Shown: positions 1 through 64,000 of the stretch, one piece after another | Numbering within the stretch: position 1 is the stretch's first letter | Layout: every line of letters starts with the position of its first letter | Position numbers and translations under genes: made by a program | Virus record (IMG/VR): IMGVR_UViG_3300011989_000009 | Coordinates: 28,786-92,785 of that record | Source: a virus | Taxonomy: Duplodnaviria > Caudoviricetes | Length of the DNA: 64,000 nt | Direction: 5' to 3' (one strand) | The notes under the pieces: model-generated | The model's database searches: none | The model's input: the letters and a program-made list of their open reading frames with translations, nothing else | Told to the model about the DNA's origin: nothing

Positions 1-1250
1 TCCGACACCGCCGATATTGCCTTCACCGCGTTCACGCCCTCAGCGCTGATTCCGTTGGCCGTGTCGGTGACGGTTACGCTTGTGCCGTTGTTCCAAGCCT
101 CCCTGTACCTCTTCCCGTTCCGCGTGATGGCTCTCTCCACGGGGCAGCGGAACTCCGAGTCCATCAGCAGGTTCCTCAGGCCGAGACCCGCCACCTTCGC
201 GCTTATCCGCCCCGCCGTTTGCACCAGCGTCGAGATGTCCGCCTTGTCCGCAACCGTCGTCGTCAGCTTTCCTATCTTGTTGTTAATATCTACCGCAACG
301 CCCGGCTGTATGGTCACGGGAATGGAGTCGTTGAGCACGGTGCCGTCGGCCAACGTCACGGTCAGCGGGATGGCCGACTGAGGGGTGTTCGTGGCCGTGT
401 AGGCAGTGGTGCCGGTGTATTCCAAATAATAGCCTTTATTGGTTTTGGTGTCGTAAAGAACGGTGCGGTCCTTGCCCTCGATGGTAGCCACAAACTTAGC
501 ATCCGTCACCTCGGTATCTGAGCCGCCTGTATTTTTTATGACAAGGTAATAGATGATAGCTGACAGCGTGAACTTGACATCATCACCTGAGCCGTTTGTC
601 ACGACCTTGGCCTCTGTTCCCGATTTTAGCTGCAAGCGATATGATGTTGCGGGCTTTCCCTGTTCACCTTGCTTACCCGGATCTCCTTTATCTCCCTTGC
701 GGCTCTCTTGCAGGCTTGGCTTGGCGATATACGCGCTCTGGCCGTTGGTACCTATCCAATAATTGACCTCAATTAGCTCATAGGCGCCGCTGTTTACGGT
801 CATCTCGTGGTACTCCCATTCATTGTCCTTTTCTATCGTTACATAATTGATGGACTGTGCATCGGATGCCCGCCCAGTCCCAGGCCTACTCTCGACGGCT
901 GACTGGCGGCACACCTCTAAAACCACGACGTTGCCTTTTCTCCCATTCAACCAAACGCCAACCACATAGTCGGTGTTCTTTTTAACGTGTACATTAAGGA
1001 AATAGACACCCGGATAGACGGTGGCAGTGGAAGCGTTGGCGATATACGCTGAGTTGAACCCATCATACACCTCACTACAAGGCATGGTGACGGTGGTGTT
1101 GTCAAGCCGTTGGAGGTATGGTGTCGTCATGCCATTTCCATCCTTCCGCCCGGCTATCAGCTCGAAGTTGGGCAGGAGGTTGAGCAAGGACCATGCGTCC
1201 GTGCGCGGCATGGCCTGTATAGTTCCTGATGTTGCTATCATCTTTCTCAT
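1..1250 (-). CDS. Tail fibre / virion protein, partial (runs off the window start)
   Basis: Not in the ORF track because it has no stop in the window. Manual translation from ATG at 1250: MRKMIATSGTIQAMPRTDAWSLLNLLPNFE..., with collagen-like GDKGDPGKQGEQGK and a GLRNLLMDSEF motif typical of tail-fibre carbohydrate-binding repeats. Confidence 0.7.
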   Translation of the reverse strand, partial: MRKMIATSGTIQAMPRTDAWSLLNLLPNFELIAGRKDGNGMTTPYLQRLDNTTVTMPCSEVYDGFNSAYIANASTATVYPGVYFLNVHVKKNTDYVVGVWLNGRKGNVVVLEVCRQSAVESRPGTGRASDAQSINYVTIEKDNEWEYHEMTVNSGAYELIEVNYWIGTNGQSAYIAKPSLQESRKGDKGDPGKQGEQGKPATSYRLQLKSGTEAKVVTNGSGDDVKFTLSAIIYYLVIKNTGGSDTEVTDAKFVATIEGKDRTVLYDTKTNKGYYLEYTGTTAYTATNTPQSAIPLTVTLADGTVLNDSIPVTIQPGVAVDINNKIGKLTTTVADKADISTLVQTAGRISAKVAGLGLRNLLMDSEFRCPVERAITRNGKRYREAWNNGTSVTVTDTANGISAEGVNAVKAISAVS

Positions 1251-1256
1251 ATCGTT

Positions 1257-2723
1257 TTACTTTATGGCTTTCGGTATAATCAACTGCTCGCGGGTAGGAA
1301 TAAAGATGTTTTCCTGTTTAGGCAAGAGAACTTTATGATTTACAGCGTCCCACATGGATGGAAGAATATATTGAATCATCTCAAGGCTTCCCCTATAAGC
1401 ATAGCCGCCAGACACATTTTCAATCACAGCTTCCTCAATAGGAAGGAAACGTCTGTCTGGGAAAACTATTTCAAGAGCGGCGAACCATGGTGCTATCATT
1501 GACAAGCTTCCGTGATATTCCTTCGCAAGGATCTTACCTGTAGCAATACCGTCTTTATTCAACTCTGGCAATCCTATGAGAGCCTGACACCAGTTGGGGA
1601 AACCTGTTTTATCACGCAGAACACGATAATCATATACAGTATGCTCCACTCCCACAAGTTCCTTTATGTCTTCTGGCGGTGCAGAAAACTGCCGTTGTAT
1701 TCTTACAGTCAATGTGAGTTCTTTTAAAAGCATCTTCTTCTCTATTTTTACCATTTCGCGGAATGCGTCGGCGTGTCGCATGATGCCGAAGTAACACGGC
1801 CAGTTACGGTTGGTGGCATGATGGGCCGAGCGCACGGTGGAGCGCCTGACGGTGACGTAACCTTTATCGAAATCGGTTACGGCCTTGCCTGGGTTGCGAT
1901 GGAACACGTAGCCGCAGAAGTCCATACCGTCCTTGTCGATGTCGATAATCTTCACGCCCTTGCGCTTCGCCCTCATGTGATATTCATACCACCATAGGTT
2001 GTATATGCGCCATTTCATTGCGTTCAATTCTTCCTTTGTCTCGAAGGCCATGAAGTTGTCGTCAGCGTAGCGCAATGCCCATGGAGTGTTGTCATGGATG
2101 AGAACGTCTGACATGAGCATCACTATCTGATGAATGTACGGCGAGGACGGAGTGCCGATAGGCAGATAGTTGCCCGCAAAACACACCTTCTCGCCAAAGT
2201 CTATCACAGCTTTGTCGAGCTTCATTCCAAGCAAGCGGTATAGATACTTCATAGCCTTTCTATACAGCGCAATGGTAACATGGGCATAGCACTGCCGCTG
2301 GTCGAGCACAAGAACATAATGAAGATTACGCATGTCGTAGAACAGATGCTTCAAAGCATGGCACACGGAATATTCCTCGTTCTTGGCGGTCAAGCCGTGA
2401 TCGGGAAGACAGTTCCTTGCCATGCCAATGTTCTTATTAGCCTTTTCGTACAAGGGCGTTACGACTGACAGCCACAACAGTTCGAGCTGTCTGCAACGCA
2501 GCATCGGCGCATCAATGGCGCGACGCTTTCCGTTTTTGTTGGTTTTGTTTAATTTTCTAAATTTTACGTATTGGGTCCATGTGCCATCTTGCAGGCTATG
2601 GCAGAGCTTATCCACCTCGACATCGAAGTCTTCCCTGAAGGCAATAACCTCCGGGTTCTTGGCGTGGTGTACAAAGCTCTTCTTTGCCACCGTCTCGACT
2701 TGAAATCTTGTGAATGTAAGCAT
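1257..2723 (-). CDS. DGR reverse transcriptase with ~155-aa C-terminal extension
   Basis: RT motifs GKRRAIDAP, LDQRQCY, LPIGTPSSP, LRYADD, GMDFCGY; lies next to a TR/VR pair. Confidence 0.95.
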   Translation of the reverse strand: MLTFTRFQVETVAKKSFVHHAKNPEVIAFREDFDVEVDKLCHSLQDGTWTQYVKFRKLNKTNKNGKRRAIDAPMLRCRQLELLWLSVVTPLYEKANKNIGMARNCLPDHGLTAKNEEYSVCHALKHLFYDMRNLHYVLVLDQRQCYAHVTIALYRKAMKYLYRLLGMKLDKAVIDFGEKVCFAGNYLPIGTPSSPYIHQIVMLMSDVLIHDNTPWALRYADDNFMAFETKEELNAMKWRIYNLWWYEYHMRAKRKGVKIIDIDKDGMDFCGYVFHRNPGKAVTDFDKGYVTVRRSTVRSAHHATNRNWPCYFGIMRHADAFREMVKIEKKMLLKELTLTVRIQRQFSAPPEDIKELVGVEHTVYDYRVLRDKTGFPNWCQALIGLPELNKDGIATGKILAKEYHGSLSMIAPWFAALEIVFPDRRFLPIEEAVIENVSGGYAYRGSLEMIQYILPSMWDAVNHKVLLPKQENIFIPTREQLIIPKAIK

Positions 2724-2886
2724 CTGTCAGTTGTCTTTATGATGACGGCCCTGGGCCGAAAAGCGGTGCTACCTGTCACATCCTTGCGGATGCCGCTGCC
2801 GCGTGGTCTTGAATTTCGGGACTGCTGCCCACGATGTGCTAAGCCTGTATCTTTATTCCATGAGGACAAGTCCTCAATCCCAGTTT

Positions 2887-3001
2887 CTGGGCACGACCCG
2901 CATTGTTGCGGTTGGCATTGCTGACAGCGTTGTTGCAATTCAACGAACGCGGGGCACAATTGCCGTTGTTGGCATTGATGCCGAAACGCAAAGCGAGCCT
3001 T
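2887..3001 (-). repeat. DGR template repeat (TR)
   Basis: 115-bp copy of 3306-3420. All 11 mismatches are at TR adenines (minus strand); AAC-rich (reads INANNGNC...CNNAVSNANRNNAG). Confidence 0.97.
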
Positions 3002-3165
3002 CTCGCACACCGTTCTTTCAACCCCGCCTTTCCGGGTTCGGAGCCTCAGTCCCAATGCAGAGGTTGCCCGATGACGGCGGGGGTTTGCTGTATCTTTTAA
3101 TTTAAGAGGTGTCAAACTTCATATCTTTCTTTGTTATATGTATTCAAGTGTTAAAATGCGTTTAT

Positions 3166-3282
3166 GCACGCCTTACGGCGTGGAAGTTACCGAGATAAAC
3201 ACGGAAAGGAAAGCGGCTTGCAGCCGCTTTTATCCCGCTTGCAGCGGGGTTGCACCCCGGCTGCGCCTTGCGCCTGCGGCGC
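3166..3282 (-). promoter_or_regulatory. Cluster of GC-rich hairpins 3' of the VR (DGR homing hairpins / terminator)
   Basis: Hairpins at 3210-3230, 3234-3248, 3245-3259 and 3270-3282 have GCA loops on the minus strand; a fifth (cacgcc-ttac-ggcgtg, ~3167-3182) has a GTAA loop. Confidence 0.75.
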
Positions 3283-6200
3283 TACTGCGTTATGCTCACG
3301 CGGGCCTGGGCACGACCCGCATTGTAGCGGAGGGCAGAGCTGACAGCGCTGTGGCAATTCAACGAACGCGGGGCACAATTGCCGTGGGTGGCACTGAGGC
3401 CGAAACGCAAAGCGAGCCTTGTTCTCTGGCCGACACCCGTGGTGTTGTACCAGTTATCGTTCCAGATATACATGCTGTCACCTTTCGATGAGCCAGTGGA
3501 ACTATCAACCGCAAACGGAGAGTAAGGGAAGCGGTTCTTACGCCATCCGTTGCTCACGGTCACGATGCCTGCACTGTCACCGTCAATAAGCTTGATGTAG
3601 CTGTCCTCAAAGCCAAATTTGGTGCTTGTGTTCGCTACGGTTACGGTTGTAATCTTCTTCCACTTGCTTTGGTCTGGTTGCAGCCAAAAGTTGATAGTGT
3701 TGCCGTATTGATTGACGTCTTGTTTGGCAAGAATGGTAGCCACTAATTCGGCACCTCCACCGCAATAGCGGAAGACATCGCCTGACAACTCAGCTCCGGC
3801 AAAGAGACTCATGCGCAAACGGAACTCACAGGTCATAGCACCCTCGGTGGCATCAGTGTAGCTGTAAGAGGTAATCTTATACACACGGACGTTCATGTAG
3901 CCCTTGCTCAGACCGTCCACACCATTCACGTCCATGTAATAGTATTTGTTGCCGTACATGTAGAACGTGTGCTCTTTGCCGCTCTCTGTGGTGGCAGCAA
4001 TGCCAAGCTCTACGGCCATGGATGCGGCCAACTGCGCTTCCATGCACGCTGCCTTCGGAGCATAACCGTTTACGAAGTTTGACCAATAAGTTGTAGCGGA
4101 CACACCGTCCACGTTGAACGCATGGGTCGCACCCCATGAGGCATAGGTATAGTCAGTAGCGGATGACTTCTTAAACTTTACACCACCCACCTTGAAGAAG
4201 TTGGAGGCGCTTGGGCCATCGTTGGATGAGATGCCACTGCCATAGCGGTCAACATCAACGAGGTTCTGCGAGCTCATGGTGAGCTCAACGAAACTGATGA
4301 AGGCATCCAGCGTAAAGTAACCACCCTCGGCCATCGGCACGGGTGAGTCGGCATCTTTATTGTTGGCCCGGCAATAGGTCATGCTGGTAATCTGACTGAC
4401 ATCCATACACCGAGGATAGGCGCGGCCTTCCTTGTACGGCGTGATAGAGGGAAGATTGGCACCCTGCCAATCGGCTACCGTCGCGCCGCAACTACCCTGC
4501 GAGTTGGCGTCGTCGGAGGCAAAGAGGTAGAAGAAGTCGCGGGCCTTGCCGCCGATGGTAGTGAAGGCACCGGGTGAGAGTACCGTCGTGGGCAGAGCGT
4601 ACTTGGTAAGGTCGATGCCGTCCCACTCGGTAACGTCTGTAAAGATACCCTTCCACTTCTTGCCTGAGTCACCCTTCACATTGTCGAGGAAATAAACCGT
4701 ACCATCAAGATAACCCACGCCGATACTGTACTTTGTCTCGGTTGTCTCCCATGGGCGCAACTTATGGCTGACGGCTGAGATGAAGCCGTCTGAGGCTTTC
4801 TTATATAGCGTGCGAGGCTTGCTGCCTGTCTTCATAAGAGGCTTGTCGTAGGTCTCCCACTCCGTGATGGCGTTGTACTTTCCCTGAGCATAGGCAACAG
4901 TCTTAGCCGCAGAGTCGGAATAAAGGATATTGTCGGTACATTCCTTCTTCATATCCTCGGTTATGCCCACCACGGGAGCGTAGCTGCCATCGGCGTAGCG
5001 GAGAATGTTATTGCGCATGAGCTTGGCGGCCGGGTACTCGGTGCGGGCGTTGCCGTCTGCATCGGTGTTGTCGGTGACATCGAAGAGGGCGAAGTCGAGG
5101 TTTTTCAAGAATGCCTTGTTGCCATGATGACCTATTGCGTCGCAATTGTCGCCAAAAAAATCGTATTCGTCGCAGTAGTTGTCACCCCAGAGGTCAGGAT
5201 AATTGGGCTCATAATCTACTACCAATTTAGGCAGCTTGTCGGCTGACGTAGCGCCAAGCTCCTTGAGGTTGGTGACGAGCGTCTCGCCGGTCTTGGTGTC
5301 AGCTTCGGAACCAATCTTCACGTAGTTGCCATCCTTATCCTCCATGTACCACTTGATAGTGTATAGTACGTCGCAGAGGTTGCGGGTGTCGCCTTCCGTC
5401 GCTTTCAGCGGATTCGTGGCCAGGTTGAGCACTACGCCGCCGCTCTCGATGAAGAACCGGCGGATGACGGGCACCTTGGACAGGTCGGAGGCATTGAAGT
5501 CCTTTTGCTGGATCATGTCGTTGGCCACGGTGACAAAGCGCTTGCCGGTGATAGGTGGCAGGGCCACGCCGAGTTTGAAGGATGTCTCCAAGAAGCCGAG
5601 GGTCTTGCTGGGTAGGATCTGACCGGCTGCATCGGCATAATCGACTAATTCGCCGTAGGGGATAAAGCCTGCCTTGCAGATGAGCTCTACGTTACGCATC
5701 TTGGCCATGTTGACCACGCACTCCTTGTTCCACGTACCGTCAGCGTACTTCGTGCCAGTGAACCAGTCGTTGTTATCAGTGATGCGGGTCAACTGATTCT
5801 GACGATTTTTATAGTACCAGAAATAGAAGGCGTTGCCCGTGCGCTTTGTGCCCGTGTAGGCGTCGGCCACGGTGAGATTGCCGTCATATTCCTGGCAGCG
5901 GCAATGCACCATCCAGTTCGTGCCTTTGGAGTTGAGCGGGCGGAGGATGGGGTTGAGGATGAAGTTCTCGCTGCCGTAAGGTGCGTCGGCCGCGCCTTTT
6001 TCAATACGCAGCTCCAGACGGGTGACGGTGTTGATGTTCGTGGTGAGCTTCACGTTGTCGATGGTGGTGACCGACGTACCCTTCACGGGGTCGGTGAAGG
6101 TGATCACGGCGAAGATGCGGGCGCCGGTCTGCGTGTCGGGGAGGTTGCCCTTATAGGTAAGCTCATGGGCTGTGCCGTCAACAGTGAAGGCATTGCCCAT

Positions 6201-6491
6201 GTCGGCTATCTTCACCATCTTGCTGATGTCGTCCGATGAACCTTTCTTGGCATAATACCAAGCCACGCTGGTCACTGTGCCAACTGACCGTTGCGAGCCG
6301 TCGGCCTTGTTAGGGTCGTTGATGACCACGTGAGTGCCAAGTACGAGGGCATTGGACGTGGCGGTGCGGTCGGGCGAATACTCACCGGTGGCGTTGTGGT
6401 ATATCTGTGACAGGGAGCCGCTCTTGACGTAGAGCTGAGCCGAATAGTTAATCGGCTTGGAGACAGCCCCTAATTGTAATTTCTCTATCAT
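3282..6491 (-). CDS. DGR target: tail fibre / receptor-binding protein with C-terminal C-type-lectin-like variable domain
   Basis: 1069 aa, beta-rich, VR in the last ~45 codons, located in the tail module. Confidence 0.9.
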   Translation of the reverse strand: MIEKLQLGAVSKPINYSAQLYVKSGSLSQIYHNATGEYSPDRTATSNALVLGTHVVINDPNKADGSQRSVGTVTSVAWYYAKKGSSDDISKMVKIADMGNAFTVDGTAHELTYKGNLPDTQTGARIFAVITFTDPVKGTSVTTIDNVKLTTNINTVTRLELRIEKGAADAPYGSENFILNPILRPLNSKGTNWMVHCRCQEYDGNLTVADAYTGTKRTGNAFYFWYYKNRQNQLTRITDNNDWFTGTKYADGTWNKECVVNMAKMRNVELICKAGFIPYGELVDYADAAGQILPSKTLGFLETSFKLGVALPPITGKRFVTVANDMIQQKDFNASDLSKVPVIRRFFIESGGVVLNLATNPLKATEGDTRNLCDVLYTIKWYMEDKDGNYVKIGSEADTKTGETLVTNLKELGATSADKLPKLVVDYEPNYPDLWGDNYCDEYDFFGDNCDAIGHHGNKAFLKNLDFALFDVTDNTDADGNARTEYPAAKLMRNNILRYADGSYAPVVGITEDMKKECTDNILYSDSAAKTVAYAQGKYNAITEWETYDKPLMKTGSKPRTLYKKASDGFISAVSHKLRPWETTETKYSIGVGYLDGTVYFLDNVKGDSGKKWKGIFTDVTEWDGIDLTKYALPTTVLSPGAFTTIGGKARDFFYLFASDDANSQGSCGATVADWQGANLPSITPYKEGRAYPRCMDVSQITSMTYCRANNKDADSPVPMAEGGYFTLDAFISFVELTMSSQNLVDVDRYGSGISSNDGPSASNFFKVGGVKFKKSSATDYTYASWGATHAFNVDGVSATTYWSNFVNGYAPKAACMEAQLAASMAVELGIAATTESGKEHTFYMYGNKYYYMDVNGVDGLSKGYMNVRVYKITSYSYTDATEGAMTCEFRLRMSLFAGAELSGDVFRYCGGGAELVATILAKQDVNQYGNTINFWLQPDQSKWKKITTVTVANTSTKFGFEDSYIKLIDGDSAGIVTVSNGWRKNRFPYSPFAVDSSTGSSKGDSMYIWNDNWYNTTGVGQRTRLALRFGLSATHGNCAPRSLNCHSAVSSALRYNAGRAQARVSITQ
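3306..3420 (-). repeat. DGR variable repeat (VR) at the 3' end of the 1069-aa target
   Basis: Matches TR except at adenines; encodes RLALRFGLSATHGNCAPRSLNCHSAVSSALRYNAGRAQ. Confidence 0.97.
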
Positions 6492-6509
6492 GATTATTCA
6501 CTTTAATGG

Positions 6510-7649
6510 TTATGAATTGGCGGGTTCGGCTGATAAGTACCAGTTGACGGAGCCTCCGGCGGCAATGATGCCTGCATAGGTATATTTCCACGCTGCGCCA
6601 GAAACAGAACCGTTCTCGATTGTTGGGTCAAAGGTCGTACCATCAGCCTTTTTCAATACCCATGTGAAGTCGTATTTAGTGCCAGTGACCTCCGTGCCAT
6701 CACTCTTTACTACATGCGCCGTTCGGGTGACGGTTTCGCCTGCCTGAATCTTTTGGTCGATATGCGTGCCGCTGCCGGATGCGAACGTACTGATCTCGGT
6801 AACCTCGATGTGGTAGGGGTCGGAATAGTCCTTCACGCGGTAGTAGCCGCGATAGGTCTTGCCGCCGATGGTGGCGATACAGACAAACAGGCCATCACCA
6901 TTCACCATGTCGGCTGAAACGGTGAGCTTGGATGTCGTTGCGCTCGAAATGTTGCTCTCGGTACCTGCGCTTGCGTCAGCCCACTGAAGCGAAGCATCAC
7001 TGGTGACCTCGGTGGTGGCTCCATACTTATACACCTTTGCTACAAGCTCGGCTGCGTTACCCTCGCTGTCGATGTCGCCCTTGCCTGCCTCACTGCTGAT
7101 ACGGACTACATAGGTGTTGCCGCCATTGACAGTCTGCACACACTGGACGGTTTCAGTATTGGAACGCACGTCCTGCGTGTTGGCGCCTTCGAGGGTGACC
7201 TGGCCGGTGACGTAGAAATCGTCGGAGTCGGCATTGGCGGAGCCAAAGACATCCTTGATAATCTCGAAGACTGGCACGTTCTGATAGGTGTTGCCATCGC
7301 TGTACTTCACGCTGGCCAGTAAGCGGCGGATGGTTCCTGCTGGCAGGATGTTCGTATTGAGATTGTTGCTGTCGAAGGTCATAAGGGCTGAGTTGCCGCT
7401 GCCGCCGTTCCAGTAAAGGTTGACGTTGGCCAGACTGTCGCTGCCAAGCACGTAGCTCTTGCCCTCGGAGTCGGTGACCTCAGCATAGAACTTAGGGCCG
7501 GCATTCTTCCATGACGGACTGACGGTTGACGTTGAGTTGTCCCAGAACTGGAAGAAGTCAACGTCGTTGATACGGCGGATTTTACAGGTAAGTGACTTAC
7601 CATTGATGACGGCATTGATGGTACCGCTGTTGGATATAATTTTCTTCAT
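6510..7649 (-). CDS. Virion/tail protein with Ig-like domains
   Basis: 379 aa, Thr/Ser-rich beta strands, Ig-like pattern LQW...LTV...FVC; tail module context. Confidence 0.65.
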   Translation of the reverse strand: MKKIISNSGTINAVINGKSLTCKIRRINDVDFFQFWDNSTSTVSPSWKNAGPKFYAEVTDSEGKSYVLGSDSLANVNLYWNGGSGNSALMTFDSNNLNTNILPAGTIRRLLASVKYSDGNTYQNVPVFEIIKDVFGSANADSDDFYVTGQVTLEGANTQDVRSNTETVQCVQTVNGGNTYVVRISSEAGKGDIDSEGNAAELVAKVYKYGATTEVTSDASLQWADASAGTESNISSATTSKLTVSADMVNGDGLFVCIATIGGKTYRGYYRVKDYSDPYHIEVTEISTFASGSGTHIDQKIQAGETVTRTAHVVKSDGTEVTGTKYDFTWVLKKADGTTFDPTIENGSVSGAAWKYTYAGIIAAGGSVNWYLSAEPANS

Positions 7650-7651
7650 GG

Positions 7652-7882
7652 TTAATCAGCGTTTGAAGTTGATGAGTCGGATTCGGAGGCCGTTGATGTA
7701 CGAAGGTTGGTAAGGTCGGCCTCATTGATGATCTCTACCTTGCCATACGAGAAACGGGTGAAGCGTACCACGTCGTTGATGGGCACGACTGAGCGGCCAT
7801 CGGGCAATACCTCGTAGCCGTCGGAAGCGAGGAACACGCCCCGCCTCTCTGTAATTTCTTTTGGAACTAAAACAAAATACAT
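7652..7882 (-). CDS. Small hypothetical protein (tail module)
   Basis: 76-aa ORF packed between tail genes with an AT-rich leader. Confidence 0.65.
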   Translation of the reverse strand: MYFVLVPKEITERRGVFLASDGYEVLPDGRSVVPINDVVRFTRFSYGKVEIINEADLTNLRTSTASESDSSTSNAD

Positions 7883-7901
7883 AGCTATTTATTTTTGATG
7901 A

Positions 7902-10538
7902 TTAAACTGATGCGATGCCTGTTGGCTCGGCCAACGTCACGGTCTTGGCATTATAGGTCGTGTCGGTATAGATGGTAGCCGTGAGGGTGTATTTCACCTG
8001 CAAGCGCTTCTCCCATTGTGAGCCGCAGTCCTTACGTCCGGTGGGCTCGTTGGCGTACTGATGGACGCAGAGGATGTTGGGGTGCTGCGTGCCGTCCTTA
8101 TCGGTGAGGATGGTGGGCACCCAAGATTTGTCCTCACTCTCGATGCCGCTGTCACGGGTCCATACAAAGGTGTTGCGGGAGTCGGCCAATACGGTGGCCG
8201 TGATGTCTTCGTCGCCGAACATGATGCGCCCGGTGAATTGCAGATCGACGCGGCTGACGGAGACGAACGGGCCAACGTTGGAGCTGAACTTGATGCGCAG
8301 GTCATTCTTACCCGTGAGGCGCTTGACGAAAGGCATGGTCAGGATGGAGTCGCCTTTCTTGGCGGTGACGGTGAAGGTCACGGCCTGCGTCATGGCGGCA
8401 AGGGTGAGGTCGTCGGCGGTGAGCTCGAAGGTGTTGGTGGCGATGGAAGCATGGGCGGTGTTCCATACGGTGTCAGCGTCGGTGTTGCCGCTGTTGCGGG
8501 TGACGGAGAAGCCGTAGCCGGAGGTGATGTCGGCATCGGCATTGGCCGCAAGGGCATCCTGCACCTTGAGGGTCACGATGTCGGTATCTGAGACGTACAT
8601 GCTCTCGCCAGTCGATTCGGCAATGGTGAGCACCGGCTTGCCCGCTGAGGGGATGCCCTTGACGTAAATCTTCCAGATTGGCGATGTTAGCTTTGGCTCA
8701 CGGTAGGCTTCATCGTAGTCGTTGGTGGTCTCGCCTACATTCACGATACATTGCCAAAGTTTATCCGAGTGGCGCACTACGTCGTTGTGGCCGCAGACCA
8801 TCTTGTCGTTCCAGTCGTCGCGGAAACAGATAACGGTATCGGCGGCGTCCCTTTGGGCGTAGGGGGCAATGATGAAATGGTCGCTCGAAAAGCGTACCAT
8901 GGTGGGAAGGATGCAGTCGGTCATGTACTGCTCCATGGCCGACCCATCGACGGGATGGTCGATCTGGGTGTAGGTGAGCAGGCCGCCCTCACTGACTGAC
9001 ATGAGCAGTACATTGCCGCGGATCTTGTAGGCACCCTTGGTATAGGTAGTCTCATTGGTAAAAGCGTTACCCCACTGCACTATATCATCCTGCGCCTGCG
9101 GTACGTCCTCACCATCGATGGAGTCGGTGCAGACGAGCTTGGCTGTCTGACTGTTGCCATCGGAGTCGGTGTAGGGGTATTCGATGGTGTTGCTATCGTC
9201 TATGGCGAGGTCGATGTAGCCGTATTTTTTCGTGGCGTCGAGTCCATCGACGGTGACTGGTTCTGAGCTGGCAGCTATTACTAACCGATTGTAGTAGCGG
9301 GTGGCGGTGTAGCCGCTTTTGCCTGTCTTGATGTTCGACGTCTTGCACTTGGCGAAGTCACCAACCTGCCAGTTGTTGATGGTCTGAGTGGTGCCGTCGT
9401 CTTGTGTGTAATAACAGCGGTAGCGGTCGGCCTTGACCTCGACATAGACGATATGGGAACCGGCCTTCGTAAAGGCGTAGTCACCAGCCACTCGACTGAG
9501 GACGCGCACCTCCAGTTGCTCGGCGGTCATCTTTGTGCGGACGGTGAGGTAGTCGATGTAGCCGTAGCTCACGCCGTCCTTCATGAGCATACCGAGGCCG
9601 GAGCCGAAGCGTGGGTTGTCTGTGTTGAAGTCCTTGCTCTTAAGGTACTCAGCCACCTCTCCTGCAAGCGTGGCGATACCGTCCTTGTCAATGCCATAAG
9701 TGCCGTCTCCTACGGTGGCACCGCCGACCATGCTTGTCTTCCCGCCCACCTTTGCCTTGCCCGTCACCTCGGCCTCGCCCATGGTGAGCTTGTGAGCCGT
9801 GATGTCATCGTGCGTCTTGCTCAACCATTTTGTCTCGCCATATTTCGGCGTCACAAGGGTGTCGTCGGAAGTGACAGGGGTAGAAGAAGAAGACACACCG
9901 TTGATGAGATGACCATTGAGGACGAGCTGCTTGATAGATGCCCATGCAGAGGTCAGCTTATTGATGATGGCCTCAGAAATGGCTTTGAGGAACTTGACGG
10001 TATCGGCAGAGGAATTGTAATCCCACCATTTACCTTCGCCACCGGAAGCCAGCGCTTCATCGGACGCGAGGGTACCGGTGTCGATCTCCTGCGTCCATGT
10101 ACGGGCATGAGAACCACCATCGGAATAAGAATCCGAGATGATGCCCTGCGTGAAGATATAGTAGTAGTCCGTTGAGCCGATCTGCTCGCCTTTGGCATTC
10201 TTTCCGTAGATGTCGATTTTTTCCGACGGGAAGACGACGACGGCCATGGCGTCGGCGGCTGCTGACTTCGGTATGGCGATATAGACGTAGCGCGCCACGT
10301 TGTCGTGGAAGACGGTAGGAGAGGCCGTCAACTGCCAACGGCGGTAGTTGTGACCGCTGTCATAACCCAACTCATTGATGCCGTCGACATGGCACATGAT
10401 GACAGAACCCGACGAGCAATTGGCATGGATATAGTTGTAATCGCCTGCCGCGTTGAGCTGGATATAGATTGCATACGACGACATCCAGTAGTTGGCCGGA
10501 CGCGCCTCTGTCATCTTATAAGTAGGTGTTTCTGCCAT
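7902..10538 (-). CDS. Tail structural protein (spike/fibre-like)
   Basis: 878 aa with YIDYLTVRTKM, WQVGDFAKC and PQAQDDIVQWGN segments typical of Bacteroidota phage tail proteins, plus Ig-like WTRDSG repeats. Confidence 0.7.
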   Translation of the reverse strand: MAETPTYKMTEARPANYWMSSYAIYIQLNAAGDYNYIHANCSSGSVIMCHVDGINELGYDSGHNYRRWQLTASPTVFHDNVARYVYIAIPKSAAADAMAVVVFPSEKIDIYGKNAKGEQIGSTDYYYIFTQGIISDSYSDGGSHARTWTQEIDTGTLASDEALASGGEGKWWDYNSSADTVKFLKAISEAIINKLTSAWASIKQLVLNGHLINGVSSSSTPVTSDDTLVTPKYGETKWLSKTHDDITAHKLTMGEAEVTGKAKVGGKTSMVGGATVGDGTYGIDKDGIATLAGEVAEYLKSKDFNTDNPRFGSGLGMLMKDGVSYGYIDYLTVRTKMTAEQLEVRVLSRVAGDYAFTKAGSHIVYVEVKADRYRCYYTQDDGTTQTINNWQVGDFAKCKTSNIKTGKSGYTATRYYNRLVIAASSEPVTVDGLDATKKYGYIDLAIDDSNTIEYPYTDSDGNSQTAKLVCTDSIDGEDVPQAQDDIVQWGNAFTNETTYTKGAYKIRGNVLLMSVSEGGLLTYTQIDHPVDGSAMEQYMTDCILPTMVRFSSDHFIIAPYAQRDAADTVICFRDDWNDKMVCGHNDVVRHSDKLWQCIVNVGETTNDYDEAYREPKLTSPIWKIYVKGIPSAGKPVLTIAESTGESMYVSDTDIVTLKVQDALAANADADITSGYGFSVTRNSGNTDADTVWNTAHASIATNTFELTADDLTLAAMTQAVTFTVTAKKGDSILTMPFVKRLTGKNDLRIKFSSNVGPFVSVSRVDLQFTGRIMFGDEDITATVLADSRNTFVWTRDSGIESEDKSWVPTILTDKDGTQHPNILCVHQYANEPTGRKDCGSQWEKRLQVKYTLTATIYTDTTYNAKTVTLAEPTGIASV

Positions 10539-10550
10539 GGTACAAACGGA

Positions 10551-11699
10551 TTAGATAGCGGGGGTGATAAACATGGCGTTACCCTCCTGGTTGTTCTGGA
10601 ACTGAGGAGTGTAATCATTCGTCTCATCATCGTCTACAGTGGCATAGAGCGGTGACTTCTTGAAGGCGTCGAGAGCGGCATCAGGAAGCTCTTTGTAATG
10701 GACGGTGATAAACTCGCCCAAGTCCTGCACGAGGCGGTTGCCCTCGGTGCGTGCCGTCTCACGCCGCTGATCCGTCGTGCGGAACTGCATCGTGCGGCTC
10801 TCCAGCAACCGCGCCATGGCCTTACGTGCCTTGTGGATGATGCGCAACAACAGACGCTGCTGACTCTCCGTCAACGTCTTGCTATCCTCACTAACAGTCT
10901 CCCCCAATTGTTGTGACATCGTGACGATATATTCCGTCAGATCATCGCCGATGGCCGGTGCAAGCACATCTTCTTGCAGATAACGCAGGTCTGGCAACAT
11001 CTGAATGAACTTTTCACGACTGTCATAGATATTGAGATATTCCTGCAAGACGGATGCGGAAGGAATGATGAGCGAGGCAGCAAGGAAGAAATAACGGCTC
11101 TTACGCCACAGTGCCACAATCTCTTTTTCCTCCGTCAACGTATCTTCGGAAGACGTTTCATCAGTTGATGAATTAATAGTTTCATCAGTTGATGAATTGA
11201 TGTTCTCATCAGTTGATGATTTATCAGATAACTGGGCAATGTCTTTTGTCCAGTCCTCCAACACGACGAGGATGCGGTTGACGGCTGCGTGTGCCTCTTT
11301 TACACACGTAGCTTTGTAGTTCCTCACTGCGTCGTTGTCGGCCTTGGCATAGTCAGTGGCGGTGGCAACATTCACACCCGCACCATTGACGGAGATAGCC
11401 TGCATATCCACAGCCCGGCCCAGGGCATCGAAGGTGACACAACGCTGACAGAGGTTGAGCAAACGGGCATAGGGCGTAAGTGCGTCGCCGTTGACAATAC
11501 TGCTAACAAACGTCTCTACCTTGCCGTTGTCACGCAACTGACGATAATAGGCTGTGAGAGAATCATAGAGCTTCTGGCCCAACTTCTCAGAGAGGAAATC
11601 CTGCTCTGAGGAGTCGAGAAAACCCTGTATCGTGTCGATATTATCTATTGCGTTGGCAGGCGAATAAAGCCGCAATTCTTCGAGTGTTGAAACAATCAT
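10551..11699 (-). CDS. Putative head-tail adaptor (DUF6712-like)
   Basis: 382-aa helical protein with an internally repeated pattern (FLSEKLGQKLY / VLAPAIGDDL); lies between terminase and tail genes. Confidence 0.5.
   Translation of the reverse strand: MIVSTLEELRLYSPANAIDNIDTIQGFLDSSEQDFLSEKLGQKLYDSLTAYYRQLRDNGKVETFVSSIVNGDALTPYARLLNLCQRCVTFDALGRAVDMQAISVNGAGVNVATATDYAKADNDAVRNYKATCVKEAHAAVNRILVVLEDWTKDIAQLSDKSSTDENINSSTDETINSSTDETSSEDTLTEEKEIVALWRKSRYFFLAASLIIPSASVLQEYLNIYDSREKFIQMLPDLRYLQEDVLAPAIGDDLTEYIVTMSQQLGETVSEDSKTLTESQQRLLLRIIHKARKAMARLLESRTMQFRTTDQRRETARTEGNRLVQDLGEFITVHYKELPDAALDAFKKSPLYATVDDDETNDYTPQFQNNQEGNAMFITPAI
11157..11220. repeat. In-frame 24-bp x3 repeat containing inverted TTCATCA/TGATGAA motif
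   Basis: Copies at 11157, 11181 and 11205; encodes SSTDENIN-SSTDETIN-SSTDET. Confidence 0.9.
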
Positions 11700-11721
11700 C
11701 TTCCAATTCTTTTTGTTACCA

Positions 11722-11756
11722 CAAATTTACAAAAATGAAAAGTGAAGATGCGGACA
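11722..11756 (-). promoter_or_regulatory. Putative late promoter TGTCC-N22-TAAATTTG
   Basis: Bacteroidota -7 element TAnnTTTG with TGTCC 22 nt upstream; the same spacing occurs at 15723, 50983 and 63221. Confidence 0.6.
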
Positions 11757-11764
11757 CATACGAG

Positions 11765-13756
11765 CTATCCCAACGGCAGAGCGCCCATTCCAGCGTAGTT
11801 GTTCAAGAAGAATTTCACGCCGATAAACAACGAGTCGAAAGCGTCGGTACCGTCGGTACGATACTCCAGACGCACCGCATTATCAGCGTCCTCGGATAGT
11901 TTCTCGCCCGCCTTACACTTATGCCATCCCCGATAGCCGACCTCGACCTCTGCCATCTGCAAGGCGATACAAAGGGCTTCGTTGTTCTCGGTATTGATAC
12001 GAATAGCAGGCCACGAAGCACCGACCAACGCCTCATTGATATACTTATATTTCTCACGATGTTCCATCGGCGTACCCATGTCAATGGCACGTACCGACCA
12101 TCCAAATTCTGTCAACATAGAGACAACGGTCGTGCGGAAATCCTCAGCGCCTTCGACAGCGTAACTACGAAACTTGGCCGTAGCATCGAAGAAATACGTC
12201 ACCTCATTGCAGACTTTCCGCTTAGGCGCATAATAGTGGTTCCAGTCCGTCATCAACTCACGCAACTTGCGCTCATTCTTGACATACATAGAAGAAATGA
12301 CGTTAAGACATTCTTTCCCGTCACGCTTGTAGACCTGTCCCGTCACCACCCAGTTGATGTTGGCGTTATAGTCCATGGCGATATAAAGCGGAAGGGAATC
12401 CACCACGTCACCGTCCAACGTACAGTCGTGCTTATCCTGCAAGAGACCGAAGTCGGGTGCCTCGAACTCTTCCTTACTACCGTCACGCGTATCAAGCGCT
12501 TCTTTCTTGACGTAACTCTTGTCAATGGCCGGACAGTCATCCGGGACATAGCCGTGAATGTTTTCCAAATCGAGGTTAGAATAGAAGCCGTCATTGGTCT
12601 TCGTCACCTTCTTGTTCAAGATACTCACGGCAAAAACGACGGGCGGAAGGTCACGCGCCATGCGAGCGATATAGTTCTCTGAGACAATATCAAGATTGTC
12701 AAGCGTATTGGCCCGCCAGAAAGCAAAAGCGTTACACTGCAACAGACGGATATGCTCATTGTATTTCTTGCTCTCCTTGATCATCCCGATGTCGAAATAC
12801 TGCTCCGATGTAATGAGGTATTTATGGCAATAAAGTCCTTCCGCCTCGTCAGCATTGATGAGATGGTAGTTGATGCACATATTGAGCATGGCCTTGTTGA
12901 TACGCTTCCCATAATTGGGCAGGATTTTGAAAGGTCCCTCGTGATTCATCATCATCTCAGCCTTGGTGCGGATCGCATCAATCTGCTCTTTCGGTTTGAC
13001 AAGTACCGCGCAGCCGTCACGCTGAGCATTGCGCAGCAGCTCATTATAGAAGATGACACGCTCAGCATGATTTTCAAGCTCCTGCTGTATCTCACGATAC
13101 GTTTTATCTTTCAATGGCCCCGTGTCAGGATGAAGATCGAGTTTCTTTTCCTCCTGCTCCAGCCAATTACCCTTTGCCGACAATGCTGCATCGGAGGCAA
13201 AGAACGTAGAGCGGAACAGTGGATTGCTGTCGGAAAATCCGGCATTGCCGAGGGGGTCCACCTGTCCGGACAGAGCGGGCATTACCTGGTCGTCAATCTT
13301 AGCCTTTGACATGAACTTACACTCATCGGCAATAATCGAATTGGCTGTCAAGGAATTGGCAGAACCTACTACGGCCATGGAGATCAACGACCAATAGGCA
13401 CCGTTGGCAAACCACAAAACGTTATCCCACGACTTCGGTTTCAGAATAGGCAGAGAGGCAATACGCTTCGGCGGCTTGCCAAAACCAAAATCGATATTTG
13501 GCCTAAGATGGAACATACGCTCCATGGCCGACAAAGTACCCGGCACGGTACGTGTATAGAGCTGTTTTCGGCTGTTACCAAGCCAGATGAAAGTACCTCG
13601 CGGCATAGAGGCTGTCACGCGAAAGACACGTGGCGCAATCGTACCATCCGTCTTGCCAAAACGACGTGCACCCAGCAAACGACCATCCCGTACATTGCAG
13701 TTATAGATGACCCATTGCTTGTGGTTCATATAGACATCCCGTAATTCCTTGCTCAT
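11765..13756 (-). CDS. terL: Terminase large subunit
   Basis: Walker A GARRFGKT, Walker B IIADECKF, RNase H-like nuclease motifs IAMDYN and TDGTDAFD. Start placed at ATG 13756, overlapping the upstream stop. Confidence 0.9.
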   Translation of the reverse strand: MSKELRDVYMNHKQWVIYNCNVRDGRLLGARRFGKTDGTIAPRVFRVTASMPRGTFIWLGNSRKQLYTRTVPGTLSAMERMFHLRPNIDFGFGKPPKRIASLPILKPKSWDNVLWFANGAYWSLISMAVVGSANSLTANSIIADECKFMSKAKIDDQVMPALSGQVDPLGNAGFSDSNPLFRSTFFASDAALSAKGNWLEQEEKKLDLHPDTGPLKDKTYREIQQELENHAERVIFYNELLRNAQRDGCAVLVKPKEQIDAIRTKAEMMMNHEGPFKILPNYGKRINKAMLNMCINYHLINADEAEGLYCHKYLITSEQYFDIGMIKESKKYNEHIRLLQCNAFAFWRANTLDNLDIVSENYIARMARDLPPVVFAVSILNKKVTKTNDGFYSNLDLENIHGYVPDDCPAIDKSYVKKEALDTRDGSKEEFEAPDFGLLQDKHDCTLDGDVVDSLPLYIAMDYNANINWVVTGQVYKRDGKECLNVISSMYVKNERKLRELMTDWNHYYAPKRKVCNEVTYFFDATAKFRSYAVEGAEDFRTTVVSMLTEFGWSVRAIDMGTPMEHREKYKYINEALVGASWPAIRINTENNEALCIALQMAEVEVGYRGWHKCKAGEKLSEDADNAVRLEYRTDGTDAFDSLFIGVKFFLNNYAGMGALPLG

Positions 13757-14496
13757 TGTCCGTCTCCTTTCTCCGGCTGGAAGTCGAATACATCCGGCTG
13801 CTGATCTTCTTCGGGCTGCTCCTCCGGAATCTGCCATGTACCGTCATTGTTCTGCATGAGGTCAATCACCTGCTTATCCGTCAAACCATAACGGCGTGCG
13901 ATACGACGGCGCTCTTCCGGTGTGTAGTTCTGTTTATCGGGCTTGATGACCGACACGTCCATGGTGATATTGATGTCGCTCTTCGGCTGGTTGGCCGTCG
14001 GGTCATCCTTCTCCTCAAAGTTACCATAGAGCTGCATCTTCAAGTCGGCACCCGACTTCACGCTCCGGCTGTCACCCATCTTCATGCCCTCACGGATGAG
14101 CCAGTCGGACGCGTCGACAACCTTTGCCTTCTCGATAGCGTCGATAGGGGTCTGAAACTTATCAACGATATGATTGAAGAGCGCCACGTCGTTGCTCAAT
14201 TCAGTGAGACTACGGCCAATGCCAGGGCGGATGCGCATGTCGTCGACGAGTGCCTGGGCTTTTGCGTCGCCATTGTCAGCACGCATCAACAGCACGGGAT
14301 ATTCCCGCGCCGAGAGTTTGCGCATCAGGTCGAGAGGCCGTATCTGCTTGTCCTGCAACCAGCGCTGATAGGCTTCGTAGACCACCATTGCTCGGTATTT
14401 TTGCGATGGGGTCATAGCCATGCTCTGAATGTTCACACCGCCATACAGCCAGCGCTCGACCAAATCCACATATTTGTCACTGAGTTTACTCATCAA
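13753..14496 (-). CDS. Putative terminase small subunit
   Basis: 247-aa helical protein coupled (ATGA) directly upstream of terL; assignment by position only. Confidence 0.5.
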   Translation of the reverse strand: MMSKLSDKYVDLVERWLYGGVNIQSMAMTPSQKYRAMVVYEAYQRWLQDKQIRPLDLMRKLSAREYPVLLMRADNGDAKAQALVDDMRIRPGIGRSLTELSNDVALFNHIVDKFQTPIDAIEKAKVVDASDWLIREGMKMGDSRSVKSGADLKMQLYGNFEEKDDPTANQPKSDINITMDVSVIKPDKQNYTPEERRRIARRYGLTDKQVIDLMQNNDGTWQIPEEQPEEDQQPDVFDFQPEKGDGQ

Positions 14497-15692
14497 TCCT
14501 TGTTATCGTCAGAATCAGTAGTTTGTTTTTCAGTATCTTTTTCCGGCTGCTCAGAAGATTTTTCTTCCGGCTGCTCAGAAGCATCCTTCGCCTTTTGATT
14601 ACGCTGATAATCTTCTTCGGCTGCCTTGATAAGCGGGAGATAGTCGTCGGCATAATCCTTACCTTTCAACTCAGCGAGACGCTCATAGCGTGCCTTCATC
14701 TCCTGCACACGATGCTGTGTATTGGGCTTATCCTTGCGAAGAAGATATTTGATGATACCGCGTGCCTCGGCTTCTATCTTCTCCTGTTTCTCACGCTCTG
14801 CGGCCTGCTTGGGATCATGGGCTTTTATGTCTTCGATGATACGGGCTTTGAAAACCTCTTTGTCCTCCTGCTTATCAAAATAGGGCCGGAGCTGAGTGCG
14901 CAAAGCGGCTATATCCACACCCTGCTTCTCTTTTTCCTCGCGATAAGCAGTATCTTCTTTCAAGCGCACATAGACAGTAGCCATCTCAGTGTCTACACGC
15001 TCATAGATACGCTCATAAGCCTCGGTATTCTGTACGGCCTCTTGTGCGTAGACTTTCACCTTCTCTGCATCAATACCATCCTCCACCATCTGCTTAGCCT
15101 TTGTCGAGGCTTCTGCGGCTTTCGCACGAAGGTCACGTATCGTTCCGACAGCCTCCTGCAAGGTATCGGACATGAGCCATTTGAGCTGGTCGAGATGTAA
15201 TAAGGAACCACCTTGCACACTGCCCGACACGGTACCCGGCACAACGGGTGTGACGGTGGGTATTTCACTCATCGGACCAAAGACGGTCTGTGTCTTGGCC
15301 TCGGCTTCTTTTCTGTCCTGCTCGGCTTTGAGCTTTCTGGCCAACGCCTGTTCTTTCGTAGGACGACCCACATGCTTTTTTAATAAATCAGGATTGGTGA
15401 GATCTACTACAGCGTCCGTACCAATCATCTTCTGTGCGTCCTGGGCCACCTTATCAGCAAAACGACGCAACAGACGCTTACGGCTACGATAGTCCTTGAA
15501 GCGCAAGGACTCTTTGACGAATGAATGGCAATAGCCAAAGACATTGATGAAATTCAGCCCCTGCTCGAATTTCTCCCGGTCGATGTTGCTTTCTTTCTCA
15601 ATTTCCGGCAACGTCGTTGCATACCATGGCTGGAAGTCAACGAGCCAGTCCTTCCTCTCCTGCTCGTTCATCTGTGAAAATTGCTTCTGCAT
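14493..15692 (-). CDS. Hypothetical coiled-coil protein
   Basis: 399-aa charged helical ORF; first gene of the terminase operon. Confidence 0.75.
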   Translation of the reverse strand: MQKQFSQMNEQERKDWLVDFQPWYATTLPEIEKESNIDREKFEQGLNFINVFGYCHSFVKESLRFKDYRSRKRLLRRFADKVAQDAQKMIGTDAVVDLTNPDLLKKHVGRPTKEQALARKLKAEQDRKEAEAKTQTVFGPMSEIPTVTPVVPGTVSGSVQGGSLLHLDQLKWLMSDTLQEAVGTIRDLRAKAAEASTKAKQMVEDGIDAEKVKVYAQEAVQNTEAYERIYERVDTEMATVYVRLKEDTAYREEKEKQGVDIAALRTQLRPYFDKQEDKEVFKARIIEDIKAHDPKQAAEREKQEKIEAEARGIIKYLLRKDKPNTQHRVQEMKARYERLAELKGKDYADDYLPLIKAAEEDYQRNQKAKDASEQPEEKSSEQPEKDTEKQTTDSDDNKD

Positions 15693-15722
15693 AAAATCCT
15701 TTATTTTAGTGTTTTAACACTA

Positions 15723-15757
15723 CAAAGATACCAAAACAGCCTGTCGGAAAAGGGACA
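15723..15757 (-). promoter_or_regulatory. Putative late promoter TGTCC-N22-TATCTTTG
   Basis: Same motif and spacing as at 11722, 50983 and 63221. Confidence 0.6.
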
Positions 15758-15790
15758 GAAAAACCCCGCCACCAGGATGGTGACGGGGCC
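15758..15790 (-). terminator. Rho-independent terminator after the tail tube gene
   Basis: Minus strand CCCCGTCACCA-tcc-TGGTGGCGGGG followed by a T-run. Confidence 0.75.
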
Positions 15791-15856
15791 GGGGGCGAGG
15801 GTTCCATGCAAACGCATGGAGAGGAAGTTACACCATTTTATCAATTCATACGTGCA

Positions 15857-16429
15857 TTAAGCGCCGGGTGCCGATTTGGAAGCCGAAGCCAACAGACTGT
15901 CCCAACCGCCGGTCTCAGGCTCCTTGACGTAGAGTGTGTCGTACTTCACGCCGTTGAGCTTGAACTGGAGCGTTGTAGCGCGGTCATCAGAGCTCTGCTT
16001 ACCGGTATCGGCCTTGATACCACCGTCGTCGCAGGTGACACGCTTGTTGGGGTCATAGAGGATGAGAGAATCACCCGTACCGGCATCCATGACAATCAGG
16101 AAGAGGTCGAGGTTGTTGAACGCGCGGCTCAGCTTCGAGATGGTCTTATTGACAGCATCAATCGTGCCGTCATACGTCAGGTTAAAGCCCTTGTTCTGAC
16201 CTGCCGACTGACCCTGCACCTGCTGGGTGTCATTCTTCAAGTCAAAGCGGTAGAGACCCTTACCGGTGTTGAACTCCGGCGTAGAATACTCGTTATCCGT
16301 CAGCACCATCGGAGACTTCAAGTCGGCCTTGTTACCGACATAGAGGACGGAAGATGTGCCGCCGATATTCTCCAAACACTTCTCTGAGTTAAGATAGTCC
16401 TGGAGAGTGGGGCATGTTACTGTATCCAT
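15857..16429 (-). CDS. Major tail (tube) protein, putative
   Basis: 190 aa from ATG 16429 (MDTVTCP...ENIGG...); Bacteroidota phage tail-tube-like pattern directly after the capsid gene. Confidence 0.6.
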   Translation of the reverse strand: MDTVTCPTLQDYLNSEKCLENIGGTSSVLYVGNKADLKSPMVLTDNEYSTPEFNTGKGLYRFDLKNDTQQVQGQSAGQNKGFNLTYDGTIDAVNKTISKLSRAFNNLDLFLIVMDAGTGDSLILYDPNKRVTCDDGGIKADTGKQSSDDRATTLQFKLNGVKYDTLYVKEPETGGWDSLLASASKSAPGA

Positions 16430-16536
16430 AATTGTGTTTGTGTTAAGTTTAGAAAAGAAATGAAACTGAAAGAAGGAATAGGGGCGGGACAGGGCGCGGC
16501 TAAGCCGCCACCCTTGCAACCCCTATAAATCCAACG

Positions 16537-17856
16537 TTAGGCGTTGGCCTTGAAGAGAGCCGTGATCGCCATCGGCATACCATTGGCCGTGATAGTGATC
16601 TTGGCATCAGTCTTGCCGTTGCTCCAGTTGGTGAAGGTATAGCCTGATGCAGGCTTAGCCTCCAGTGTGATGATGTCGTTAGCAGCGAACTCCTTCGGCG
16701 TGGTGTAAGGCTCGCCATTGACGGTGACGCTACCCATCTTGCTGTCGGCAGTGACAGTGAGGAAGGAGTTGTCGTAGTCGCCGTTGATGTTGTTAGGCTG
16801 GATGCCGCCGTTGGACATGACGAAAGCGGAAGGCAGCGGGTTCATCAGACGGGTGCCCTGGATAGACTGAATCTGGAAGATGACATCCTGAGCATCGTTG
16901 TCAGAGCCGAACTGTGTCTTGACGAACGTCTGGTTGTTCAGTGAGTCAACACCGTACTGCAAGTTGTTGACAACAGATGCCATCAGACGGGTACCGGTGC
17001 CATAGACATCAGAAGGAACAAACTGCACGTGTGGCATCTCAGGAACAGTGAAGTTGCCGTTGGGCAGGTAGTTCACCTTAGAGTTGCCGTGGTACTTGTT
17101 CAGATAACCGGCAGCGATGTAGATACCGCGGAGCACGTCGCAATAGAGACGGACATCGCGCTGCTGACGCAGACGAGCGTCCCACTTAGCGTACCATTCC
17201 AGCACGGTGTCGAAAGGTTCTGAGTCCTTATCGTCGACAGGAGCGGCGATAGCCTCGCAAGGGATGATGTTGTGATTAGCCTCACTGATGATGCCGTCGG
17301 CAATGTCGAGGTTGATGTTGGTGTGGAAACCGTTGTAGAGAGAGAGCTTGGCCTTTTCCTTCTCCTCAGGAGTCAGTGTCTCACCTTTCCGTTCCTTCTC
17401 GGCATAGACATCGTTGTCGCCGTCGCCGAAGAAGAGGTTGGCGGTCAGATCCTCGGCATAGGTGCGCATGATGGCCTCTGCTGCCGTGGTAGAGAAGGGA
17501 TAGTCGCCACCGGGCTTGCCGTCAGTACCGAAGACGGTCTCAACATAGCGGTCGATATTGTCGGTGAAGCGGTTCCAAGAGAGCTTGGCCTCCAGCGTGC
17601 GCTCCTTCAAGATACCGATCTTGTTAGATACGGGCTTACCGACGACCTTGCGGCGGGTAGTACCACCCTGGCGCACGAGAAGAGTATCAACCTTCTTGAA
17701 CTGAACACCGGAAATAACCTGAATACCCATGCGGTCGATGAGCTCAGGATCATAGTAAGCAGGACCCATGATAACCTGCTTGCCTACCTGCTCTGCTACG
17801 TGCTTGATCTCATCGGTAGAGAGTGCGTAGGTCTGCTTTGTGCTTGTGTCTGCCAT
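16537..17856 (-). CDS. Major capsid protein with C-terminal Ig-like (InlB B-repeat-like) domain
   Basis: Follows the protease/scaffold gene; C-terminus LTVTAD...GSVTVNG...ITLEAKPASGYTFTNWSNG is a classic B-repeat/Ig motif. Confidence 0.75.
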   Translation of the reverse strand: MADTSTKQTYALSTDEIKHVAEQVGKQVIMGPAYYDPELIDRMGIQVISGVQFKKVDTLLVRQGGTTRRKVVGKPVSNKIGILKERTLEAKLSWNRFTDNIDRYVETVFGTDGKPGGDYPFSTTAAEAIMRTYAEDLTANLFFGDGDNDVYAEKERKGETLTPEEKEKAKLSLYNGFHTNINLDIADGIISEANHNIIPCEAIAAPVDDKDSEPFDTVLEWYAKWDARLRQQRDVRLYCDVLRGIYIAAGYLNKYHGNSKVNYLPNGNFTVPEMPHVQFVPSDVYGTGTRLMASVVNNLQYGVDSLNNQTFVKTQFGSDNDAQDVIFQIQSIQGTRLMNPLPSAFVMSNGGIQPNNINGDYDNSFLTVTADSKMGSVTVNGEPYTTPKEFAANDIITLEAKPASGYTFTNWSNGKTDAKITITANGMPMAITALFKANA

Positions 17857-17911
17857 AACTTTATAATTTTAATGGTTAAAATTTTGTGTTTATGTTGTTG
17901 TGAGAAAGTGA

Positions 17912-19525
17912 TTAGAGCTGCTTGCGAAGGTTGGCGAAATACTCGTCACGGATCTTCTTGTTCTCCAGAGGTGTCTTGAACTCGTCGTACTCCGGCATAC
18001 CGCAGGTACGCTCTTTCTGCTCAGCGTTGGCGCCGTTGGTGGCAGGACTCTGCTGGGGTGCGGAAGCAGCCTGGGCGGTGAGCTCGGCGACTTTGTTCTG
18101 GAGATCCTTGACATTCTGCTCAGCGTCGGAAGCCTTCTTCTCAGCGTCGGCAATCTTCTTGTCAGCGTCGGCCTTTGCGTCAGCCATCGCTTTGTCGTTG
18201 GCCTCCTTAGCGTCAGCAAGAGCTTTGTCGTTAGCCTCCTTAGCGTCAGCAAGGGCTTTGTCGTTGGCCTCCTTAGCGTCAGCAAGGGCTTTGTCATTGG
18301 CAGTCTTCAAAGCGGCATTCTCTTCGTTGGCCTTCGTGAGCTGTGCGGTGAGCTCAGCAATCTTCTTGTCAGCATCGGCCTTCTCAGTGGCCTGCTTCTC
18401 TAAGGTCTCGTTGAGCTTGTCAAGCATGGCAGGAACGAAATGCGTACCCTCCTCGTTGCAGACAAACTCAGACACGCCACAAGCAGTGGCAATTTTCTGA
18501 TATTTTTCCATGTTTATCTTGTTTTGAGAGTTGTTGTTCGATTTGGAAGCGGCATTGGTGTCGTCATCATCGTCGGGTTCTTCGGGGTTCTCAGGATAAG
18601 AGGGTACCTCACGTGTCAATGGCTGTACGGTACCGTCACTGACCTCGAAGATATGGCGAAGCAAATCGCCGAAAGTCATCTGACCGTCGCAAAGGATTCC
18701 GTCAACATCCTCGGCATTGAAAGTTTTGCCATGAAGGTGCTCTTTCTTAGCCTTCGGGAAAGACTTGCGAATCTGTGCACGGAACTCTTTGCCGTCAGCC
18801 TTCAACTCGTTGATGAGCTCGGTATCGTCGCCTTTGTTGACAATATCGCGATACCATTTGTTCTTATCGAAGGACTGCGGATCATAGAGCTCGTGGTAGG
18901 TCTCATCGGTGAACTGATTCTTGTCGCCGTCTTTCTCTGAATAGAAAGCAGCGAGAATGCCGATGCAACCGATCCGATCCTTCGGGTGCATGTAGTACAC
19001 CTCGTCACAGAGTGAGGCGAGCCACATGGCAGCGCTGGCACACGTACCGTCGATGAAGGCGTAGACACGCTTGCCCATCTTGTGGGAGTAGTCGATGCCC
19101 TGCTGGAAGTCGTTCTTAGCCCATGCCGAACCACCGGGAGAATCGATGTAGAACACCTGCGCCACACAATACTCGTTGTTGGCGGCCTCGATGAGCCAGT
19201 CACGCAAGTCAACAGAACCATAGGAACAGGCACCGCCACTACGTGTGATAGGACCCTGCACCGGCATGACATTGATAAAAGGCTCGTCCATATCCTCCAT
19301 GTACCATCTGGATGACTGCTTGCCCTTCTCGGTCACTTGATAGCTCTTTATCTCAGGCGTCTCACCCTTGGCCTTACGCTGCACGGCATAGGGGAGCTTC
19401 TTCCCGTCGAAACCGACGGCGATATGTCCATTGAGATTGTGCTCCAGCGTCTTGCGGATGCCGTGCGCAAAGTCAGGACTCACCATCCATTTCTTTGTCG
19501 TCAAGATTTCTAATAGTCCATTCAT
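17912..19525 (-). CDS. S49/SppA-ClpP-type prohead protease fused to coiled-coil scaffold
   Basis: IDSPGG, CASAAMWLAS and IGCIG motifs; acidic linker, then Ala/Lys/Glu coiled coil with 11-aa repeats. Confidence 0.9.
   Translation of the reverse strand: MNGLLEILTTKKWMVSPDFAHGIRKTLEHNLNGHIAVGFDGKKLPYAVQRKAKGETPEIKSYQVTEKGKQSSRWYMEDMDEPFINVMPVQGPITRSGGACSYGSVDLRDWLIEAANNEYCVAQVFYIDSPGGSAWAKNDFQQGIDYSHKMGKRVYAFIDGTCASAAMWLASLCDEVYYMHPKDRIGCIGILAAFYSEKDGDKNQFTDETYHELYDPQSFDKNKWYRDIVNKGDDTELINELKADGKEFRAQIRKSFPKAKKEHLHGKTFNAEDVDGILCDGQMTFGDLLRHIFEVSDGTVQPLTREVPSYPENPEEPDDDDDTNAASKSNNNSQNKINMEKYQKIATACGVSEFVCNEEGTHFVPAMLDKLNETLEKQATEKADADKKIAELTAQLTKANEENAALKTANDKALADAKEANDKALADAKEANDKALADAKEANDKAMADAKADADKKIADAEKKASDAEQNVKDLQNKVAELTAQAASAPQQSPATNGANAEQKERTCGMPEYDEFKTPLENKKIRDEYFANLRKQL
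18170..18301 (-). repeat. 33-bp tandem repeat (ANDKALADAKE x ~4) in the scaffold domain
   Basis: Directly visible in the DNA and the protein. Confidence 0.9.
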
Positions 19526-19528
19526 ATT

Positions 19529-19583
19529 TTGATGAATTGATGAATTACTGAGTTGATGAATTGATGAAATCAATCATTGATGA
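19529..19583. repeat. TTGATGAA octamer cluster upstream of the protease gene
   Basis: ttgatgaattgatgaa...gttgatgaattgatgaa...ttgatgac. Confidence 0.85.
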
Positions 19584-19632
19584 CGCAAAGATATAAAAGG
19601 CAAAAAGGGAAGAGGGTAGGGGAGAAAACGCA

Positions 19633-19673
19633 AAAAAGCCGTTTCAGGGCAAATCACTGCTCCGAAACGGCTT
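19633..19673 (-). terminator. Rho-independent terminator
   Basis: Minus strand AAGCCGTTTCGGAGCA-loop-TGCCCTGAAACGGCTT followed by a T-run. Confidence 0.75.
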
Positions 19674-19801
19674 CATCTTCTCGCTGTCATCACGACAGAC
19701 GGGAGAAGGTCATACAATCAACGTAATACATTCACGTCAACTAAAAACATTTACATTTATATTGTTTAATTTGGCAAATGAAAAAAAGCTACTGTCGTTA
19801 T

Positions 19802-20287
19802 TTAAGCTATCGTCAGGTCAACGAGGGCGCTCATGCTCTGCGCCTTCACCTTCACGATGACGGTGGGTGTCCCGGCAACGGTCGTCTCTACGTCAAAGGT
19901 GAAAGTGTTGGGCAGAACGTAGCTCATCGAGTGACTTCCGTCGGCATGTGTATATATAAGGTGGCAATCGTAGCCCTGGATGGCATTGCAGACGGCTTGA
20001 ATGTCACGGCGCGAGAGGTTGCAAGTGGCCTGCAAGTCATGGGTGTAGACAACGCCGTTGCCGGAACGGGCACCCGAAATCTTCAAGGAGGCGTTGCCCT
20101 GCATCTGATAACCGTCGGGATTTGTCGTCAGTGAGACAACGGGATTGCCCGTATAAGGTAGCGTCGTAACGACGGATTCAAGGGGAATGGTAACAGGGGT
20201 CCCCACCGTGCTCTGTGCGCTCTTGATGATGTCGATACGCACAATATCATCAGAAATCAGCTCTGTACAAGATTTATCTTTCGTCAT
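19802..20287 (-). CDS. Hypothetical protein (beta-rich, possibly virion)
   Basis: 161-aa ORF followed by a terminator. Confidence 0.65.
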   Translation of the reverse strand: MTKDKSCTELISDDIVRIDIIKSAQSTVGTPVTIPLESVVTTLPYTGNPVVSLTTNPDGYQMQGNASLKISGARSGNGVVYTHDLQATCNLSRRDIQAVCNAIQGYDCHLIYTHADGSHSMSYVLPNTFTFDVETTVAGTPTVIVKVKAQSMSALVDLTIA

Positions 20288-20417
20288 TTCTATAAGATTT
20301 TTATCGTTTATATAGGGGCGGACAACGGGCGGACAAAAATAAATTGCTTAAAAGCCGTATTTTAACACTCCTTTAAGAACATTTTTGTTTTCGTTTTGAC
20401 CTAAATCAATTCTTCTG

Positions 20418-21155
20418 TCACGCTTTCTGTTCTTTTCTTTCTGCTCTTCTTATCTCCTTCTCATCGATACGGGCAATGTTGATGTCCGTCTCAAAGCGGG
20501 GATTGTTGGCCAGCCGGTGGGCTTCCTCACGCCAACGTCGTGCCAGACGTTTCATGGTGTCTGTCTCGCGATCGTCATAGCTGACCGGTATGTCGTGCTC
20601 CATCATAAACCGCTCCAATATCTCGATAGCGGTACGCTCGATACCCTGTCCTCTTGCAAAGGTAATACTATCCTGCTCGAAGCGAAGGTATTCACGAATA
20701 AATGCCTCACGCATCAGTCGGCGCAGCTCCTGGGCCGGACGGGTGTCGATGGTGAACGACTTATTGACCTTCACGATGCGGTCGCCCATGCGCACCTCTT
20801 TGGGCAGTGCGATACAGAGAAAATCAAAAGACTCTGAGCGGTTCTTATTCTTTAGCTTATCCAGTGCACAGACTTCGGGAAACGTGAGATAGTCTTTCGC
20901 GTCGCGATTGAGCACCTGTGTGCCTCCTTGCGGTGGACACCCTCGCAACATGTTCTGCCATGCCGACTGAGAATAACAGGAGGCGGAATGTTGATGCGCT
21001 TCCGGCACGATACGAAGTCCTTTTACCAAGACAGGGTATTCCTGGGTGTAAGGAGAGAAGGTGATAGGCTGGTCCTTGGCCAGTGACTGCCCGTCACCCG
21101 TTGACCGCATGAAAGCGGCGACATAAGATGATATGCGAAGATAGATGTTTGCCAT
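20418..21155 (-). CDS. Hypothetical protein
   Basis: 245-aa ORF, last of the early/middle operon; positional candidate for a late regulator. Confidence 0.7.
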   Translation of the reverse strand: MANIYLRISSYVAAFMRSTGDGQSLAKDQPITFSPYTQEYPVLVKGLRIVPEAHQHSASCYSQSAWQNMLRGCPPQGGTQVLNRDAKDYLTFPEVCALDKLKNKNRSESFDFLCIALPKEVRMGDRIVKVNKSFTIDTRPAQELRRLMREAFIREYLRFEQDSITFARGQGIERTAIEILERFMMEHDIPVSYDDRETDTMKRLARRWREEAHRLANNPRFETDINIARIDEKEIRRAERKEQKA

Positions 21156-21178
21156 AATGATAAGGATTTGTAAATGTG

Positions 21179-21718
21179 TTATTCGTCGGGAAAGAGCAAA
21201 TCGATGTGACTACCAAAGCGTGAGATGATCTTCAACCGCGATTGTTCCGTCAAAGGAGTGTCGTTGTTCAGAATGACATCAATCTCATCCGGGGAGAGCT
21301 CTTCACGGCCGTAGTCGCGGATTCTACGTGATATATCAATGTCGTCAGCAGGGATATGCCGACGGACATAGGCAACCTTGATGTCATACTCATCAGAGTA
21401 GTAACGTTTCAGATAATGGTAGCCTTCGACATCAATCACATAAGTGTTAATGACATCATCCTTCACATCGCGCTTGTCGGCCCAATACTCGTAATTGCCG
21501 TACTTAGTATAAGCCAGCATATTCTTGCCGTCGGGTTTCTGTTCCGGCTTGACGAAATGATGTTCCACGCCATCCGTCTCACCCGGACGCATGGGACGAG
21601 TCGTGTAACTGACAATGGGATGATAGTGAAAAGGCGTGAACAAATCCAAAAGCCGTTCAATGGTTGTCTTACCGCTACCGCTACGCCCAATGATACATAA
21701 GATCTTTTTCTTGCTCAT
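21179..21718 (-). CDS. gmk: Guanylate kinase-like protein
   Basis: P-loop GRSGSGKT and SYTTRPMRPGETDGVEHHF signature; start at ATG 21718. Confidence 0.88.
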   Translation of the reverse strand: MSKKKILCIIGRSGSGKTTIERLLDLFTPFHYHPIVSYTTRPMRPGETDGVEHHFVKPEQKPDGKNMLAYTKYGNYEYWADKRDVKDDVINTYVIDVEGYHYLKRYYSDEYDIKVAYVRRHIPADDIDISRRIRDYGREELSPDEIDVILNNDTPLTEQSRLKIISRFGSHIDLLFPDE

Positions 21719-21722
21719 CGTC

Positions 21723-21938
21723 TCAGTCTTTTTCAAACTCCTTGATAGCGTCATCGACGGTCTGAATCTCGTCGGACTCGTCCTTATAACCCACGGCACG
21801 TAGACAGCTCCGAAGATTCATCAAAGCCAGCACGAGAGAAGAGGAATTGGTCTTGCCCTCCACCGTCGTACCATCAGAAGTTTTCAACCTGGCCACGCGC
21901 TGGCCATCATGGAATAATGAGATTTTCAATTCTAACAT
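21723..21938 (-). CDS. Hypothetical protein
   Basis: 71-aa ORF in operon. Confidence 0.6.
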   Translation of the reverse strand: MLELKISLFHDGQRVARLKTSDGTTVEGKTNSSSLVLALMNLRSCLRAVGYKDESDEIQTVDDAIKEFEKD

Positions 21939-21949
21939 GGTTATAATGA

Positions 21950-22831
21950 TTAAAGTGTATACTCTGGTAATGTGATATGGAAATAATCTTCTAAAAACTT
22001 TTTGTAATCAACAGATTCTCCAAAGATACCCCCCCTAAATTCCTTTTGGGTCATCAACCATTGCTGATACTGATCGTATCTGTCGAAGAAAACGTTGGCA
22101 TAGAAATATTGATATACATTTCCATGATAGTTCTTGACGACATCAGAATCCTTATGTGACGACATAAACTTCCATGCCGCACGAAGATAAGCCTTCACCA
22201 TACCTGGATAGACTTTGAACTCAGCAAGACGACCTTTGTAATACTTCAACGGACAGCATATACAGCCCAAACGCCGGGAAATATCAACAGAACCATCCTC
22301 TCGATAATACAAAGGATGGAGCTTTATCTTGCGCTCATTGATGAAGTCAAGCTCGTCTTTATCCGTCCAGTCAAGAATGGGATATATAGCATTGGCATGC
22401 ACAGCCTTACTGCCATAGATACGGCATTCCGTTGGCTCTGAGTAGCGCTTATAGCGCTTGGTACTCTCACATCTACGAATCCCCATCACGACATTATCCA
22501 TCACCTTGTACTCTTTCAGCACTTCGCAACAGAAACGATGCCTACGATTAGGAAAGCCTTTGGCAGCAACTAAATGGAAGAAGGTCTCATTCTTGCGAAT
22601 GATCTTTGCTCCCTGTTCCTGTACATGCTTGATAGTGCCCGGCGGGTCTATAGTAGTGTTCTTGTATATGGCACGGTACTCTATCCCGCTCATTTTGGCA
22701 AGCTCCAATATAACATCAGAATCCTTGCCACCACTATAAGCTATCTCCAACGGCTCACCAGCAGCCTTGTAGCAAACTTGCAAGAGCTTAACAGCTTGCG
22801 AAACTTTCTTCTGTAAGTGTATATTCATCAT
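21950..22831 (-). CDS. PAPS reductase family protein
   Basis: YSGGKDS PP-loop, RFCCEVLK, GIRRCES, RLGCICCP; G7 tract at 22029-22035 near the 3' end. Confidence 0.88.
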   Translation of the reverse strand: MMNIHLQKKVSQAVKLLQVCYKAAGEPLEIAYSGGKDSDVILELAKMSGIEYRAIYKNTTIDPPGTIKHVQEQGAKIIRKNETFFHLVAAKGFPNRRHRFCCEVLKEYKVMDNVVMGIRRCESTKRYKRYSEPTECRIYGSKAVHANAIYPILDWTDKDELDFINERKIKLHPLYYREDGSVDISRRLGCICCPLKYYKGRLAEFKVYPGMVKAYLRAAWKFMSSHKDSDVVKNYHGNVYQYFYANVFFDRYDQYQQWLMTQKEFRGGIFGESVDYKKFLEDYFHITLPEYTL

Positions 22832-22889
22832 TCTATTAATAGAATCATTTTATCTTTTAAAAAGCGGATCGCCGTCATTCATTTTATAC

Positions 22890-23165
22890 CGACTTTTTGA
22901 GTGTGGGCAAATTTTCAATGAATATTCACCGATTTTTTGAGTGTGGGCAAATCTTCAATGAATTTTGAGCCACTTTTCTTTGTAGTGGGCAAATTTTCAA
23001 TGAATATTCACCGATTTTTTTGTAGTGGGCAAATTTTCAATGAATTTTGAGCCACTTTTCTTTGTAGTGGGCAAATTTTCAATGAATTTTGAGCCACTTT
23101 TCTTTGTAGTGGGCAAATTTTCAATGAATATGTAATGCTTTTTCTAAAGTGGGTCAATTTTCAAC
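22890..23165. repeat. 40/42-bp tandem array A (7 units, core GTGGGCAAATTTTCAATGAAT)
   Basis: Core starts at 22903, 22943, 22985, 23025, 23067, 23109 and 23149 (degenerate). Confidence 0.92.
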
Positions 23166-23199
23166 TTCCGAAGCACTGATTTAGACTGAGACAGACAAT

Positions 23200-23590
23200 T
23201 TTCAAAGTCGGAAGTAGCCTCGGAGTACTACGAGGCATGATTTTCACTTTCAAATTTGCCCTCGGAGTATCGCGAGGCATGAATTTCACTTTCAAATTTG
23301 CCCTCGGAGTACTACGAGGCACGATTTGAACTTCAAAATGTACCATCGTTATACAACGATGCACCATCTGAACTTTCAAATATACTGTTATCATTCAATA
23401 TCGCACTTCGGAAACTTCAAATTTGTCCTCGGAGTACTACGAGGCACAATCTTGACTTTCAGATTTGCCCTCGGAGTACTACGAGGCATGATTTTCACTT
23501 TCAGATTTACCCTCGGAGGACGACGAGGTACTTTCTGAACTTTCAGATTTGCCATCATCGTTCAATGTCGCCACTTTGAAATTTCAAATA
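23200..23590. repeat. ~42-bp tandem array B (~9 units, TTTCAAATTTGCCCTCGGAGTACTACGAGGCA)
   Basis: CCTCGG at 23218, 23260, 23302, 23427, 23469 and 23511, plus degenerate units near 23344, 23386 and 23553; internal hairpin CCTCG-N8-CGAGG. Confidence 0.9.
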
Positions 23591-24037
23591 GTTCTTTTTT
23601 ACTCGCTCTGCTACTGCCAAGGCTTCCTCTTTTGTTTTGAAGTAATTTCCAGCCTGGAAGCGTTGGAGGTCGGAATCCGAGCCGGTAGAGATAACAGCCT
23701 GCACAGACAGCAAGTCCGTGACATAGAAATAGAGAGCATCAATCGCAGGTACATTTACGGCAAAGTGCCCAATATTGTCTTCATTTACAAAAATATCGTC
23801 ATCTTTACGAGGTTCCGGCAGATGAATCTCACGGTAATAATCCTTCACCATCTTTGATAGTTCTGAATCTTCCATAACATAGCTTATTTCTATGTCATGC
23901 CGAATAAAATAGATTAACATAACATCTTCGCCATTTAAAAGGCAAGAATTTTCTCCTCCTAAATCCGTGAGCATCTTAATCACCTCATTACCGCGACCTT
24001 CTACACCACGGATGTACACTTTCTGTTCGTCTGTCAT
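23555..24037 (-). CDS. Hypothetical protein, paralogue of 25897-26586; 3' end runs into repeat array B
   Basis: Shares MTDEQKVYIRG...GRG and GN(Y/C)FxTKEEA..AERV with 25897-26586. Confidence 0.75.
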   Translation of the reverse strand: MTDEQKVYIRGVEGRGNEVIKMLTDLGGENSCLLNGEDVMLIYFIRHDIEISYVMEDSELSKMVKDYYREIHLPEPRKDDDIFVNEDNIGHFAVNVPAIDALYFYVTDLLSVQAVISTGSDSDLQRFQAGNYFKTKEEALAVAERVKKNYLKFQSGDIER

Positions 24038-24058
24038 AAGTCTGCCTATGTTATATTA

Positions 24059-25000
24059 TTATTTAAAATATTGTTCACATTTGAAATCCTTTCGTGGAAT
24101 ATATTGTTTGAAATCTGTGGATGCAAATAACTCTCTCCTGTTGCTCCACCTTGCCATATCGCGTTCCCATTGCGGTATATCCTGATGCACTTTTGTAAAA
24201 TTAAGCATCGGCTGCGATTGACAACGGACGTAACTAACGTATTTCGGTTGCCTCCAATAGCTTATACGTTCATAACATTCGAGGATATTTCCATAAATCA
24301 TTGTATATAGAAGATACTGGCGATGCCGTCCTGAATAGCGGTCTATTCTCTCAATAGCAGTAACGCAAGCCTCTATTTGTGAATGCGTATCACAGCCAAA
24401 ACGAATAAAAGGATGCCAACGAACACGAGCAATTAAACGAGCAACTTCGTCCGTAACAAGACGTGCGTCCATAGCCTGATTAAAATCCACCATATAGCCA
24501 CGATATGCAATCTTGTCAATTTGTTCCAATCCATAATCACAAGCCAACACATTATTATCCATCAATATCAATTTGTTTCGGCCTTCAATAGCTATATCGT
24601 CAACATCCATATAAGGTTTTATGGTTCCTTCTTTCTTTGGAACAACACACCACGGACATTTATTTATACAACCACGAGTCAAGAAGCCATAGGCTGTATG
24701 CTTGTCTATCATCTTTCCATACAATGAATAATCCGGCTGTGTGTGGTCAATCTCGTAAGGAAGGCAAGAGTAGACATCATATCCGGTACCTCCCCGAACA
24801 ATTTCTTTAGCATTAGCAATTGAAAAAACATAATCTGGAGTATGAGTAAACACTTTTGACATGTAAAGTTTGTCATAGCAACCAAACATAGAGTCATAGA
24901 ACTCTACATGATCGCCATGAGACTTATGCCATCTGGAAATCTTCATCAGGGCCAAATTAGGATAGTGATGTCCATCGACATCAAGCAAAGCTATATTCAT
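24059..25000 (-). CDS. Radical SAM protein
   Basis: TRGCINKCPWC (CxxxCxxC); PNLALMK and GGTG motifs of a phage radical SAM family. Confidence 0.88.
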   Translation of the reverse strand: MNIALLDVDGHHYPNLALMKISRWHKSHGDHVEFYDSMFGCYDKLYMSKVFTHTPDYVFSIANAKEIVRGGTGYDVYSCLPYEIDHTQPDYSLYGKMIDKHTAYGFLTRGCINKCPWCVVPKKEGTIKPYMDVDDIAIEGRNKLILMDNNVLACDYGLEQIDKIAYRGYMVDFNQAMDARLVTDEVARLIARVRWHPFIRFGCDTHSQIEACVTAIERIDRYSGRHRQYLLYTMIYGNILECYERISYWRQPKYVSYVRCQSQPMLNFTKVHQDIPQWERDMARWSNRRELFASTDFKQYIPRKDFKCEQYFK

Positions 25001-25042
25001 ACTTCTTCTTTGTCTTTCTCATAATCGTTTATGATTTTAACA

Positions 25043-25070
25043 GCTTGCGGCTTTGAAACAGCCGCAAGCA
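25043..25070. promoter_or_regulatory. 10-bp-stem hairpin 3' of the DUF1566-like gene
   Basis: gcttgcggct-ttgaaac-agccgcaagc. Confidence 0.7.
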
Positions 25071-25083
25071 TTAAGGGAGAAAA

Positions 25084-25785
25084 TTAAAGTTCAAACGCCG
25101 TGCAAGGACGAACGTAGTAGCCGTTGCACTTGCTGACCCAGTAGCAGACGTCGCCCGAACCGAAGTTCACGCCCCAGCTGTTCCACGCACTGTACTCGCT
25201 TGATGACCAATATGTATCCTCTTTCATCGGAGTTCCACCTACCATTACAAGAGCCTTGTTCAGCTCTTTGCGAAAGAGGAACATGGCTGCGAGCTGCCCG
25301 GCAGTAGGAATGTACAAGTCAGCATCCAACTCGAATATAATACCAGCAGTCCGAAGATGCTCTGTACAAGACTTCATATCGAAGTCATTAAGAGCCTCGA
25401 TTTCGCACTTGTAGAATGAGGAGGTATCTTCTGGGTGCGAATCATCTGAAAACAGAGGTAATTTATCACCCTTCAAATCTTCTTTCGCAACAACCCACTT
25501 GTGTCCATGGTAGCTGACCATAATATTGCACTCCCTTGAATTTTGTATCCCGGAAATAGCTCCGAAAGGAACTGGCGGATACCCCTTTTCAACAATATAT
25601 ACGCCATCTTCGATTGGCTCGATGTATTCATGCTTACAACCGTCTTCTTCGTCATCTGACGGAGTACGTGTTACGAACGGCTCCTTGAAGCCAAAGATTA
25701 ACAAAGCGTAAGCCTTTGCTTCGTCAAAGTTGCTTGCGTTGTCAACAGACAATCGCAATAATTTTAATTTCTGTTCGTCTTCCAT
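25084..25785 (-). CDS. DUF1566/CLec-like protein with VR-like C-terminus
   Basis: YIPTAGQL ... YWSSSEYSAWNSWGVNFGSG...K....YVRPCTAF is the pattern of Bacteroidota DGR-target lectin domains. Confidence 0.8.
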   Translation of the reverse strand: MEDEQKLKLLRLSVDNASNFDEAKAYALLIFGFKEPFVTRTPSDDEEDGCKHEYIEPIEDGVYIVEKGYPPVPFGAISGIQNSRECNIMVSYHGHKWVVAKEDLKGDKLPLFSDDSHPEDTSSFYKCEIEALNDFDMKSCTEHLRTAGIIFELDADLYIPTAGQLAAMFLFRKELNKALVMVGGTPMKEDTYWSSSEYSAWNSWGVNFGSGDVCYWVSKCNGYYVRPCTAFEL

Positions 25786-25896
25786 AATTCACTGTTTCTT
25801 GCATTTAACGATTTTCATTATCGCCCTCGGTTTGTCGCAGAACTCTTGATTAACCCTAATAGCGTTATCTTCGTACAAATCGTTATCTCGTCATAG

Positions 25897-26586
25897 TCAT
25901 TCTCCTTTCAATGCTTTTCTCACACGTTCCGCGGCTGCCTCGGCTTCTTCTTTGGTAAGGAAACAGTTCCCAGCACGAAGAAGCGCTTCGTCAACAGAGC
26001 CATCACACCATGTTGTGTCAACCACCGAACCATAGGCGGAGACAGCATAATACTTCTGTCCGCAATTAGGGTGGCGTCCCAAACCCACCAGCACCTTGTT
26101 CACTGCGTCCCACCATACATGATGATCGTTATTGATGAGCGAATAGAACGTTGATTTCTCAGCGTCTGTAGCCTTGCGATAATTATCAGCAGGGTCTGTG
26201 GGAATGGTTACTCCAGTGAAGCACGTGTCTTTACTCACATACACATGACACAAAAAACCTTTTCCATTATCGACTGGCTCCTGATAAACACAGAAGATGC
26301 CATTATTGTCTTTTCTGATGAGTATATCCCCGTCACTCCACTTCTCCTGTAGCTTTATTTCACGGTAGTTGTCTTTGATGATTTCAAAGGCTTCTCCCTT
26401 TGAATCCGTATAAGCGATTTGACCGTCGTGCCCGATAATGAACACAAAGTAGGGGATATTACCAAACGCATAGAGACGCATAGACCCTACCTGGTCAGTT
26501 TTTCCTCCCAGCCTTTCTAAAGCTGCAATTACATCAATTCCCCGGCCCATAGCGCCACGGATGTACACTTTCTGTTCGTCTGTCAT
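25897..26586 (-). CDS. Hypothetical protein
   Basis: Start at ATG 26586; paralogue of 23555-24037. Confidence 0.75.
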   Translation of the reverse strand: MTDEQKVYIRGAMGRGIDVIAALERLGGKTDQVGSMRLYAFGNIPYFVFIIGHDGQIAYTDSKGEAFEIIKDNYREIKLQEKWSDGDILIRKDNNGIFCVYQEPVDNGKGFLCHVYVSKDTCFTGVTIPTDPADNYRKATDAEKSTFYSLINNDHHVWWDAVNKVLVGLGRHPNCGQKYYAVSAYGSVVDTTWCDGSVDEALLRAGNCFLTKEEAEAAAERVRKALKGE

Positions 26587-26646
26587 AGTTATTCTTCTTT
26601 TTGTTTTCTGAACCCCCGTCATGCCGATAGGACAGCAACTGGTTGA

Positions 26647-27171
26647 TTACTGAATATCCGAGAGGTCAATATCCTCCAGTTTGGCTCTGCGCTCCAGCAC
26701 ACGGAGATACTGTTCCATGTAGGTCACCTGCTCTCCATAGAAGGAACGAGGACAAGGTGGAATGAAGTCGAGCTTCATGTCATCCCATGCATCGAGCATC
26801 TTTTTCAGACCGTCGAAGCGGTTTTTGAGTTGGATGTACTCGGCTTTGAAACGCTCCTTGTAGTCAGGCGAAATCATCATATCGCGGGTACTGGCGAGGA
26901 CGCGATTCTTAGCCGACAACTCCGTCTGGAGGGAATATCCAAGAAGATACCAGACCTTGTTCTCGATACGTTTCAGACATACTTGTTTACCGATTTCCTC
27001 ATTGTAGTTCTTCGGATCCACGCATGTTGTGGACTCACGGAGCGTGAAGCCATTCTTCATGCGCACCGTCACATAGGTGCACGGTTTACCGAACTCTACA
27101 ACTGTCCGAACGAGAACGTTCTTCATGTTCTCTGCCACCTCTTCGGGTGTTACTGTAATGTTTGTTTCCAT
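26647..27171 (-). CDS. Two-domain protein: N4 gp49/Sf6 gp66-like N-terminus + crAss001_48-like helical C-terminus (candidate anti-defence sponge)
   Basis: MKNGFTLRESTTCVDPKNYNEEIG...KVWYLLGY and DYKERFKAEYxQL...Q..YMEQYLRVLERR recognised by eye. Confidence 0.7.
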   Translation of the reverse strand: METNITVTPEEVAENMKNVLVRTVVEFGKPCTYVTVRMKNGFTLRESTTCVDPKNYNEEIGKQVCLKRIENKVWYLLGYSLQTELSAKNRVLASTRDMMISPDYKERFKAEYIQLKNRFDGLKKMLDAWDDMKLDFIPPCPRSFYGEQVTYMEQYLRVLERRAKLEDIDLSDIQ

Positions 27172-27271
27172 AATTTACTATTTTACTTGGTTATCTATTT
27201 TCTCTTTTTTTATACCCAGTCGATGTGATTTTCCGTGATAAAGAAATGACTTTTGCAAGGAGAGTCGAATT

Positions 27272-27736
27272 TCATAAATTTCCATTGTCGTTATTCTTAG
27301 TTACTTTAATATTTCTTTCGCTCCCGAATGGGCTTGTATGCTCGAAGGCGTCGTTGGTTATGTTGGACCTCTCTTCGGGTTTTTTCTCCAACCACATGCT
27401 ATGTTCGATTACCTTCTGCATATCGAATAATACATCTGCGGTATCGTCGTAACCGATGCCGTGGTTCTCGCCATATTCCACACCCCAACACAGTTTACGG
27501 AGCTTATGTATCGATTCCTCAACCTCGAACCGCATGACATACCATTCATCGCTGCCAATCTTTCCTGCTTCCTTGCCTTTGTAGAGCTTCTCAAACGCAT
27601 TTTCGCAGCACTCTTGGAGCGAGAAGTTCAGTTGACCGAGAATCAGTCTGTCTGTCACCCGGCAAGCGTAGGCAAGAAGCTTTAGCTGCCGCTCATTGAG
27701 CGTGATGATGAATTGTTTATCGTTTTTCTTTTCCAT
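27272..27736 (-). CDS. Hypothetical protein (tandem paralogue 2)
   Basis: Closely similar to 27717-28187 (KQFxITLNERQLKxLAYACR...CWGVEYGENHGIG). Confidence 0.8.
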   Translation of the reverse strand: MEKKNDKQFIITLNERQLKLLAYACRVTDRLILGQLNFSLQECCENAFEKLYKGKEAGKIGSDEWYVMRFEVEESIHKLRKLCWGVEYGENHGIGYDDTADVLFDMQKVIEHSMWLEKKPEERSNITNDAFEHTSPFGSERNIKVTKNNDNGNL

Positions 27737-28187
27737 TGTCGCCACACTTAGTTACTTTAATATTTCTTTCGCTCCCGATTTGGTTTGTGTGCTCGAAAGC
27801 GTCACTGGTTATGTCGCACCGCTCTTCTGGGTCTTTCTCCAGCCACAAGGCATGTTCCATAACCTTCCGCATATCCAAGAGAATGTCAGCGGTATCGTTG
27901 AACCCTATACCGTGGTTCTCTCCATATTCCACGCCCCAGCACACCCTGCGAAGTGTGTGTATAGACAGATCGACAAGAGACCGCATGATATTCCACGGCT
28001 GGCTGCCAATCTCTCCAAGGCCATCCTTCTTGTGGATTTTCTCAAACGCATTCTCGCAGCACTCTCGAAGCGAGCAGTCAAGCTGACCAGTAATCAGTCT
28101 ATCTGTCATCCGGCAAGCATAAGCAAGGGATTTTAGCTGCCGCTCGTTGAGAGTGATGGTGAATTGTTTGTTGTTATTCTTTGACAT
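27717..28187 (-). CDS. Hypothetical protein (tandem paralogue 1)
   Basis: Start at ATG 28187 (MSKNNNKQF); duplicate of the downstream gene. Confidence 0.8.
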   Translation of the reverse strand: MSKNNNKQFTITLNERQLKSLAYACRMTDRLITGQLDCSLRECCENAFEKIHKKDGLGEIGSQPWNIMRSLVDLSIHTLRRVCWGVEYGENHGIGFNDTADILLDMRKVMEHALWLEKDPEERCDITSDAFEHTNQIGSERNIKVTKCGDNGKEKR

Positions 28188-28191
28188 GACC

Positions 28192-28431
28192 TTAGTATTC
28201 AGGAAATTGATTGATATAGTCCACAGCCTCGCCAAAAGTATGTATCTTATTAGCTTCGGCATCGGGTATGCTGATACCAAACTCTTTCTCTGCATCCATC
28301 ACAAGAAAGGCGACATCAAGGCTATCAGCGTCGAGGTCTTCGGTGAAGTTGGCATCACGCGACACTTCGCTTTCCTCTACGCCTAACCGGTCTATCACAA
28401 TATCTTTCAGTCGTTGTTCTGTTGCTCTCAT
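28192..28431 (-). CDS. acpP: Acyl carrier protein (AcpP-like)
   Basis: 79 aa, acidic, with DLDADSLD phosphopantetheine site and [10 protein letters not shown]. Confidence 0.9.
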
Positions 28432-28743
28432 TGTCTCTTATGTTTATTATGTCTTTACTTGTTTTTCGTCTTGATTGATGACTACACCCCAAACTCAAAT
28501 TCGGCCATAGTTGGCCACTTGCTTTTGCGTTTCCGTTTTGGTTTGTTTTGCCCCCCCATTTACGTTGCGAGAGGTAACAAGGGCATCCTTCCCAAGGAAT
28601 GGCTGACAAACTCATACCATTGTAAATGCTTTTAGCGCAATGACATTCATCGTGGTAGTAATCCACGCAACCGATGCACTTCGGCTCGTAACCTGTTATT
28701 ATGCTTATTTTCTATCTCCTTATAATTTTGCCTGTATTCAGGA

Positions 28744-29052
28744 TTACATGATTTTCTTTCCCAACTTAATAACGAGTACATCTTTGTCTACCGGTGCGCC
28801 CCATTCCGTCTTACCACGTCCGACGGTCACGCTGTCAATCTCATACAGCGCACACACCGAACTATACCCACGATGGAACATGACGTATTTAATATTCTTA
28901 CCGAACCGACGCTGCCATGTATTGATGGCACGATATTCTTCCGTCTTCTCGCCACTGGCAATCATATCATACCATTTGTATTTCAGTACGAGATGCACCG
29001 TATTCGACACCGGCTTCTTCTTGGGCGTATAGATGATTTCCACAATCGACAT
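28744..29052 (-). CDS. ASCH/PUA-like domain protein
   Basis: HLVLKYKWYDMIASGEKTEEYR motif. Confidence 0.8.
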   Translation of the reverse strand: MSIVEIIYTPKKKPVSNTVHLVLKYKWYDMIASGEKTEEYRAINTWQRRFGKNIKYVMFHRGYSSVCALYEIDSVTVGRGKTEWGAPVDKDVLVIKLGKKIM

Positions 29053-29075
29053 TTTGTTTACGCTATTACTATGTC

Positions 29076-29471
29076 TCACTTCCAACACATCCACGCATAC
29101 ATCTTCTTCACCGTCTCTATTGCCTCAGAGAGCGTGGGACGCAACCGTGAGCCATTGAAGCACCGCATCGTGTCGGCCAACAACCGACAACGGTCATCAT
29201 TCTCCAGTTCTTCCGGATCGTTGGAATACTCATCTTCGTCTGGATCCTTGTCTGTACGAGGATCATAGATATTACTATAAGCCTCCTTAATGTCATCATC
29301 ATCAGCCGAACCGATATTCTCTCCGATGAACTCACTCTGCTTATGGCTCGACAGTTCATCAAAAATCTCGTTACACGCCTTGTATAATTCCTCATCCGAA
29401 GAGATGTTGATCAGCTCCTTCAAAAGCTTCTCCTTTGATTTTGTCTCATTCGTTTTCTTTTCCATGCTCAT
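29076..29471 (-). CDS. Hypothetical acidic protein
   Basis: 131 aa, very D/E-rich. Confidence 0.65.
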   Translation of the reverse strand: MSMEKKTNETKSKEKLLKELINISSDEELYKACNEIFDELSSHKQSEFIGENIGSADDDDIKEAYSNIYDPRTDKDPDEDEYSNDPEELENDDRCRLLADTMRCFNGSRLRPTLSEAIETVKKMYAWMCWK

Positions 29472-29488
29472 GCCCTTATGTTATTATG

Positions 29489-30163
29489 TTACTTTGTCTT
29501 TTTCTTATTACTCTGTCTCTTACGCAGGAGCCGACGTTTCGCCTGGTATGTATTCATCCGCTTATCATAATAGTTTTCCATGCTCTCGGCATAGTCAGCG
29601 AAGAGCTGCTGCTCCTCTTCACTACCTTGTGAACGTGTCAGACTAAACGCCGACGCGAGCTGTTGCAGGGCGACACGCACCCCGTCGAACTGCTCGAAAT
29701 GATAGTTCTCGTCGGGGAAGAGCACTTGCAGATCCTCCTGTATCGTTGCCAGCTTCGACTCGATGATGTCACTAAAGAACACCACCATATCCAGCATTCT
29801 GCCCACCCGCTTACCGAGCTCACGGCGCTTGATGTCGCTGACAGGGATGGTGTTGAGCAAGTCGCCAAACGGCACATTCTTATGCTCTACCTGTACCATC
29901 GTGCGCCGGATGAACGCCAGTAGGAGCATGTCAGCCGCACGGCGGTCGTCCTGCTCGATACCCTTCGTGATAGCGGGCACGTTGGCACCGGGACGGTTGG
30001 CTACGTCAAACATCCGTTGCCGGTGCGCCACAATCTTCATAAACTTCTCATCGTGGACCAGCATCTCTATCACCGGCACATAGTCTTTCGGCTCACAGGC
30101 TGTGAGGTCCAACGGCATACACGAAGCAGGCAACTTCATGGGGTCTATCGTTCTCTTCTTCAT
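29489..30163 (-). CDS. Hypothetical protein
   Basis: 224-aa helical ORF in operon. Confidence 0.7.
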   Translation of the reverse strand: MKKRTIDPMKLPASCMPLDLTACEPKDYVPVIEMLVHDEKFMKIVAHRQRMFDVANRPGANVPAITKGIEQDDRRAADMLLLAFIRRTMVQVEHKNVPFGDLLNTIPVSDIKRRELGKRVGRMLDMVVFFSDIIESKLATIQEDLQVLFPDENYHFEQFDGVRVALQQLASAFSLTRSQGSEEEQQLFADYAESMENYYDKRMNTYQAKRRLLRKRQSNKKKTK

Positions 30164-30205
30164 GGCTCCTAATTACTTATTTATCATAATTACTAATATA
30201 GTCAG

Positions 30206-30586
30206 TTATCGCATATCGCCGCTGCCATCGATGACACCACGCTGCTGACGACTGGCCAACTTAGCAAGGTTCTGTTCTGCCACTTCGTCGAGGGACCAGC
30301 CCATGACGGTACAGACACCGGCTAACTGCCACAGCACGTCACCGGCTTCTTTCTTAATCAGCTCTGCTTCTTCATCCGATACAGAGATGGTCTGCGTCAT
30401 CGGACGCGTGCCCTGCTCGGTCAATGGCAGCGTGGCGATATGAAGTTGGTCGTGACGCACGGCCTTACCCAACTTACTCAACAGCTCACCGACCTCTCCG
30501 GCGAGATTGAAACCCATATACACGATGTTGTTACACGTCGGCAAACAGGTGCTGAACGCTTTTTTCTGATATTCGTTTAAATCCAT
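30206..30586 (-). CDS. MazG-like nucleoside triphosphate pyrophosphohydrolase
   Basis: LAGEVGE...KEAGDVLW...NLAKLASR...GSGD motif. Confidence 0.9.
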   Translation of the reverse strand: MDLNEYQKKAFSTCLPTCNNIVYMGFNLAGEVGELLSKLGKAVRHDQLHIATLPLTEQGTRPMTQTISVSDEEAELIKKEAGDVLWQLAGVCTVMGWSLDEVAEQNLAKLASRQQRGVIDGSGDMR

Positions 30587-30692
30587 ATTTTAATTGTTTT
30601 TGGTTCAAAAAAAAGACCGAGGCAGAAGCGATGTATGGCTATCGCCCCACACGGGACGCCCCTTACCTCAGTCCAAGTTTTTCGTCAAGTCC

Positions 30693-31709
30693 TTAGTAAG
30701 GGTTGTGATACAGCGTAAATCCGTTCTGCTTACAGATATAGAAGAAGGTGCGGATGCTGACGCGCCCCGAAAGCTGCGCGAAGGAACTCCATTTGGCTTG
30801 CAACTCCTGCATAGAGTGTCCTTGTGCGTGTTCCTGAGCACGGAACACTGATAATCGCCACCAATAATGCAGGCCGACGTTGCCGAGATTGTACAGCGAC
30901 ATGCCGATATGCAGCCACTGATCATAGCTGCCGGTGATGTCAGCCCCACGCTGCTCTATCTTCTCCACCAACCGCTCCACATCAGCCTCCAGTGCGTCTT
31001 TCGTCTCGATGCGCTCACGGTAGACAGGACGCGGCACGAGTACCTGCCCGCCCATGTCGATACCGCTGTAGGCGATAGCGTTCTCATTGATATAGGGGTT
31101 ATCATCATACGATGCGAAGCGGATGCGGGTAATATCGCTGCAATGAACATCGAGAACGATGCCCAATGCCGCATAGTCACGACGGATAGCCTTGAACTGC
31201 TCTTTATGATGCTCCGGATAAGCCAAAGGTATCAAGGCAAAATAGCCGGTACCACTACATGACTTCATGCACAAAGCTACCTCAGGACGATGGCGCAGGA
31301 CACGCAGGATCGTTGTCATATCCTCTACGCTCTGATTGTCCTGACGGTCGATGTCGATACAGAGAAACCCAGTGTGCTGTTTCAGATTCTCCGTGATACG
31401 GCTTTTCATCACCATCCGGCCATAACGCTTGTCAAAGGTATCACGAAGCTCAAAGAGGCCGGAGAGCGTAGCCCCAGGCAATAAGGTCTTGATCTTCTTG
31501 TACTGCGGCATCGCCTTCGCCTCTTTCGCTCCGTATTCGGCAATCATGCCCCTCAGTCGGTCCACCGTCGGCTTCCATCTGTCCGTAAGACAGAAGTCAC
31601 GGATGGTCATCTGCTGGATGATCTCACCCGTCTCACGGTCAACGTACTTGCCATAGTTGTCGTGAGCGTCAACATAGACCGAACATAATTTGCCGAATAT
31701 ATCTTTCAT
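30693..31709 (-). CDS. BT4734/VirE N-terminal primase-like protein with PriCT-2 domain
   Basis: KTLLPGATLSG, HTGFLCIDID, SCSGTG, DITRIRFASYD; C-terminal YDQWLHIGMSL...KWSSF...TFFYICKQNG. Confidence 0.85.
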   Translation of the reverse strand: MKDIFGKLCSVYVDAHDNYGKYVDRETGEIIQQMTIRDFCLTDRWKPTVDRLRGMIAEYGAKEAKAMPQYKKIKTLLPGATLSGLFELRDTFDKRYGRMVMKSRITENLKQHTGFLCIDIDRQDNQSVEDMTTILRVLRHRPEVALCMKSCSGTGYFALIPLAYPEHHKEQFKAIRRDYAALGIVLDVHCSDITRIRFASYDDNPYINENAIAYSGIDMGGQVLVPRPVYRERIETKDALEADVERLVEKIEQRGADITGSYDQWLHIGMSLYNLGNVGLHYWWRLSVFRAQEHAQGHSMQELQAKWSSFAQLSGRVSIRTFFYICKQNGFTLYHNPY

Positions 31710-31717
31710 AACGCTTA

Positions 31718-32128
31718 CTACTCTATATCATCTTTCTTCGTATGGCCGTAGCCAAAGAAATGATGTACAGTACCATAACCATACTCCACACCCAATGCTA
31801 CCGTCCACATCAGGAAGAAACCCATGAGGAAAAAATGGAAGCCCTTCCAGTAGAGCTGTGACAACACACCGAAGAGCACCATCATCGTCAGGCGTGCGAT
31901 TGCCTCGACACCGTAGTCCTTCGAGAAGATACGTTGCAACCATGCCTGCTCATCATGCGGTACTGTACCATGGTCATACTCCCAGGACAAAAGTCCGGCT
32001 GAGAAGATAGCCCCAGCGAAGCAACCGATCGTCAACGGCCATCCGCCGACATAAGGACGGACGAAAACGGCTTCTATAATAAGGAGACCGAGCATCACGG
32101 CGTTGAGTATAGTGAGATATTTGTTCAT
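31718..32128 (-). CDS. Membrane protein (about 4 TM segments)
   Basis: Hydrophobic segments; own promoter TTTG-N19-TAATTTTG at 32157-32187. Confidence 0.75.
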   Translation of the reverse strand: MNKYLTILNAVMLGLLIIEAVFVRPYVGGWPLTIGCFAGAIFSAGLLSWEYDHGTVPHDEQAWLQRIFSKDYGVEAIARLTMMVLFGVLSQLYWKGFHFFLMGFFLMWTVALGVEYGYGTVHHFFGYGHTKKDDIE

Positions 32129-32289
32129 CTACCAAAGTTTATCTTTGTTTCATCGGCAAAATTAAAGATAAACTTTGAATTGACAAAATAAAATTGCCGT
32201 TATTTCTAAGTTGAACTTCATTTTTCTTTCATCTGACCATTTTTCGCTCTTTCTTATAAGTTTTCCTCATCCTCCACCCAAAAATCACC

Positions 32290-32790
32290 CTCGAAATCCC
32301 TTCAAGGAGATTTCAGGGAGATTTTAGGGAAATCAAGGAGATTTTGACCTTTAACAAATGTGAAATCTCCCTGACTTGGGTCGATTAACATTTGTTAGTA
32401 AGGACGTTTTTGCCTTGTAAGGACGCTCAAAGATGCAAAAAGACGTTCTAAAGAAAAACGTCTTTGATGTTTTTTCGCTGAAAATCAACACATTACGGAT
32501 GTCAAGGACGTTTTAACACTTTTTTCTTATAAACTTTCTCGCACGTAAGAAAAAAAAATTAAGGAGAAAAAATAATATATATATACAGATTTGCCGCTCA
32601 TTCGCTTACTATATTAGTCCATAATCTATTGAAAATGATAAGGATAAAGGCGGTAGCCGTATATAGATACCATTAAGAAAAAAGGGAACGGGGAAACGAA
32701 AAAAGTAACTTTTCTGAACAACGAAAAATTTTCTATGGGGGAGAGGTTTAGAAAAATCTCCCTAAAATCTCCTTGAAACGTCCTTGACCG
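32290..32790. other. Putative second (lytic) replication origin: 11-bp iterons flanking an AT-rich core
   Basis: YARGGA(G/C)(A/G)TTT at 32303, 32314, 32325, 32334, 32399, 32418 and 32503; inverted copies at 32363, 32754, 32765 and 32776; AT-rich 32520-32590; non-coding. Confidence 0.5.
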
Positions 32791-33085
32791 GCGCGAATGT
32801 CAGTGTTTATGGGCATCCGCGATAAGGATGTAAAGAAACAAGAATCTCCTTACCAAAGTTGAAACGTCTCTGAGAGATGACCGAAAAGTGGTTTTGAGGA
32901 CGGAAATAAGGAGGCATAGGGCGAAAATGAGGAAAAATGGCAGAAGCCCGAAAATTTTTCGCGGTAGGGACTTGGAGAATGAAAAACCGCTTGAACTTGT
33001 CGAGGAATTCGATAAGTTCAAGCGGCTGTAACGTGTTGTTTTGGGATATGAGTGATAAACTATACCCTTATTGCGAGAGAGGGCA

Positions 33086-34420
33086 TCAGAGGGCTCTTTC
33101 TATCACGAGAGAGGCATTGGTGCCACCGAAGCCAAAGTTGTTGAGCAACGCTGTTGTTATCTTTGCCGACTGAGGGGTGTGGGGTATGTTAAGATGACGA
33201 GCGGCGGGGATGGGATTCTCTAAGTTGATGTTTGGTGAGACGAACTCGCCCCTCATCTGCATGATGGTATAGACGACTTGTGAGACGCCAGACATCCAAC
33301 ACTCGTGACCCGTCAGACACTTCGTGGCAACGACGTAAGGGCGTGCATATACTTCTTTTTCCGTATGCTTGCTGCCAATAAAGGTATCACACATACATGT
33401 GATTGCTTTTGCCTCGGCTTCGTCACCCTCAACAGTGCCAGTGGCATGTGCCATCACCATATCAATATCAGAGAAGAGCATATCAGCGTCATTACAGGCT
33501 GCGCACATCGTATGAACATAGCTGGCGTCATCAGGCTTGATGATAGAGTCGGATGTGGAATAACCATACCCGGAAACAACGGCGAGGGCAGGAATAGCCT
33601 CGGCAATCTTCGGGCGGTAGGTGTACAAAGCCATACGGTCGTGAAGAAACATCGGTGGCGAACAACGCTCCATGACGATGGCAGCAGCACCGCCGGAGGG
33701 CACAAGACCATCGTGCTTCTCGTCGAAGGGACGGGAGGCATGGACAGGATCATCAGACTGAGAGAAGATACCCAGTGAGTCGAAAGCCCACGAGCTGACG
33801 ACATCATCTTCCTGGGCACCGACGACGATGCAGCGGTTCACTGCCCCACTCTCGATGAGCGTCTTGGCCAGTCCTACAGCATGACCGCCACCGGCACAGG
33901 CGGCAGAGACGGAAAGCGTAAGGCCACGGATATGAAAGAACTGCGATAGGGTCATACTCACGTTGCTGTTGAGCGTCTTGAAAACGCTGTAACCGCCTAA
34001 AGCCCGCGTGTCGTTGACCTCACTCATAATATCACCGATCTGCACGGTCTCTGCGATGGCACTGTCTGACGACACGATAAGGGCGGAACTGGACAAATCT
34101 ACGTCCGTGAGTTTTGCTTGCTCCACAGCCTCGCCAACGGCCATTGCTGCCCATATTGCCTGCTCGGTCATAGCCTTACGGACGGCTTGGGAAACGTGAT
34201 ACTTCTTTATCAGTTCCTTCCATCTCGCTGCGTCTTCCGAGGTTCTGTTAGCAACAACGCCCATCAGACTGCTCTGATAGCCGTTTGCCTCACGCAAATC
34301 TGAACGGGAGAGACCGCTCTGACCATTCGCGAGATGCTGAGCTACCTTGTTCAAGCCGATACCAATACACGAACAGATACCCATGCCCGTGATCCCTGCT
34401 ATTCTTTTGTCTTGTCGCAT
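33086..34420 (-). CDS. Beta-ketoacyl-ACP synthase (FabB/FabF-like)
   Basis: ITGMGI, catalytic Cys SAACAGG, SRPFD, His AHATGT, K..TGH, NFGFGGTN. Confidence 0.93.
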   Translation of the reverse strand: MRQDKRIAGITGMGICSCIGIGLNKVAQHLANGQSGLSRSDLREANGYQSSLMGVVANRTSEDAARWKELIKKYHVSQAVRKAMTEQAIWAAMAVGEAVEQAKLTDVDLSSSALIVSSDSAIAETVQIGDIMSEVNDTRALGGYSVFKTLNSNVSMTLSQFFHIRGLTLSVSAACAGGGHAVGLAKTLIESGAVNRCIVVGAQEDDVVSSWAFDSLGIFSQSDDPVHASRPFDEKHDGLVPSGGAAAIVMERCSPPMFLHDRMALYTYRPKIAEAIPALAVVSGYGYSTSDSIIKPDDASYVHTMCAACNDADMLFSDIDMVMAHATGTVEGDEAEAKAITCMCDTFIGSKHTEKEVYARPYVVATKCLTGHECWMSGVSQVVYTIMQMRGEFVSPNINLENPIPAARHLNIPHTPQSAKITTALLNNFGFGGTNASLVIERAL

Positions 34421-34677
34421 ATACTTGGTTTTAAAGTTAATAACACGTCGGCAATATCGCCGACCGTCTTAATGTTTCCCAGTTGCTCTCTCGACACCTT
34501 TACTTTGAAGTGCGTCTCGACAACCAACACAATATCGATTTTGGCGAGAGAGTCAAAACCTAATTCCTCCAAGGTGGTGCTTTCTGTATGTTCCACCTTC
34601 TCTTCCGGCGCAAACTCCGGCTCCAGCCGTTGCAGAATGAGCTGGAAAAGATCATCTATCAATTCTGGACGTGTCAT
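34399..34677 (-). CDS. Acyl carrier protein
   Basis: LGFDSLAKID motif; ATG at 34677 overlaps the stop of module 12 (ATGA). Confidence 0.88.
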   Translation of the reverse strand: MTRPELIDDLFQLILQRLEPEFAPEEKVEHTESTTLEELGFDSLAKIDIVLVVETHFKVKVSREQLGNIKTVGDIADVLLTLKPSICDKTKE

Positions 34678-34817
34678 AATGTATATTCTATTAAAATACA
34701 ATGTGGGCACTTGAAGTCAGTACTCCGAAGCGAGGGAGAGATTGTTTTCCACCCCCCCCCAGATGATTGCCACTCAAAAGAATGACTGACTATGTTCACA
34801 CCCACTTTAAAGTTCAT
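34674..34817 (-). CDS. TRD-like module 12 (G9, in frame)
   Basis: MNFKVGVNIVSHSFEWQSSGGGWKTISPSLRSTDFKCPHCILIEYTL*; C9 at 34752-34760. Confidence 0.75.
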   Translation of the reverse strand: MNFKVGVNIVSHSFEWQSSGGGWKTISPSLRSTDFKCPHCILIEYTL

Positions 34818-34986
34818 ACTCTATAATGATTTTACCTACATGCGCAATCGTCAATGTTGCCATTGGATTACGCACGTTTATTAACTGCATCTCGCTTACC
34901 CCCCCCTGACGCTCATCACCCGTAAAAAAGCGAATATTGCCATTCGGAAGCCAATGAGCGAAGATGCCACATTTCCTTGCTTTCAT
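34807..34986 (-). CDS. TRD-like module 11 (G8, in frame)
   Basis: MKARKCGIFAHWLPNGNIRFFTGDERQGGVSEMQLINVRNPMATLTIAHVGKIIIEYEL*; C8 at 34899-34906. Confidence 0.75.
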   Translation of the reverse strand: MKARKCGIFAHWLPNGNIRFFTGDERQGGVSEMQLINVRNPMATLTIAHVGKIIIEYEL

Positions 34987-35124
34987 AATTCGTACTCTAT
35001 AAAAAGCATTGCATTTTTCTGACTGCTTGTAAGCGCATTCGAGAACGACACACTGCCAAGTTCAAGTTGCTGATACGTTTTACCACCCCCCCCTACCACG
35101 CAAAGCGCAACACATATATATCAT
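34983..35124 (-). pseudogene. TRD-like module 10 (G8, out of frame; G7/G10 restores)
   Basis: MIYMCCALRGRGG then TGG TAA; the restored frame gives ...GKTYQQLELGSVSFSNALTSSQKNAMLFIEYEL*; C8 at 35086-35093. Confidence 0.75.
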
Positions 35125-35274
35125 AGTTCATAATTTATTAATATTTTAGGTTTGTCAATATCATGGCCTTGCCCCCCCAATTACGGCAGGAGATATACCA
35201 AAACGAGAGACAACTATACCATTCTGAGAATGCGAATAATAGCCTAACTTTATCACATTTGATCTACACCTCAT
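35121..35274 (-). pseudogene. TRD-like module 9 (G7, out of frame; G6/G9 restores)
   Basis: MRCRSNVIKLGYYSHSQNGIVVSRFGISPAVIGG / QGHDIDKPKILINYEL*; C7 at 35172-35178. Confidence 0.75.
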
Positions 35275-35443
35275 ACTCAATCAATAATAAATTATCCATC
35301 AACGCAGCAGTGACTGTATGAGCATAGTCGAAAGACAAAAAAATATGTTCCGAACGCTTTCTCCGTACTCCACCATCTCCTAACATTTTTCGTTGTTGCT
35401 TATCATGCTCAGAGCGCCCTAAAGTCAAAAACTTATAGTTCAT
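35264..35443 (-). CDS. TRD-like module 8 (no G tract; T7, in frame)
   Basis: MNYKFLTLGRSEHDKQQRKMLGDGGVRRKRSEHIFLSFDYAHTVTAALMDNLLLIEYEV*; similar to module 6. Confidence 0.75.
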   Translation of the reverse strand: MNYKFLTLGRSEHDKQQRKMLGDGGVRRKRSEHIFLSFDYAHTVTAALMDNLLLIEYEV

Positions 35444-35446
35444 ATT

Positions 35447-35644
35447 CTACATAATATATTCCATTAATACAACCGTCTTCGGGAAATGTGCCAACGTGAC
35501 AATATCAGTAATCTCTGAGAGTCCGTCATACCGCGTGTTCAACGTACACGATACTCCACCGTTTGCAACATTCACGGGGATAGAATACCCCCCCCTAATA
35601 GGTTTTCCATCGGCACTGGTAGTGTAAGCTAAATCATAAGTCAT
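35447..35644 (-). CDS. TRD-like module 7 (G8, in frame)
   Basis: MTYDLAYTT...IRGGYSIPVNVANGGVSCTLNTRY...LAHFPKTVVLMEYIM*; C8 at 35588-35595; paralogue of module 1. Confidence 0.8.
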   Translation of the reverse strand: MTYDLAYTTSADGKPIRGGYSIPVNVANGGVSCTLNTRYDGLSEITDIVTLAHFPKTVVLMEYIM

Positions 35645-35816
35645 ATTCAATCAATAACAGATTGTCTTTCTGAACGCTATCAATAGTATTAGCGATCATA
35701 CCCCCCCCTACGTAAACGTGCATGTTAAAATGCACTTTACCGGAATTGTCACCCCACAAGCGACGGATATGTTTGGCTAATGCACTGCGACAAGGTCTTA
35801 ATATCGACTGGTTCAT
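35634..35816 (-). CDS. TRD-like module 6 (G8, in frame)
   Basis: ...YVGGGMIANTIDSVQKDNLLLIEYDL*; C8 at 35701-35708. Confidence 0.8.
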   Translation of the reverse strand: MNQSILRPCRSALAKHIRRLWGDNSGKVHFNMHVYVGGGMIANTIDSVQKDNLLLIEYDL

Positions 35817-37217
35817 TTCGTAAGAGCTTATTTACTTCAAAGATAATACGAGGTTTCTCTACCGTCTGATTATACTGATACAGCTCAGCGATAGCCTTAT
35901 CATCATTTACCTTCATCAGTTTTTCAAGATCAGACTTTGCATAAGCGTGCGTTTTTATCAGCTCGGCCATCTCGTCAGGAACAACACGATATTCAGCCTT
36001 CTCTTTCTGATTACGCGACAAAAATGCTATCACGCTTTCTGGTTTTAAGAAGTAAGTGTCAGCGACATTCTCCTGCAAAATATCGGCGATACACTTCTCC
36101 AATTTGAAAGGTTTAGGAAACTGATACTGTTCCTTGCACACATCGTCACGCACCGACACCATGAAAACTCTCGCACGATTTTTGGGTACACCATAATTTT
36201 TTGCATTGAGAATCTGATAATAGCTATGATAACCACAAGCCTTGACGGTATTATACCACTCCACAAAGTCCGGCCAATTCGTCGAGTCAATCAAAGCTGC
36301 CACATTCTCCTGCAATAAAAAATTTGGCTTTAATGCACGGATAGCGTTTTCGGTGCTCCAAAGAACAGCAGAGCGAGTACCACTTCCTTTCTTGATTCCT
36401 GCGCGCTTCCCCGCAACAGAGATTGATTGACAAGGTGTAGAATAAGTCAGCAAATCAACACCTTCTCCGACATCAATCTTGCTCCAGTCCGCCGTTGTCA
36501 TATCACCTACGTTTCTATCTGCCCATTGAGGGAAGTTCAAATTGTGAGCTTTTACGGCAGGCTGATTTTCGAGCTTTGCTTTGCTCTCTGGATCAAACTC
36601 AGCCCAAGCCTTCAACTCATAATCGAATTTTTTACCTTGCAAAGACGCAAAATTGTGCAGCATCTCCATAGCAATCATCTGAGAATCATAGCCGGAACAC
36701 AGCGTCACCACGTTGATTTTCTTTGGTAATGGCACATCCCAACGTGAGCCGTAATCAAAAATAGAAAATTGTGAACCCGTTGTCGGCTCATACATCCAAA
36801 TATTCTTATAGATGTAAAACAGCACATCGCAGACGATACTGTTCCCTGCAAGTTTATAGCAGGCTGATTTACTGAGAGTGCTCGGATTATCCGTCATTCT
36901 GGCAATATAGTTATCCGGCACGCCCATCAAACGAAAACACTCTACGGGCGTGAGCTTACGAATATCAAACAAACGCGGGTCGGCGTTAGGGATGAATTTT
37001 GCTATCATAGTTCTTTGTAAATCTTTATCAAAACACGAGTCTAAAATTGGTACGGAAACGAAATAATGATTGCTGGAGGAAATACGAGTTGTCAATGTGC
37101 CATATATCTCGTCACTGACAATACCGTTATAGGCGTCTACCCAGAGATAGGGCTTATCTATTACCCCCCCCTAATCATGCGATTGATACGACTTGAATAA
37201 GTTCTGTTATAAGGCAT
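35749..37217 (-). CDS. Circularly permuted C5-cytosine DNA methyltransferase with N-terminal TRD-like module 5; G8 tract currently out of frame
   Basis: Motif order IX (RKLTPVECFRLMG), X (YKLAGNSI), I (TLCSGYDSQ), IV (STPCQ), VI (QENV), VIII (PKNRARVF). ATG 37217 reads MPYNRTYSSRINRMIRGG-TAA at C8 37164-37171; G9 or G6 joins it to the 35749-37095 ORF. Confidence 0.88.
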
Positions 37218-37371
37218 ACTCTACTAAAATGTTAGGAACAAATCCACCCCCCCCCGCATAGTTAAACACGGTGGCAGCAATGCCGTTTGCAAAATAGATT
37301 CTGTCTCGTTGGGCATTATTCCTATGATGTTCTTTGATATGCCCTATTTGAATGATTCTGTCATATTTCAT
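37207..37371 (-). CDS. TRD-like module 4 (G9, in frame)
   Basis: MKYDRIIQIGHIKEHHRNNAQRDRIYFANGIAATVFNYAGGGGFVPNILVEYAL*; C9 at 37247-37255. Confidence 0.8.
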   Translation of the reverse strand: MKYDRIIQIGHIKEHHRNNAQRDRIYFANGIAATVFNYAGGGGFVPNILVEYAL

Positions 37372-37534
37372 AAACGACCATTATTCCTGTCTCATTAAAT
37401 CCGTCATTTCTTTTTAAAACGAAGTTGGCTCCACAAGCCTTGTAATATACGGACCGCAAAGACATTGCCGTGCCGTCAGTACTTACGCTTATCGGAAGTT
37501 CATGCCCCCCCCGTATGAGGTGCTTATAATTCAT
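37361..37534 (-). CDS. TRD-like module 3 (G8, in frame)
   Basis: MNYKHLIRGGHELPISVSTDGTAMSLRSVYYKACGANFVLKRNDGFNETGIMVVYEI*; C8 at 37505-37512. Confidence 0.75.
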   Translation of the reverse strand: MNYKHLIRGGHELPISVSTDGTAMSLRSVYYKACGANFVLKRNDGFNETGIMVVYEI

Positions 37535-37680
37535 ATTCTATTCTTACATGTGGCGTTGTTACTCCTTTATACCCTCCCCCCACAGAAAGACGTTATCGTA
37601 TTGCAAATATCCTTAAAATGGTACTTGCTTACGCTTCCGTCTTTGCTATGGCGAGTCCAGCCTACAAACTTATAAATCAT
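37524..37680 (-). pseudogene. TRD-like module 2 (G6, out of frame; G5/G8 restores)
   Basis: MIYKFVGWTRHSKDGSVSKYHFKDICNTITSFCG / GGYKGVTTPHVRIEYEL*; C6 at 37576-37581. Confidence 0.75.
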
Positions 37681-37861
37681 ATTCAAACAACACAACCGTC
37701 ATAGGATAATGGGCAAGCGTTATAATATTGTTACAACCGATTGCCTCATATCTTGTATTGAGTGTGCAGGCAAGCCCACCGTTGGCGGTATTAACGGGTT
37801 GATGATACCCCCCCCTAACAGACTTGCCCGGACACGTTGTGGTTAAAGACAGTTTCAACAT
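37670..37861 (-). CDS. TRD-like module 1 (G8, in frame)
   Basis: ...VRGGYHQPVNTANGGLACTLNTRY...LAHYPMTVVLFEYDL*; C8 at 37808-37815. Confidence 0.8.
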   Translation of the reverse strand: MLKLSLTTTCPGKSVRGGYHQPVNTANGGLACTLNTRYEAIGCNNIITLAHYPMTVVLFEYDL

Positions 37862-37862
37862 T

Positions 37863-39008
37863 CTACGCTTCCACTATCAGCGGCATGACGAGGCCGGTGT
37901 AGGGCGATGTCGTCTCGTCGTGCATGATGATAGCACGGGACGGCTCACCAAACTCCATACGCACATTGTCGGAAGAGACGAAATCGAGCATCTTGCGGAG
38001 ATTGTCGTAGCGCATACCAATCTTGTAACCGTCGGGAAGGTTGCAGGCGTCCTCGACATCGGCGAGCGGAAGATTTTCCTTTGCCTCATGGTTAAAGTCG
38101 AGGTCGATGGATGAGAGGTAGAACTGACCCTTCTCGCAAGAGAGCGTCACCATGCACGAGGCGATACTGGCCATGACCGCCACACGTGAGATACTTTCTT
38201 TCAGCGACTTCACGGGCATGATGACGTGATAATCATTGTCGGTAGGGATCGCCGCATTGTAGTTAGGATATTTGCCCTCAATGGTACGGATCGTGAAGCA
38301 GGTGCCACCAGAGATAATCTCCATACCGTTGTTGTCAGCTTGTATCAGCACCGTCTCGGCACCGGCAAAAGGCGCGGTCAATGCTGATACCACAGCACCA
38401 GGCATTAAGAGCTCAGTAGGAGCACCAGACTTCAAGAAGGGCACGCCATGGCTGTAGACGTACTTATAAAGCGTCCTACCATCGGATGAAACGAAGACGA
38501 CACCCTCATTGGTGACATCCAGACATACCGCATTCATCACGGGGCGTATCACGTTATGATCGGTACTCTGAGCGGCATCCTTGCAACAGGAAAGCAGCAC
38601 GTCCGTGGGCAGTTCAAACGAGACCTTCGGCGCGTTCATCGGCTGCGTGCGCGGGAAGTCATCGGCAGACTGGATCGTTATCCGTACCTCACCACCCTGA
38701 TAGCTGATACGCGCCGTGGTGAGCTTATTGTCAATCTCGAACGTCAGCGGCTGTTCCGGCAGTGCACTGATGAACGATGACACCAGATTAGGGTTGATGC
38801 AGAACGGTTTGAAATCACCCTCCAGCATGGTCAGCGCCAAGGGCATGACGAGCGTATTCTCCTGCGAGGACGAGGTAGCCGTGAAAGCGTCACCGTTCTG
38901 TGTCACGAGGACATTTTCGAGAACGGCAATAGCGTTTTTCTTTAAGATGACCTTCATCAGCGCGTTCAGCACACGAAGCAGGTCGGTACGAGAAACATTG
39001 AATTTCAT
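37863..39008 (-). CDS. dnaN: DNA polymerase III beta sliding clamp
   Basis: MKFNVSR..., DDFP, RPVMNAV, SSDGRTL, IEGKYPNY, terminal LVMPL. Confidence 0.93.
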   Translation of the reverse strand: MKFNVSRTDLLRVLNALMKVILKKNAIAVLENVLVTQNGDAFTATSSSQENTLVMPLALTMLEGDFKPFCINPNLVSSFISALPEQPLTFEIDNKLTTARISYQGGEVRITIQSADDFPRTQPMNAPKVSFELPTDVLLSCCKDAAQSTDHNVIRPVMNAVCLDVTNEGVVFVSSDGRTLYKYVYSHGVPFLKSGAPTELLMPGAVVSALTAPFAGAETVLIQADNNGMEIISGGTCFTIRTIEGKYPNYNAAIPTDNDYHVIMPVKSLKESISRVAVMASIASCMVTLSCEKGQFYLSSIDLDFNHEAKENLPLADVEDACNLPDGYKIGMRYDNLRKMLDFVSSDNVRMEFGEPSRAIIMHDETTSPYTGLVMPLIVEA

Positions 39009-39034
39009 ATTCTTATTGCTTTAATGATTTTACG

Positions 39035-39643
39035 TTAGAATGGAAGGTCTGGGTCTTCGGCATACGGGTCGCTGCCATTGGCATCTGCGGGGGCGGGGGT
39101 AGCGGGGGTATAACCGGCAACACCCTGCGCCACGGGAGCGTTGGACGACGCCATCGGAGCTGCGCTGTGCTGATCCTCCATGAGGTAGCTGATACCAATA
39201 GAGAACGGCATCATCGTAGAGATAGCGCGAGCAAGGTCGGTACCTTTCTCGTCGGGCTGGTCTTTCCATTCCGGATGAGCGATGAGCACCGCTTTCGCAA
39301 GGTTCTTACGGATGGCCTTACGTTTCTCCTCCGGCAGAACATAGCACACGTCATACGCCGGGACATTATAGGCAGTAGGTGTCTCTCCTTGCGATACAAG
39401 ACGCTGCTTGATGCTGTCAATGAGCTTGTAGTTGACAGGACGCTGCTGGAAGTTGAGGAAGGCACGAAAGCCGCTGCCATTACCCTTACCCTCCTGGCGG
39501 TTGTCCTGCTTGACTTCAATGCCGTTGATACCGGCAGGGATGAAGATGCCGGGAATGACCTTCTTTCCCTCACCTTCGGTGAAATTGATGTAACGTGCGC
39601 CGATATAAGCGCCAAGGTCGATAGAAAATCTGTAACGAGCCAT
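39035..39643 (-). CDS. Putative single-stranded DNA-binding protein
   Basis: Flexible A/P-rich tail ending DPDLPF; between primase-helicase and clamp. Confidence 0.55.
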   Translation of the reverse strand: MARYRFSIDLGAYIGARYINFTEGEGKKVIPGIFIPAGINGIEVKQDNRQEGKGNGSGFRAFLNFQQRPVNYKLIDSIKQRLVSQGETPTAYNVPAYDVCYVLPEEKRKAIRKNLAKAVLIAHPEWKDQPDEKGTDLARAISTMMPFSIGISYLMEDQHSAAPMASSNAPVAQGVAGYTPATPAPADANGSDPYAEDPDLPF

Positions 39644-39679
39644 AATTTTTTATGTTTAAATGGTGAATAACAATCATTA

Positions 39680-42600
39680 TTAGAAAGGCATGTCTGGGTC
39701 GAGTGCCGGGTCTTGTGCTGTACCGTTGGCAGGCGCGGGGGTAGGATAGACACGCTTCCGTTGTTTGCCGTCGAGGTAGTTGCGCCACCGCTGTTTCTCT
39801 TCTTCCGTGAGGATGACAGGCAGACCTTGTTCATCCTCGATAGGTGCCGGGTCGGGCTTGCGGATAAACTCATTGTAACGTACCATGAGTTCATCGTTGT
39901 TGGCCGGAATCTCGTCCTTACCCTTGCGGTAGAAGTAGACGGCGTGCTCGGTACGCTCCAGTTCACGGATGCGCTTCGGCTGTATCGTGGTGTCATCCTC
40001 CCAGTCACGACCGACAAAATACTGACGCGTGCACCAAGCCTTATGCGCAAAATAGTTGGTCTGCTCGGCTTTCTTCAACAACGTACCATCGGCTTTCTTG
40101 AAGAGCTGTGGTGGGTTCATGGCGATGCCTTCTGTCTCACAATAGTCGAGGATGCGACGCTTGAATGCCTTCGGCGAGAACGAGTCGGATTTATTCTTCG
40201 ACGCCTCGGCAAAGTCATTCTTGTACTCGTCGAGCATAGAGTCAAGGTCAACCGGCACACCGAAGACTTCTTCCCGTGAGAAGAAGACACGGGCGAAACG
40301 GAGGAACGCCTCGCCCAAAGACTGCGTGAGTGTACGCTGGTCCATGTATTTCTTCTGTGCGTCCACCTTCTCATCGTAGCGCATGACAAACTGTACGGCC
40401 ACGGCACAGATCATCGTAATCTGATTGCGTGTGACGGGGTTCAGGTTCTCAGGCGATACCGGGTCGAAATCCGGCATGATGTCAGAGATGGCACGCGCCG
40501 ACTTATTCTTCATCACGTTCTTACCCGCAAAGCGATGGGAGAAACCGCCAAGGCACACACGGCGCATGGTGGAATCGTCGAGGTCGTGCAGGGGATAGTT
40601 GGACGTGACGATATGTGAAGGGCCCTCATTCAGTGGTACCGTTATCAAGTCCTTGTACATCTTGCGGTAAGAGAAGTCACCCGTGGTATAGTTGTAGAGT
40701 TTGGCGAAATCAAATGACGAGTCCACATCCTCCCAATGCACGATACGGTCACGGTGCAGCACATACTGCGCAAGGTTGGCGGCGAACTCTTTATTGCTCA
40801 CCAAGTCCTTACCGGACACGTTCAGGATATGTGCGGCACAGCCTGCAAAGATACGCACGAAGGTAGACTTACCGCTACCACCCTCAGCGCGGTTACTGGC
40901 CGTGACGACATTCTCGATAAGATAGGGAATGCAGTTCGACTTCGTGGTATGGAAGCGCCACAAGATACGTCCCAGACAAAAGATGAGATTGGCAAAGCGG
41001 TTGTCGAGTTCCATCTGCTCATCTTTCGAGAACGTCTTACCCTCGTGCAACAGCTCCTGCTCATGCTCCCAATCCTCATTGGCAAAGCCACGCAAGACGC
41101 GCAGCGCAGGCCACATCTCCGGCTCTTTCTTTCCTCGCCAGTCGATGATCCAACGGTGCGACTGTCCCCACACCTCTAAGGCATTCTTCTCCATGTCGAG
41201 TTGTGCAAGCGTATAGACAGGTTTGCCGTCAGCGTCTTTCTCAGCCTCCTTGCGTTTGATCTCCTCCAGCCGTTTCTGATATTCCGGATTCTCGTTGATG
41301 GCAAAGGGTACGTCTCGTGTCGGCGTGAAGTTCCATGGCATCTTCTCGGCTCTGTCCACGTTGAAGTCGATGCTGTCATACGGCAACAAGGTAATCTCCT
41401 TCTCCGTGATACGCAAGGCACCATTCTGATAGAAGAAGTGTTCGAGATGTCGGCCGTAGCCTGCGGTATAGTTGAGCTTCACGACAGGCAGCGACGCAAT
41501 GCTCTTCTCGTTGATCTCCTTATTGGCACGCAATACTGCCTGGAGCATCAGCTCATATTCATCAGGCATTCCCACCCGTGTGTCGTTGAGCTGACGCGCA
41601 TAGGCTTTGAGATTTTCGACGACGGCCTGCACCATAGAAGGTGCATCGAGCTCGTCGGCGAAGGGTCCGTCGATATGCACATACCGGCCTATCTTGTCAT
41701 CGCTGTCGAGATTGACATCACGGGCATAACCCTGCGAGGCCATAAACTCCCACAACGTAGCGGGATTGATGGTATAGTAGACCTCTTTCACCATGTTGTA
41801 GCGGTCACGTTTTTCTTTCCGCTCGAAGGGATCTGAGCATAGCGCCGACGTGATACAGGAAGAGAAGAGACGGTTCAGATCATTGTCATTCTGATAACTC
41901 TCGCGCGGCGTCATCTTATAAGCGAGAAAAAAATCACGCACCGTCTGGACGGGATGGCAGTAAAGGCGTGGGAAATACTGATGTTCGCTCTCCGTCAGCG
42001 TCTGCGGCAGTTGAGCCCGCATGATGTCACGGAAACGGCAACTGATGGCGTGCGCCTTTACCAAGGCGCGCTGAGAGGCTGGGAACAACGTATAGAGGTT
42101 GTCGGCAAAGCGCCGCATCTTGTTATAATGCACACGTGTGAAGTCCACAGCACCATACGGCCAACATACATGATACCAACGATTACCAAAGAGATGGGGA
42201 TAGGTCATGCGCAGCGCCTTCATGTGATAGAAGGTGGCGATGGCATCCTGAGCCGTAGGACAGAAGATGATATTCCTCGCACGCACCTCGCTGTTAGGGA
42301 TAGGCACCTCTTTCAGTTCCATCTTCGGATGGCCTTTGGAATCGACATCTTCCTCCCATATCTGCTTCGTCGTGGCATAGGTCTCCTTATCGTCGCACTC
42401 TTTGATGGCACGAACGACACCCGTCGACTCACTCGTATAATAGCCTACCGCCCTCTCGAAGACCTTATCCCCTGCCAGCCACCGGCTCACTTTCGACACG
42501 GTATTTTCTTCTTTGTTATTTGAGAAGACCATCGGTGGGGCTTCTTCCACGGCGGGACGGAAGATGCTGCCACAGCTTTCCTTGTCACCGTCAGCGATAC

Positions 42601-43330
42601 AGACAAAGATAGGGTTCCACGGTGTAGAGATCAGTTCCTCGCTGACCTCCTCACCTTTGCGCTGTACGGCAGGCAATGTCACCTTGCCGACGGCATAGAG
42701 ATGGAAGTCCTTCTGCAACATCGACGGATGGAACTGCCATTCCGCCTCGGTATTCTTCGACGAGAAGCCGTATTGCTCCACCCCGTCTTTGTTGAGCCAT
42801 GTCGTACAGCCCAGTGCCACCAAGTCCTGCGGCGTAAAGTCCGTCTTCGGTTCAAACGTCACCACAGACTGCGGTCTTACCGCCCGACGACGGTAGTCCC
42901 GTGCCGCCAGTTGTGGCCATTTCTCTTTCACTTCCTCCAGCGAGCGTCCGGCCTTCTCGCATAAGCCGATGCACGCCTGTCTCAGATCCTCCCCCTCACA
43001 GACGAAAGTGCGCGGCGCGTATTGGTTTTGTTGCCACCAATAGCCAAGTCCCTTCATGGCGGCATAGAGCTCCACGGCACCCCATCCGCAACGTTTTGTG
43101 CGTGTACACATCCAGAACTCCACGGGCTGTCCGTAGAGTCCGCCACGCCTACGGTTGAAGATGATAAAATGGGGCGTGGTGCTGCCTCCGGCACTCTCCT
43201 TGTGCGGTGTGTTCTTACAGAACGGACACCAGCACGAGGTCTGCCCGTCAACGGCCTGCTCAGAGGCGGGCTTGACGAGCAGCGTCAGAGGCAACGCCGC
43301 CAGTTCATCTAAAAAAGGGTCATAAATCAT
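39680..43330 (-). CDS. Large primase-helicase-like replication protein
   Basis: N-terminal Zn-finger-like WCPFC...H...C..T..CG; P-loop EGGSGKS, Walker B VHWED, sensor VTSNY; tail DPDMPF. Confidence 0.8.
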   Translation of the reverse strand: MIYDPFLDELAALPLTLLVKPASEQAVDGQTSCWCPFCKNTPHKESAGGSTTPHFIIFNRRRGGLYGQPVEFWMCTRTKRCGWGAVELYAAMKGLGYWWQQNQYAPRTFVCEGEDLRQACIGLCEKAGRSLEEVKEKWPQLAARDYRRRAVRPQSVVTFEPKTDFTPQDLVALGCTTWLNKDGVEQYGFSSKNTEAEWQFHPSMLQKDFHLYAVGKVTLPAVQRKGEEVSEELISTPWNPIFVCIADGDKESCGSIFRPAVEEAPPMVFSNNKEENTVSKVSRWLAGDKVFERAVGYYTSESTGVVRAIKECDDKETYATTKQIWEEDVDSKGHPKMELKEVPIPNSEVRARNIIFCPTAQDAIATFYHMKALRMTYPHLFGNRWYHVCWPYGAVDFTRVHYNKMRRFADNLYTLFPASQRALVKAHAISCRFRDIMRAQLPQTLTESEHQYFPRLYCHPVQTVRDFFLAYKMTPRESYQNDNDLNRLFSSCITSALCSDPFERKEKRDRYNMVKEVYYTINPATLWEFMASQGYARDVNLDSDDKIGRYVHIDGPFADELDAPSMVQAVVENLKAYARQLNDTRVGMPDEYELMLQAVLRANKEINEKSIASLPVVKLNYTAGYGRHLEHFFYQNGALRITEKEITLLPYDSIDFNVDRAEKMPWNFTPTRDVPFAINENPEYQKRLEEIKRKEAEKDADGKPVYTLAQLDMEKNALEVWGQSHRWIIDWRGKKEPEMWPALRVLRGFANEDWEHEQELLHEGKTFSKDEQMELDNRFANLIFCLGRILWRFHTTKSNCIPYLIENVVTASNRAEGGSGKSTFVRIFAGCAAHILNVSGKDLVSNKEFAANLAQYVLHRDRIVHWEDVDSSFDFAKLYNYTTGDFSYRKMYKDLITVPLNEGPSHIVTSNYPLHDLDDSTMRRVCLGGFSHRFAGKNVMKNKSARAISDIMPDFDPVSPENLNPVTRNQITMICAVAVQFVMRYDEKVDAQKKYMDQRTLTQSLGEAFLRFARVFFSREEVFGVPVDLDSMLDEYKNDFAEASKNKSDSFSPKAFKRRILDYCETEGIAMNPPQLFKKADGTLLKKAEQTNYFAHKAWCTRQYFVGRDWEDDTTIQPKRIRELERTEHAVYFYRKGKDEIPANNDELMVRYNEFIRKPDPAPIEDEQGLPVILTEEEKQRWRNYLDGKQRKRVYPTPAPANGTAQDPALDPDMPF

Positions 43331-43348
43331 TGCTTACTCCTCAAATCA

Positions 43349-44011
43349 TCAATCGAAAATACTTCTTATGCTTCCAATCTGCGAAAAGATATACGCCACG
43401 TTCCATGAGGTGCGCACGGCATCAAACAAGGCGTTGTGAGGCATACCCTCATTCGTTCCCGGCATAGCGGGGATTTTCTCGTAGACTTTACTGTTGTCGG
43501 CAATGCCTTCCTCCGGATGGTCGAGGAGTAAGGCGGCACCATTCTCAATGATGAAGGTACGGGCATCACGGAAATTATGGAAAGCGACGGGAAGAGTAAG
43601 TTTATATTTTCTAAAGACGTTACGCAAAATGGCTATATCGAAGTCAGCGCCCTGCGCCCAGAGAACGATGACGGGATTTTCCTTGTCAGAAGAGATGTCA
43701 ACGAGCCATTCGGCGAATTGCTCCATGACTTCTTTCAGCGGATAGCAGTCGCCACCCATCACTTCATCTTTCAGCACCTGCGGCTTATCGGCCCACCATT
43801 TCAGCGTATCTTTGTCAAAGTCGAAACCGTCCATCACGCAAGAGCGCAAATCGACCCTCGCATTAAAAGTCAGCATATCACGGTCGAAAACGTTCTTATA
43901 ACTGAACGCTTCCGGGTTTCTTTTGAAAGGGACGGCCGCCAACTGCATCACGGCAGCGTTGGCAGACAGGGCGCAGGTCTCAAAGTCTATGGTAACATCT
44001 AAAATTGTCAT
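43349..44011 (-). CDS. 3'-5' exonuclease (DEDDh, Rv2179c-like)
   Basis: IDFET, WAQGADFD, RDART, HNALFDA. Confidence 0.88.
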   Translation of the reverse strand: MTILDVTIDFETCALSANAAVMQLAAVPFKRNPEAFSYKNVFDRDMLTFNARVDLRSCVMDGFDFDKDTLKWWADKPQVLKDEVMGGDCYPLKEVMEQFAEWLVDISSDKENPVIVLWAQGADFDIAILRNVFRKYKLTLPVAFHNFRDARTFIIENGAALLLDHPEEGIADNSKVYEKIPAMPGTNEGMPHNALFDAVRTSWNVAYIFSQIGSIRSIFD

Positions 44012-44029
44012 AGTAAGTTTTTATATCGA

Positions 44030-44419
44030 TTATACATTTAGGAATTTATCGTAGCCCATCCACTCCACGGAACAGTTCAGATAGCGGTGCAGCAAGGCTT
44101 CTATAAGTATCTTCTGACTGTCGAGACTGGCAAAGCGAAAATCGGGTTGAACCATATAAGCCGCCACACGCTCGTAACCGTAACCGATGCGCCGGACTAT
44201 ATCATATTCTTTCTTGACGCGTGCACCCTGGGCAATCCCACAACCGCCACCGACAAGGTAGCGAAAGATGGTGACGATGGTATTATAGGGCGCACCCCGG
44301 AAGACAAAGGTTAGTTCGTCGTCATTCACACCACGATAGTCAACGGACACGGCAACATGATAGAACATCACGTGCGCAGAGCGCCGTCCCCTACCCTTTC
44401 GTCGCTCACCACCGGTCAT
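44030..44419 (-). CDS. Hypothetical protein
   Basis: 129 aa, ATGA-coupled to the upstream gene. Confidence 0.65.
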   Translation of the reverse strand: MTGGERRKGRGRRSAHVMFYHVAVSVDYRGVNDDELTFVFRGAPYNTIVTIFRYLVGGGCGIAQGARVKKEYDIVRRIGYGYERVAAYMVQPDFRFASLDSQKILIEALLHRYLNCSVEWMGYDKFLNV

Positions 44420-44898
44420 GCTGTCACAGCCTCCTTGCGCTGTGATAACTTCGTCTCGAAAAGTTCGGCGATACGCAAGACACCGACAACCTCGTAGGCT
44501 TTCCAGTCATCGGTAGAAAACTTGTTCAGCACGCTGTTAGCCCCCATGCCTAAGTTGGCCATGAACTCCGTGAAGAGCTTCTTCATGCCGACATGGAGAC
44601 CAAGAGTGCGGTAGAACACGCCCTTCCCATCAATGATGTCGGCGGTCTTCGCCTTTACCTCAGAAGGGAATATCTCTTTTTTATGCTCAGACAGGAAACG
44701 GCGCTTGATCTGGTCCACGCCCTCCAGCTCCCAAAGTGAGAAGCCCTCCTTGAAAAAACGGTCATAGGCAAAACCACGGCTCGCACCGTACTTCTGCATG
44801 AGCGTGAAAAGGATTTCCTTCTCCTGTGGAGTGAGGTCGTCAGAGGATAAATGTGCCTTCGGCTGAATGATTTTATTAACTATCATCTTTGTTGTCAC
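44416..44898 (-). CDS. Hypothetical protein (first gene of the early leftward operon; Cro-like position)
   Basis: Divergent from the HTH repressor; TACCTTTG promoter element at 44921-44928. Confidence 0.65.
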   Translation of the reverse strand: MTTKMIVNKIIQPKAHLSSDDLTPQEKEILFTLMQKYGASRGFAYDRFFKEGFSLWELEGVDQIKRRFLSEHKKEIFPSEVKAKTADIIDGKGVFYRTLGLHVGMKKLFTEFMANLGMGANSVLNKFSTDDWKAYEVVGVLRIAELFETKLSQRKEAVTA

Positions 44899-45114
44899 GA
44901 TTACTTTTTGTATTTTTGCGCAAAGGTAAAAAATTTATTTTGTAAAATCAAAGATGAACTTGAAAAATCTAATTCCTTTAACATTTCAACTGAATATCGT
45001 ATTTGTTTTCCGCAATATGATTTTCGAGATGATATGAGAGGACGGAGCTGATTTTTCAGCGCTTACAAAGTTAAAAAACAACAAAATACAAACGTCATAT
45101 TAAATATAAGAACT

Positions 45115-45810
45115 ATGGATTACAGTTATGATTACGGCGCGCTGCAACGTTTTATGACAGTGCACAATCTTTCCAAACGTGACCTCTTAGAGGCTTTCAA
45201 CACCGCTGACTATGCCGGTGTCAACCGATGGCTGCAAGGGCGCACGCCCGTCCATCTCACAGCGATGCTGCGCTTCTGCAACTACTATTCCGTACCGCTG
45301 TCGTGGTTCATCCGTGACGATGACGATGACGCGGCGGTACACTTCACGCATACCGACGGCACCACCATCCGTGACCCTCGTGACGGCTACGGCCATGGTA
45401 CGGCGGCAAAGGTGGTGAGCAACCCACATATCACGGAGCGGAAGATAGGCAGCAAACGCCAACAGGCGGCTGTCGAGGAAGGATTGCAAAGACAGAGAAA
45501 AGAAAAGGGCGAGACGGCCATGGAGGAGACCGCCCCGCCCAGTGCGTCGAACGGGCAGCAAAACGACGCGGGCATCAGTAATGAGAATATAATGTTGGAA
45601 TTAAAGCATTCGCAGGAGATTATCAAACTGGAGCGAGAGCACCACGAACGGGAGAATCAGATCCGCCGGGATTGTCAGGCTTCCTTCGATGCGGAACGCA
45701 ACCGCCTCATGGATATTATCGAGCGGCAGAGTGCGGAACTGGCCAAACTCTATCAGCGGCAAAGCTATGACGCTGACAATGCGATGGTGGCGGAAGACAA
45801 GCCTATTTAG
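45115..45810 (+). CDS. XRE-type HTH transcriptional regulator (putative repressor)
   Basis: LSKRDLLEAF...GVNRWLQGRTPVHLTAMLRFCNYYSVPLSWF; C-terminal coiled coil. Confidence 0.7.
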   Translation: MDYSYDYGALQRFMTVHNLSKRDLLEAFNTADYAGVNRWLQGRTPVHLTAMLRFCNYYSVPLSWFIRDDDDDAAVHFTHTDGTTIRDPRDGYGHGTAAKVVSNPHITERKIGSKRQQAAVEEGLQRQRKEKGETAMEETAPPSASNGQQNDAGISNENIMLELKHSQEIIKLEREHHERENQIRRDCQASFDAERNRLMDIIERQSAELAKLYQRQSYDADNAMVAEDKPI

Positions 45811-46699
45811 CTCCTTCCATGAAGGCGCGATAGGCCTCGTCGTCCATCTGCTGCTGAGCCCTGGCATTCTCTAACTGAGTGGCATAGACCGAAGGCAGGA
45901 TGAGATGCAGACCCTCGGCCTTGCACTCTTTGATAACGCGCAGGTAGTAGGTATCGCGGTAGATGAAGAAGGTCGGAGTCTCTCGCATCAGCACCGGCGC
46001 TTTACCCTTGCTGGCGTCTGACACGGCATCCTCGATGCCGAGGATGGCAAAAAGCCATTCCGCCTGCACGGTAGGCAACTGCTCACGCGTCTTCTCCATA
46101 TAGACAGCCTCATGCAGGGCGCGTGGGGCTACCTGCCGTTTCTTATTCCCGTCACGCCGACGTGTCTCGGACTGACGGTAGTCGGTATCGTCACTGCCAA
46201 CGAAATGAATGAAGGGCACAAAGGCGTAGTACTGAAAGTGCTCTTCCACGAGTTTTTTGTCTGCTTCCTCGTCGGAAGAGGGTGTCTTTCCCATGGCCTT
46301 CAACCAATATCGCAATGGCTTCATCAGCTTGGCTTCCTTCCAGGTGAAGCGTTCCTTGCTGAACAGCATGTTCCACTTATCCGATGGTTGCATCCGATGG
46401 TCGGGAATACACATGATCTCGTGTTGCGCTACGCAATTCGGCTCGTAGCACACCACCCCATCGGCATCGGTCAGACGCTTGCGCCAAACAAGCGGGTCAG
46501 GCTCTTTGTCAAAAGAGACATATTCCACGCCACCACCGAAATATTCCACCGGCTGCACGTAACTGGTAGCACCGGCTTTTTGCGCATATTGCTCAGCGCG
46601 CTCCTGCGCTTTCTCATAGGCACGCCAGAACTCGGTAAGATGACGGCCTACCTTGCTGTGCACGTCGCACCGATAATAGAAATATGTTTTTTCTACCAT
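45803..46699 (-). CDS. Hypothetical protein
   Basis: 298-aa ORF with own promoter element (TATCTTTG 46776-46783). Confidence 0.7.
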   Translation of the reverse strand: MVEKTYFYYRCDVHSKVGRHLTEFWRAYEKAQERAEQYAQKAGATSYVQPVEYFGGGVEYVSFDKEPDPLVWRKRLTDADGVVCYEPNCVAQHEIMCIPDHRMQPSDKWNMLFSKERFTWKEAKLMKPLRYWLKAMGKTPSSDEEADKKLVEEHFQYYAFVPFIHFVGSDDTDYRQSETRRRDGNKKRQVAPRALHEAVYMEKTREQLPTVQAEWLFAILGIEDAVSDASKGKAPVLMRETPTFFIYRDTYYLRVIKECKAEGLHLILPSVYATQLENARAQQQMDDEAYRAFMEGAK

Positions 46700-46909
46700 T
46701 GTTCAGAGATTGTTTTTCTTGTAAACGCTATGCGGTATCAGCACTCTGCGGACTTCTGTACCGCAAATCTGAGTGCAAAGATAAAACGAATTTTCCTAAA
46801 AATCTCATATCATCTTAAATATTTTCTCGATTTGACAAAATAAAATTAAGTTCATCTTTGTTTTATTCGCTTCTTTTCTGTAATTTTGCGGCTAAACCAA
46901 AGATAAACT

Positions 46910-47233
46910 ATGGGTCAAAAAAGAAAAAATACCGACGAGGACGAAGAGAAAAAGGGTCCGTCCCTTGAAGATTTCGTCGTCCACGAAAAAATCAAGGCGT
47001 TCATCGACGCTTACATGCCGACGGACACGGAACGCATGGCTTCTGAGGTCTTCGACGATGCACGCCTACGTACCTTCTTCAAAGCCTATCCCTGCTCGTT
47101 AGGTGATCCGCTGACCATCATCTTGTCTTACCTCACTGCTGCCGGATTCCAGATGCGCGTCTCCGACAACGGCGAACCCGCCATTTTTGTCATCAACAAA
47201 GAGAGCGGACTACATCTACTGGAAAGCGTATGA
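46910..47233 (+). CDS. Hypothetical protein
   Basis: 107 aa; TAATTTTG promoter element at 46881. Confidence 0.7.
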   Translation: MGQKRKNTDEDEEKKGPSLEDFVVHEKIKAFIDAYMPTDTERMASEVFDDARLRTFFKAYPCSLGDPLTIILSYLTAAGFQMRVSDNGEPAIFVINKESGLHLLESV

Positions 47234-48003
47234 AAGATTTATTTGATATGGATCCCGTTGCGCAATATGATAAAAGCGTACACGCAAAAAACGGCAGAGC
47301 GAGAGTCTTCAAGACGCTTGGAGCCAGCAATCACACCGAACAAGACAGAGGAGCTTTCGATTATTATGCTACGGAACCAAAAGCTACGGAACTGTTATTG
47401 AAATTAGAACATTTCAACAATAACATTCTTGAACCATGCTGTGGAGAAGGGCATATTAGTGAAGTACTGAAACGGGGGAGACTGTCCGAGAACTCCCGAA
47501 GAGGTGTCAAACTGTCATCAGAACATAGTTCTTTGAAGAAGTGTGCACCTTGCGTTAAATCGAACGTTTTACGATCAACAATTAAGCCGCAATCTAGTTC
47601 TCGGACGGCCTGGGGGGGGTATCACGTTACATCACGTGACCTTATCAATCACGGATATGGTGAACAAGCTGACTTTCTTGATATGGCCAACACAGAATGG
47701 AACGGAGATATTATCACCAATCCACCTTATGCACTGGCTAAAGAGTTTGTTGAAAAAGCGATAAGAATCATACCACGAGGGAACAAAGTAGCTATGTTTC
47801 TCAAACTCACATTCCTTGAAGGAAAGCAAAGACGTGAACTTTTCCGGATTTTTCCTCCTATCCGTGTATGGGTGTCTTCCTCCCGTCTTGCGTGCGCCAT
47901 GAATGGAGACTTTGAAAAATACTCCGGTTCTGCTACCGCCTACGCATGGTTCATTTGGCAAAAGGGATTTAAAGGCGACCCAATTATAAAATGGTTTAAT
48001 TAA
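47230..48003 (+). CDS. Amino (N6A/N4C) DNA methyltransferase with in-frame 46-codon insertion and G8 tract
   Basis: DYYATE, motif I ILEPCCGEG, motif IV IITNPPY, LKLTFLEG. Confidence 0.88.
   Translation: MKDLFDMDPVAQYDKSVHAKNGRARVFKTLGASNHTEQDRGAFDYYATEPKATELLLKLEHFNNNILEPCCGEGHISEVLKRGRLSENSRRGVKLSSEHSSLKKCAPCVKSNVLRSTIKPQSSSRTAWGGYHVTSRDLINHGYGEQADFLDMANTEWNGDIITNPPYALAKEFVEKAIRIIPRGNKVAMFLKLTFLEGKQRRELFRIFPPIRVWVSSSRLACAMNGDFEKYSGSATAYAWFIWQKGFKGDPIIKWFN
47479..47611. mobile_element. 133-bp MITE-like insertion
   Basis: Ends AGACTGTCCGAGAACT and AGTTCTCGGACGGCCT (14/16 inverted match), flanked by GGGGG on both sides (5-bp target duplication). Confidence 0.75.
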
Positions 48004-48029
48004 TTCATCATTTCATCAATTCATCAATT

Positions 48030-48941
48030 ATGGAGATTATCAATCCGAGCGTAGAGTTGTGGACGGAAGAAAATGTTTCCGCCGCACAGCACATTGCGCG
48101 ATGCGCAAGAGTTTGTTATGGACATGAAGGCGAGGGGAAAGACCCTCAGAAACTTGTAGACGGACTGATGAAGTCCGGACACGTGAGTATGTTGCGGCAC
48201 GCCAGCCGGTACTTCTGTTACAAGGATGTCGACGTGCACCATGAGTCACGCTACTACAGCATCTGCCCATACAACACCGTAGTCAACTTCGACCAAGCAA
48301 ACGCTTTTCGCCATCAAACCATCTGGTTGTCGACGAACGAACAGGAGTTCAAACTCTCAAAAAACTTCTTCTACGACACGGACTACGCTCAGGAGATGAA
48401 GTTAGAGGACGTATTAGAGAACGCTAAGGTACACCCTGAACTCTTCGACATCGTACGACTAACCTTCTGCCTGACAACACAAATCGGTACGGCACGAGAG
48501 CTCAACCGCACATCACCGAATAATATCGCCGAGCGGAGCACACGCTACTGCAAGAGCGGTGAGAACATCGTCATCTGCAAACCATGGTGGTATGATGACG
48601 ACTTCATGCACGAGTTGCGGGAAGGTGAGGATAAGAGCGAGCGGGAGCGTGACATCTGCAAGCATCTCGCCTACCAGCACGCCATGGACAGCGCATCACA
48701 TTATTACAATCAACTGCTCGAATACGGCATGAAGCCGGAGGATGCACGCGGTGCCATCCCCCTCGACGCGGCAACAAAGGTCGTCTACACCTATTCCGTC
48801 CGTGAGTGGCGTCACATCATCGACCTGCGCTACTACGAGAAGACGGGTAAGGCACATCCCAACGCCAAGCTCATCATGGGCATGGTGCGCAAGGAAATCA
48901 ACGCCTTTGCCGAGAAAAATAATATATCAGCTACGGTTTGA
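48030..48941 (+). CDS. thyX: FAD-dependent thymidylate synthase
   Basis: ARCARVCY, GHVSMLRH, RELNR.......ERSTRY, PEDARGAIP, WRHIIDLR, AHP. Confidence 0.88.
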   Translation: MEIINPSVELWTEENVSAAQHIARCARVCYGHEGEGKDPQKLVDGLMKSGHVSMLRHASRYFCYKDVDVHHESRYYSICPYNTVVNFDQANAFRHQTIWLSTNEQEFKLSKNFFYDTDYAQEMKLEDVLENAKVHPELFDIVRLTFCLTTQIGTARELNRTSPNNIAERSTRYCKSGENIVICKPWWYDDDFMHELREGEDKSERERDICKHLAYQHAMDSASHYYNQLLEYGMKPEDARGAIPLDAATKVVYTYSVREWRHIIDLRYYEKTGKAHPNAKLIMGMVRKEINAFAEKNNISATV

Positions 48942-48945
48942 CATC

Positions 48946-50031
48946 ATGCCAAGAAAATGGAAAAACTACGGAATCCCCTACCGGGGAAGTAAAAACAAGG
49001 TGATCACATGGCTCGGTGAAAATCTTCCACCGGGCGACACCTTCGTAGACTTATTCTGCGGTGGCTGTTCCGTAACGCACTACATGATGACACAAGGAAG
49101 ATACCGGCGTTATGTCATCAACGACATCAACCCTATGTTACCAAAAGCCTACGACATGGCCATCCACGGCGGTTTCCACGATGAAAACCGATGGATCAGC
49201 CGTGAGGACTTCTTTCAATTAAGAGATTCAGACCCGTATGCCGCCATCTGCTTCTCCTTCGGAAACAACCTCACCGACTACATGTATGCCCAACCACTGG
49301 AGCCTTATAAGCGTGCGTGTCACTATGCTGTTGTATTCGACGAATGGAACGAACTACAACGGCTCTGCCCGGAAGTCGCCGACAGTGCTTATGCCGCTCT
49401 CAAAGGCGTCCATGACCGCCACCTCAGACGACTACGCTTCGGTCCTGCTATCATCAGAAAGCTGAAAGCCATCGGCGACGCATCACTCATCGACAGCAAC
49501 CCCCTCTACCGTTCCTGCCACACACGCAAAAGCACAAAGACACGACCGAAAGGACAAATCTGCGACCATGGCAGTTTGCAAAATCTGGAAAGACTGGAAA
49601 GACTGCAAAGTTTAGAAAGTCTACAAAGTTTAGAAAGTTTAGAAAGGTTAGAAAATTTAGAAAGGTTAGAAAGGCTGGCTGCCATTCAGAATATAGGAGT
49701 GGGGGAGGTATCGTTAATAACTCATATCGGCGACCACCGAAGTGTTCCTATCCCGCCCCACTCCACCGTCTATTGCGACATTCCGTATATTCAGACAGGC
49801 GCGGAGTATTGTGAGGGGTTCAACCATCAGGAGTTTTACGAATGGGCACTAAGCCGTCCTTATCCCGTCTTCGTCAGCGAGTACACGATGCCGGACGAAT
49901 TTGCCTGCATCGGTGAGTGTAGACGTTCGGACTCTATGGCGGCAACGACAACAGTGCGGCGCGTAGAAAAGCTCTTCGTACAACGTCAATATGCCGACCG
50001 TTTTCGTCGTTCACTCTTTGCTTTCGGCTGA
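48946..50031 (+). CDS. DNA adenine methyltransferase (Dam/D12 class)
   Basis: PYRGSK, DLFCGG, INDIN, YCDIPY, FVSEY; start at ATG 48946. Confidence 0.88.
   Translation: MPRKWKNYGIPYRGSKNKVITWLGENLPPGDTFVDLFCGGCSVTHYMMTQGRYRRYVINDINPMLPKAYDMAIHGGFHDENRWISREDFFQLRDSDPYAAICFSFGNNLTDYMYAQPLEPYKRACHYAVVFDEWNELQRLCPEVADSAYAALKGVHDRHLRRLRFGPAIIRKLKAIGDASLIDSNPLYRSCHTRKSTKTRPKGQICDHGSLQNLERLERLQSLESLQSLESLERLENLERLERLAAIQNIGVGEVSLITHIGDHRSVPIPPHSTVYCDIPYIQTGAEYCEGFNHQEFYEWALSRPYPVFVSEYTMPDEFACIGECRRSDSMAATTTVRRVEKLFVQRQYADRFRRSLFAFG
49572..49677 (+). repeat. 9-bp in-frame microsatellite (L-E/Q-R/S/N x ~11) inside the Dam-like gene
   Basis: SLQNLERLERLQSLESLQSLESLERLENLERLERL. Confidence 0.9.
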
Positions 50032-50259
50032 GCCTTGTGGCAGCGTCGATATATGCCATTTGTGACAGATAGGACACTCATAGACGCTGCAAAGCTCAGG
50101 GTTGCGATAACGGGAATAGAGAAAGTTACGGGCACTGGCCTCGTTGTCGAAGGCCATCTTAGGTTTCCAAGAGTGGCTGCGCTCCTTATAGGCATAGTGC
50201 TCGCGGGGGAGAAGTGCATGAGGACGCGGGCGACGGTCGTGACGGTTGTACTGCTTCAT
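50011..50259 (-). CDS. Small Zn-ribbon protein
   Basis: YECPICHKWHIST motif. Confidence 0.65.
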   Translation of the reverse strand: MKQYNRHDRRPRPHALLPREHYAYKERSHSWKPKMAFDNEASARNFLYSRYRNPELCSVYECPICHKWHISTLPQGSAESKE

Positions 50260-50269
50260 AGGTGTTTTA

Positions 50270-50953
50270 TCATTTCTTCTGTTGCAATTTCTTGAATCCT
50301 TGTAAAATCTTCAAAAGGAAAGTTTTTATTAACGGCCAGAAAACATAAACAAGATAGCCGATGGCGGCAAAGAAGGCGATGCGGAGAATATCATTCACAG
50401 CGTCTGTGACCCTTGTCCACCATGATTTCTTCTTTGATACCGCCGCACCCGTCAGCTCATGGGTCGCGGCGGTATCTTTTTTATGATACAACAGACTATC
50501 GATATTCAGCGCTGACACCTCCGTAGCTTCCGTATGATGAGAGACGACCGATTGCTGCGACGCAACGACATTCTGCTGTTGAGAAGCCTGACGCAAGCCT
50601 GTCGTCACACGATGGGTCTTGCGCTGCTCGTGGCGCACACTGCGGCCCAGGGAATCCGTCGTCGTCGTAATATCCTCGGTAATGGTCTCGTCGATACGAA
50701 CAGAATCGTTGGCATAGGACACCACAGAATTGACGTGAGACGCAACAGTTGTGGCACTATCCGCCACCACTACCCTACTGCTGTCATGCCGCTGCGTAAC
50801 GACGCGCGATGAGTCCACGGCATGAGCCGACACGACATCCATCGACTTATGCGTGGCGCAACCCGACATCAGCCAAAGCATCATGCCCAGCAAAGGGCAC
50901 ATCAGCCACACGTAGACATTGAAATTAAAATTGTAATTGCAGTTCTCATTCAT
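50270..50953 (-). CDS. Lipoprotein with C-terminal TM segment (candidate unimolecular spanin)
   Basis: Lipobox LMSGC after a hydrophobic stretch; C-terminal TM ILRIAFFAAIGYLVYVFW; late-type promoter at 50983-51017. Confidence 0.6.
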   Translation of the reverse strand: MNENCNYNFNFNVYVWLMCPLLGMMLWLMSGCATHKSMDVVSAHAVDSSRVVTQRHDSSRVVVADSATTVASHVNSVVSYANDSVRIDETITEDITTTTDSLGRSVRHEQRKTHRVTTGLRQASQQQNVVASQQSVVSHHTEATEVSALNIDSLLYHKKDTAATHELTGAAVSKKKSWWTRVTDAVNDILRIAFFAAIGYLVYVFWPLIKTFLLKILQGFKKLQQKK

Positions 50954-51017
50954 AGAAAAAGCGTATCTTTAAGTTCACTACTCAAAGGTACGCTTTTTCT
51001 CTGTCGAATGACGGACA

Positions 51018-52328
51018 TCACACCTTGCGGTAATGCCCGTAGACGTTCTGATAAGTCTGCCCAAAGGATTTATAGCACAAACGCATAAACTCCCGGAAGG
51101 CACACTGATTCTTCTTTACCGTCATATAATCCCCTTCCGTGGCAAAAAGCACATGGAAGCAAGTTCCTGCCTCGTCACTGCCTACATTCAGGAACCGGCA
51201 ACGGGAGAGCGCTTCTTTCAACGGTCCCTTATACGCGTCGACGAGATGCTGCCAGTCCTGCCGTCCCATCTCCTGCCGTGACTTCGGGTCGGCGGCAAAG
51301 AGATCCTGCTCCACGGCCTGCGGTGTCTTGCCCTTGCTCTTGGTGCGCTCCTTGCCCAACTCTGAGGGATAGACGGTAAACTCCAGTTCGTCCGGCAACC
51401 CCCGTTTCTTCGTACCCTTATAGAGCGGACGATAACGGAAGGTAAACTCCGTGTCGTTGATGAGTGCCAGACGGTCAAGGTCACGCTGAGCAGGGTTAAG
51501 GACATAGTTGCAATAGTCGTTCCACCGCGGGTATTTCTCCGTCACCGCCTCCATATCCGTGACATCATTATAACTGACGATATAGTGTCCCGTAGCCCGT
51601 TTCACGTCGAGGACCGACACACGGAACTTATTGCTGTGGAAGACAAAAATCTTCGTCTTGATAAAGATATATATCTTCGACGCGGCATCTGTCTTGCTAT
51701 ATTTTGCGATCCTTGCCAGGTGCTCCACAAAGCCGTGGTTCATGTCGAAGATGACACCCGCCACATAGGGATTGATTTTGAAATCAACATACCCCGCCTT
51801 GTAGTTCACGCTCTCCACCCAGTTACCCGTCTGCTTGTCAACAAACGAAAAGCTGGTGTCGAGCTCCGGAATCACAATTTGACTGAACACCGGCGTGAGT
51901 TTCAACACCTGCTTTCTCACCGGCTGCCCCTTCTTGTCAAGAAGCGGATGTCCGTCGGCATCCGTCATCTGCTCTACCGATTTGGTACGGATAGACAAGT
52001 CACGAATATCTTTCAACGCTTCCACCAACCGGCCATAGTGATATTTGTCTACGAGGTCACTGAGCATCAGGCGCACGGGCGGAATGCCACTGCGGATGAC
52101 ATCATCAGGAATGGCGGGGTTCGGGGTCTTGTCAAGCTGGTCACGGCCATCATTGAAGAAACCCTCAATATAGTTCTGCATCCGCTGACTGACCATAAAC
52201 ATCACGTCCTGCTGCATCCGGTTGAGTGTCGCTACCTGCTGTGCATAGACTACGGGTGTCTTGATCCAACGGCTCTTATCCAGGTCACGCGGGGTGACAG
52301 GCTGTTGTTTTTTGCTTTTTTCTGTCAT
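51018..52328 (-). CDS. Plasmid-type replication initiator (Rep_3/RepB-like)
   Basis: Winged-helix initiator pattern (LKDIRDLSI..., GYVDFKIN, KIYIFI, KYPRWNDY..YVLNPAQRDL..., FTFRY); iterons directly upstream; start at ATG 52328. Confidence 0.8.
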   Translation of the reverse strand: MTEKSKKQQPVTPRDLDKSRWIKTPVVYAQQVATLNRMQQDVMFMVSQRMQNYIEGFFNDGRDQLDKTPNPAIPDDVIRSGIPPVRLMLSDLVDKYHYGRLVEALKDIRDLSIRTKSVEQMTDADGHPLLDKKGQPVRKQVLKLTPVFSQIVIPELDTSFSFVDKQTGNWVESVNYKAGYVDFKINPYVAGVIFDMNHGFVEHLARIAKYSKTDAASKIYIFIKTKIFVFHSNKFRVSVLDVKRATGHYIVSYNDVTDMEAVTEKYPRWNDYCNYVLNPAQRDLDRLALINDTEFTFRYRPLYKGTKKRGLPDELEFTVYPSELGKERTKSKGKTPQAVEQDLFAADPKSRQEMGRQDWQHLVDAYKGPLKEALSRCRFLNVGSDEAGTCFHVLFATEGDYMTVKKNQCAFREFMRLCYKSFGQTYQNVYGHYRKV

Positions 52329-52344
52329 AACAACAATGATTGTA

Positions 52345-52680
52345 GGGGTGTTACCAATCCTTCGTAAAAGTGTTACCAATGTTTCGTAAAACTGTTACCA
52401 ACCCTTCGTAAAACTGTTACCAACCCTTCGTAAAACTCGATTGTAACTCACTGACTGACAATACTTTCTTATTGAGCAACTTACAACCTGCAACCTACAA
52501 CCTTCTTTTTCTTTATAAAGAGAGTTGAAGGTTATAGGTTGTATGTTGCTCTTTTCGTCTGTATTGATAATCAGAAAGTTACGCATAAGTTTTACGAAGG
52601 GTTGGTAACACTTTTACGAAAGGTTGGTAACACTTTTACGAAGGGTTGGTAACACTTTTACGAAGACTTGGTAACACCCC
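52345..52680. repeat. Plasmid origin: 4 direct + 4 inverted 22-bp iterons around an AT-rich spacer
   Basis: (G/C)TGTTACCAA(C/T)(C/G)(C/T)TTCGTAAAA at 52348, 52370, 52392 and 52414; inverted copies at 52590, 52612, 52634 and 52656. Confidence 0.9.
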
Positions 52681-52691
52681 TTTGTGAGACA

Positions 52692-53057
52692 TCATTCTTT
52701 GAGCCCCAACTGCTGATAACGCTGTTCCACATAGGCGTTGAGCGCATCCAGCATCATCTGTCCGATGGACGTATGTTTCTCGTCCATCACACGGATCATG
52801 TTCAGCTTGGCATAGAGTGAGAGCGGTGCCCGTGTCTGAATGACCTTTGTCTTCGCCTCCTGCAAACGCTCGGAAGAGAAGACCGTCGGCGCCTTCTCTG
52901 CTCCCCTACCCGACTGCTTCTTTGTAGCGGTAACACGCGCTGCCGTCTCACTCTCCTGCTCACGCTGACGCGCCAACTCTGCGTTCTGTGCCTCCGTGTC
53001 GAGAATGGCAGCGGAAGACACTACCATGTTCTTACGTTTTCTATCCTTGAAGTTCAT
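52692..53057 (-). CDS. Putative partition adaptor (type Ib, ribbon-helix-helix-like)
   Basis: ATGA-coupled to parA; flexible N-terminus, C-terminal strand-helix-helix KVIQTRAPLSLYAKL...SIGQMMLDAL. Confidence 0.6.
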   Translation of the reverse strand: MNFKDRKRKNMVVSSAAILDTEAQNAELARQREQESETAARVTATKKQSGRGAEKAPTVFSSERLQEAKTKVIQTRAPLSLYAKLNMIRVMDEKHTSIGQMMLDALNAYVEQRYQQLGLKE

Positions 53058-53929
53058 GCGACATCCTCCTCATTTTGTGTAGCCAACAATTCATCGACAA
53101 ACTCGCCATAGTCCTTTGCCGCCGTGCAATCCGGGGCATAGGTGAAAATATCCTCATGCTGATACTGACTCTCCCCAATCTTCACCGTCTGCCGGATGCG
53201 GGTCTGGAAAACGTCGGCCTCGTAGGTCTCCCGCAAATAGTCGATGGTGTCACGGGCGATATTCGTCCGTTCGTCGGCCATGACGATGAGCAAGCCACGC
53301 ATACGAAGATCGTGATTGAGCTTCTTATGCACCTGCTTGTAAGCATCAATCATCCTGCCGATACCGTCAACAGACAGCGAACCGAGCTGTACGGGGATGA
53401 CAACACCCGACGCGGCACCCAGCGCGTTGTAGGTAAGCTCTGACAAGGCAGGAGCACAATCTATCAATACGTAGTCGAAGACATCCTCTACATAGCGTGT
53501 CTCTACCGCCTCGGACAGCGCAGGCGCATGAAGATAAAGGTTATCCATATCCAAAAACTCATTACCCAGCAAGGAAGCCAGCACGAGCTTCGACTGCATC
53601 TGCCGGTGCAAGTCCGGCTCGATGTCGGAAAGGAAGGAAGATGCGGGAACATAATAGAGTCCTTTGCTACTCTCATAGACAGGCAAGCTGTTGTCATCGC
53701 CATTACGCAAGGCTTCTGCAATGGTCGTCGCCACGGCACCAATCCGCCGCCGTTTCTCCACCCAACCCAGAAGGGACGATAGATTTCCCTGCGGGTCGAG
53801 GTCAATACACAAGATACGCAAATCAGAATTTTTTAACAACAAACCTGCTGCCACATTCTGCACGGTGGTCGTCTTTGCCACACCACCTTTATTGTTGGCA
53901 AATGCCAAAACTTCTTTGAGTCTGCTCAT
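53054..53929 (-). CDS. parA: ParA family partition ATPase
   Basis: NNKGGVAKTT, IDLDPQGN, DYVLIDCAP; no N-terminal HTH (type Ib). Confidence 0.93.
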   Translation of the reverse strand: MSRLKEVLAFANNKGGVAKTTTVQNVAAGLLLKNSDLRILCIDLDPQGNLSSLLGWVEKRRRIGAVATTIAEALRNGDDNSLPVYESSKGLYYVPASSFLSDIEPDLHRQMQSKLVLASLLGNEFLDMDNLYLHAPALSEAVETRYVEDVFDYVLIDCAPALSELTYNALGAASGVVIPVQLGSLSVDGIGRMIDAYKQVHKKLNHDLRMRGLLIVMADERTNIARDTIDYLRETYEADVFQTRIRQTVKIGESQYQHEDIFTYAPDCTAAKDYGEFVDELLATQNEEDVA

Positions 53930-53953
53930 AACACTATTCTTAAAGATTTAATT

Positions 53954-54055
53954 TCATGTACATTGATGATTTGATGATTTCATCATTTGATGTTTTCATG
54001 ACTTCATCATTTGATGATTTCATGGTTTCATCATTTGATGATTTCATCAATCATC
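53954..54055. promoter_or_regulatory. Octamer (TTGATGA[A/T]) array between the parA promoter and start: candidate centromere/operator
   Basis: About 12 direct and inverted 8-bp units; promoter TAACTTTG at 54060-54067 with TTTG at 54088-54091 (minus strand). Confidence 0.7.
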
Positions 54056-54124
54056 GGTGCAAAGTTACGGAAAAAGCGAATAAGTACCAAATGTTTTGCA
54101 GATTTTTTTTAGGAAAAAGCGAAA

Positions 54125-55279
54125 TTATTTCTTCATTTCACGATTAATCCGTTCAAATTCCTCATTGCGTACCATAATGTCGTTGAGCTGTTGCAAGACG
54201 GTGGTGTAGGGTTCATTGTCGAGGGCGGCGGCGGTGGTATGCAGATATTTCTCCAGTGTGGCGGTCGTGCGGGTATAGACCTCCATCGGGTTGACGGGCT
54301 TCTTATTCTCCACCTTGGAAGTCTTGAAGACTTTAGGGTATTGTGTCGAGAGCCAGTGCATCATGCCCTGCCACCACAACGCCACGAGTTGCCAGTCCTT
54401 TTGTGAAAAGGAAAGGAAATACTTCATGTTCGCAACGGACTGCCCGGCTTGGTATTGAAAATCTCTTTTTCGTCGTCCGCTCTCCGCATCGGCATAACGA
54501 ACCTTGCGTATAAAGATGGTAGCCAGGAAGTGTGCGTGCATTTTTTGCACATACTCACTCTGCTGTATCAGCGTTCGTGTCGCCTGTCCTTGTTTCTTGC
54601 GGTCCGCACGATCGTGTGGCCTGCGCCTGAGCAAGACCGCATATTGCTGCGTGAGCTGTACGAGACGGTTCTCCGCCATCCTCACGGCCTCCATATAGTC
54701 TTGACAAAAGCGGTAACGCTGCCACGTAAAGCCATCCATGAAAAGGTTAGGACCATGGAAGACGATGCTTCCCCCTACCCTACCCTTTCGGCACCGCACG
54801 GACGGAAAAGGAAAAGCAAGGAGTTGGTTGCCATTCGTGGTGTCAAGCCAGTCGAGTTTGCCGGGCAACGTCCTGCGCCCATGTTTCTGCGGTGTCAGCC
54901 AACTCTGAATCTGCCAAAGATACAACGGGAAGGTGACGGCTTCTTTACCGAAGCATTTTCTTACCCAACGACGGAAGAGCTGCCAACGCGGATAAAGCCC
55001 ATGCCAGCGATGCTCATCGTCGAGAGTGTAAGGCAACAAACGACAAAGGTAGCATTGTTCCTCGACGGGCAATGAGGCATCTACCCCCTTGATGATCTCG
55101 ATACCCGACAACCGGATGAAACACGCTATCTTCACATCGTCGATACTGAACTGCCGGTAACGTGACTGCCGCATGGCACAACCCACGAGAATGTCAGCAA
55201 TTGCCCGGAGCTGGAACAACGAACAGTCATTCCAGTTCCGGGGCAACTTCAAGTCAATTTTTACTTCCTCTCCACGCAT
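54125..55279 (-). CDS. Hypothetical protein downstream of the tape measure gene
   Basis: 384-aa ORF. Confidence 0.7.
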   Translation of the reverse strand: MRGEEVKIDLKLPRNWNDCSLFQLRAIADILVGCAMRQSRYRQFSIDDVKIACFIRLSGIEIIKGVDASLPVEEQCYLCRLLPYTLDDEHRWHGLYPRWQLFRRWVRKCFGKEAVTFPLYLWQIQSWLTPQKHGRRTLPGKLDWLDTTNGNQLLAFPFPSVRCRKGRVGGSIVFHGPNLFMDGFTWQRYRFCQDYMEAVRMAENRLVQLTQQYAVLLRRRPHDRADRKKQGQATRTLIQQSEYVQKMHAHFLATIFIRKVRYADAESGRRKRDFQYQAGQSVANMKYFLSFSQKDWQLVALWWQGMMHWLSTQYPKVFKTSKVENKKPVNPMEVYTRTTATLEKYLHTTAAALDNEPYTTVLQQLNDIMVRNEEFERINREMKK

Positions 55280-55351
55280 GAATGAATTGATGATTTAATG
55301 AATTGATGAATTGATGAAACCTTTAATTGATGAACTGATGAATTGATGAAA
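55278..55351. repeat. TTGATGAA octamer cluster
   Basis: Fills the intergenic gap after the tape measure gene. Confidence 0.85.
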
Positions 55352-55354
55352 CCT

Positions 55355-58300
55355 TTATTTCCGCCAGAGCGTGTCGCCGCTATTGCGTCGCATGAAGTTG
55401 GCACCGTCTTGCGCCTGTGTAGCGATACCACCACGTCCGTATTTGTTGACAGTGGCATGGATGCCATTCTTCTGCAAGGCAGCGAGCACCTCCGTCAGTG
55501 CACGGTTGGTGGCGTCGATACGGTCAAGACGCTCGTTGAGTGCGGTATTGTCGGCTGTGGCAAAATCCTGCACGTTACCACCGTCATAGGCTCTGTAGCC
55601 ACGGCCGGAATAGTTCTTATCGTAGCTGACGAGCGCACGCAAGAGGTCGGGACGGTTCATCTGCAAGGCGGCTGTCGTCTCACGTCCGATGACCATCTCC
55701 GGACCACGCTCACCGACGATGGCACGCTGACCGCCCACAAAGGTATCAATAGGCTCCGTGACAAGTCCGGTAGAAAGGTTGTCAACATGCTCTGTACGAT
55801 ACACACGACCATCGTTGCCGACGACATATTGTGTACCCTGCTGTCCGCCAAAGGACTGCACGTTACCGCTGTCGTAGGTCAGCATACCCGACACGAGTTT
55901 GGTGTTGACGGTACTGTCACTACCCTTACTGCCACCCCCGAAGAGTGACGAGACACGTGACATAGCCCAGGCCAGCAAACCATTCAGCAAGGCGGTAATG
56001 ACAGCCACAAGTGGAATACCCCACCAACCTAAGCGGCCAATGATCTTAGAGGCACCCGAAGCGATACCCAAGGTCGTAGAAGCCTGTGCGCTGGCACTGT
56101 CCGTCTGAACATCCTCCTGGACATTCGCCTTCTTCGTCTTCGTAGCCTCCGTCTGAATCTTACCGAGCGTATCAGTGGTCTTCTGTTCAACACCGGTCGT
56201 CAACACCTGACGAGCCTCGCCACCCTTCTTCTCGGTCTCGGTCATCTCCGTCTGCGTCTCCTGCGTCGTCTTAACGGATTCCTTCTTATGCTTTTTGAAG
56301 AGACCGATGAAACCCTTGAAGGCTTTCGTCAACAGCGAGCTTTTCTTCTTACTTCCGCCCTTCTGAGCGTCAGCAATCTCTTCGTTTGTCTGTTGCTCGG
56401 TCTTCACGGCTTTCTTACCGTAGGTCTTACGGATCAGCGCTTCTTTCACCTTCTCCATCATCAGTTGGTTGATGATCTTGATGGTAGACTGCGCATAGGA
56501 CTTCACCATGTCGGACAAAGCCGCTTTCACGGCATCGCGTCCGTCCTTGGCGTTCTGTGCCATCGTCGCAAAGGCGTTACCCATGGCCGTACCGAGCTGT
56601 TCGATGGGGTCGGTCCACTGCTTTAACGATTCCATGCGGTCAGTAACACGATCATAAACCGTTTGCTCCAGTTTCTTCTGAGCAGTCTCGATCTTATCAA
56701 GATATTCGGCCAGCACAGCGGGATCCGTCGTCTTCATCTTCGCAATCTGGTATTTCGTATGGGCAGCTTCCAAATCATTCAAGCCTTGCTCCATATCCAC
56801 ATCGTCATTGCGAATGGTCTGTGAGAAGCCGAAAGGTTGCCATATACTATGCGGACGACCGACAATAGACTGAATAGAAGCCTGACGGGACAGAAGGCGG
56901 TCTTTTTCTTCATATTGTTTATACTCCGTGCTCCGGTCCCACATCTTTTCGATGATCTTCTTCTGTTCGTCGGCCTTACTTTTTAGCTCTTCATAATAAT
57001 CGTCGCCATATTTTGTCAATATATAATAAAAAGACTCTACTTCGGAACGAATAGGATCAAGCTGTTTCTTTAGCTTCTTAGCATCCATATTTCCGTGATC
57101 GTCCAACACGTCTTTTTCATCCAACTGCTTGATGAACGAATCAGTAAGATTTAGACGTTTTGCCCAACTTGTGTACTGAGGATTACCGTCTTTGTCCGTC
57201 TTATAATTACTGAGGAAGCCACGCAACCATTTCCACATTCCCTCATCCGTCGTAATATCATCGACATACGGATGATACCCCATACCGGGCATAGCATGAA
57301 GCATTTCATCAAACGGGTGCAGACGAACATGTCCCGGCGCATGAGCATTGACATCCACGTTATCAATCCATTGCTCCTCAGATGCTTTGCCCCATGTGGA
57401 GAAACCGGACTGTCCTACTTTCGTCAATGGCTTACCATCTTTATCTACAGGCGCATTAGGACCCGCATGCGGATACTCTACTTGTGCAGCATCAGAGAAG
57501 CTCTGGACTTCCAAGCCCAACGTGACGAATTGCTCAGCCACCTTCTTATACAAATCAGAGAATCCATTATAAGAACGTTTCACCGCATCGACGGCTTCTT
57601 GACGTTTCTTTTCTATATCCGCAATGTCAAGTTTATTCTTTGTGCCATTTTCGTAAATTTTGTCAAGGAAAGACTTTGCGCTGATACCGTAAACCTTATC
57701 AGAGCCATCAAATCTTGCCAACGTGCGATAAGCCTGATTAACATCTATACTGTTGATAGCCTTTATCAACTCATCGCTACGTTTAGAATGGTCGAACTGA
57801 TCCCATCCACGGCCCATCTTTTTACGAACTTCCTCAAAGTTATTTTCATGGCCAGAAAGCGCAAAACGAGCTTGCATTAGAGCATTATTGCGACGTGTCT
57901 TCAACTCCGCTACAAGGGCTGTTACCTCTGCGGAAGTACGGGTCCCGCTCGTCACCATATCCTTTAAGGCGGCTTCCTGTAAATTATAATAAGCCTCTAT
58001 GTTGGATATAATAGCAGTAGAATTAGTCTCTGCGTTTTTCAAATCCTCACGCATAGCCTTTTTTGCTCTTGCAATAGCTGCCCTGCGAGCTCTTTCGCGC
58101 GCTTTTGCAGCTTTCGCTTCCGCTTTAAGATCAGGAGGCGCAGCCTGGTCTTTCACCGGCGGTTCTGGCGTGAAAAACGCATTCCACTTATCATCAATCT
58201 TCTGACTTGTCCGATTGGTAGAATATTGCTGCGAGAAGAAATCGACCACATTGCGGCCGATATTCATCACCTGCTTACGTTTGCCTTCCATACCACCGAA

Positions 58301-61300
58301 GAGGACATTCATACGTTTCAGAGCACCTTCGAGACCATATTTAATGCGACCATACTTATTTACCAGATATTCATCGCGCTGTTGATCTGTCGTACCTGCC
58401 GTCTCGAAGAGCAAGGACAGTTCATTGGAAGTGAGGCTAAGCCCCATCTTCTTCATATAGTTCCTTACGGCTGTCTGATAAGGTATGCCACGCCTATAGG
58501 CATCGTCGGCATAGGCTTTTGCTACCTCACCGCCATAGGGCGCATATCTCGTACCGGCGGTAGCCTGCGTGAGCCTCATGAGCTTACTGGCCGACCATAC
58601 GTAACGGGGCGTGAGATTTTCATCCACATCCTTCTGCCTGGCCTCCAGCGCAATCTTATTCTGCAAGGCGGTACAGACACGCTCATAGGCTTTGGCGACA
58701 TCCGTAGCCGTAGCCTTCTCCGACAACAGATTGGTGAGATAAGAACCATACACGCTGTTGAACTGCTGGATAGCCGCCACACGCTCCTGCGAGCCCTTTG
58801 CCGCACGGTCGATGGCACGACGGTAGCCGTCTGCCTCGGCTTTCGCTGCCGACAGCCGCACCTTCATGGCACTGACAGAGTTGTTGTATTTCCTCTGTGC
58901 CTCGTCAGCACCCCCCAGCGTTTCTTTCAACTTCTCATAGGCCGGGATAACGACACCGACAATGATGGCGGCCACGAGGCCGATGACGTTGGCACGCATA
59001 GCGACGGACAACTCGGCCCATGCCGTACGCAAGGCAGCAACGGAGATGGTCGAAGCCACCAAGATGGCACGTAGACGACTGAAAACAGTCGCCAACCCGA
59101 TGATGACACGTGTCAGTCCTGCGGCACCCAGGAAAGTAAGGATCTCCGGCAACAACACGACCAACAATTTCGCACCTTTGACAATCCCGGCGACAACAGT
59201 ACGGAAGGGCACCATGGCCACCGTCGACGAAGTAATGGCACGACTGAGGTTGTACCACTGCATCGTGAGCTGTTTCATGGCGTCCACACCATCTTTGTTG
59301 ACAAACGACTTGGCCCAAAGGTTGTTGGCCCGTTCAAGATAGCCCATTGCTGTCTGTTGACGCAATTGGTATTCCTGCGACACCGCGGTACCCTCTTTGA
59401 AGGATTTATTAGCCACACGTAGATGTTGCTCCACAGCGCCGACATTCTCGGCCATGGAGTTGAAGACGAGGTTCATGCGTGCACCATCAGAGCCTAAAGC
59501 CTTGAAGACATTGACGCGCGCACGACCCATATCGTGCATACGCTGTAAGATAAGGATAATCGCCTCCATCGTCTTACCACTTCGATAGAGATTATCCACC
59601 GTACCCTTCGGTACCTTGATGGCCTGCTCGATGGCACCGGGCGCACGCTGAATCTGCGTGATAAATTTGTTCATAGCCGTAGAAGCCACTTCCGGCATCA
59701 GGCCGAAAGCGTCTGAGGCACTACCCAGCGCAAGAAGTTCCGGCGTGGTGATATGCGCGCTCTTGGCCATGGCATACAAGCGCTTCGTGAACTCCACGAT
59801 GTTACCTGCCGAAGCGGTAGAGGAAGCTGACAGCGAGAAGATGGCCGAACCCGTAGCCTTCAACGCTTTCTCGATACCCATCGACTTGATGAGTCCCATG
59901 TTCTCAACCATCTTCGACATGGCTGTGAGGGTATCGTCACCCATCTGCTCTTTCAAGGCCACATTCAACTCGTTGGCGGCCTCGGTAAAGCTCTTCAAGC
60001 CCTCGACACCATATTGACCCATGCCGAGTTTAGAACCCTCATAGGCGATCTGCTGCAAGCCGGAAAGCGAGGTACGGGTATCGATACCTTTCAAGGCGTC
60101 AGAAAGTCGGTCTACGTCCTTGATGGCCAGTCCGGACACCATACGAATCTGAGACAACTGATCCGACATCTCCAAGTTCTTCTTGAAGATGTCTGTGAGC
60201 ATCTGACTAATCTTCGAGAATATCTGGAAGAGACCAAAGTAAGTGGTCAGATTTCGTAAGGTCGTCTGAAACGCACTCCCCTGTTTCTGTATGGCACCCG
60301 TCGTGCGGTTGATCTCCGCACGGATAGCCTTTAACTGTCTTTGCTTGCTATAAAACTCCTCAGAGCGCCTTTTCGTGGTCTGTAACTCATTGTTGAGTTT
60401 CGCGGCGGCTTCCTGCAACTCTTTGAGGTTGGCACTACGCAGGCCACGGATAGAGCCAGTGATCTCCTCAAAACGTGTCTTGGACATCCCGGCTTCCTTA
60501 TCGACACCCTTCAAGGCATTCTCCAGCTCACGTGCCCATTGCACCATCTTCTGACGCTTTGGAGAACTGAGCGCCATCTTATCGAGTTGTTCATTTACCA
60601 TCTGCAAGCCTTTACGCAGCCTTTCCGGGGTGGCGTTTTTCAGATTCTTTGTCAACGACGCGATCTCCTGTTTCACCTGCCGAGCGGTCAGCGGCACCTG
60701 CTTGGCCTTACCCGCGATGGCGGCAATCTGCTCGTCACACTGCTTCAAAAGGGCGTTGATATTCTCTATCGCCTTCGCCTCGGAACTACCTGCCGCCCCC
60801 TGCGGCAACGTGGCACGACGTGCCAACAAAGCCTGACGCGCCGACTGCAACTGAGCGGCCGACGCGGTACCGCTACGCACGTCGATAGCGGCACGGCGCT
60901 GCTCCTCAGCTTCGAGTTGTTTCAGAACATCGAGCTGACGCTTATAACCAGCATTGTTGGTATTCTCCATCGAACCCAACAATGAACGTTGCTGCTGAAT
61001 GGCACTCTGCAACCAGGCATCGGTCTTATTTTTCAGTGTCGATAGATGGCCTTCCACGTCTTTCAGCGAACCCTGCATGATTTTTATCTGACGCTCCACA
61101 GCGGCATAGTCATTACGCATCTTCGCCAGTGACTTTGAATCGCTGGTATTGGCCATGTCGTTTTTCAACTTTCGCAAGGCCTGACGGAGTTGACGCAAGG
61201 TAGCCTGTGAGAGGTTGTTCATCACATTGCGAAACTGCTCCATCGACGCCTTGTTACGCTCAATGGCCATCTGTACGGCCGAAAGCTCTTCCTTGTAGCT

Positions 61301-61456
61301 GTCCCATTTCTTTTTGTCGGCGGCTACGGTCTGGTCGAGCAAGGACATATCCTTGATAATCTCCTTCTGCCGTTTGTTGAGCAATTTCAAAGCCTCCTGT
61401 GGTGCCGTGGCATTGCAGGTGATTGTGATATTGTGGTTATAATTATTGTTAGCCAT
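55355..61456 (-). CDS. Tail tape measure protein
   Basis: 2033 aa, coiled coil, TP901-type core (SDQLSQIRMVSGL...DTRTS...), TM segments, C-terminal VGERGPEMVI. Confidence 0.93.
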   Translation of the reverse strand: MANNNYNHNITITCNATAPQEALKLLNKRQKEIIKDMSLLDQTVAADKKKWDSYKEELSAVQMAIERNKASMEQFRNVMNNLSQATLRQLRQALRKLKNDMANTSDSKSLAKMRNDYAAVERQIKIMQGSLKDVEGHLSTLKNKTDAWLQSAIQQQRSLLGSMENTNNAGYKRQLDVLKQLEAEEQRRAAIDVRSGTASAAQLQSARQALLARRATLPQGAAGSSEAKAIENINALLKQCDEQIAAIAGKAKQVPLTARQVKQEIASLTKNLKNATPERLRKGLQMVNEQLDKMALSSPKRQKMVQWARELENALKGVDKEAGMSKTRFEEITGSIRGLRSANLKELQEAAAKLNNELQTTKRRSEEFYSKQRQLKAIRAEINRTTGAIQKQGSAFQTTLRNLTTYFGLFQIFSKISQMLTDIFKKNLEMSDQLSQIRMVSGLAIKDVDRLSDALKGIDTRTSLSGLQQIAYEGSKLGMGQYGVEGLKSFTEAANELNVALKEQMGDDTLTAMSKMVENMGLIKSMGIEKALKATGSAIFSLSASSTASAGNIVEFTKRLYAMAKSAHITTPELLALGSASDAFGLMPEVASTAMNKFITQIQRAPGAIEQAIKVPKGTVDNLYRSGKTMEAIILILQRMHDMGRARVNVFKALGSDGARMNLVFNSMAENVGAVEQHLRVANKSFKEGTAVSQEYQLRQQTAMGYLERANNLWAKSFVNKDGVDAMKQLTMQWYNLSRAITSSTVAMVPFRTVVAGIVKGAKLLVVLLPEILTFLGAAGLTRVIIGLATVFSRLRAILVASTISVAALRTAWAELSVAMRANVIGLVAAIIVGVVIPAYEKLKETLGGADEAQRKYNNSVSAMKVRLSAAKAEADGYRRAIDRAAKGSQERVAAIQQFNSVYGSYLTNLLSEKATATDVAKAYERVCTALQNKIALEARQKDVDENLTPRYVWSASKLMRLTQATAGTRYAPYGGEVAKAYADDAYRRGIPYQTAVRNYMKKMGLSLTSNELSLLFETAGTTDQQRDEYLVNKYGRIKYGLEGALKRMNVLFGGMEGKRKQVMNIGRNVVDFFSQQYSTNRTSQKIDDKWNAFFTPEPPVKDQAAPPDLKAEAKAAKARERARRAAIARAKKAMREDLKNAETNSTAIISNIEAYYNLQEAALKDMVTSGTRTSAEVTALVAELKTRRNNALMQARFALSGHENNFEEVRKKMGRGWDQFDHSKRSDELIKAINSIDVNQAYRTLARFDGSDKVYGISAKSFLDKIYENGTKNKLDIADIEKKRQEAVDAVKRSYNGFSDLYKKVAEQFVTLGLEVQSFSDAAQVEYPHAGPNAPVDKDGKPLTKVGQSGFSTWGKASEEQWIDNVDVNAHAPGHVRLHPFDEMLHAMPGMGYHPYVDDITTDEGMWKWLRGFLSNYKTDKDGNPQYTSWAKRLNLTDSFIKQLDEKDVLDDHGNMDAKKLKKQLDPIRSEVESFYYILTKYGDDYYEELKSKADEQKKIIEKMWDRSTEYKQYEEKDRLLSRQASIQSIVGRPHSIWQPFGFSQTIRNDDVDMEQGLNDLEAAHTKYQIAKMKTTDPAVLAEYLDKIETAQKKLEQTVYDRVTDRMESLKQWTDPIEQLGTAMGNAFATMAQNAKDGRDAVKAALSDMVKSYAQSTIKIINQLMMEKVKEALIRKTYGKKAVKTEQQTNEEIADAQKGGSKKKSSLLTKAFKGFIGLFKKHKKESVKTTQETQTEMTETEKKGGEARQVLTTGVEQKTTDTLGKIQTEATKTKKANVQEDVQTDSASAQASTTLGIASGASKIIGRLGWWGIPLVAVITALLNGLLAWAMSRVSSLFGGGSKGSDSTVNTKLVSGMLTYDSGNVQSFGGQQGTQYVVGNDGRVYRTEHVDNLSTGLVTEPIDTFVGGQRAIVGERGPEMVIGRETTAALQMNRPDLLRALVSYDKNYSGRGYRAYDGGNVQDFATADNTALNERLDRIDATNRALTEVLAALQKNGIHATVNKYGRGGIATQAQDGANFMRRNSGDTLWRK

Positions 61457-61466
61457 TGTGTTTGTG

Positions 61467-62021
61467 TTAGAGAGTGATATTCAAATCGTCAAACTTCCCT
61501 ACCGTCTCCAAGATGTTGAAGACAAGTTCCTTCCCCCAATAGTCCTGATAGTAATTCGTCATGCGTGCTTGCAGATGTCGCGTCTCCATCATCAATATCG
61601 GTCGGTGGGTCTCACCCGTCGCCACGACCCAGTTGTTGACATACCTTCTGTCCGGCTTGGCAGGCTTCTCGTGCTGCACTTCCTCAAACGTCAGTGTGCG
61701 CCGCCGCATCTTTCCGTCTTTCTCCACCCATTGCCACATCGTACCCATATCAACAAACCGCAGGTGCTCGACAAAGCTCAGCGTCAGACTGGCAGAGCTC
61801 TTGTCTGCACGAGAGGTCACGGAGATGGACTTGTAAGCCTGTCCCGTCGGCTTCTTCCAGTCGTCGTGCTCTTCGAGTTTATCAATGTAACCGGGATAGA
61901 CCTCAAACGGCCAGATACGCTGCACACGGAAGTGTTTGCGCAGCGCTTCCTCAGACTGACGGGCAAAGAGCTGCAACACCTCATTAGGCTCCCGCGTTGG
62001 TTTATAAACTTGTACGGCCAT
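61467..62021 (-). CDS. Putative tail completion/neck protein
   Basis: TGQAYKSI...HLRFVDMG motif; position upstream of the tape measure gene. Confidence 0.5.
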   Translation of the reverse strand: MAVQVYKPTREPNEVLQLFARQSEEALRKHFRVQRIWPFEVYPGYIDKLEEHDDWKKPTGQAYKSISVTSRADKSSASLTLSFVEHLRFVDMGTMWQWVEKDGKMRRRTLTFEEVQHEKPAKPDRRYVNNWVVATGETHRPILMMETRHLQARMTNYYQDYWGKELVFNILETVGKFDDLNITL

Positions 62022-62023
62022 AC

Positions 62024-62124
62024 ATCAACTGATGAAATGATGAATTAATAAATTGATGAATTAAGACATTGATGAATTGATGAACTGATGAAATCATCAA
62101 TTAATCTTTTGATGAATTGATGAC
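62024..62124. repeat. TTGATGAA octamer cluster
   Basis: About 10 units, intergenic and extending into the 3' end of the upstream gene. Confidence 0.85.
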
Positions 62125-62661
62125 TTGCTCAATATCTTCCCAGGGTGCCATATCCACGAGCTGATTCTCCGGATCATAACTGCCGACAAAGGCTATCCTT
62201 GCCTCGTCATAGCCCTTCGTACTGTCAGAGATAATGAAAAACTCTATCTTGCCAATCTCCGGCTCGTCGATGTCATCAAACTGCAAGGTGTCAACCACGG
62301 CACGGCGGATGCTGTTGGCCTCGCCGAACTGCATCGGTTTGCCGGTGGCGACGCGTGCCTTGATAGCCTCACGCTGACGGGTCATCAACACATCGTTGTA
62401 ACCTTTCTGCATGGCAGCGAAGACGTGAGCGGTAACGAGGTTGTTCAGAAACTGCTCAAAAGCCTCCATGCCTTTAACGATCATCACCGTAGCCAACGGC
62501 AGGGCGATGAAGATGCGGTGCTGTTGTTCATTCCACGCCAGAAGTCCCGACTTCTCCAGTTTGCTCACTGTGTCCAATAGCTGTGTGAGCTCGCTGAGTT
62601 GTGTCAGTTTTACTTTCCTCTGTTGCTTCTGCTGTCTTTTTTCCTTCCACTTCTTGAACAT
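62101..62661 (-). CDS. Hypothetical protein
   Basis: 186-aa ORF. Confidence 0.7.
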   Translation of the reverse strand: MFKKWKEKRQQKQQRKVKLTQLSELTQLLDTVSKLEKSGLLAWNEQQHRIFIALPLATVMIVKGMEAFEQFLNNLVTAHVFAAMQKGYNDVLMTRQREAIKARVATGKPMQFGEANSIRRAVVDTLQFDDIDEPEIGKIEFFIISDSTKGYDEARIAFVGSYDPENQLVDMAPWEDIEQVINSSKD

Positions 62662-63196
62662 CTTTCTTTGCCTCCTGTTTTTTGATTGTTTTCTTTTTCA
62701 AGCTCACTCTGAACATGGCCTCCATCGACGATGCAAGCATGTCAATCTGCGCCTTGTCACGTCCGGCATAGGTGAGATACTGATAATGTCCGGGCGTGAC
62801 CGCTGTGAGCAACGCGCCCTGCGTCACCACGGTACCGTCCTCGCCATCGATACGGAAGAAGCCCTCCTTGACACCGGCATTGTGGGCAACGGAGGCTTTC
62901 AACTCCTTGGGTAGTTCCTGCCGGATAAAGGCTTCCTGATCAGCCGTGGTGAGGATGCGCACCTCAGAGAGCCAACCACGACGCCACAGCCACGCGATGA
63001 AGTGAAGCATCGGATGCGTAACCACCGGCACGACAAAGAGCATCGTGATGGCGTTGCCTGCAAGGTAAGCCACGGCCTTCAAAATCTTATCAAACGTGAC
63101 ATCTCCATTGGTCTGCCACGGACATAACGGTTGCTGACGCAACAGCCGTGGTAGGCTGTTCTCGATGCAGCAAGGTTCTTGAATGATCTGTTCCAT
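62528..63196 (-). CDS. Hypothetical protein
   Basis: Start at ATG 63196 behind the late-type promoter at 63221-63255; overlaps the next gene by 134 nt. Confidence 0.65.
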   Translation of the reverse strand: MEQIIQEPCCIENSLPRLLRQQPLCPWQTNGDVTFDKILKAVAYLAGNAITMLFVVPVVTHPMLHFIAWLWRRGWLSEVRILTTADQEAFIRQELPKELKASVAHNAGVKEGFFRIDGEDGTVVTQGALLTAVTPGHYQYLTYAGRDKAQIDMLASSMEAMFRVSLKKKTIKKQEAKKDVQEVEGKKTAEATEESKTDTTQRAHTAIGHSEQTGEVGTSGVE

Positions 63197-63357
63197 GTTA
63201 ATCTTTGTATGAATACAACACAAAGATAACAAATAAAAAAGTGGAGTAGGGGACACGACCCTTACGTGGAGACATAAGAAAAAGCGAAAAGATATGGATT
63301 TTACTCGCTATATCTTGAAACTTTTTCGTAACTTTGCAAAGACGAAAATCAATTATT

Positions 63358-63612
63358 ATGGCAAAGACGAAATTGAAAACAAAACAGACCTCCCCGGCCT
63401 GGTATATCGCACGGGACGTAATGAAGCGAAAGGGCTTCACCTACGACCAACTCGCTGAGAAGATTGGTATGTCACCCAGTTCCACATTTATGATTGTGAA
63501 CCGCGCGCCCAGCATCCTGCATGTAAAGATGCTGGCCGATGTCATGGGCGTGCCCTTCGCAGAATTCTTCGACTTCACTAAAAAGGAGGCACCATGCCAA
63601 GAGGAACAGTAA
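63358..63612 (+). CDS. XRE-family HTH regulator
   Basis: KGFTYDQLAEKIGMSPSS...PSILHVKMLADVMGVPFAEFF; promoter TAACTTTG at 63329. Confidence 0.85.
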   Translation: MAKTKLKTKQTSPAWYIARDVMKRKGFTYDQLAEKIGMSPSSTFMIVNRAPSILHVKMLADVMGVPFAEFFDFTKKEAPCQEEQ

Positions 63613-63911
63613 GCACGAGCTGGCAGCGCATCCGTGAATATACCGAGCAATGGGACTGGACGGATGCCGTGACAGGACTGCGCACCATCGGCTTCAATCC
63701 ACCAAAGAGCGCAAGGGACGCCAAACGACGGCCTTTTCATATCAAATATGTCACGGGCAACGGGCATCTCGTTGTCGCCAATGCGGTGTGTATCAAGGTG
63801 GACAGACGCAAGCACATGAGGCGCTTGCAGTTCCTGCCCAGCAATAAGATAGAGTGGTGCCGCGACTATCTCATCATCGAGATCAACGGCACAAGGTTCT
63901 ACGTTACTTAA
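63594..63911 (+). CDS. Hypothetical protein
   Basis: 105-aa ORF overlapping the HTH gene. Confidence 0.65.
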   Translation: MPRGTVSTSWQRIREYTEQWDWTDAVTGLRTIGFNPPKSARDAKRRPFHIKYVTGNGHLVVANAVCIKVDRRKHMRRLQFLPSNKIEWCRDYLIIEINGTRFYVT

Positions 63912-64000
63912 AGTATTAAATATGTTAATAATTATTCTACTTTTTACATACTTCCTGCAACCGTTTGAAACGGATTGCGGTATCGTATCGGACATAACGG

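Follow-up and report, generated by a model that had tools for sequence, protein, structure and literature searches.

A locus between the dnaN-like gene and the acyl carrier protein (ACP) gene of a ~93-kb tailed phage encodes what we read, with moderate confidence, as a split, multispecific, phase-variable cytosine-5 (C5) DNA methyltransferase (MTase) system. Our analysis established the anatomy of the locus, the homology of its modules to target-recognition domains (TRDs), purifying selection on the mini-genes, the TRD-less state of the catalytic cores in relatives and a frame-toggling polymorphism of the G tracts. No published description of this arrangement was found in the literature.

Layout of the module locus

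Twelve head-to-tail modules, named A to L in gene order, occupy the minus strand of the interval between dnaN and the ACP gene, as a sequence-only reading of the same DNA had claimed. Coordinates refer to the window, the 64,000-nt stretch that was analysed within the whole genome of 92,785 bp:

37863..39008, minus strand: dnaN-like sliding-clamp gene, upstream flank (Pfam DNA_pol3_beta, three domains; stop at 37863)
37670..37861, minus strand: module A, A-type TRD mini-gene, 63 aa; G8 at 37808-37815, in frame; ATG 1 nt past the dnaN stop
37524..37680, minus strand: module B; G6 at 37576-37581, out of frame; G5 or G8 gives a 51/52-aa product with an IEYEL end
37361..37534, minus strand: module C, 57 aa; G8 at 37505-37512, in frame
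37207..37371, minus strand: module D, 54 aa; G9 at 37247-37255, in frame
35749..37217, minus strand: permuted C5 MTase with N-terminal TRD (module E); G8 at 37164-37171, out of frame
35634..35816, minus strand: module F, 60 aa; G8 at 35701-35708, in frame; overlaps the 3' end of the enzyme
35447..35644, minus strand: module G, 65 aa, A paralogue; G8 at 35588-35595, in frame
35264..35443, minus strand: module H, 59 aa, F/H-type; the sole module without a G tract
35121..35274, minus strand: module I; G7 at 35172-35178, out of frame; G6 or G9 gives a 50/51-aa product
34983..35124, minus strand: module J; G8 at 35086-35093, out of frame; G7 gives a 46-aa product
34807..34986, minus strand: module K, 59 aa; G8 at 34899-34906, in frame
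34674..34817, minus strand: module L, 47 aa; G9 at 34752-34760, in frame; motif SPxLR..D[FY]KCPHC
34399..34677, minus strand: ACP gene, downstream flank (Pfam PP-binding), start-coupled to module L
33086-34420: ketoacyl synthase, after the ACP gene (Pfam ketoacyl-synt)

Tracts of G6-G9 are present in 11 of the 12 modules, seven in frame (ON) and four out of frame (OFF). Loss of one G restores the frame of B, I and J and gain of one G that of E, each OFF module being one base from ON. The sequence-only reading had every tract length and frame state right, as well as the 68-nt overlap of its sixth module (F) with the enzyme. Its fifth module stood in part: the module and its G8 OFF state are there, but it is the cis N-terminal TRD of the permuted enzyme and not a free mini-gene. 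At 7 of the 12 junctions the next ATG lies within the TATGA (Tyr-Glu/Asp codons) of the preceding tail, giving an 11-nt overlap, and at 3 of the 12 there is an ATGA overlap, as between the TGA of module L and the ACP start codon (34677).

TRD modules and permuted cores

Profile searches identified the modules as TRD homologues, as had been proposed. The single-sequence profile of module D matches three TRD segments of the rho11s MTase (X05242.1; residues 268-297, 311-353 and 365-385) and residues 47-94 of the Dulem virus 40 TRD subunit, and the module I family HMM matches rho11s 328-353, including the KIAVEY strand. Profiles C, D, J, F and K match segments in succession along the TRD-IX-X subunit of Dulem virus 40, with hits of the C family HMM to residues 2-27 (3e-10), the J HMM to 92-135 (1e-13), the F profile to 119-136 and the K HMM to 231-286 (6e-10), these E-values being valid only for the three-sequence target set that was searched. 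The N-terminal TRD that the permuted MTase P0016 carries in cis shares 62% identity with module B. The modules end in a conserved hydrophobic-E-Y-x-h strand, and in fused enzymes the same strand directly precedes motif IX.

The enzyme matches PF00145 (4.6e-48) with the motif order TRD-IX-X-I-IV-VI-VIII, followed by a helical C-terminal extension. Its 489-aa ON form, represented by the 99% identical P0001, aligns with HhaI in permuted order (P0001 225-383 with HhaI 49-198; P0001 86-140 with HhaI 271-318), and the fold matches the C5 MTases M.MpeI, M.HhaI and M.HaeIII, confirming the circularly permuted C5 MTase recognised earlier. In the window, module E reads from the ATG at 37217 through G8 into a premature stop at 37163-37161, and the enzyme body ends at 35749. 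A G9 allele joins the TRD to the body to give 489 aa; a start at the conserved internal Met71 (ATG 37008) would yield a 419-aa core without the TRD. The enzyme's own TRD was modelled at pLDDT <50. The window's core also carries Q346K at a motif VIII position otherwise invariant (47 homologues), and this copy may be impaired.

The module families recur as separate mini-ORFs around homologous permuted cores in 77 IMG/VR loci, always adjoining the core on the same strand. There are 1-12 modules per locus (median 7), and their number and order vary between phages, a comparison that the sequence-only reading had suggested. With a median dN/dS of 0.08-0.33, the mini-ORFs are under purifying selection and are real genes, which upholds the earlier description of the modules as separate small ORFs. 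The module I family is the commonest (70/77 loci); the module L family occurs in 54/77, its homologues having tracts of G6 to G11, and the module H protein is found unchanged on many contigs. The A-type family (alignments A3 and A4) comprises 84 clusters in 1.84e9 proteins, stand-alone and 43-111 aa long bar a few long proteins; the two long matches that were fetched are both repeat-rich and unrelated. G tracts are missing from many homologous modules, being present in 0 of 44 B-type and 17 of 79 I-type matches, so the switch is a lineage elaboration and does not define the module system as such.

Only 10-19 residues lie ahead of motif IX in 72 of the 77 related cores, which consequently have no TRD of their own, and the post-VIII extension of these cores is helical and not TRD-like; action of the modules in trans would be needed for this reason. 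Fused forms also exist: the same module types lie in cis to motif IX in P0016, P0001 and Dulem virus 40, and a single ORF of L003 contains two TRDs. There is precedent for the reassembly of split C5 MTases, and reassembly is not automatic, since engineered M.MpeI and M.SssI pairs of a permuted large domain and a free TRD-IX fragment did not complement (PMC5944983). This failure, together with the low-confidence model obtained when module A was folded alone (pLDDT 62), would suit modules that are translated as TRD-derived small proteins and act apart from the core as DNA-binding decoys, regulators or anti-restriction factors, leaving the TRD-less cores unspecific or with another partner. Such independence is unlikely given the constant position of the modules beside a permuted core, the occurrence of the same types in cis and the identity of the conserved tail with the strand ahead of motif IX in fused enzymes.

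We regard it as very unlikely that a formerly fused multispecific enzyme left the mini-genes behind as silent cassettes or debris, either changing specificity by recombination into the expressed N-terminal TRD site or decaying. The junctions do have a 17-21-nt repeat in common, and the fused forms and the variable number and order of modules would agree with such a history. However, each module starts at an ATG of its own that is coupled to the preceding stop, damage is confined to the tracts, the dN/dS values indicate constraint, and most relatives, whose cores have no TRD, offer no expression site. Moreover, the EY tail junction is missing from the TRD of the enzyme itself, and no long repeats, inverted repeats or recombinase were evident when looked for within the locus.

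Length variation of the G tracts

Of 13 G/C runs of at least seven nucleotides in the 92,785-bp genome, 10 fall within the 3,188 bp of the locus, a 94-fold enrichment, and all 10 have G on the coding strand. Yet the genome uses GGG least of all Gly codons (9.9% of them), and GGGGGG makes up 1 of 121 Gly-Gly dicodons in ORFs of at least 150 aa. The concentration of G tracts in the locus far exceeds chance, in agreement with the earlier remark that long G runs are rare elsewhere.

Heterogeneity of tract length between samples, anticipated by the sequence-only reading, was found among assemblies of near-identical phages, the lengths being taken from consensus sequences of unknown platform, any single one of which may contain homopolymer miscalls. 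Contig L083 is 95% identical to the window over 3.7 kb, with 166 substitutions and 9 indels, 8 of which lie in module tracts and change the frame. B is in frame in L083, C (G7), F (G6) and G (G7) are OFF and I (G9) is ON, and the ON/OFF pattern is exactly opposite to that of the window at all eight shared tracts, which strictly independent switches would not be expected to produce. Module D has alleles of G7, G8, G9 and G11 across many independent assemblies, with product lengths as predicted from the tract. For module J, an 84,258-bp contig encodes exactly the protein expected from G7 read-through, which clusters with three further proteins of 46 aa; module I occurs elsewhere in 51-aa and 45-aa forms. 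Both the 489-aa (ON) and the 419-aa (OFF) form occur among close relatives of the enzyme, some of them encoded on contigs of 78-93 kb. The window's four OFF modules (B, E, I and J) are each ON elsewhere and none is in the third frame, and ON/OFF combinations differ between assemblies. Among orthologous tract groups in IMG/VR, length varies in 7/7 with a modal G8 versus 4/27 with a modal G5. Since tract lengths differ between near-identical phages, each methylation specificity is probably turned ON and OFF individually.

The module system could be real and the tract differences nonetheless be assembly miscalls or neutral hypermutation without adaptive use, which we consider quite unlikely. The comparison rests on consensus assemblies, five of the L083 changes are exactly -1, for which platform bias would also account, and A-runs of 7-8 vary as well, in about half of orthologous groups. 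Set against this are changes of +2, -2 and -4 and a T insertion in L083, the recurrence of four D alleles over many independent assemblies, the ON states of the window's OFF modules elsewhere, and a G7 within the core that is invariant in 16/16 loci. Neither does miscalling or neutrality fit the concentration of long runs, all with G on the coding strand, in a genome that uses GGG least among Gly codons, or a tract position that differs from module to module.

Recoding, in which ribosomal or transcriptional slippage at the G runs and the stop/start overlaps would produce a long multi-TRD polypeptide or fixed ON:OFF ratios from unchanged DNA, is highly improbable. G_GGG_GGG is formally a -1 slippery heptamer, RNA polymerase slippage is possible on long homopolymers, and in one relative (L043) a module and the core share a frame with a single stop between them. 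The OFF modules, however, need opposite shifts (-1 for E, +1 for B, I and J), the junction sequences are not slippery, the frames follow no regular pattern, and the tract lengths differ between genomes in the DNA itself.

Comparison with known systems and proposed mechanism

The multispecific C5 MTases of Bacillus phages SPR, phi3T, rho11s and SPbeta, studied in the Trautner laboratory, resemble the locus in having several short TRDs per catalytic core, and the rho11s segments matched by modules D and I include the hydrophobic-EY strand that ends each TRD. Their TRDs stand in tandem in one polypeptide between motifs VIII and IX, whereas here each TRD has its own gene. We know of no homopolymer switch in these enzymes, in contrast to the 11 tract-bearing modules of the window. 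The two-gene C5 MTase of the gut phage Dulem virus 40 (PP511379.1) has collinear C-, D-, J/F- and K-type TRDs, but these are fused in a 373-aa TRD-IX-X subunit beside a separate I-VIII subunit and the enzyme is not permuted; no G runs of at least seven were found in its MTase locus.

The sequence-only reading had cited M.BssHII as a permuted multispecific enzyme and thereby merged two proteins, the multispecific one being M.phiBssHII, distinct from M.BssHII. M.BssHII itself is listed as permuted, among the natural type H MTases with M.Alw26I, M2.Eco31I, M.Esp3I and M2.BsaI, whose N-terminus lies in the variable region and whose motifs IX-X precede I-VIII, as in the G9 form of the present enzyme (PMC5944983). 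Type H MTases have one cis TRD and belong to restriction-modification systems, whereas 72 of 77 related cores here are TRD-less and ringed by free modules. M.EcoHK31I is a naturally split C5 MTase. So is M.AquI, with alpha and beta chains, and engineered fragment complementation has also been described (PMC5944983). These split enzymes consist of two fixed halves that both carry conserved motifs, whereas the free piece here would be a bare TRD of ~50 aa with up to eleven alternatives.

Phasevarions of bacteria, based on repeat-switched Type III mod and Type I hsdS genes (PMC6902483, 10.1101/2020.06.18.137471), likewise turn methylation specificity ON or OFF by repeat-tract slippage, and in Type I HsdS specificity resides on a separate subunit. 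They are adenine MTases of unrelated fold with one switch per system, whereas the locus would encode a cytosine-5 MTase of a phage, controlled by about eleven switches in parallel. Hypermutable poly-G tracts are known in the receptor-binding proteins of Campylobacter Fletchervirus phages (Sorensen 2021) and the methylase gene of BPP-1, and contingency loci in T2/T4 (bioRxiv 10.1101/2025.10.21.683753). These are also phage-encoded homopolymer loci serving bet-hedging, but they are single tracts in receptor-binding or other genes and do not form arrays of modules that set the specificity of one enzyme.

In the mechanism we propose, a single circularly permuted core, with motifs IX-X ahead of I-VIII, would be served by TRDs that are tandem within one chain in multispecific phage enzymes and here form separate genes of 47-65 codons, chained via overlapping stop/start junctions inside a replication-gene operon. 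Every module would be translated, its hydrophobic-E-Y-x-h tail would let it complete the small domain of a TRD-less core in trans, and each would confer its own target sequence. Slipped-strand changes in the G6-G9 tracts would move a module in or out of frame, the predicted OFF product always lacking the tail; in the enzyme, G9 would supply the cis TRD and other lengths only the TRD-less core from Met71. A phage population could in this way hold many methylation repertoires, which would hedge both against hosts that restrict unmethylated DNA and against hosts that restrict methylated DNA.

Array layout and the permuted core

The locus lies between the dnaN and acyl carrier protein (ACP) genes of a single 92,785-bp contig, of which the window forms the last 64 kb. 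It comprises twelve short TRD-like mini-genes, modules A to L, and a C5 methyltransferase to which module E can contribute the N-terminal TRD. The features that frame the array are the following:

37863-39008, minus strand: sliding-clamp gene on one flank of the locus, with three DNA_pol3_beta domains (Pfam)
35749-37217, minus strand: permuted C5 methyltransferase, the enzyme of the array
34399-34677, minus strand: ACP gene (Pfam) on the other flank of the locus

Three-frame reading, scripted read-through and junction mapping confirmed the twelve head-to-tail modules claimed by the sequence-only reading, all on the minus strand. At 7 of the 12 junctions the next ATG sits inside TATGA, formed by the Tyr-Glu/Asp codons of the preceding module's tail, the C-terminal hydrophobic-E-Y-x-h strand. 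ATGA overlaps were found at three junctions, and module L is coupled to the ACP gene likewise. The ACP gene is followed by a ketoacyl synthase gene; the pair (33086-34677), unusual cargo for a phage, is translationally coupled to the end of the array, and frameshifts upstream might alter its expression. The large primase of the phage gave only weak matches, to a Polaribacter phage.

The enzyme matches PF00145 at 4.6e-48 in Pfam, and LCSGYD, TPCQSIS, QENV, RKLTPVEC and AGNSIV were read directly in it. Of the C5 motifs considered, namely I (SAM binding), IV (PCQ with the catalytic Cys), VI (ENV), VIII (QxRxR), IX (RxLTxxE) and X (GNS), only motif VIII departs from expectation, being KNRAR where 47 homologues have QNRAR. 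When the ON form (module E read in frame) was aligned to M.HhaI, residues 225-383 fell on HhaI 49-198 and residues 86-140 on HhaI 271-318; motifs IX-X therefore precede I-VIII, as expected from the circular permutation proposed earlier. The N-terminus lies in the variable region, and the ON form thus has the type H motif order of M.BssHII, described for that and four other enzymes (PMC5944983). The AlphaFold2 (AF2) model of the core has pLDDT mostly between 84 and 98, with a confident catalytic domain, and its best Foldseek matches are 4dkj, HhaI entries and 1dct (E-values 1e-11 to 3e-14), so that the predicted catalytic fold matches that of M.HhaI, M.HaeIII and M.MpeI. In the model the C-terminal extension is helical and un-TRD-like, and the TRD of the ON enzyme itself falls below pLDDT 50. 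The ON form exists on record: a 489-aa protein from another sample (P0001), 99% identical to the enzyme, is exactly its G9 reading.

The KNRAR variant corresponds to Q346K (36181-36183, minus strand), a position invariant in the 47 homologues; among the close relatives checked it is common only to the protein P0214 of a 92,898-bp contig. A further substitution, K299N (36322-36324, minus strand), lies just ahead of motif VI. The N-terminal strand of the core, MIAKFIPN..RLF (36940-37008), weakly resembles the start of module K, ..WLPNGNIRFF.. (34807-34986), and in the gut phage Dulem virus 40 (PP511379.1) a K-type TRD is the last TRD ahead of motif IX.

Modules as free-standing TRDs with G tracts

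Pfam recognized no family in any free module, as expected of variable regions. Homology was sought with one profile per module family (module D as a single sequence), all E-values coming from small targeted searches. Module D matched all three TRD segments of the multispecific Bacillus phage enzyme rho11s (X05242.1), and module I matched one of them, KIAVEY end strand included. Along the TRD-IX-X subunit of Dulem virus 40, modules C, D, J/F and K matched one segment after another, module J at 1e-13. In P0016, a homologous permuted core with a fused N-terminal TRD, that TRD shares 62% identity with module B. These matches to methyltransferase variable regions uphold the TRD-like nature assigned to the modules from sequence alone, and the module tail corresponds to the strand that fused enzymes have directly ahead of motif IX. 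With module D as query, neither phmmer on PDB sequences nor a search for longer proteins gave a match, and an I-type module found nothing by tblastn in 50,697 phage records; module A modelled alone reached a low-confidence pLDDT of 62. The locus thus has several homologous TRDs, as do multispecific enzymes of the SPR/rho11s kind. In those enzymes, however, a single polypeptide chain holds all TRDs, between motifs VIII and IX; here eleven of them each form an ORF with a start and a stop codon of its own, TRD E being the only one that can join the core.

The tract lengths and frame states listed in the sequence-only reading were all reproduced by three-frame reading and read-through. Modules A (G8), C (G8), D (G9), F (G8), G (G8), K (G8) and L (G9) are in frame (ON), B (G6), E (G8), I (G7) and J (G8) are out of frame (OFF), and module H has no G tract. 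Scripted read-through also agreed that one base suffices to restore each of the four OFF modules. For module E the earlier description stood in part: it is indeed OFF, its G8 form meeting a stop after 18 codons, but it is not a free gene, since a G9 tract makes it the N-terminal part of the enzyme. In the OFF frame of the enzyme the tract is followed by the immediate stops TAA TAG. Recoding of TGA or TAG that would fuse the modules was rejected, since the frame changes from one module to the next and the genes on either side read intact with code 11.

Long G runs are as rare elsewhere as had been noted: of 13 G/C runs of at least 7 genome-wide, 10 lie inside these 3.2 kb (3.4% of the genome), a 94-fold enrichment. 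All 10 are G on the coding strand, although GGG is the rarest Gly codon (9.9%); long ORFs contain 121 Gly-Gly dicodons, of which only one is GGGGGG. Given this enrichment, strand restriction and codon usage, the clustering of tracts reflects neither chance nor codon bias, and homopolymers inside reading frames are over-represented relative to genome composition, as in a contingency locus driven by simple sequence repeats. TA directly follows most variable tracts, and several have in common a TA-G8-TA context read in different frames (tracts at 37808, 37164, 35701, 35588 and 34899 and the IMG/VR tract groups were considered), which suggests a DNA-level preference or a common tract origin. Formation of G-quadruplexes is unlikely because the tracts are spaced 70-1450 nt apart.

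Two other genes of the window carry such runs. On the plus strand there is a single long G run, G8 at 47612-47619, within a 257-aa ORF (47230-48003, plus strand) that has no Pfam family and bears an NPPY adenine-methylase motif, so that a second DNA-modification gene may carry a contingency tract. A PAPS-reductase-domain ORF (21950-22831, minus strand) has G7 (C7 on the plus strand) at 22029-22035, near its 3' end, and ends in ...LPEYTL, resembling a module tail.

Relatives of the array and variation of its tracts

Scanning IMG/VR with an alignment of the enzyme yielded 80 loci; the enzyme as a single sequence found no relative. The core could be delimited in 77 of these, and 72 of the 77 cores have only 10-19 residues ahead of motif IX and hence no TRD there, the remaining five having a B-type TRD fused. 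Module number was compared across these phages as the earlier reading had suggested: each locus holds 1-12 matches to the module families of the window (median 7; same strand, within 4.5 kb), and arrays are present in at least 77 phage contigs of roughly 30-110 kb. The in-frame homologues are separate ORFs of 43-82 aa with median pairwise dN/dS of 0.08-0.33. From these sequence comparisons, the modules appear to be genes and their arrangement common among phages. An A-type profile found 84 clusters among 1.84 billion protein representatives; a few long proteins aside, all are stand-alone, 43-111 aa long and end with the profile, and the two long matches examined are repeat-rich and unrelated. 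A C-type and an A-type TRD occur in one ORF at L003:2983-3315, and an I-type is joined to an A-type TRD in P0192; both stand midway between a wholly fused and a wholly split layout. In a relative of module H (P0258), the TAG stop of H is TGG in some assemblies, so that the product, 96 aa long, runs on past H and into the out-of-frame start of module I.

Tract length was then compared among assembled sequences, from which all data on it derive. IMG/VR tracts counted as orthologous if each of their 20-nt flanks had no more than 2 mismatches; length varied in 7 of 7 groups of modal length G8, 4 of 5 of G7, 3 of 4 of G6 and 4 of 27 of G5. Unlike the module tracts, a G7 about 600 nt into the core gene (for example L069:6612) is invariant in 16 of 16 loci, and many homologous modules in other phages have no G tract. 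The 90%-identity cluster of the enzyme, on contigs of 78-93 kb among others, holds both 489-aa ON members and 419-aa OFF members called from Met71, an internal start that leaves a TRD-less core. Module D has four different ends, with product lengths exactly those predicted for G7, G8, G9 and G11. An 84,258-bp contig has the reading of module J with one G fewer as a called protein of 46 aa; the protein's cluster holds three more members of that length, and module I is on record in 51-aa and 45-aa forms. Every OFF product lacks the tail.

A tract-spanning DNA pattern matched one metagenome contig and none in IMG/VR. This 3.7-kb contig (L083, REGX01110807.1) is collinear with 35115-38814 at 95% identity. 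Between the two sequences there are 166 substitutions and 9 indels; eight of the indels fall in module tracts, those of I, G, F, E, D, C, B and A, and all eight alter the frame. The differences in tract length that the earlier reading predicted between relatives were therefore found, and they toggle frame between close relatives as in a contingency locus. At the eight shared tracts A, C, D, F and G are ON in the window and OFF in L083, while B, E and I are OFF in the window and ON in L083. This wholly opposite pattern could be chance (about 1 in 256), platform or assembly bias, or co-selected configurations, which could be a mode using the fused TRD (cis) and a free-module mode (trans). Where alleles of E and D were assigned to one genome from records with identical bp totals, the E/D states are OFF/ON in the window and the 92,898-bp contig, ON/OFF in L083 and the 84,258-bp contig, and OFF/OFF in an 8,803-bp contig.

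A candidate split multispecific methyltransferase

The most economical reading of the locus is a split multispecific C5 methyltransferase. Its core would start at Met71 where tract E is OFF, and in most relatives it natively lacks a TRD; either way, whichever modules are in frame would complete it in trans. With TRDs as separate genes, one frameshift would silence one specificity and leave the rest untruncated, which a fused multispecific enzyme could not tolerate. Going beyond translated small TRD proteins, we infer that these dock on the core and that each specifies one motif. In its full form the proposal is of a modular holoenzyme in which the permuted core takes any free TRD subunit of ~50 residues via the shared C-terminal strand, each subunit of this phage having its own poly-G switch, with up to ~2^11 methylation repertoires from one operon; tract E would toggle the core between a self-sufficient cis-TRD mode and a trans mode served by the library. 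We consider the case for this full form evenly balanced. An engineered free TRD-IX fragment failed to complement the permuted large domain of M.MpeI and M.SssI (PMC5944983).

Full-text literature searches found no description of free-standing TRD mini-genes or poly-G-gated TRD arrays. Multispecific TRD arrays within one chain and repeat-switched methyltransferases are known, and the role of exchangeable specificity subunit has so far been associated with Type I HsdS. Poly-G contingency loci are also known in phages, including poly-G in the methylase gene of BPP-1, as are permuted and split C5 methyltransferases (PMC5944983).

The module array accounts for a block of 'hypothetical' small ORFs and seeming frameshifts with which gene callers deal poorly in many phage contigs. 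We know of no earlier C5 methyltransferase with exchangeable specificity subunits and of no virus with a combinatorial phase-variable methylation system; should the free TRDs indeed direct a single core, the locus would, as far as we know, be the first of both. About a dozen TRD families of ~50 residues would then form a natural parts list for programmable cytosine methylation, and the array would offer a handle on how phages survive in hosts bearing both methylation-sensitive and methylation-dependent restriction systems.

Follow-up and report, generated by a model that had tools for sequence, protein, structure and literature searches.

Eleven small open reading frames of 47-65 aa flank, on both sides, the core of a phage cytosine-5 (C5) methyltransferase (U5) in the window, i.e. 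the whole 64-kb stretch of phage DNA that was analysed. By homology, these free modules are DNA-reading target-recognition domain (TRD) subunits, and they share one short C-terminal tail. On balance we favour, as best explanation of the whole, that the TRD tail is at once the common adaptor to the core, the carrier of the next start codon and the recombination junction between units, gated by G tracts. C5 methyltransferases are textbook single-chain enzymes with built-in specificity. If the modules act in trans via the common tail, the array would be the first example from nature of plug-in specificity in cytosine-5 methylation and would offer a route to programmable methylases consisting of one core and swappable 50-residue readers.

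The array appears to be a single tightly coupled operon of a ~93-kb phage, the host of which probably belongs to the Bacteroidales; a scan of the array for sigma-70 promoters and terminators revealed no excess over chance. Three-frame stop-to-stop translation reproduced all 11 tails listed in the initial annotation on the minus strand, between 34674 and 37693 and in the order U1, U2, U3, U4 and U6-U12. The units are as follows (ON, in frame; OFF, out of frame at the tract in this assembly).

37670-37861, minus strand: U1, free module, ON; G8 at 37808-37815; tail 37670-37693; family A (CTLNTRY type); ATG 1 nt past the stop of the sliding-clamp gene.
37524-37680, minus strand: U2, free module, OFF; frame lost at the interrupted tract G6AGGG; tail 37524-37547 in another frame; family C; ATG (37680-37678) inside the Tyr codon of the U1 tail.
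37361-37534, minus strand: U3, free module, ON; G8 at 37505-37512; tail 37361-37384, with Val replacing Glu; start inside the Tyr codon of the U2 tail.
37207-37371, minus strand: U4, free module, ON; G9 at 37247-37255; tail 37207-37230; body similar to the two recognition loops of M.HhaI.
35749-37217, minus strand: U5, the C5 methyltransferase core, permuted, to which a recognition part of its own is fused; PF00145, E 4.6e-48; ATG (37217) inside the Tyr codon of the U4 tail; G8 at 37164-37171, by which the start is out of frame here and G9 would restore the frame; conserved internal Met of MIAK at 37008-37006.
35634-35816, minus strand: U6, free module, ON; G8 at 35701-35708; tail 35634-35657; start away from any tail junction, with a 68-nt overlap, in another frame, with the 3' end of the core.
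35447-35644, minus strand: U7, free module, ON, paralogue of U1; G8 at 35588-35595; tail 35447-35470; start inside the Tyr codon of the U6 tail.
35438-35449, minus strand: orphan junction motif TAGAATATGAAC between the U7 stop and U8, read directly from the sequence.
35264-35443, minus strand: U8, free module, ON, G tract gone; tail 35264-35287; start 3 nt past the U7 stop.
35121-35274, minus strand: U9, free module, OFF; G7 at 35172-35178; tail 35121-35144, with Asn replacing Glu; family B (SQNG...KPKIL type); start inside the Tyr codon of the U8 tail.
34983-35124, minus strand: U10, free module, OFF; G8 at 35086-35093; tail 34983-35006, with TAC as Tyr codon; start probably an ATGA overlap with the U9 stop.
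34807-34986, minus strand: U11, free module, ON; G8 at 34899-34906; tail 34807-34830; family G (WLPNGN type); start overlapping the U10 stop.
34674-34817, minus strand: U12, last free module, ON; G9 at 34752-34760; tail 34674-34697; start inside the Tyr codon of the U11 tail; stop overlapping the ATG (34678-34676) of the acyl-carrier-protein (ACP) gene.

A strict pattern for the tail, with three hydrophobic positions, then E/N/V, Y, one free position, a further hydrophobic one and the stop, matched 10 of the 11 tails; the exception is U2, with Arg as second residue. All 11 tails lie within 3.2 kb and the pattern is confined to the array: a six-frame search of the 64-kb window gave no other match, and shuffled sequence gave a mean of 0.1 matches (maximum 2, 200 shuffles). 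At the DNA level the junction is looser than the initial annotation had claimed, as the full consensus ATAGA(A/G)TATGA occurs at only 2/11 junctions and its core GA(A/G)TATGA at 6/11. The further claim that the ATG of the tail often starts the next module holds for 7/11 tails, in which bases 2-3 of the Tyr codon and the next G form the ATG of U2, U3, U4, U5, U7, U9 and U12. ATGA stop/start overlaps begin U11, the downstream ACP gene and, as judged above, U10.

The same tail was found well beyond this phage. Relatives were obtained by an alignment-based search, not by a search for loci with a single protein, and no phage GenBank record matched the array in blastn. At 62 related loci with a permuted core, hhhEYxx-stop ends 128 distinct mini-ORFs. 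Among 68 tails from 14 non-redundant arrays, 51 carry the next start codon in the Tyr codon, and TAT makes up 61/68 of the tail Tyr codons vs 61% in the long ORFs of this phage (p = 9e-8). Tail variants with His in place of Tyr retain CATG. All seven tails with a TAC-encoded Tyr are without an overlapping start, and four of these end an array, but all seven keep Glu-Tyr and the hydrophobic C-terminus. Relaxation of the residue after Tyr is confined to tails with no start to provide, and it does not extend to Glu and Tyr. Together, the synonymous variation of the hydrophobic and Glu codons, the 128 mini-ORFs, the TAC tails keeping Glu-Tyr and a dN/dS of 0.15-0.33 over the whole mini-ORFs of six families indicate, at the sequence level, that the tail is under selection as protein.

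The bodies of the modules had been described as largely unrelated, which overstated their diversity, since each of them falls into a recognisable TRD family that recurs in other phages. When compared with tails removed, U1 and U7 form a clear paralogous pair (57% identity over 54 aa, E 2e-22), with U3 as a distant relative, while the second proposed pair, U6/U8, is weak (28%, E 4e-4 in a tiny database). The order of the families, and the side of the core on which they lie, vary between phages. The free modules have no Pfam match; they contain a T-L type motif and a Gly-rich loop and are homologous to the C5 methyltransferase segment between motifs VIII and IX. They are assigned as TRDs because families C and A occur fused at that position in P0016, L006 and L100. 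Family C, in particular, is free as U2 here and in L013, L016 and L019 and fused in P0016, L006 and L027, where its last strand is followed by MIAK.

The core itself shows PCQ (motif IV), ENV (VI), QxRxR (VIII) and GNS (X) in translation, and its top Foldseek matches were M.MpeI and M.HhaI (E 1e-14). It is circularly permuted, with RKLTPxE / GNS followed by the SGYDSQ region, PCQS, ENV and NRAR (ORF 37170-35749); P0001 is an in-frame allele, 99% identical to U5. The Met of MIAK is invariant, and many database homologues begin there. In fused relatives a strand equivalent to the tail is followed by 5-16 residues and then by MIAK as the invariant first core strand. At eight related loci the core starts at MIAK without a fused TRD, its ATG lying -4 to +14 nt from the tail stop, and thus these cores have only free modules for reading DNA. 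Intermediate forms were also found: in L100 a family-A module that has lost its stop codon is fused in frame to the core via a 5-residue linker, and in L002 and L099 the module stop is in frame with MIAK. The fused TRD of the window's own core has HYFVSV at the equivalent strand, without Glu-Tyr, and hence Glu-Tyr is not needed for the fold itself. AlphaFold predicted strands in P0001 at the tail-equivalent place (residues 50-54) and at MIAK (71-75), with low confidence there (mean pLDDT 36 over residues 51-60 vs 83 for the whole model); in the natural fusion L100 the module part (residues 1-49) stayed below 35. Homology identifies the tail as the last β-strand of the TRD. The earlier suggestion that it is a docking strand for the core agrees with its conservation across families and phages, its position next to the N-terminal core strand and the interconversion of split and fused forms there; the contact between tail and core we infer. 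Docking and cassette exchange, the two readings offered initially, are both supported indirectly.

The array contains ten tracts of G7-G9 in addition to the interrupted G6AGGG, and the window as a whole has 25 overlapping G7 matches vs 3.2 expected by chance. As noted initially, each tract lies upstream of its own unit's tail and OFF alleles lose the tail: U2, U5, U9 and U10 are out of frame in this assembly, leaving 8/11 free modules in frame. Tract lengths vary among close relatives, with G8 in the core here vs G9 in P0001, and with differences at 6/12 positions between the arrays of L016 and L017, which are 96.8% identical. The array is thus a candidate simple-sequence contingency locus, with homopolymers inside the reading frames that differ in length between close relatives and so change the frame. 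Assembly errors were rejected as the source of the tracts, given that the tracts coincide with Gly-Gly positions conserved also among cores of only ~55% identity, and that the junction is independent of the tracts and recurs at the 62 loci. In the L003/L027 group the tracts have decayed and one module is fused.

Comparison of related arrays revealed breakpoints at the junctions, as the initial annotation had proposed to check. Four clean natural insertions/deletions, of which three concern a single module and the fourth a core-proximal unit, end in short junction repeats of 5-15 nt: 141 nt between L016-type arrays and L108/L111 (15 nt shared), 129 nt between L027-type arrays and L006 (7 nt shared), ~190 nt between L105 and L102 (TATGA shared) and 330-350 nt between L014/L104 and L099 (8 nt shared just past the stop). 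Moreover, in ~15 of ~24 distinct rearrangements an end lies no more than 20 nt from a tail Tyr codon. Breakpoints near junctions are, however, also expected if only intact units survive selection. A role of the junction as micro-homology for gain, loss and shuffling of cassettes thus has indirect support from relatives; no rearrangement of this phage's own array was seen, as the metagenome scan found no relative array closer than 69% at the core.

In the mechanism that we favour, the tail strand would continue in fused enzymes via the 5-16 residue linker into MIAK and then motif IX, and in free modules the chain would be cut just after it, so that the tail becomes a common adaptor end presenting unrelated TRD families to one core, most likely by strand complementation beside the core N-terminus. 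As the tail requires Glu-Tyr and, right after it, a codon able to begin with G, the next ATG may have settled in the Tyr codon (TATG). Each stop then falls 8-10 nt past the next start, and this overlap suggests that the units are translationally coupled. All unit boundaries would carry the same 8-15 nt, and replication slippage or illegitimate recombination between two junctions could remove or add whole modules with the neighbours intact, as seen repeatedly in relatives. The G tracts, polymorphic in length among relatives, would switch single modules off by truncation ahead of the adaptor. More tentatively, one may see in the seven-residue strand a plug for more than 10 unrelated TRDs on a TRD-less permuted core, comparable to HsdS specificity subunits, as well as the start of the next gene and an 8-15 nt crossover site; with the G-tract switches, these three roles could generate a combinatorial, evolvable methylation repertoire. 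The junction would then be one short element on which protein docking, translation initiation and recombination all act together, and this triple constraint would explain how gut and rumen Bacteroidales phages reshuffle their anti-restriction repertoire.

It is rather unlikely that the tail is just the structurally required last TRD strand, needed for folding, with core binding via other surfaces and with start overlap and junction recombination as by-products. Fused relatives do carry a hydrophobic strand at the corresponding place, in many cases with Glu after it (...VCEER, ...VIEER), so that the strand is older than the split, and the low AlphaFold confidence at the TRD or module part of P0001 and L100 fits this account as well. 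Nevertheless, the register, with the stop two residues past Tyr and a hydrophobic C-terminus, is kept in the 128 ORFs of unrelated families, whereas fused forms vary freely at the same place, and the interconversion of split and fused forms exactly at the tail puts its C-terminus next to the core N-terminus. An RNA-level signal alone, for re-initiation or ribosome loading at the next ORF, with an incidental amino-acid pattern, would account for the embedded ATGs, the TAT enrichment, the His variants keeping ATG and the recurrence of GA(A/G)TATGA; but only ~8 nt are shared while the three hydrophobic codons are free to vary, terminal modules with TAC and no downstream start still keep the tail, and relaxation spares Glu and Tyr, which makes this very improbable.

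That the mini-ORFs are silent or decaying cassettes, acting only once recombined or fused beside the core and with the junction kept as recombination site, we regard as improbable. The junction-to-junction insertions/deletions, the natural in-frame fusion and the decayed tracts and fused module of the L003/L027 group are compatible with it. Against it, each family keeps its own N-terminus from the junction ATG, the low dN/dS extends over whole ORFs, 8/11 are in frame here and G tracts held at GG codons make sense only in translated ORFs. In addition, modules lie on both sides of the core, and the eight loci with a TRD-less core offer no expression-site TRD. We give hardly any credence to a +1 ribosome shift at each junction that would produce a multi-TRD polyprotein as in the Bacillus phage enzymes. 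Relative to the tail, the following unit invariably lies in the +1 frame, but shift efficiency would multiply down across 11 junctions and the starts are conserved ATGs; this candidate was rejected, since there is no slippery site and the pre-stop codon varies (TTA, TTG, CTA, CTT, ATA, ATT, ATG, GTG, TTT and others).

Among the closest precedents are the multispecific C5 methyltransferases M.SPRI, M.Phi3TI and M.Rho11sI of Bacillus phages, studied in the Trautner laboratory, in which one core serves several TRDs. As in these, a single catalytic core of a phage enzyme goes together here with several short TRDs (~40-60 aa) that can be exchanged, each of which would confer one specificity, and the purpose would be protection from host restriction. 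Unlike their TRDs, which stand in tandem in one polypeptide between motifs VIII and IX, the modules here are separate ORFs with their own start, stop and G tract and a common C-terminal tail, and the core is permuted; each module ends in a stop, with its successor starting in the +1 frame. Within the variable region, C5 methyltransferases withstand natural splitting as well as circular permutation (PMC3404938, PMC5944983). As in M.AquI, M.EcoHK31I and the fragment complementation of M.SssI and M.BspRI, activity would be assembled from more than one polypeptide, with the cut inside the variable region or close to it (PMC3404938). M.AquI and M.EcoHK31I, however, have two fixed subunits that both carry conserved catalytic motifs, while the small subunits here, which end before MIAK and motif IX, are without any catalytic motif, exist in many alternatives and share an adaptor tail. 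For M.SssI, complementation was poor or absent when the fragment pairs were split in the distal variable region (PMC3404938), and hence trans assembly at the tail site is not automatic. Motifs IX-X ahead of I-VIII, with the permutation point in the variable region, are known from M.BssHII, M.Alw26I, M2.Eco31I and M.Esp3I (PMC5944983), but these are single chains with one built-in TRD, whereas many cores here start after the TRD, at MIAK.

By analogy with type I HsdS and shufflons (PMC7672463), where phase variation is common, variable DNA-reading domains may here be mounted on a conserved methylase-binding segment that doubles as crossover point. HsdS, in contrast, belongs to an unrelated protein family serving adenine methylation, with coiled-coil conserved regions and exchange by invertases or longer repeats, and the shared element here is a strand of seven residues and 8-15 nt. 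In phages, repeat tracts serve as switches on DNA-modification genes and so hedge between restriction systems (PMC12633550). The G tracts resemble the repeat tract of T2/T4 agt (PMC12633550) and bacterial phasevarions as homopolymer tracts in DNA-modification genes that provide a reversible on/off bet-hedge against restriction, but those act on single genes, whereas 10-12 independent tracts here would each gate one specificity module upstream of the adaptor tail. Literature searches yielded no description of free TRD mini-genes for C5 methylases or of their tail.

The orphan motif TAGAATATGAAC looks like a tail end, in a frame other than that of the U7 tail, and it may be a junction remnant brought in with the U8 cassette. 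Finally, the cultured isolate Prevotella sp. MGM1 has a related element (L188) on a contig of 90 kb, which makes the idea testable at the bench.

The virus record that contains the window is 92.8 kb long and judged 95% complete. It carries an array of 12 densely packed minus-strand units (U1-U12) between a sliding-clamp gene and an acyl-carrier-protein (ACP)/ketoacyl-synthase pair. Eleven of the 12 units, the free modules, are mini-ORFs of 47-65 codons each, and the fifth, U5, encodes a C5 cytosine methyltransferase (PF00145, E 4.6e-48). As motifs IX-X precede motifs I-VIII in U5, this core enzyme is circularly permuted; its structure model matches M.MpeI and M.HhaI. The arrangement at both ends indicates that the array is part of a longer minus-strand operon.

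Features of the array and its borders
37863-39008, minus strand: sliding-clamp gene flanking the array
37859-37865, minus strand: U1 ATG, 1 nt past the sliding-clamp gene stop
37006-37008, minus strand: internal Met of the MIAK strand, the invariant first strand of the core
35438-35449, minus strand: orphan junction motif TAGAATATGAAC between the U7 stop and the U8 start, out of frame with the U7 tail
34674-34678, minus strand: U12 stop sharing bases with the ACP gene ATG (ATGA)

Translation of the window recovered all 11 C-terminal tails listed in the initial annotation. The strict tail pattern (three hydrophobic residues, Glu, Asn or Val, Tyr, any residue, a hydrophobic residue, stop) was found 10 times, or 11 times with U2, always on the minus strand within 34674-37693; there was no strict match elsewhere in the six frames of the window, and shuffled sequence gave a mean of 0.1 matches. 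At the DNA level the junction is looser than had been claimed: the full consensus ATAGA(A/G)TATGA is present at 2 of 11 junctions, and the shorter GA(A/G)TATGA at 6 of 11. The ATG formed by the Tyr codon and the following G does often start the next module, opening U2, U3, U4, U5, U7, U9 and U12; U10, U11 and the ACP gene start via an ATGA stop/start overlap, and U8 starts 3 nt beyond the preceding stop. The orphan motif upstream of U8 may be a remnant that came in with the U8 cassette. With tails removed, the proposed paralogy of U1 and U7 was clear (57% identity, E 2e-22), whereas U6 and U8 showed weak similarity (28%, E 4e-4).

The same design was traced in loci gathered with an alignment of core homologues (80 viral, 80 metagenome and 70 genome loci). 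At 62 permuted-core loci, 128 distinct ORFs terminate in three hydrophobic residues, Glu-Tyr, two residues and a stop, with the consensus (P/T)(K/Y/V)(V/I)-L-I-E-Y-(D/E)-L. The bodies group in recurring families, among them A (U1/U7 type), B (U9), C (U2) and G (U11), and the modules are thus distinct types of target-recognition domain (TRD) and not random sequence; dN/dS over whole mini-ORFs was 0.15-0.33. Relatives in the genome collection are mostly from Prevotellaceae, Muribaculaceae and other Bacteroidales. A related element of 90 kb, with an array of this kind, lies on contig 204 of Prevotella sp. MGM1 (L188, identical to L058); this is a cultured isolate, which hints at the host and makes the system tractable. 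A related, non-permuted design was seen at L021, L029, L046, L061 and similar loci, in the order motifs I-VIII gene, module array with G tracts, and a gene of TRD plus motifs IX-X; in these arrays the modules finish with a hydrophobic strand and then Tyr plus acidic residues, variable in length, in place of the fixed Glu-Tyr-x-hydrophobic stop.

Constraint on the tail could act on the protein or on the DNA that starts the next module, and codon usage in 68 tails from 14 non-redundant arrays bears on both. Tails vary synonymously at the Glu codon and at the three hydrophobic codons. The Tyr codon is TAT in 61 of the 68 tails, compared with 61% of Tyr codons in the long ORFs of this phage (p = 9e-8), an excess consistent with the next start lying in the Tyr codon of 51 tails. 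All seven TAC tails lack an overlapping start, four of them being the last module of their array, and Glu-Tyr and a hydrophobic C-terminal residue persist in all seven. The position that follows Tyr is occupied by Asp or Glu where the ATG needs its G and is otherwise relaxed (Asn, Phe, Ile, Thr). At L012, L015, L093, L108, L111 and others, Tyr is replaced by His (CAT) with the overlapping ATG retained, so that at such sites the start codon is preserved and the Tyr is not. From the codon patterns of the Glu-Tyr tails we conclude that the tail is selected as protein, with the start codon superimposed on it.

Comparison of fused and split forms, together with cores that start at MIAK, indicates that the free modules are TRDs severed just ahead of the first strand of the core. 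Family C occurs as a free module (U2 and several loci) and also fused to the core, in the database protein P0016 and at L006 and L027; in the fused forms a short linker leads from its last strand into the invariant MIAK strand and then motif IX. The stop codon of a module is in frame with MIAK at L002 and L099. At eight loci without a fused TRD (L002, L012, L015, L090, L093, L099, L102, L108) the MIAK ATG lies -4 to +14 nt from the tail stop, and many database homologues begin at MIAK. Such TRD-less cores are common and would be hard to explain unless modules act in trans. Every aligned core homologue has the MIAK Met, which is the annotated start of many; with the core tract out of frame, as here, initiation at 37008 could yield a TRD-less core like those encoded directly in other phages. 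A natural in-frame fusion was observed at L100 (4325-6028), where a family-A module of the free type is joined to a MIAK core through loss of the usual stop codon, in the order tail, five residues, MIAK; it provides a ready-made fused control for experiments. The AlphaFold model of P0001, another database core protein, places one strand at residues 50-54, equivalent to the tail, and another at residues 71-75 (MIAK), with its TRD part at low confidence, and that of the L100 fusion left the module part unmodelled. Contacts between tail and core are what we infer from this arrangement.

The array is related to known kinds of system, namely split, permuted or multispecific C5 methyltransferases and contingency loci. 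In multispecific enzymes of Bacillus phages, tandem TRDs lie within one chain. The nearest functional analogue is the HsdS subunit of Type I systems, whose conserved segments bind the methylase and also act as recombination points. The natural splits M.AquI and M.EcoHK31I, and circularly permuted enzymes such as M.BssHII, show that cuts in the variable region are compatible with the fold (PMC3404938, PMC5944983). Little or no complementation was seen with distal splits of M.SssI (PMC3404938), and a dedicated adaptor would therefore make sense. Our literature search turned up no paper that describes stand-alone TRD genes or their tail. Altogether, the earlier proposal of a docking strand and/or a site of cassette exchange is partly supported: the tail is best read as an adaptor that operates at the protein level, forming the end of free TRD subunits where they are split from the core, and it may dock in trans. 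The nucleotides of the tail served as crossover points in relatives, and its Tyr codon houses the next start.

Insertion and deletion breakpoints, which the initial annotation proposed checking against the junctions, were compared between arrays at least 85% identical. Four clean events had ends in short junction repeats.

Clean events between related arrays (longer versus shorter; segment; repeat)
L016-type versus L108/L111; 141 nt, one module; both ends share 15 nt, GAATATGATTTATAA
L027-type versus L006; 129 nt, one module; both ends share TGAATAT
L105 versus L102; about 190 nt, one module; both ends share TATGA
L014/L104 versus L099; 330-350 nt, core-proximal unit; both ends share an 8-nt repeat directly past the tail stop

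Among about 24 distinct rearrangements, grouped by hand, about 15 had one or both ends within 20 nt of a tail Tyr codon, compared with roughly a quarter predicted from tail spacing; if only intact units survive selection, the counts would be skewed the same way. The breakpoints show the occurrence of junction-to-junction exchange in relatives, not its frequency. The order of module families differs between phages, and so does the side of the core on which they lie.

G7-G9 tracts are present in ten units and an interrupted tract in one, and the window contains 25 G7 matches, overlaps included, where chance predicts 3.2. As the initial annotation stated, every tract lies upstream of its tail, so that an off-frame allele terminates before the adaptor. 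In this assembly the tract puts U2, U5 (the core), U9 and U10 off frame; P0001 represents an in-frame allele of the core (99% identical, cluster of 47 sequences). Between arrays 96.8% identical, tract length differs by 1-2 G at 6 of 12 tracts. The tract in the fused TRD of the core falls on a conserved Arg-Gly-Gly, and does so even when cores share only about 55% identity, which argues that G tracts are maintained by selection. Repeat-tract switches on phage DNA-modification genes were reported in 2025 (PMC12633550). In the L003, L006, L007 and L027 group most G tracts have decayed and the family-C module is core-fused; this array appears frozen or degenerating. Three G7-G8 tracts lie outside the array:

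47612-47619, plus strand: G tract
28551-28557, minus strand: G tract
22029-22035, minus strand: G tract

Follow-up and report, generated by a model that had tools for sequence, protein, structure and literature searches.

A phase-variable guanine tract ahead of the target reader of a circularly permuted phage C5 cytosine methyltransferase

C5 cytosine DNA methyltransferases (C5-MTases) are viewed as single polypeptides whose reader is fixed, and phase-variable methylation is known from cellular adenine methyltransferases. The phage locus described here raises the question of what is switched when a slippage-prone G tract precedes the TRD, the reader, of a C5-MTase: the entire enzyme, or only the reader attached to it. 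The locus lies in a part of a 92,785-bp IMG/VR virus record with a completeness estimate of 95%, and the whole 64,000-nt stretch that was analyzed is referred to below as the window. An earlier, sequence-only reading of the window had claimed a methyltransferase that is permuted at the TRD position, accompanied by free TRD modules and switched by a G tract that is now OFF, and had left two branches for the tract, either a master on/off switch or, through an internal start, a choice between making the core with its built-in TRD and making it without.

At 37217-35749 (- strand), the window encodes a C5 cytosine DNA methyltransferase with a Type H circular permutation. Its stop-to-stop frame (37170-35752, - strand) encodes 473 aa and was matched by the Pfam profile PF00145 in two stretches (E 4.6e-48). 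When compared with the M.HhaI sequence (E 2e-26), the aligned pieces were found in swapped order, with HhaI 271-318 (motifs IX-X) corresponding to residues 70-124 of the 473-aa frame and HhaI 49-198 corresponding to residues 209-367. Motifs I, IV, VI, IX, and X were all found, and motif VIII reads KNRAR here versus QNRAR. The two-piece alignment and the motif coordinates (table 1) bear out the motif order that had been claimed, module 5-IX-X-I-IV-VI-VIII, as TRD-IX-X-I-IV-VI-VIII; the chain is also opened in the variable region, as proposed, with a T-L-bearing TRD located N-terminal of motif IX, which is a known type of permutation (cf. M.BssHII). The AlphaFold (AF2) model of an in-frame relative, P0001, showed a mean pLDDT of 83 and matched M.MpeI, M.HhaI, and M.HaeIII, with Foldseek E values of about 1e-14 for M.MpeI and M.HhaI; pLDDT was about 70-77 in the TRD and below 50 in the linker (residues 49-68). 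The first 54 frame residues showed the GTLTTR signature and, at moderate AF2 confidence, a beta-rich fold, and were assigned as the TRD because of their position in the chain. The cellular records with the closest homologues are Prevotellaceae, Muribaculaceae, and other Bacteroidales bins, among them a 90-kb contig from the Prevotella sp. MGM1 isolate; thus, the phage host is probably a gut member of the Bacteroidales, perhaps Prevotella.

Table 1. Positions of the features of the methyltransferase locus in the window; the poly-C sites in the last row are positions in related loci.
Feature	Position	Strand	Detail
Upstream free TRD mini-genes	37207..37861	-	
M1	37861-37670	-	G8, in frame
M2	about 37680-37524	-	G6AG3, out of frame
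M3	37534-37361	-	G8, in frame
M4	37371-37207	-	G9, in frame
Leader mini-ORF of the fused module	37161..37217	-	ATG 37217-37215, 18 codons, TAA 37163-37161
G8 homopolymer (switch)	37171-37164	-	G9 ON in this lineage; G7, G8, G10 OFF
Built-in TRD (module 5)	37009..37170	-	open frame; strand YFVSV, then weakly conserved linker
T-L motif GTLTTR of module 5	37101-37084	-	
Catalytic core	35749..37008	-	internal ATG (MIAKF) to TGA 35751-35749
Motif IX	36960-36916	-	
Motif X (GNSV/I)	36846-36832	-	
Motif I (SAM loop)	36702-36682	-	
Motif IV (PCQ, catalytic Cys)	36438-36418	-	
Motif VI (ENV)	36312-36301	-	
Motif VIII (PKNRAR)	36186-36169	-	
Lys codon AAA in motif VIII	36181..36183	-	CAA or CAG (Gln) in relatives
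Strand AEYRVV, then helical C-terminal extension	35997-35980	-	after motif VIII
Downstream free TRD mini-genes	34674..35816	-	
M6	35816-35634	-	G8, in frame
M7	35644-35447	-	G8, in frame
M8	35443-35264	-	no tract
M9	35274-35121	-	G7, out of frame
M10	35124-34983	-	G8, out of frame
M11	34986-34807	-	G8, in frame
M12	34817-34674	-	G9, in frame
Motif IX poly-C sites	L011:5250, L012:5212, L013:5107, L017:5215, L018:4048, L016:193		

The sequence immediately upstream of the TRD is organized as had been described, with a coupled start and a TAA directly after G8. The leader ATG sits within the E-Y-A-L tail of the upstream module M4, with an overlap of 11 nt, and the leader peptide reads MPYNRTYSSRINRMIRGG up to the stop that immediately follows the tract; the G8 allele of this genome is OFF for the fusion of the leader to the TRD and core. 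In both OFF frames, a stop occurs within three codons of the tract. The read-through product predicted for G9 exists in nature as a 489-aa protein (P0001, 99% identical, as well as L083, L155, L156, and L165-168), and the N-terminus of P0001 is exactly the same leader. G6, which had been named alongside G9, restores the frame by arithmetic only, as no G6 allele was found at this tract. The leader is conserved as a protein, MxYNxSRLNxMIxGG, in homologues with about 50% core identity: in L011, L012, L014, L017, and L018 (cores ~50% identical), MNYNNSRLNAMI[RQM]GG precedes a G7-G8 tract in the corresponding position, and the peptide is also kept in homologues that have no tract (P0029, P0027, P0041, and L009). 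Far from being unconserved, the region upstream of the tract is thus retained in distant and tract-less homologues alike, which indicates that the leader is not junk.

The tract itself varies among closely related phages. We aligned 15 related contigs from at least four projects, all of them consensus assemblies, to positions 38000-34600, and the methylase tract was G7, G8, G9, or G10; all four lengths are represented among the contigs that are 96.7-100% identical to the window. In particular, L163 (SRR948137) is identical to the window and carries G8 (OFF), L164 (SRR948132) is 100% identical over 2257 nt and carries G7 (OFF), and L155 and L156 (SRR948129 and a JGI assembly), with 2 substitutions over 3396 nt, carry G9 (ON) and also differ in the length of five other tracts. 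Within a 96.7% lineage from one project, L159-162 have G10 (OFF) and L165-168 have G9 (ON), and within an 86% lineage, L157 has G8, which is ON given its own sequence context, and L158 has G7 (OFF). The ten other tracts of the locus vary in length likewise. Outside the tracts, no internal indel was found in the comparison with L083 and none in L160-162 and L168, the contigs that lie wholly inside the compared span; indels in the longer contigs were left unscored because their overhanging ends swamped the count. The whole 92,785-bp genome has 12 plus-strand runs of at least seven C, and ten of them are packed into 3.06 kb (34752-37815; binomial P 9.6e-14), one per TRD mini-gene. The only plus-strand run of at least seven G in the genome is found elsewhere, at 47612-47619, inside a 298-aa ORF (47107-48000). 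Furthermore, four clusters of close relatives each mix full-length members with members that start downstream (489 vs 419, 487 vs 418, 486 vs 411, and 493 vs 413 aa). The fraction of contigs in the ON state is about one third to one half, a value that unselected drift in length would also give. Taken together, these results firmly support the methylase tract as a slipped-strand contingency locus that undergoes real phase variation, and the claim of a switch that is now OFF stood up on three counts, namely the G7-G10 alleles of near-identical phages, the predicted 489-aa ON protein, and the leader kept in tract-less homologues. The OFF alleles could be leaky if slippage on the G run occurs during transcription or translation.

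Two explanations would deprive the OFF allele of its meaning as a switch state. Errors are frequent in homopolymers and the window comes from a metagenome assembly, so the true tract might be G9 and the OFF alleles miscalls; however, G8 was reproduced in a separate run (L163, SRR948137), G7, G9, and G10 were obtained from other runs and other assemblers (ENA, JGI, and Logan), and the ten further tracts vary in the same way. Since the tract lengths vary and the scored comparisons revealed no indel outside the tracts, we attribute the variation to the phages themselves, and an assembly or sequencing artefact is extremely improbable. Alternatively, the frameshift and a change in motif VIII could be signs that this lineage is losing its methyltransferase. 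PKNRAR in motif VIII, already noticed by the sequence-only reading, was confirmed, and the Gln that it replaces is invariant in 75 homologues, including the nearest relative (alignment A2); one allele therefore holds two potentially disabling changes, and the Lys allele is limited to the window, L163, and L164. The Lys codon arose from a single C->A at 36183, which is one of just two substitutions relative to the 99.9% identical L155, so that PKNRAR, judged from these comparisons, is a recent single-base change, and the window allele with Lys may be catalytically impaired. Nevertheless, over the remainder of its length the gene matches ON alleles perfectly or with 2 substitutions, and the frameshift falls precisely in a tract that varies reversibly (G7-G10). 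Compared with the ON allele L083, the codon changes of the window number 17 synonymous and 6 non-synonymous in the core and 3 and 0, respectively, in the fused TRD, and the frame behind the tract is fully open in the OFF allele (473 aa), which indicates purifying selection across ON and OFF alleles, that is, constraint rather than decay. The recurrence of Lys and Pro at the same C4A4 junction in other phages (P0148 and P0145) also suggests a mutable site, and we consider the decay of the gene improbable. The motif VIII Gln codon (36181-36186) lies at this CCCCAAAA junction (C4A4), where Lys is found in the window, P0130, and P0148 and Pro in P0145; P0148 and P0145 belong to another 90% cluster, and the Lys of P0148 is independent of that of the window. 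On these comparisons, the junction could be either a mutable site or one of recurrent inactivation.

Whether the tract silences the enzyme or only its reader depends on where translation of the core can begin. Two internal starts had been suggested, TTG 37095 and the ATG of MIAKF. The former was abandoned: in the T-L motif of the TRD this TTG supplies the Leu, a position taken by I, V, or F in homologues, and initiation there would halve the TRD; it had simply been the first start-like codon given by the ORF lister. The Met of MIAKF (ATG 37008; Met55) is M in all 26 homologues with a fused N-terminal TRD, despite the variable linker before it, and 48 of the 49 homologues without a fused TRD start at this Met. 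Moreover, a stop is found 3-18 codons upstream of the core Met in seven viral loci (L003, L010, L013, L016, L019, L020, and L058), and in L003 a free module ends right before it. Homologues without a fused TRD form the majority of the family, and because the Met is invariant and most members start there, we proposed that the TRD-less core is the commonest product and that the fused form is a core to which a module has been joined. The 21 nt upstream of ATG 37008 contain 52% A, which corresponds to the 99.4th percentile of internal in-frame ATGs in the long ORFs of this phage and falls in the range of its real starts. Initiation regions of Bacteroidota are A-rich and poor in Shine-Dalgarno sequences, and the context of ATG 37008 fits this pattern. 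The low AF2 confidence of the linker (residues 49-68 of P0001) likewise speaks for a switch of the reader alone. A sigma-70 promoter/terminator scan, whose consensus does not cover Bacteroidales, the probable host, gave no recognizable promoter or Shine-Dalgarno support for this ATG. Conservation of the MIAKF Met could instead have structural reasons.

If the whole enzyme required the coupled start at 37217, the G8, G7, and G10 alleles would yield no methyltransferase and the free modules would be idle. The start is indeed translationally coupled to M4, ATG 37008 lies 153 nt past the OFF-frame stop and has no recognizable promoter or Shine-Dalgarno support, and a switch of the whole enzyme would be useful against methylation-dependent nucleases. 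However, most family members have no fused module and start at the same Met, ATG 37008 ranks in the top 1% of internal ATGs by the A content of its upstream context, and seven tract-bearing free modules are in frame in this OFF genome. In addition, relatives that appear to control the core itself use a separate tract: the L011-L018 subfamily carries an extra poly-C run inside motif IX (MGVPPP) of the core (table 1), in which C8 keeps the frame whereas C9 (L018) and C10 (L011) disrupt it. Going by its position, this run is a candidate whole-enzyme switch that is absent from the gene of the window, and since it is separate from the tract ahead of the TRD, we treat core-level and TRD-level switches as distinct devices. 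The master-switch branch of the earlier claim is thus the less favored one, and we judge it rather unlikely, whereas the branch in which a core with or without its TRD is made by way of the MIAKF ATG is favored by the invariant Met and the A-rich context. Accepting the latter, G8 most likely silences module 5 only, and the 419-aa core would still be made from ATG 37008.

The free modules that had been placed on both sides of the gene are present there. The TRD library comprises 12 modules, of which one, module 5, is fused; each of the remaining eleven is an ORF by itself, with a start and a stop. All modules share an MxY-like beginning, an end of the form hhh-E/N-Y-x-h-stop, and an overlap with the next start; as read from the translations, ten of the 12 contain a T-[LIV] motif, and the tracts of M1, M3, and M7 fall at [IV]RGG, where module 5 also has its own. 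In this genome, M1, M3, M4, M6, M7, M11, M12, and the tract-less M8 are in frame and M2, module 5, M9, and M10 are out of frame; in the 99.9% identical L155, the modules in frame are M3, module 5, M7, M10, and M11. The whole module repertoire differs between the two phages, yet they are separated by just two point mutations. The second of these substitutions, at 35265, affects the stop of M8 (35266-35264), which is TAG in the window and TGG in L155; TGG is found in most relatives and would add a roughly 42-aa out-of-register tail, so that this change may represent switching by point mutation in the sole module without a tract. With ATG 35816 as its start, M6 shares the final 68 nt of the methylase gene (35749-35816) in another frame; its true start could be either this ATG or the ATG just ahead of the M6 tract. 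Directly after the last module, at 33086-34716 of the window (- strand), are genes for an acyl carrier protein and a ketoacyl synthase; the PP-binding and ketoacyl-synt genes are kept in all related contigs and represent unusual phage cargo.

The relation of the free modules to the core was approached through their relatives. Modules of the M2 type stand alone in the window and in L003, whereas P0016 (71% identity, E 7e-14), L004-L008, and L025 carry this type joined to the core. Searches with M4 and M7 gave no match or chance matches among PDB sequences and no match among GenBank phages; M4 may resemble the HhaI TRD. A search of viral and JGI metagenome contigs for the exact pattern of tract and flanks gave 0 matches, and a scan of viral contigs for related proteins with a single protein found none. 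Recombination of the free modules, as silent cassettes, into the fused site was rejected as the main mechanism, as the modules each retain a start, a stop, and a Gly-coding tract in frame and a fused site is absent from most of the family. A reader supplied in trans to a TRD-less core is plausible and would be the simplest account, because TRD-less cores form the majority and are under selection. When a natural module-TAA-core read-through (L003, P0167) was folded, the module remained unplaced (pLDDT <50), an outcome that speaks neither for nor against docking. Artificial permutants of M.MpeI and M.SssI that were split into a large-domain piece and a TRD-containing piece were inactive (PMC5944983), and assembly in trans is therefore not to be assumed.

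On these grounds, we proposed that the tract acts as a switch of the reader, a reading to which we assign a probability of roughly 0.6: the tract would toggle one specificity, the core would still be made from ATG 37008, and the free modules would serve the OFF core. Replication slippage would alter the length of the G tract, and one length in three would join ATG 37217 to the TRD-core frame. With G8, the ribosome would halt at the TAA right past the tract and the covalent TRD would not be made, while the core would probably still be translated from its own conserved start. The ON state would thus be a core with a built-in reader, and the OFF state a TRD-less core that would need a reader from the free mini-genes, which, with the exception of M8, bear tracts themselves. 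The likely benefit would be bet-hedging of phage methylation against host restriction systems and methylation-dependent nucleases. More speculatively, the early OFF stops would keep the internal start clear of ribosomes, and read-through in the ON state would lower internal initiation. An extension of this reader switch to two tiers is possible, though we hold it to be doubtful. In the ON state, module 5 would hold the core by its advantage in cis and read-through would suppress the free core, giving mainly one methylation motif; in the OFF state, the core would be shared by the in-frame modules in a combinatorial, heritable, and reversible repertoire, and the Q/K/P changes at the C4A4 junction could provide a further, slower level of control on catalysis.

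Neither circular permutation nor homopolymer switching of methyltransferases is new. Type H permuted C5-MTases are known, including M.BssHII, M.Alw26I, M2.Eco31I, M.Esp3I, and M2.BsaI, with about 22 entries in REBASE, and the natural permuted C5-MTases are all opened in the variable region (PMC5944983); permutation alone is therefore not a novelty. Like these enzymes, the phage protein has IX-X before I-VIII, a TRD that opens the chain, and, when ON, a single polypeptide, a likeness of architecture. However, Type H enzymes belong to bacterial restriction-modification systems and have a fixed TRD, and neither phase variation nor free TRD genes have been reported for them (PMC5944983), whereas the phage gene has its TRD behind a G tract and a core with its own conserved start. 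Bacterial phasevarions (Type III mod and Type I hsd) similarly have a homopolymer in the 5' coding region, slipped-strand frame shifts, and ON and OFF alleles in near-clonal populations, but they involve adenine methyltransferases of cellular restriction-modification systems, in which the whole enzyme or the S subunit is switched (PMC12707154). The phage locus, in contrast, concerns a C5-MTase, has eleven tracts in one locus, and carries a methylase tract that probably switches the attached reader only.

Natural splitting of the chain is known from M.AquI (alpha and beta subunits), and fragment complementation from enzymes of the M.SssI and M.HaeIII type (PMC5944983, PMC3404938). The chain is likewise broken in the variable region in M.AquI, where activity arises by non-covalent assembly, which is putative here; the second piece of M.AquI comprises the TRD and IX-X, whereas in the phage IX-X is joined to the core and the free piece would be a module of 46-65 aa alone. 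Another likeness, a single phage core with several short TRDs, is shared with the SPR type, and the rho11s gene was a weak match of the core of the window. The multispecific C5-MTases of the Bacillus phages SPR, phi3T, rho11s, and H2 (Trautner laboratory) combine one core with several short exchangeable TRDs and protect against several restriction enzymes. In these enzymes, the TRDs stand in tandem in one polypeptide of canonical order that is always expressed; the window instead has one fused TRD and eleven separate ORFs around a permuted core, not a tandem array between VIII and IX. In the distant relatives L021, L022, L045, L046, L052, L056, L065, and L066 (about 5700-6800), an ORF with motifs I-VIII only is followed by several G8-G12 tracts on the same strand, and the layout looks like a non-permuted or multi-piece version of the same idea.

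In the literature searched, we found no description of a phage C5-MTase with a switched covalent reader, a retained second start, and surrounding switchable free readers. What this locus contributes is a module in its fused state, together with the question of whether one start is used or two: in a permuted C5-MTase, a virus has placed the reader under the control of a slippage switch, and a second start appears to allow the core to be made with or without the covalent reader. As a warning for annotation, gene calls of 419, 448, and 489 aa are states of one locus. If the proposed role of the free modules is true, the specificity of a C5-MTase would come from a separate subunit of ~50 aa, similar to the S subunit of Type I systems, and would offer a natural template for programmable cytosine methylation. 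A phage population could thereby vary which DNA sequences are protected, and gut phage populations would, if this is true, hold a large hidden epigenetic diversity that is flattened by consensus assemblies.
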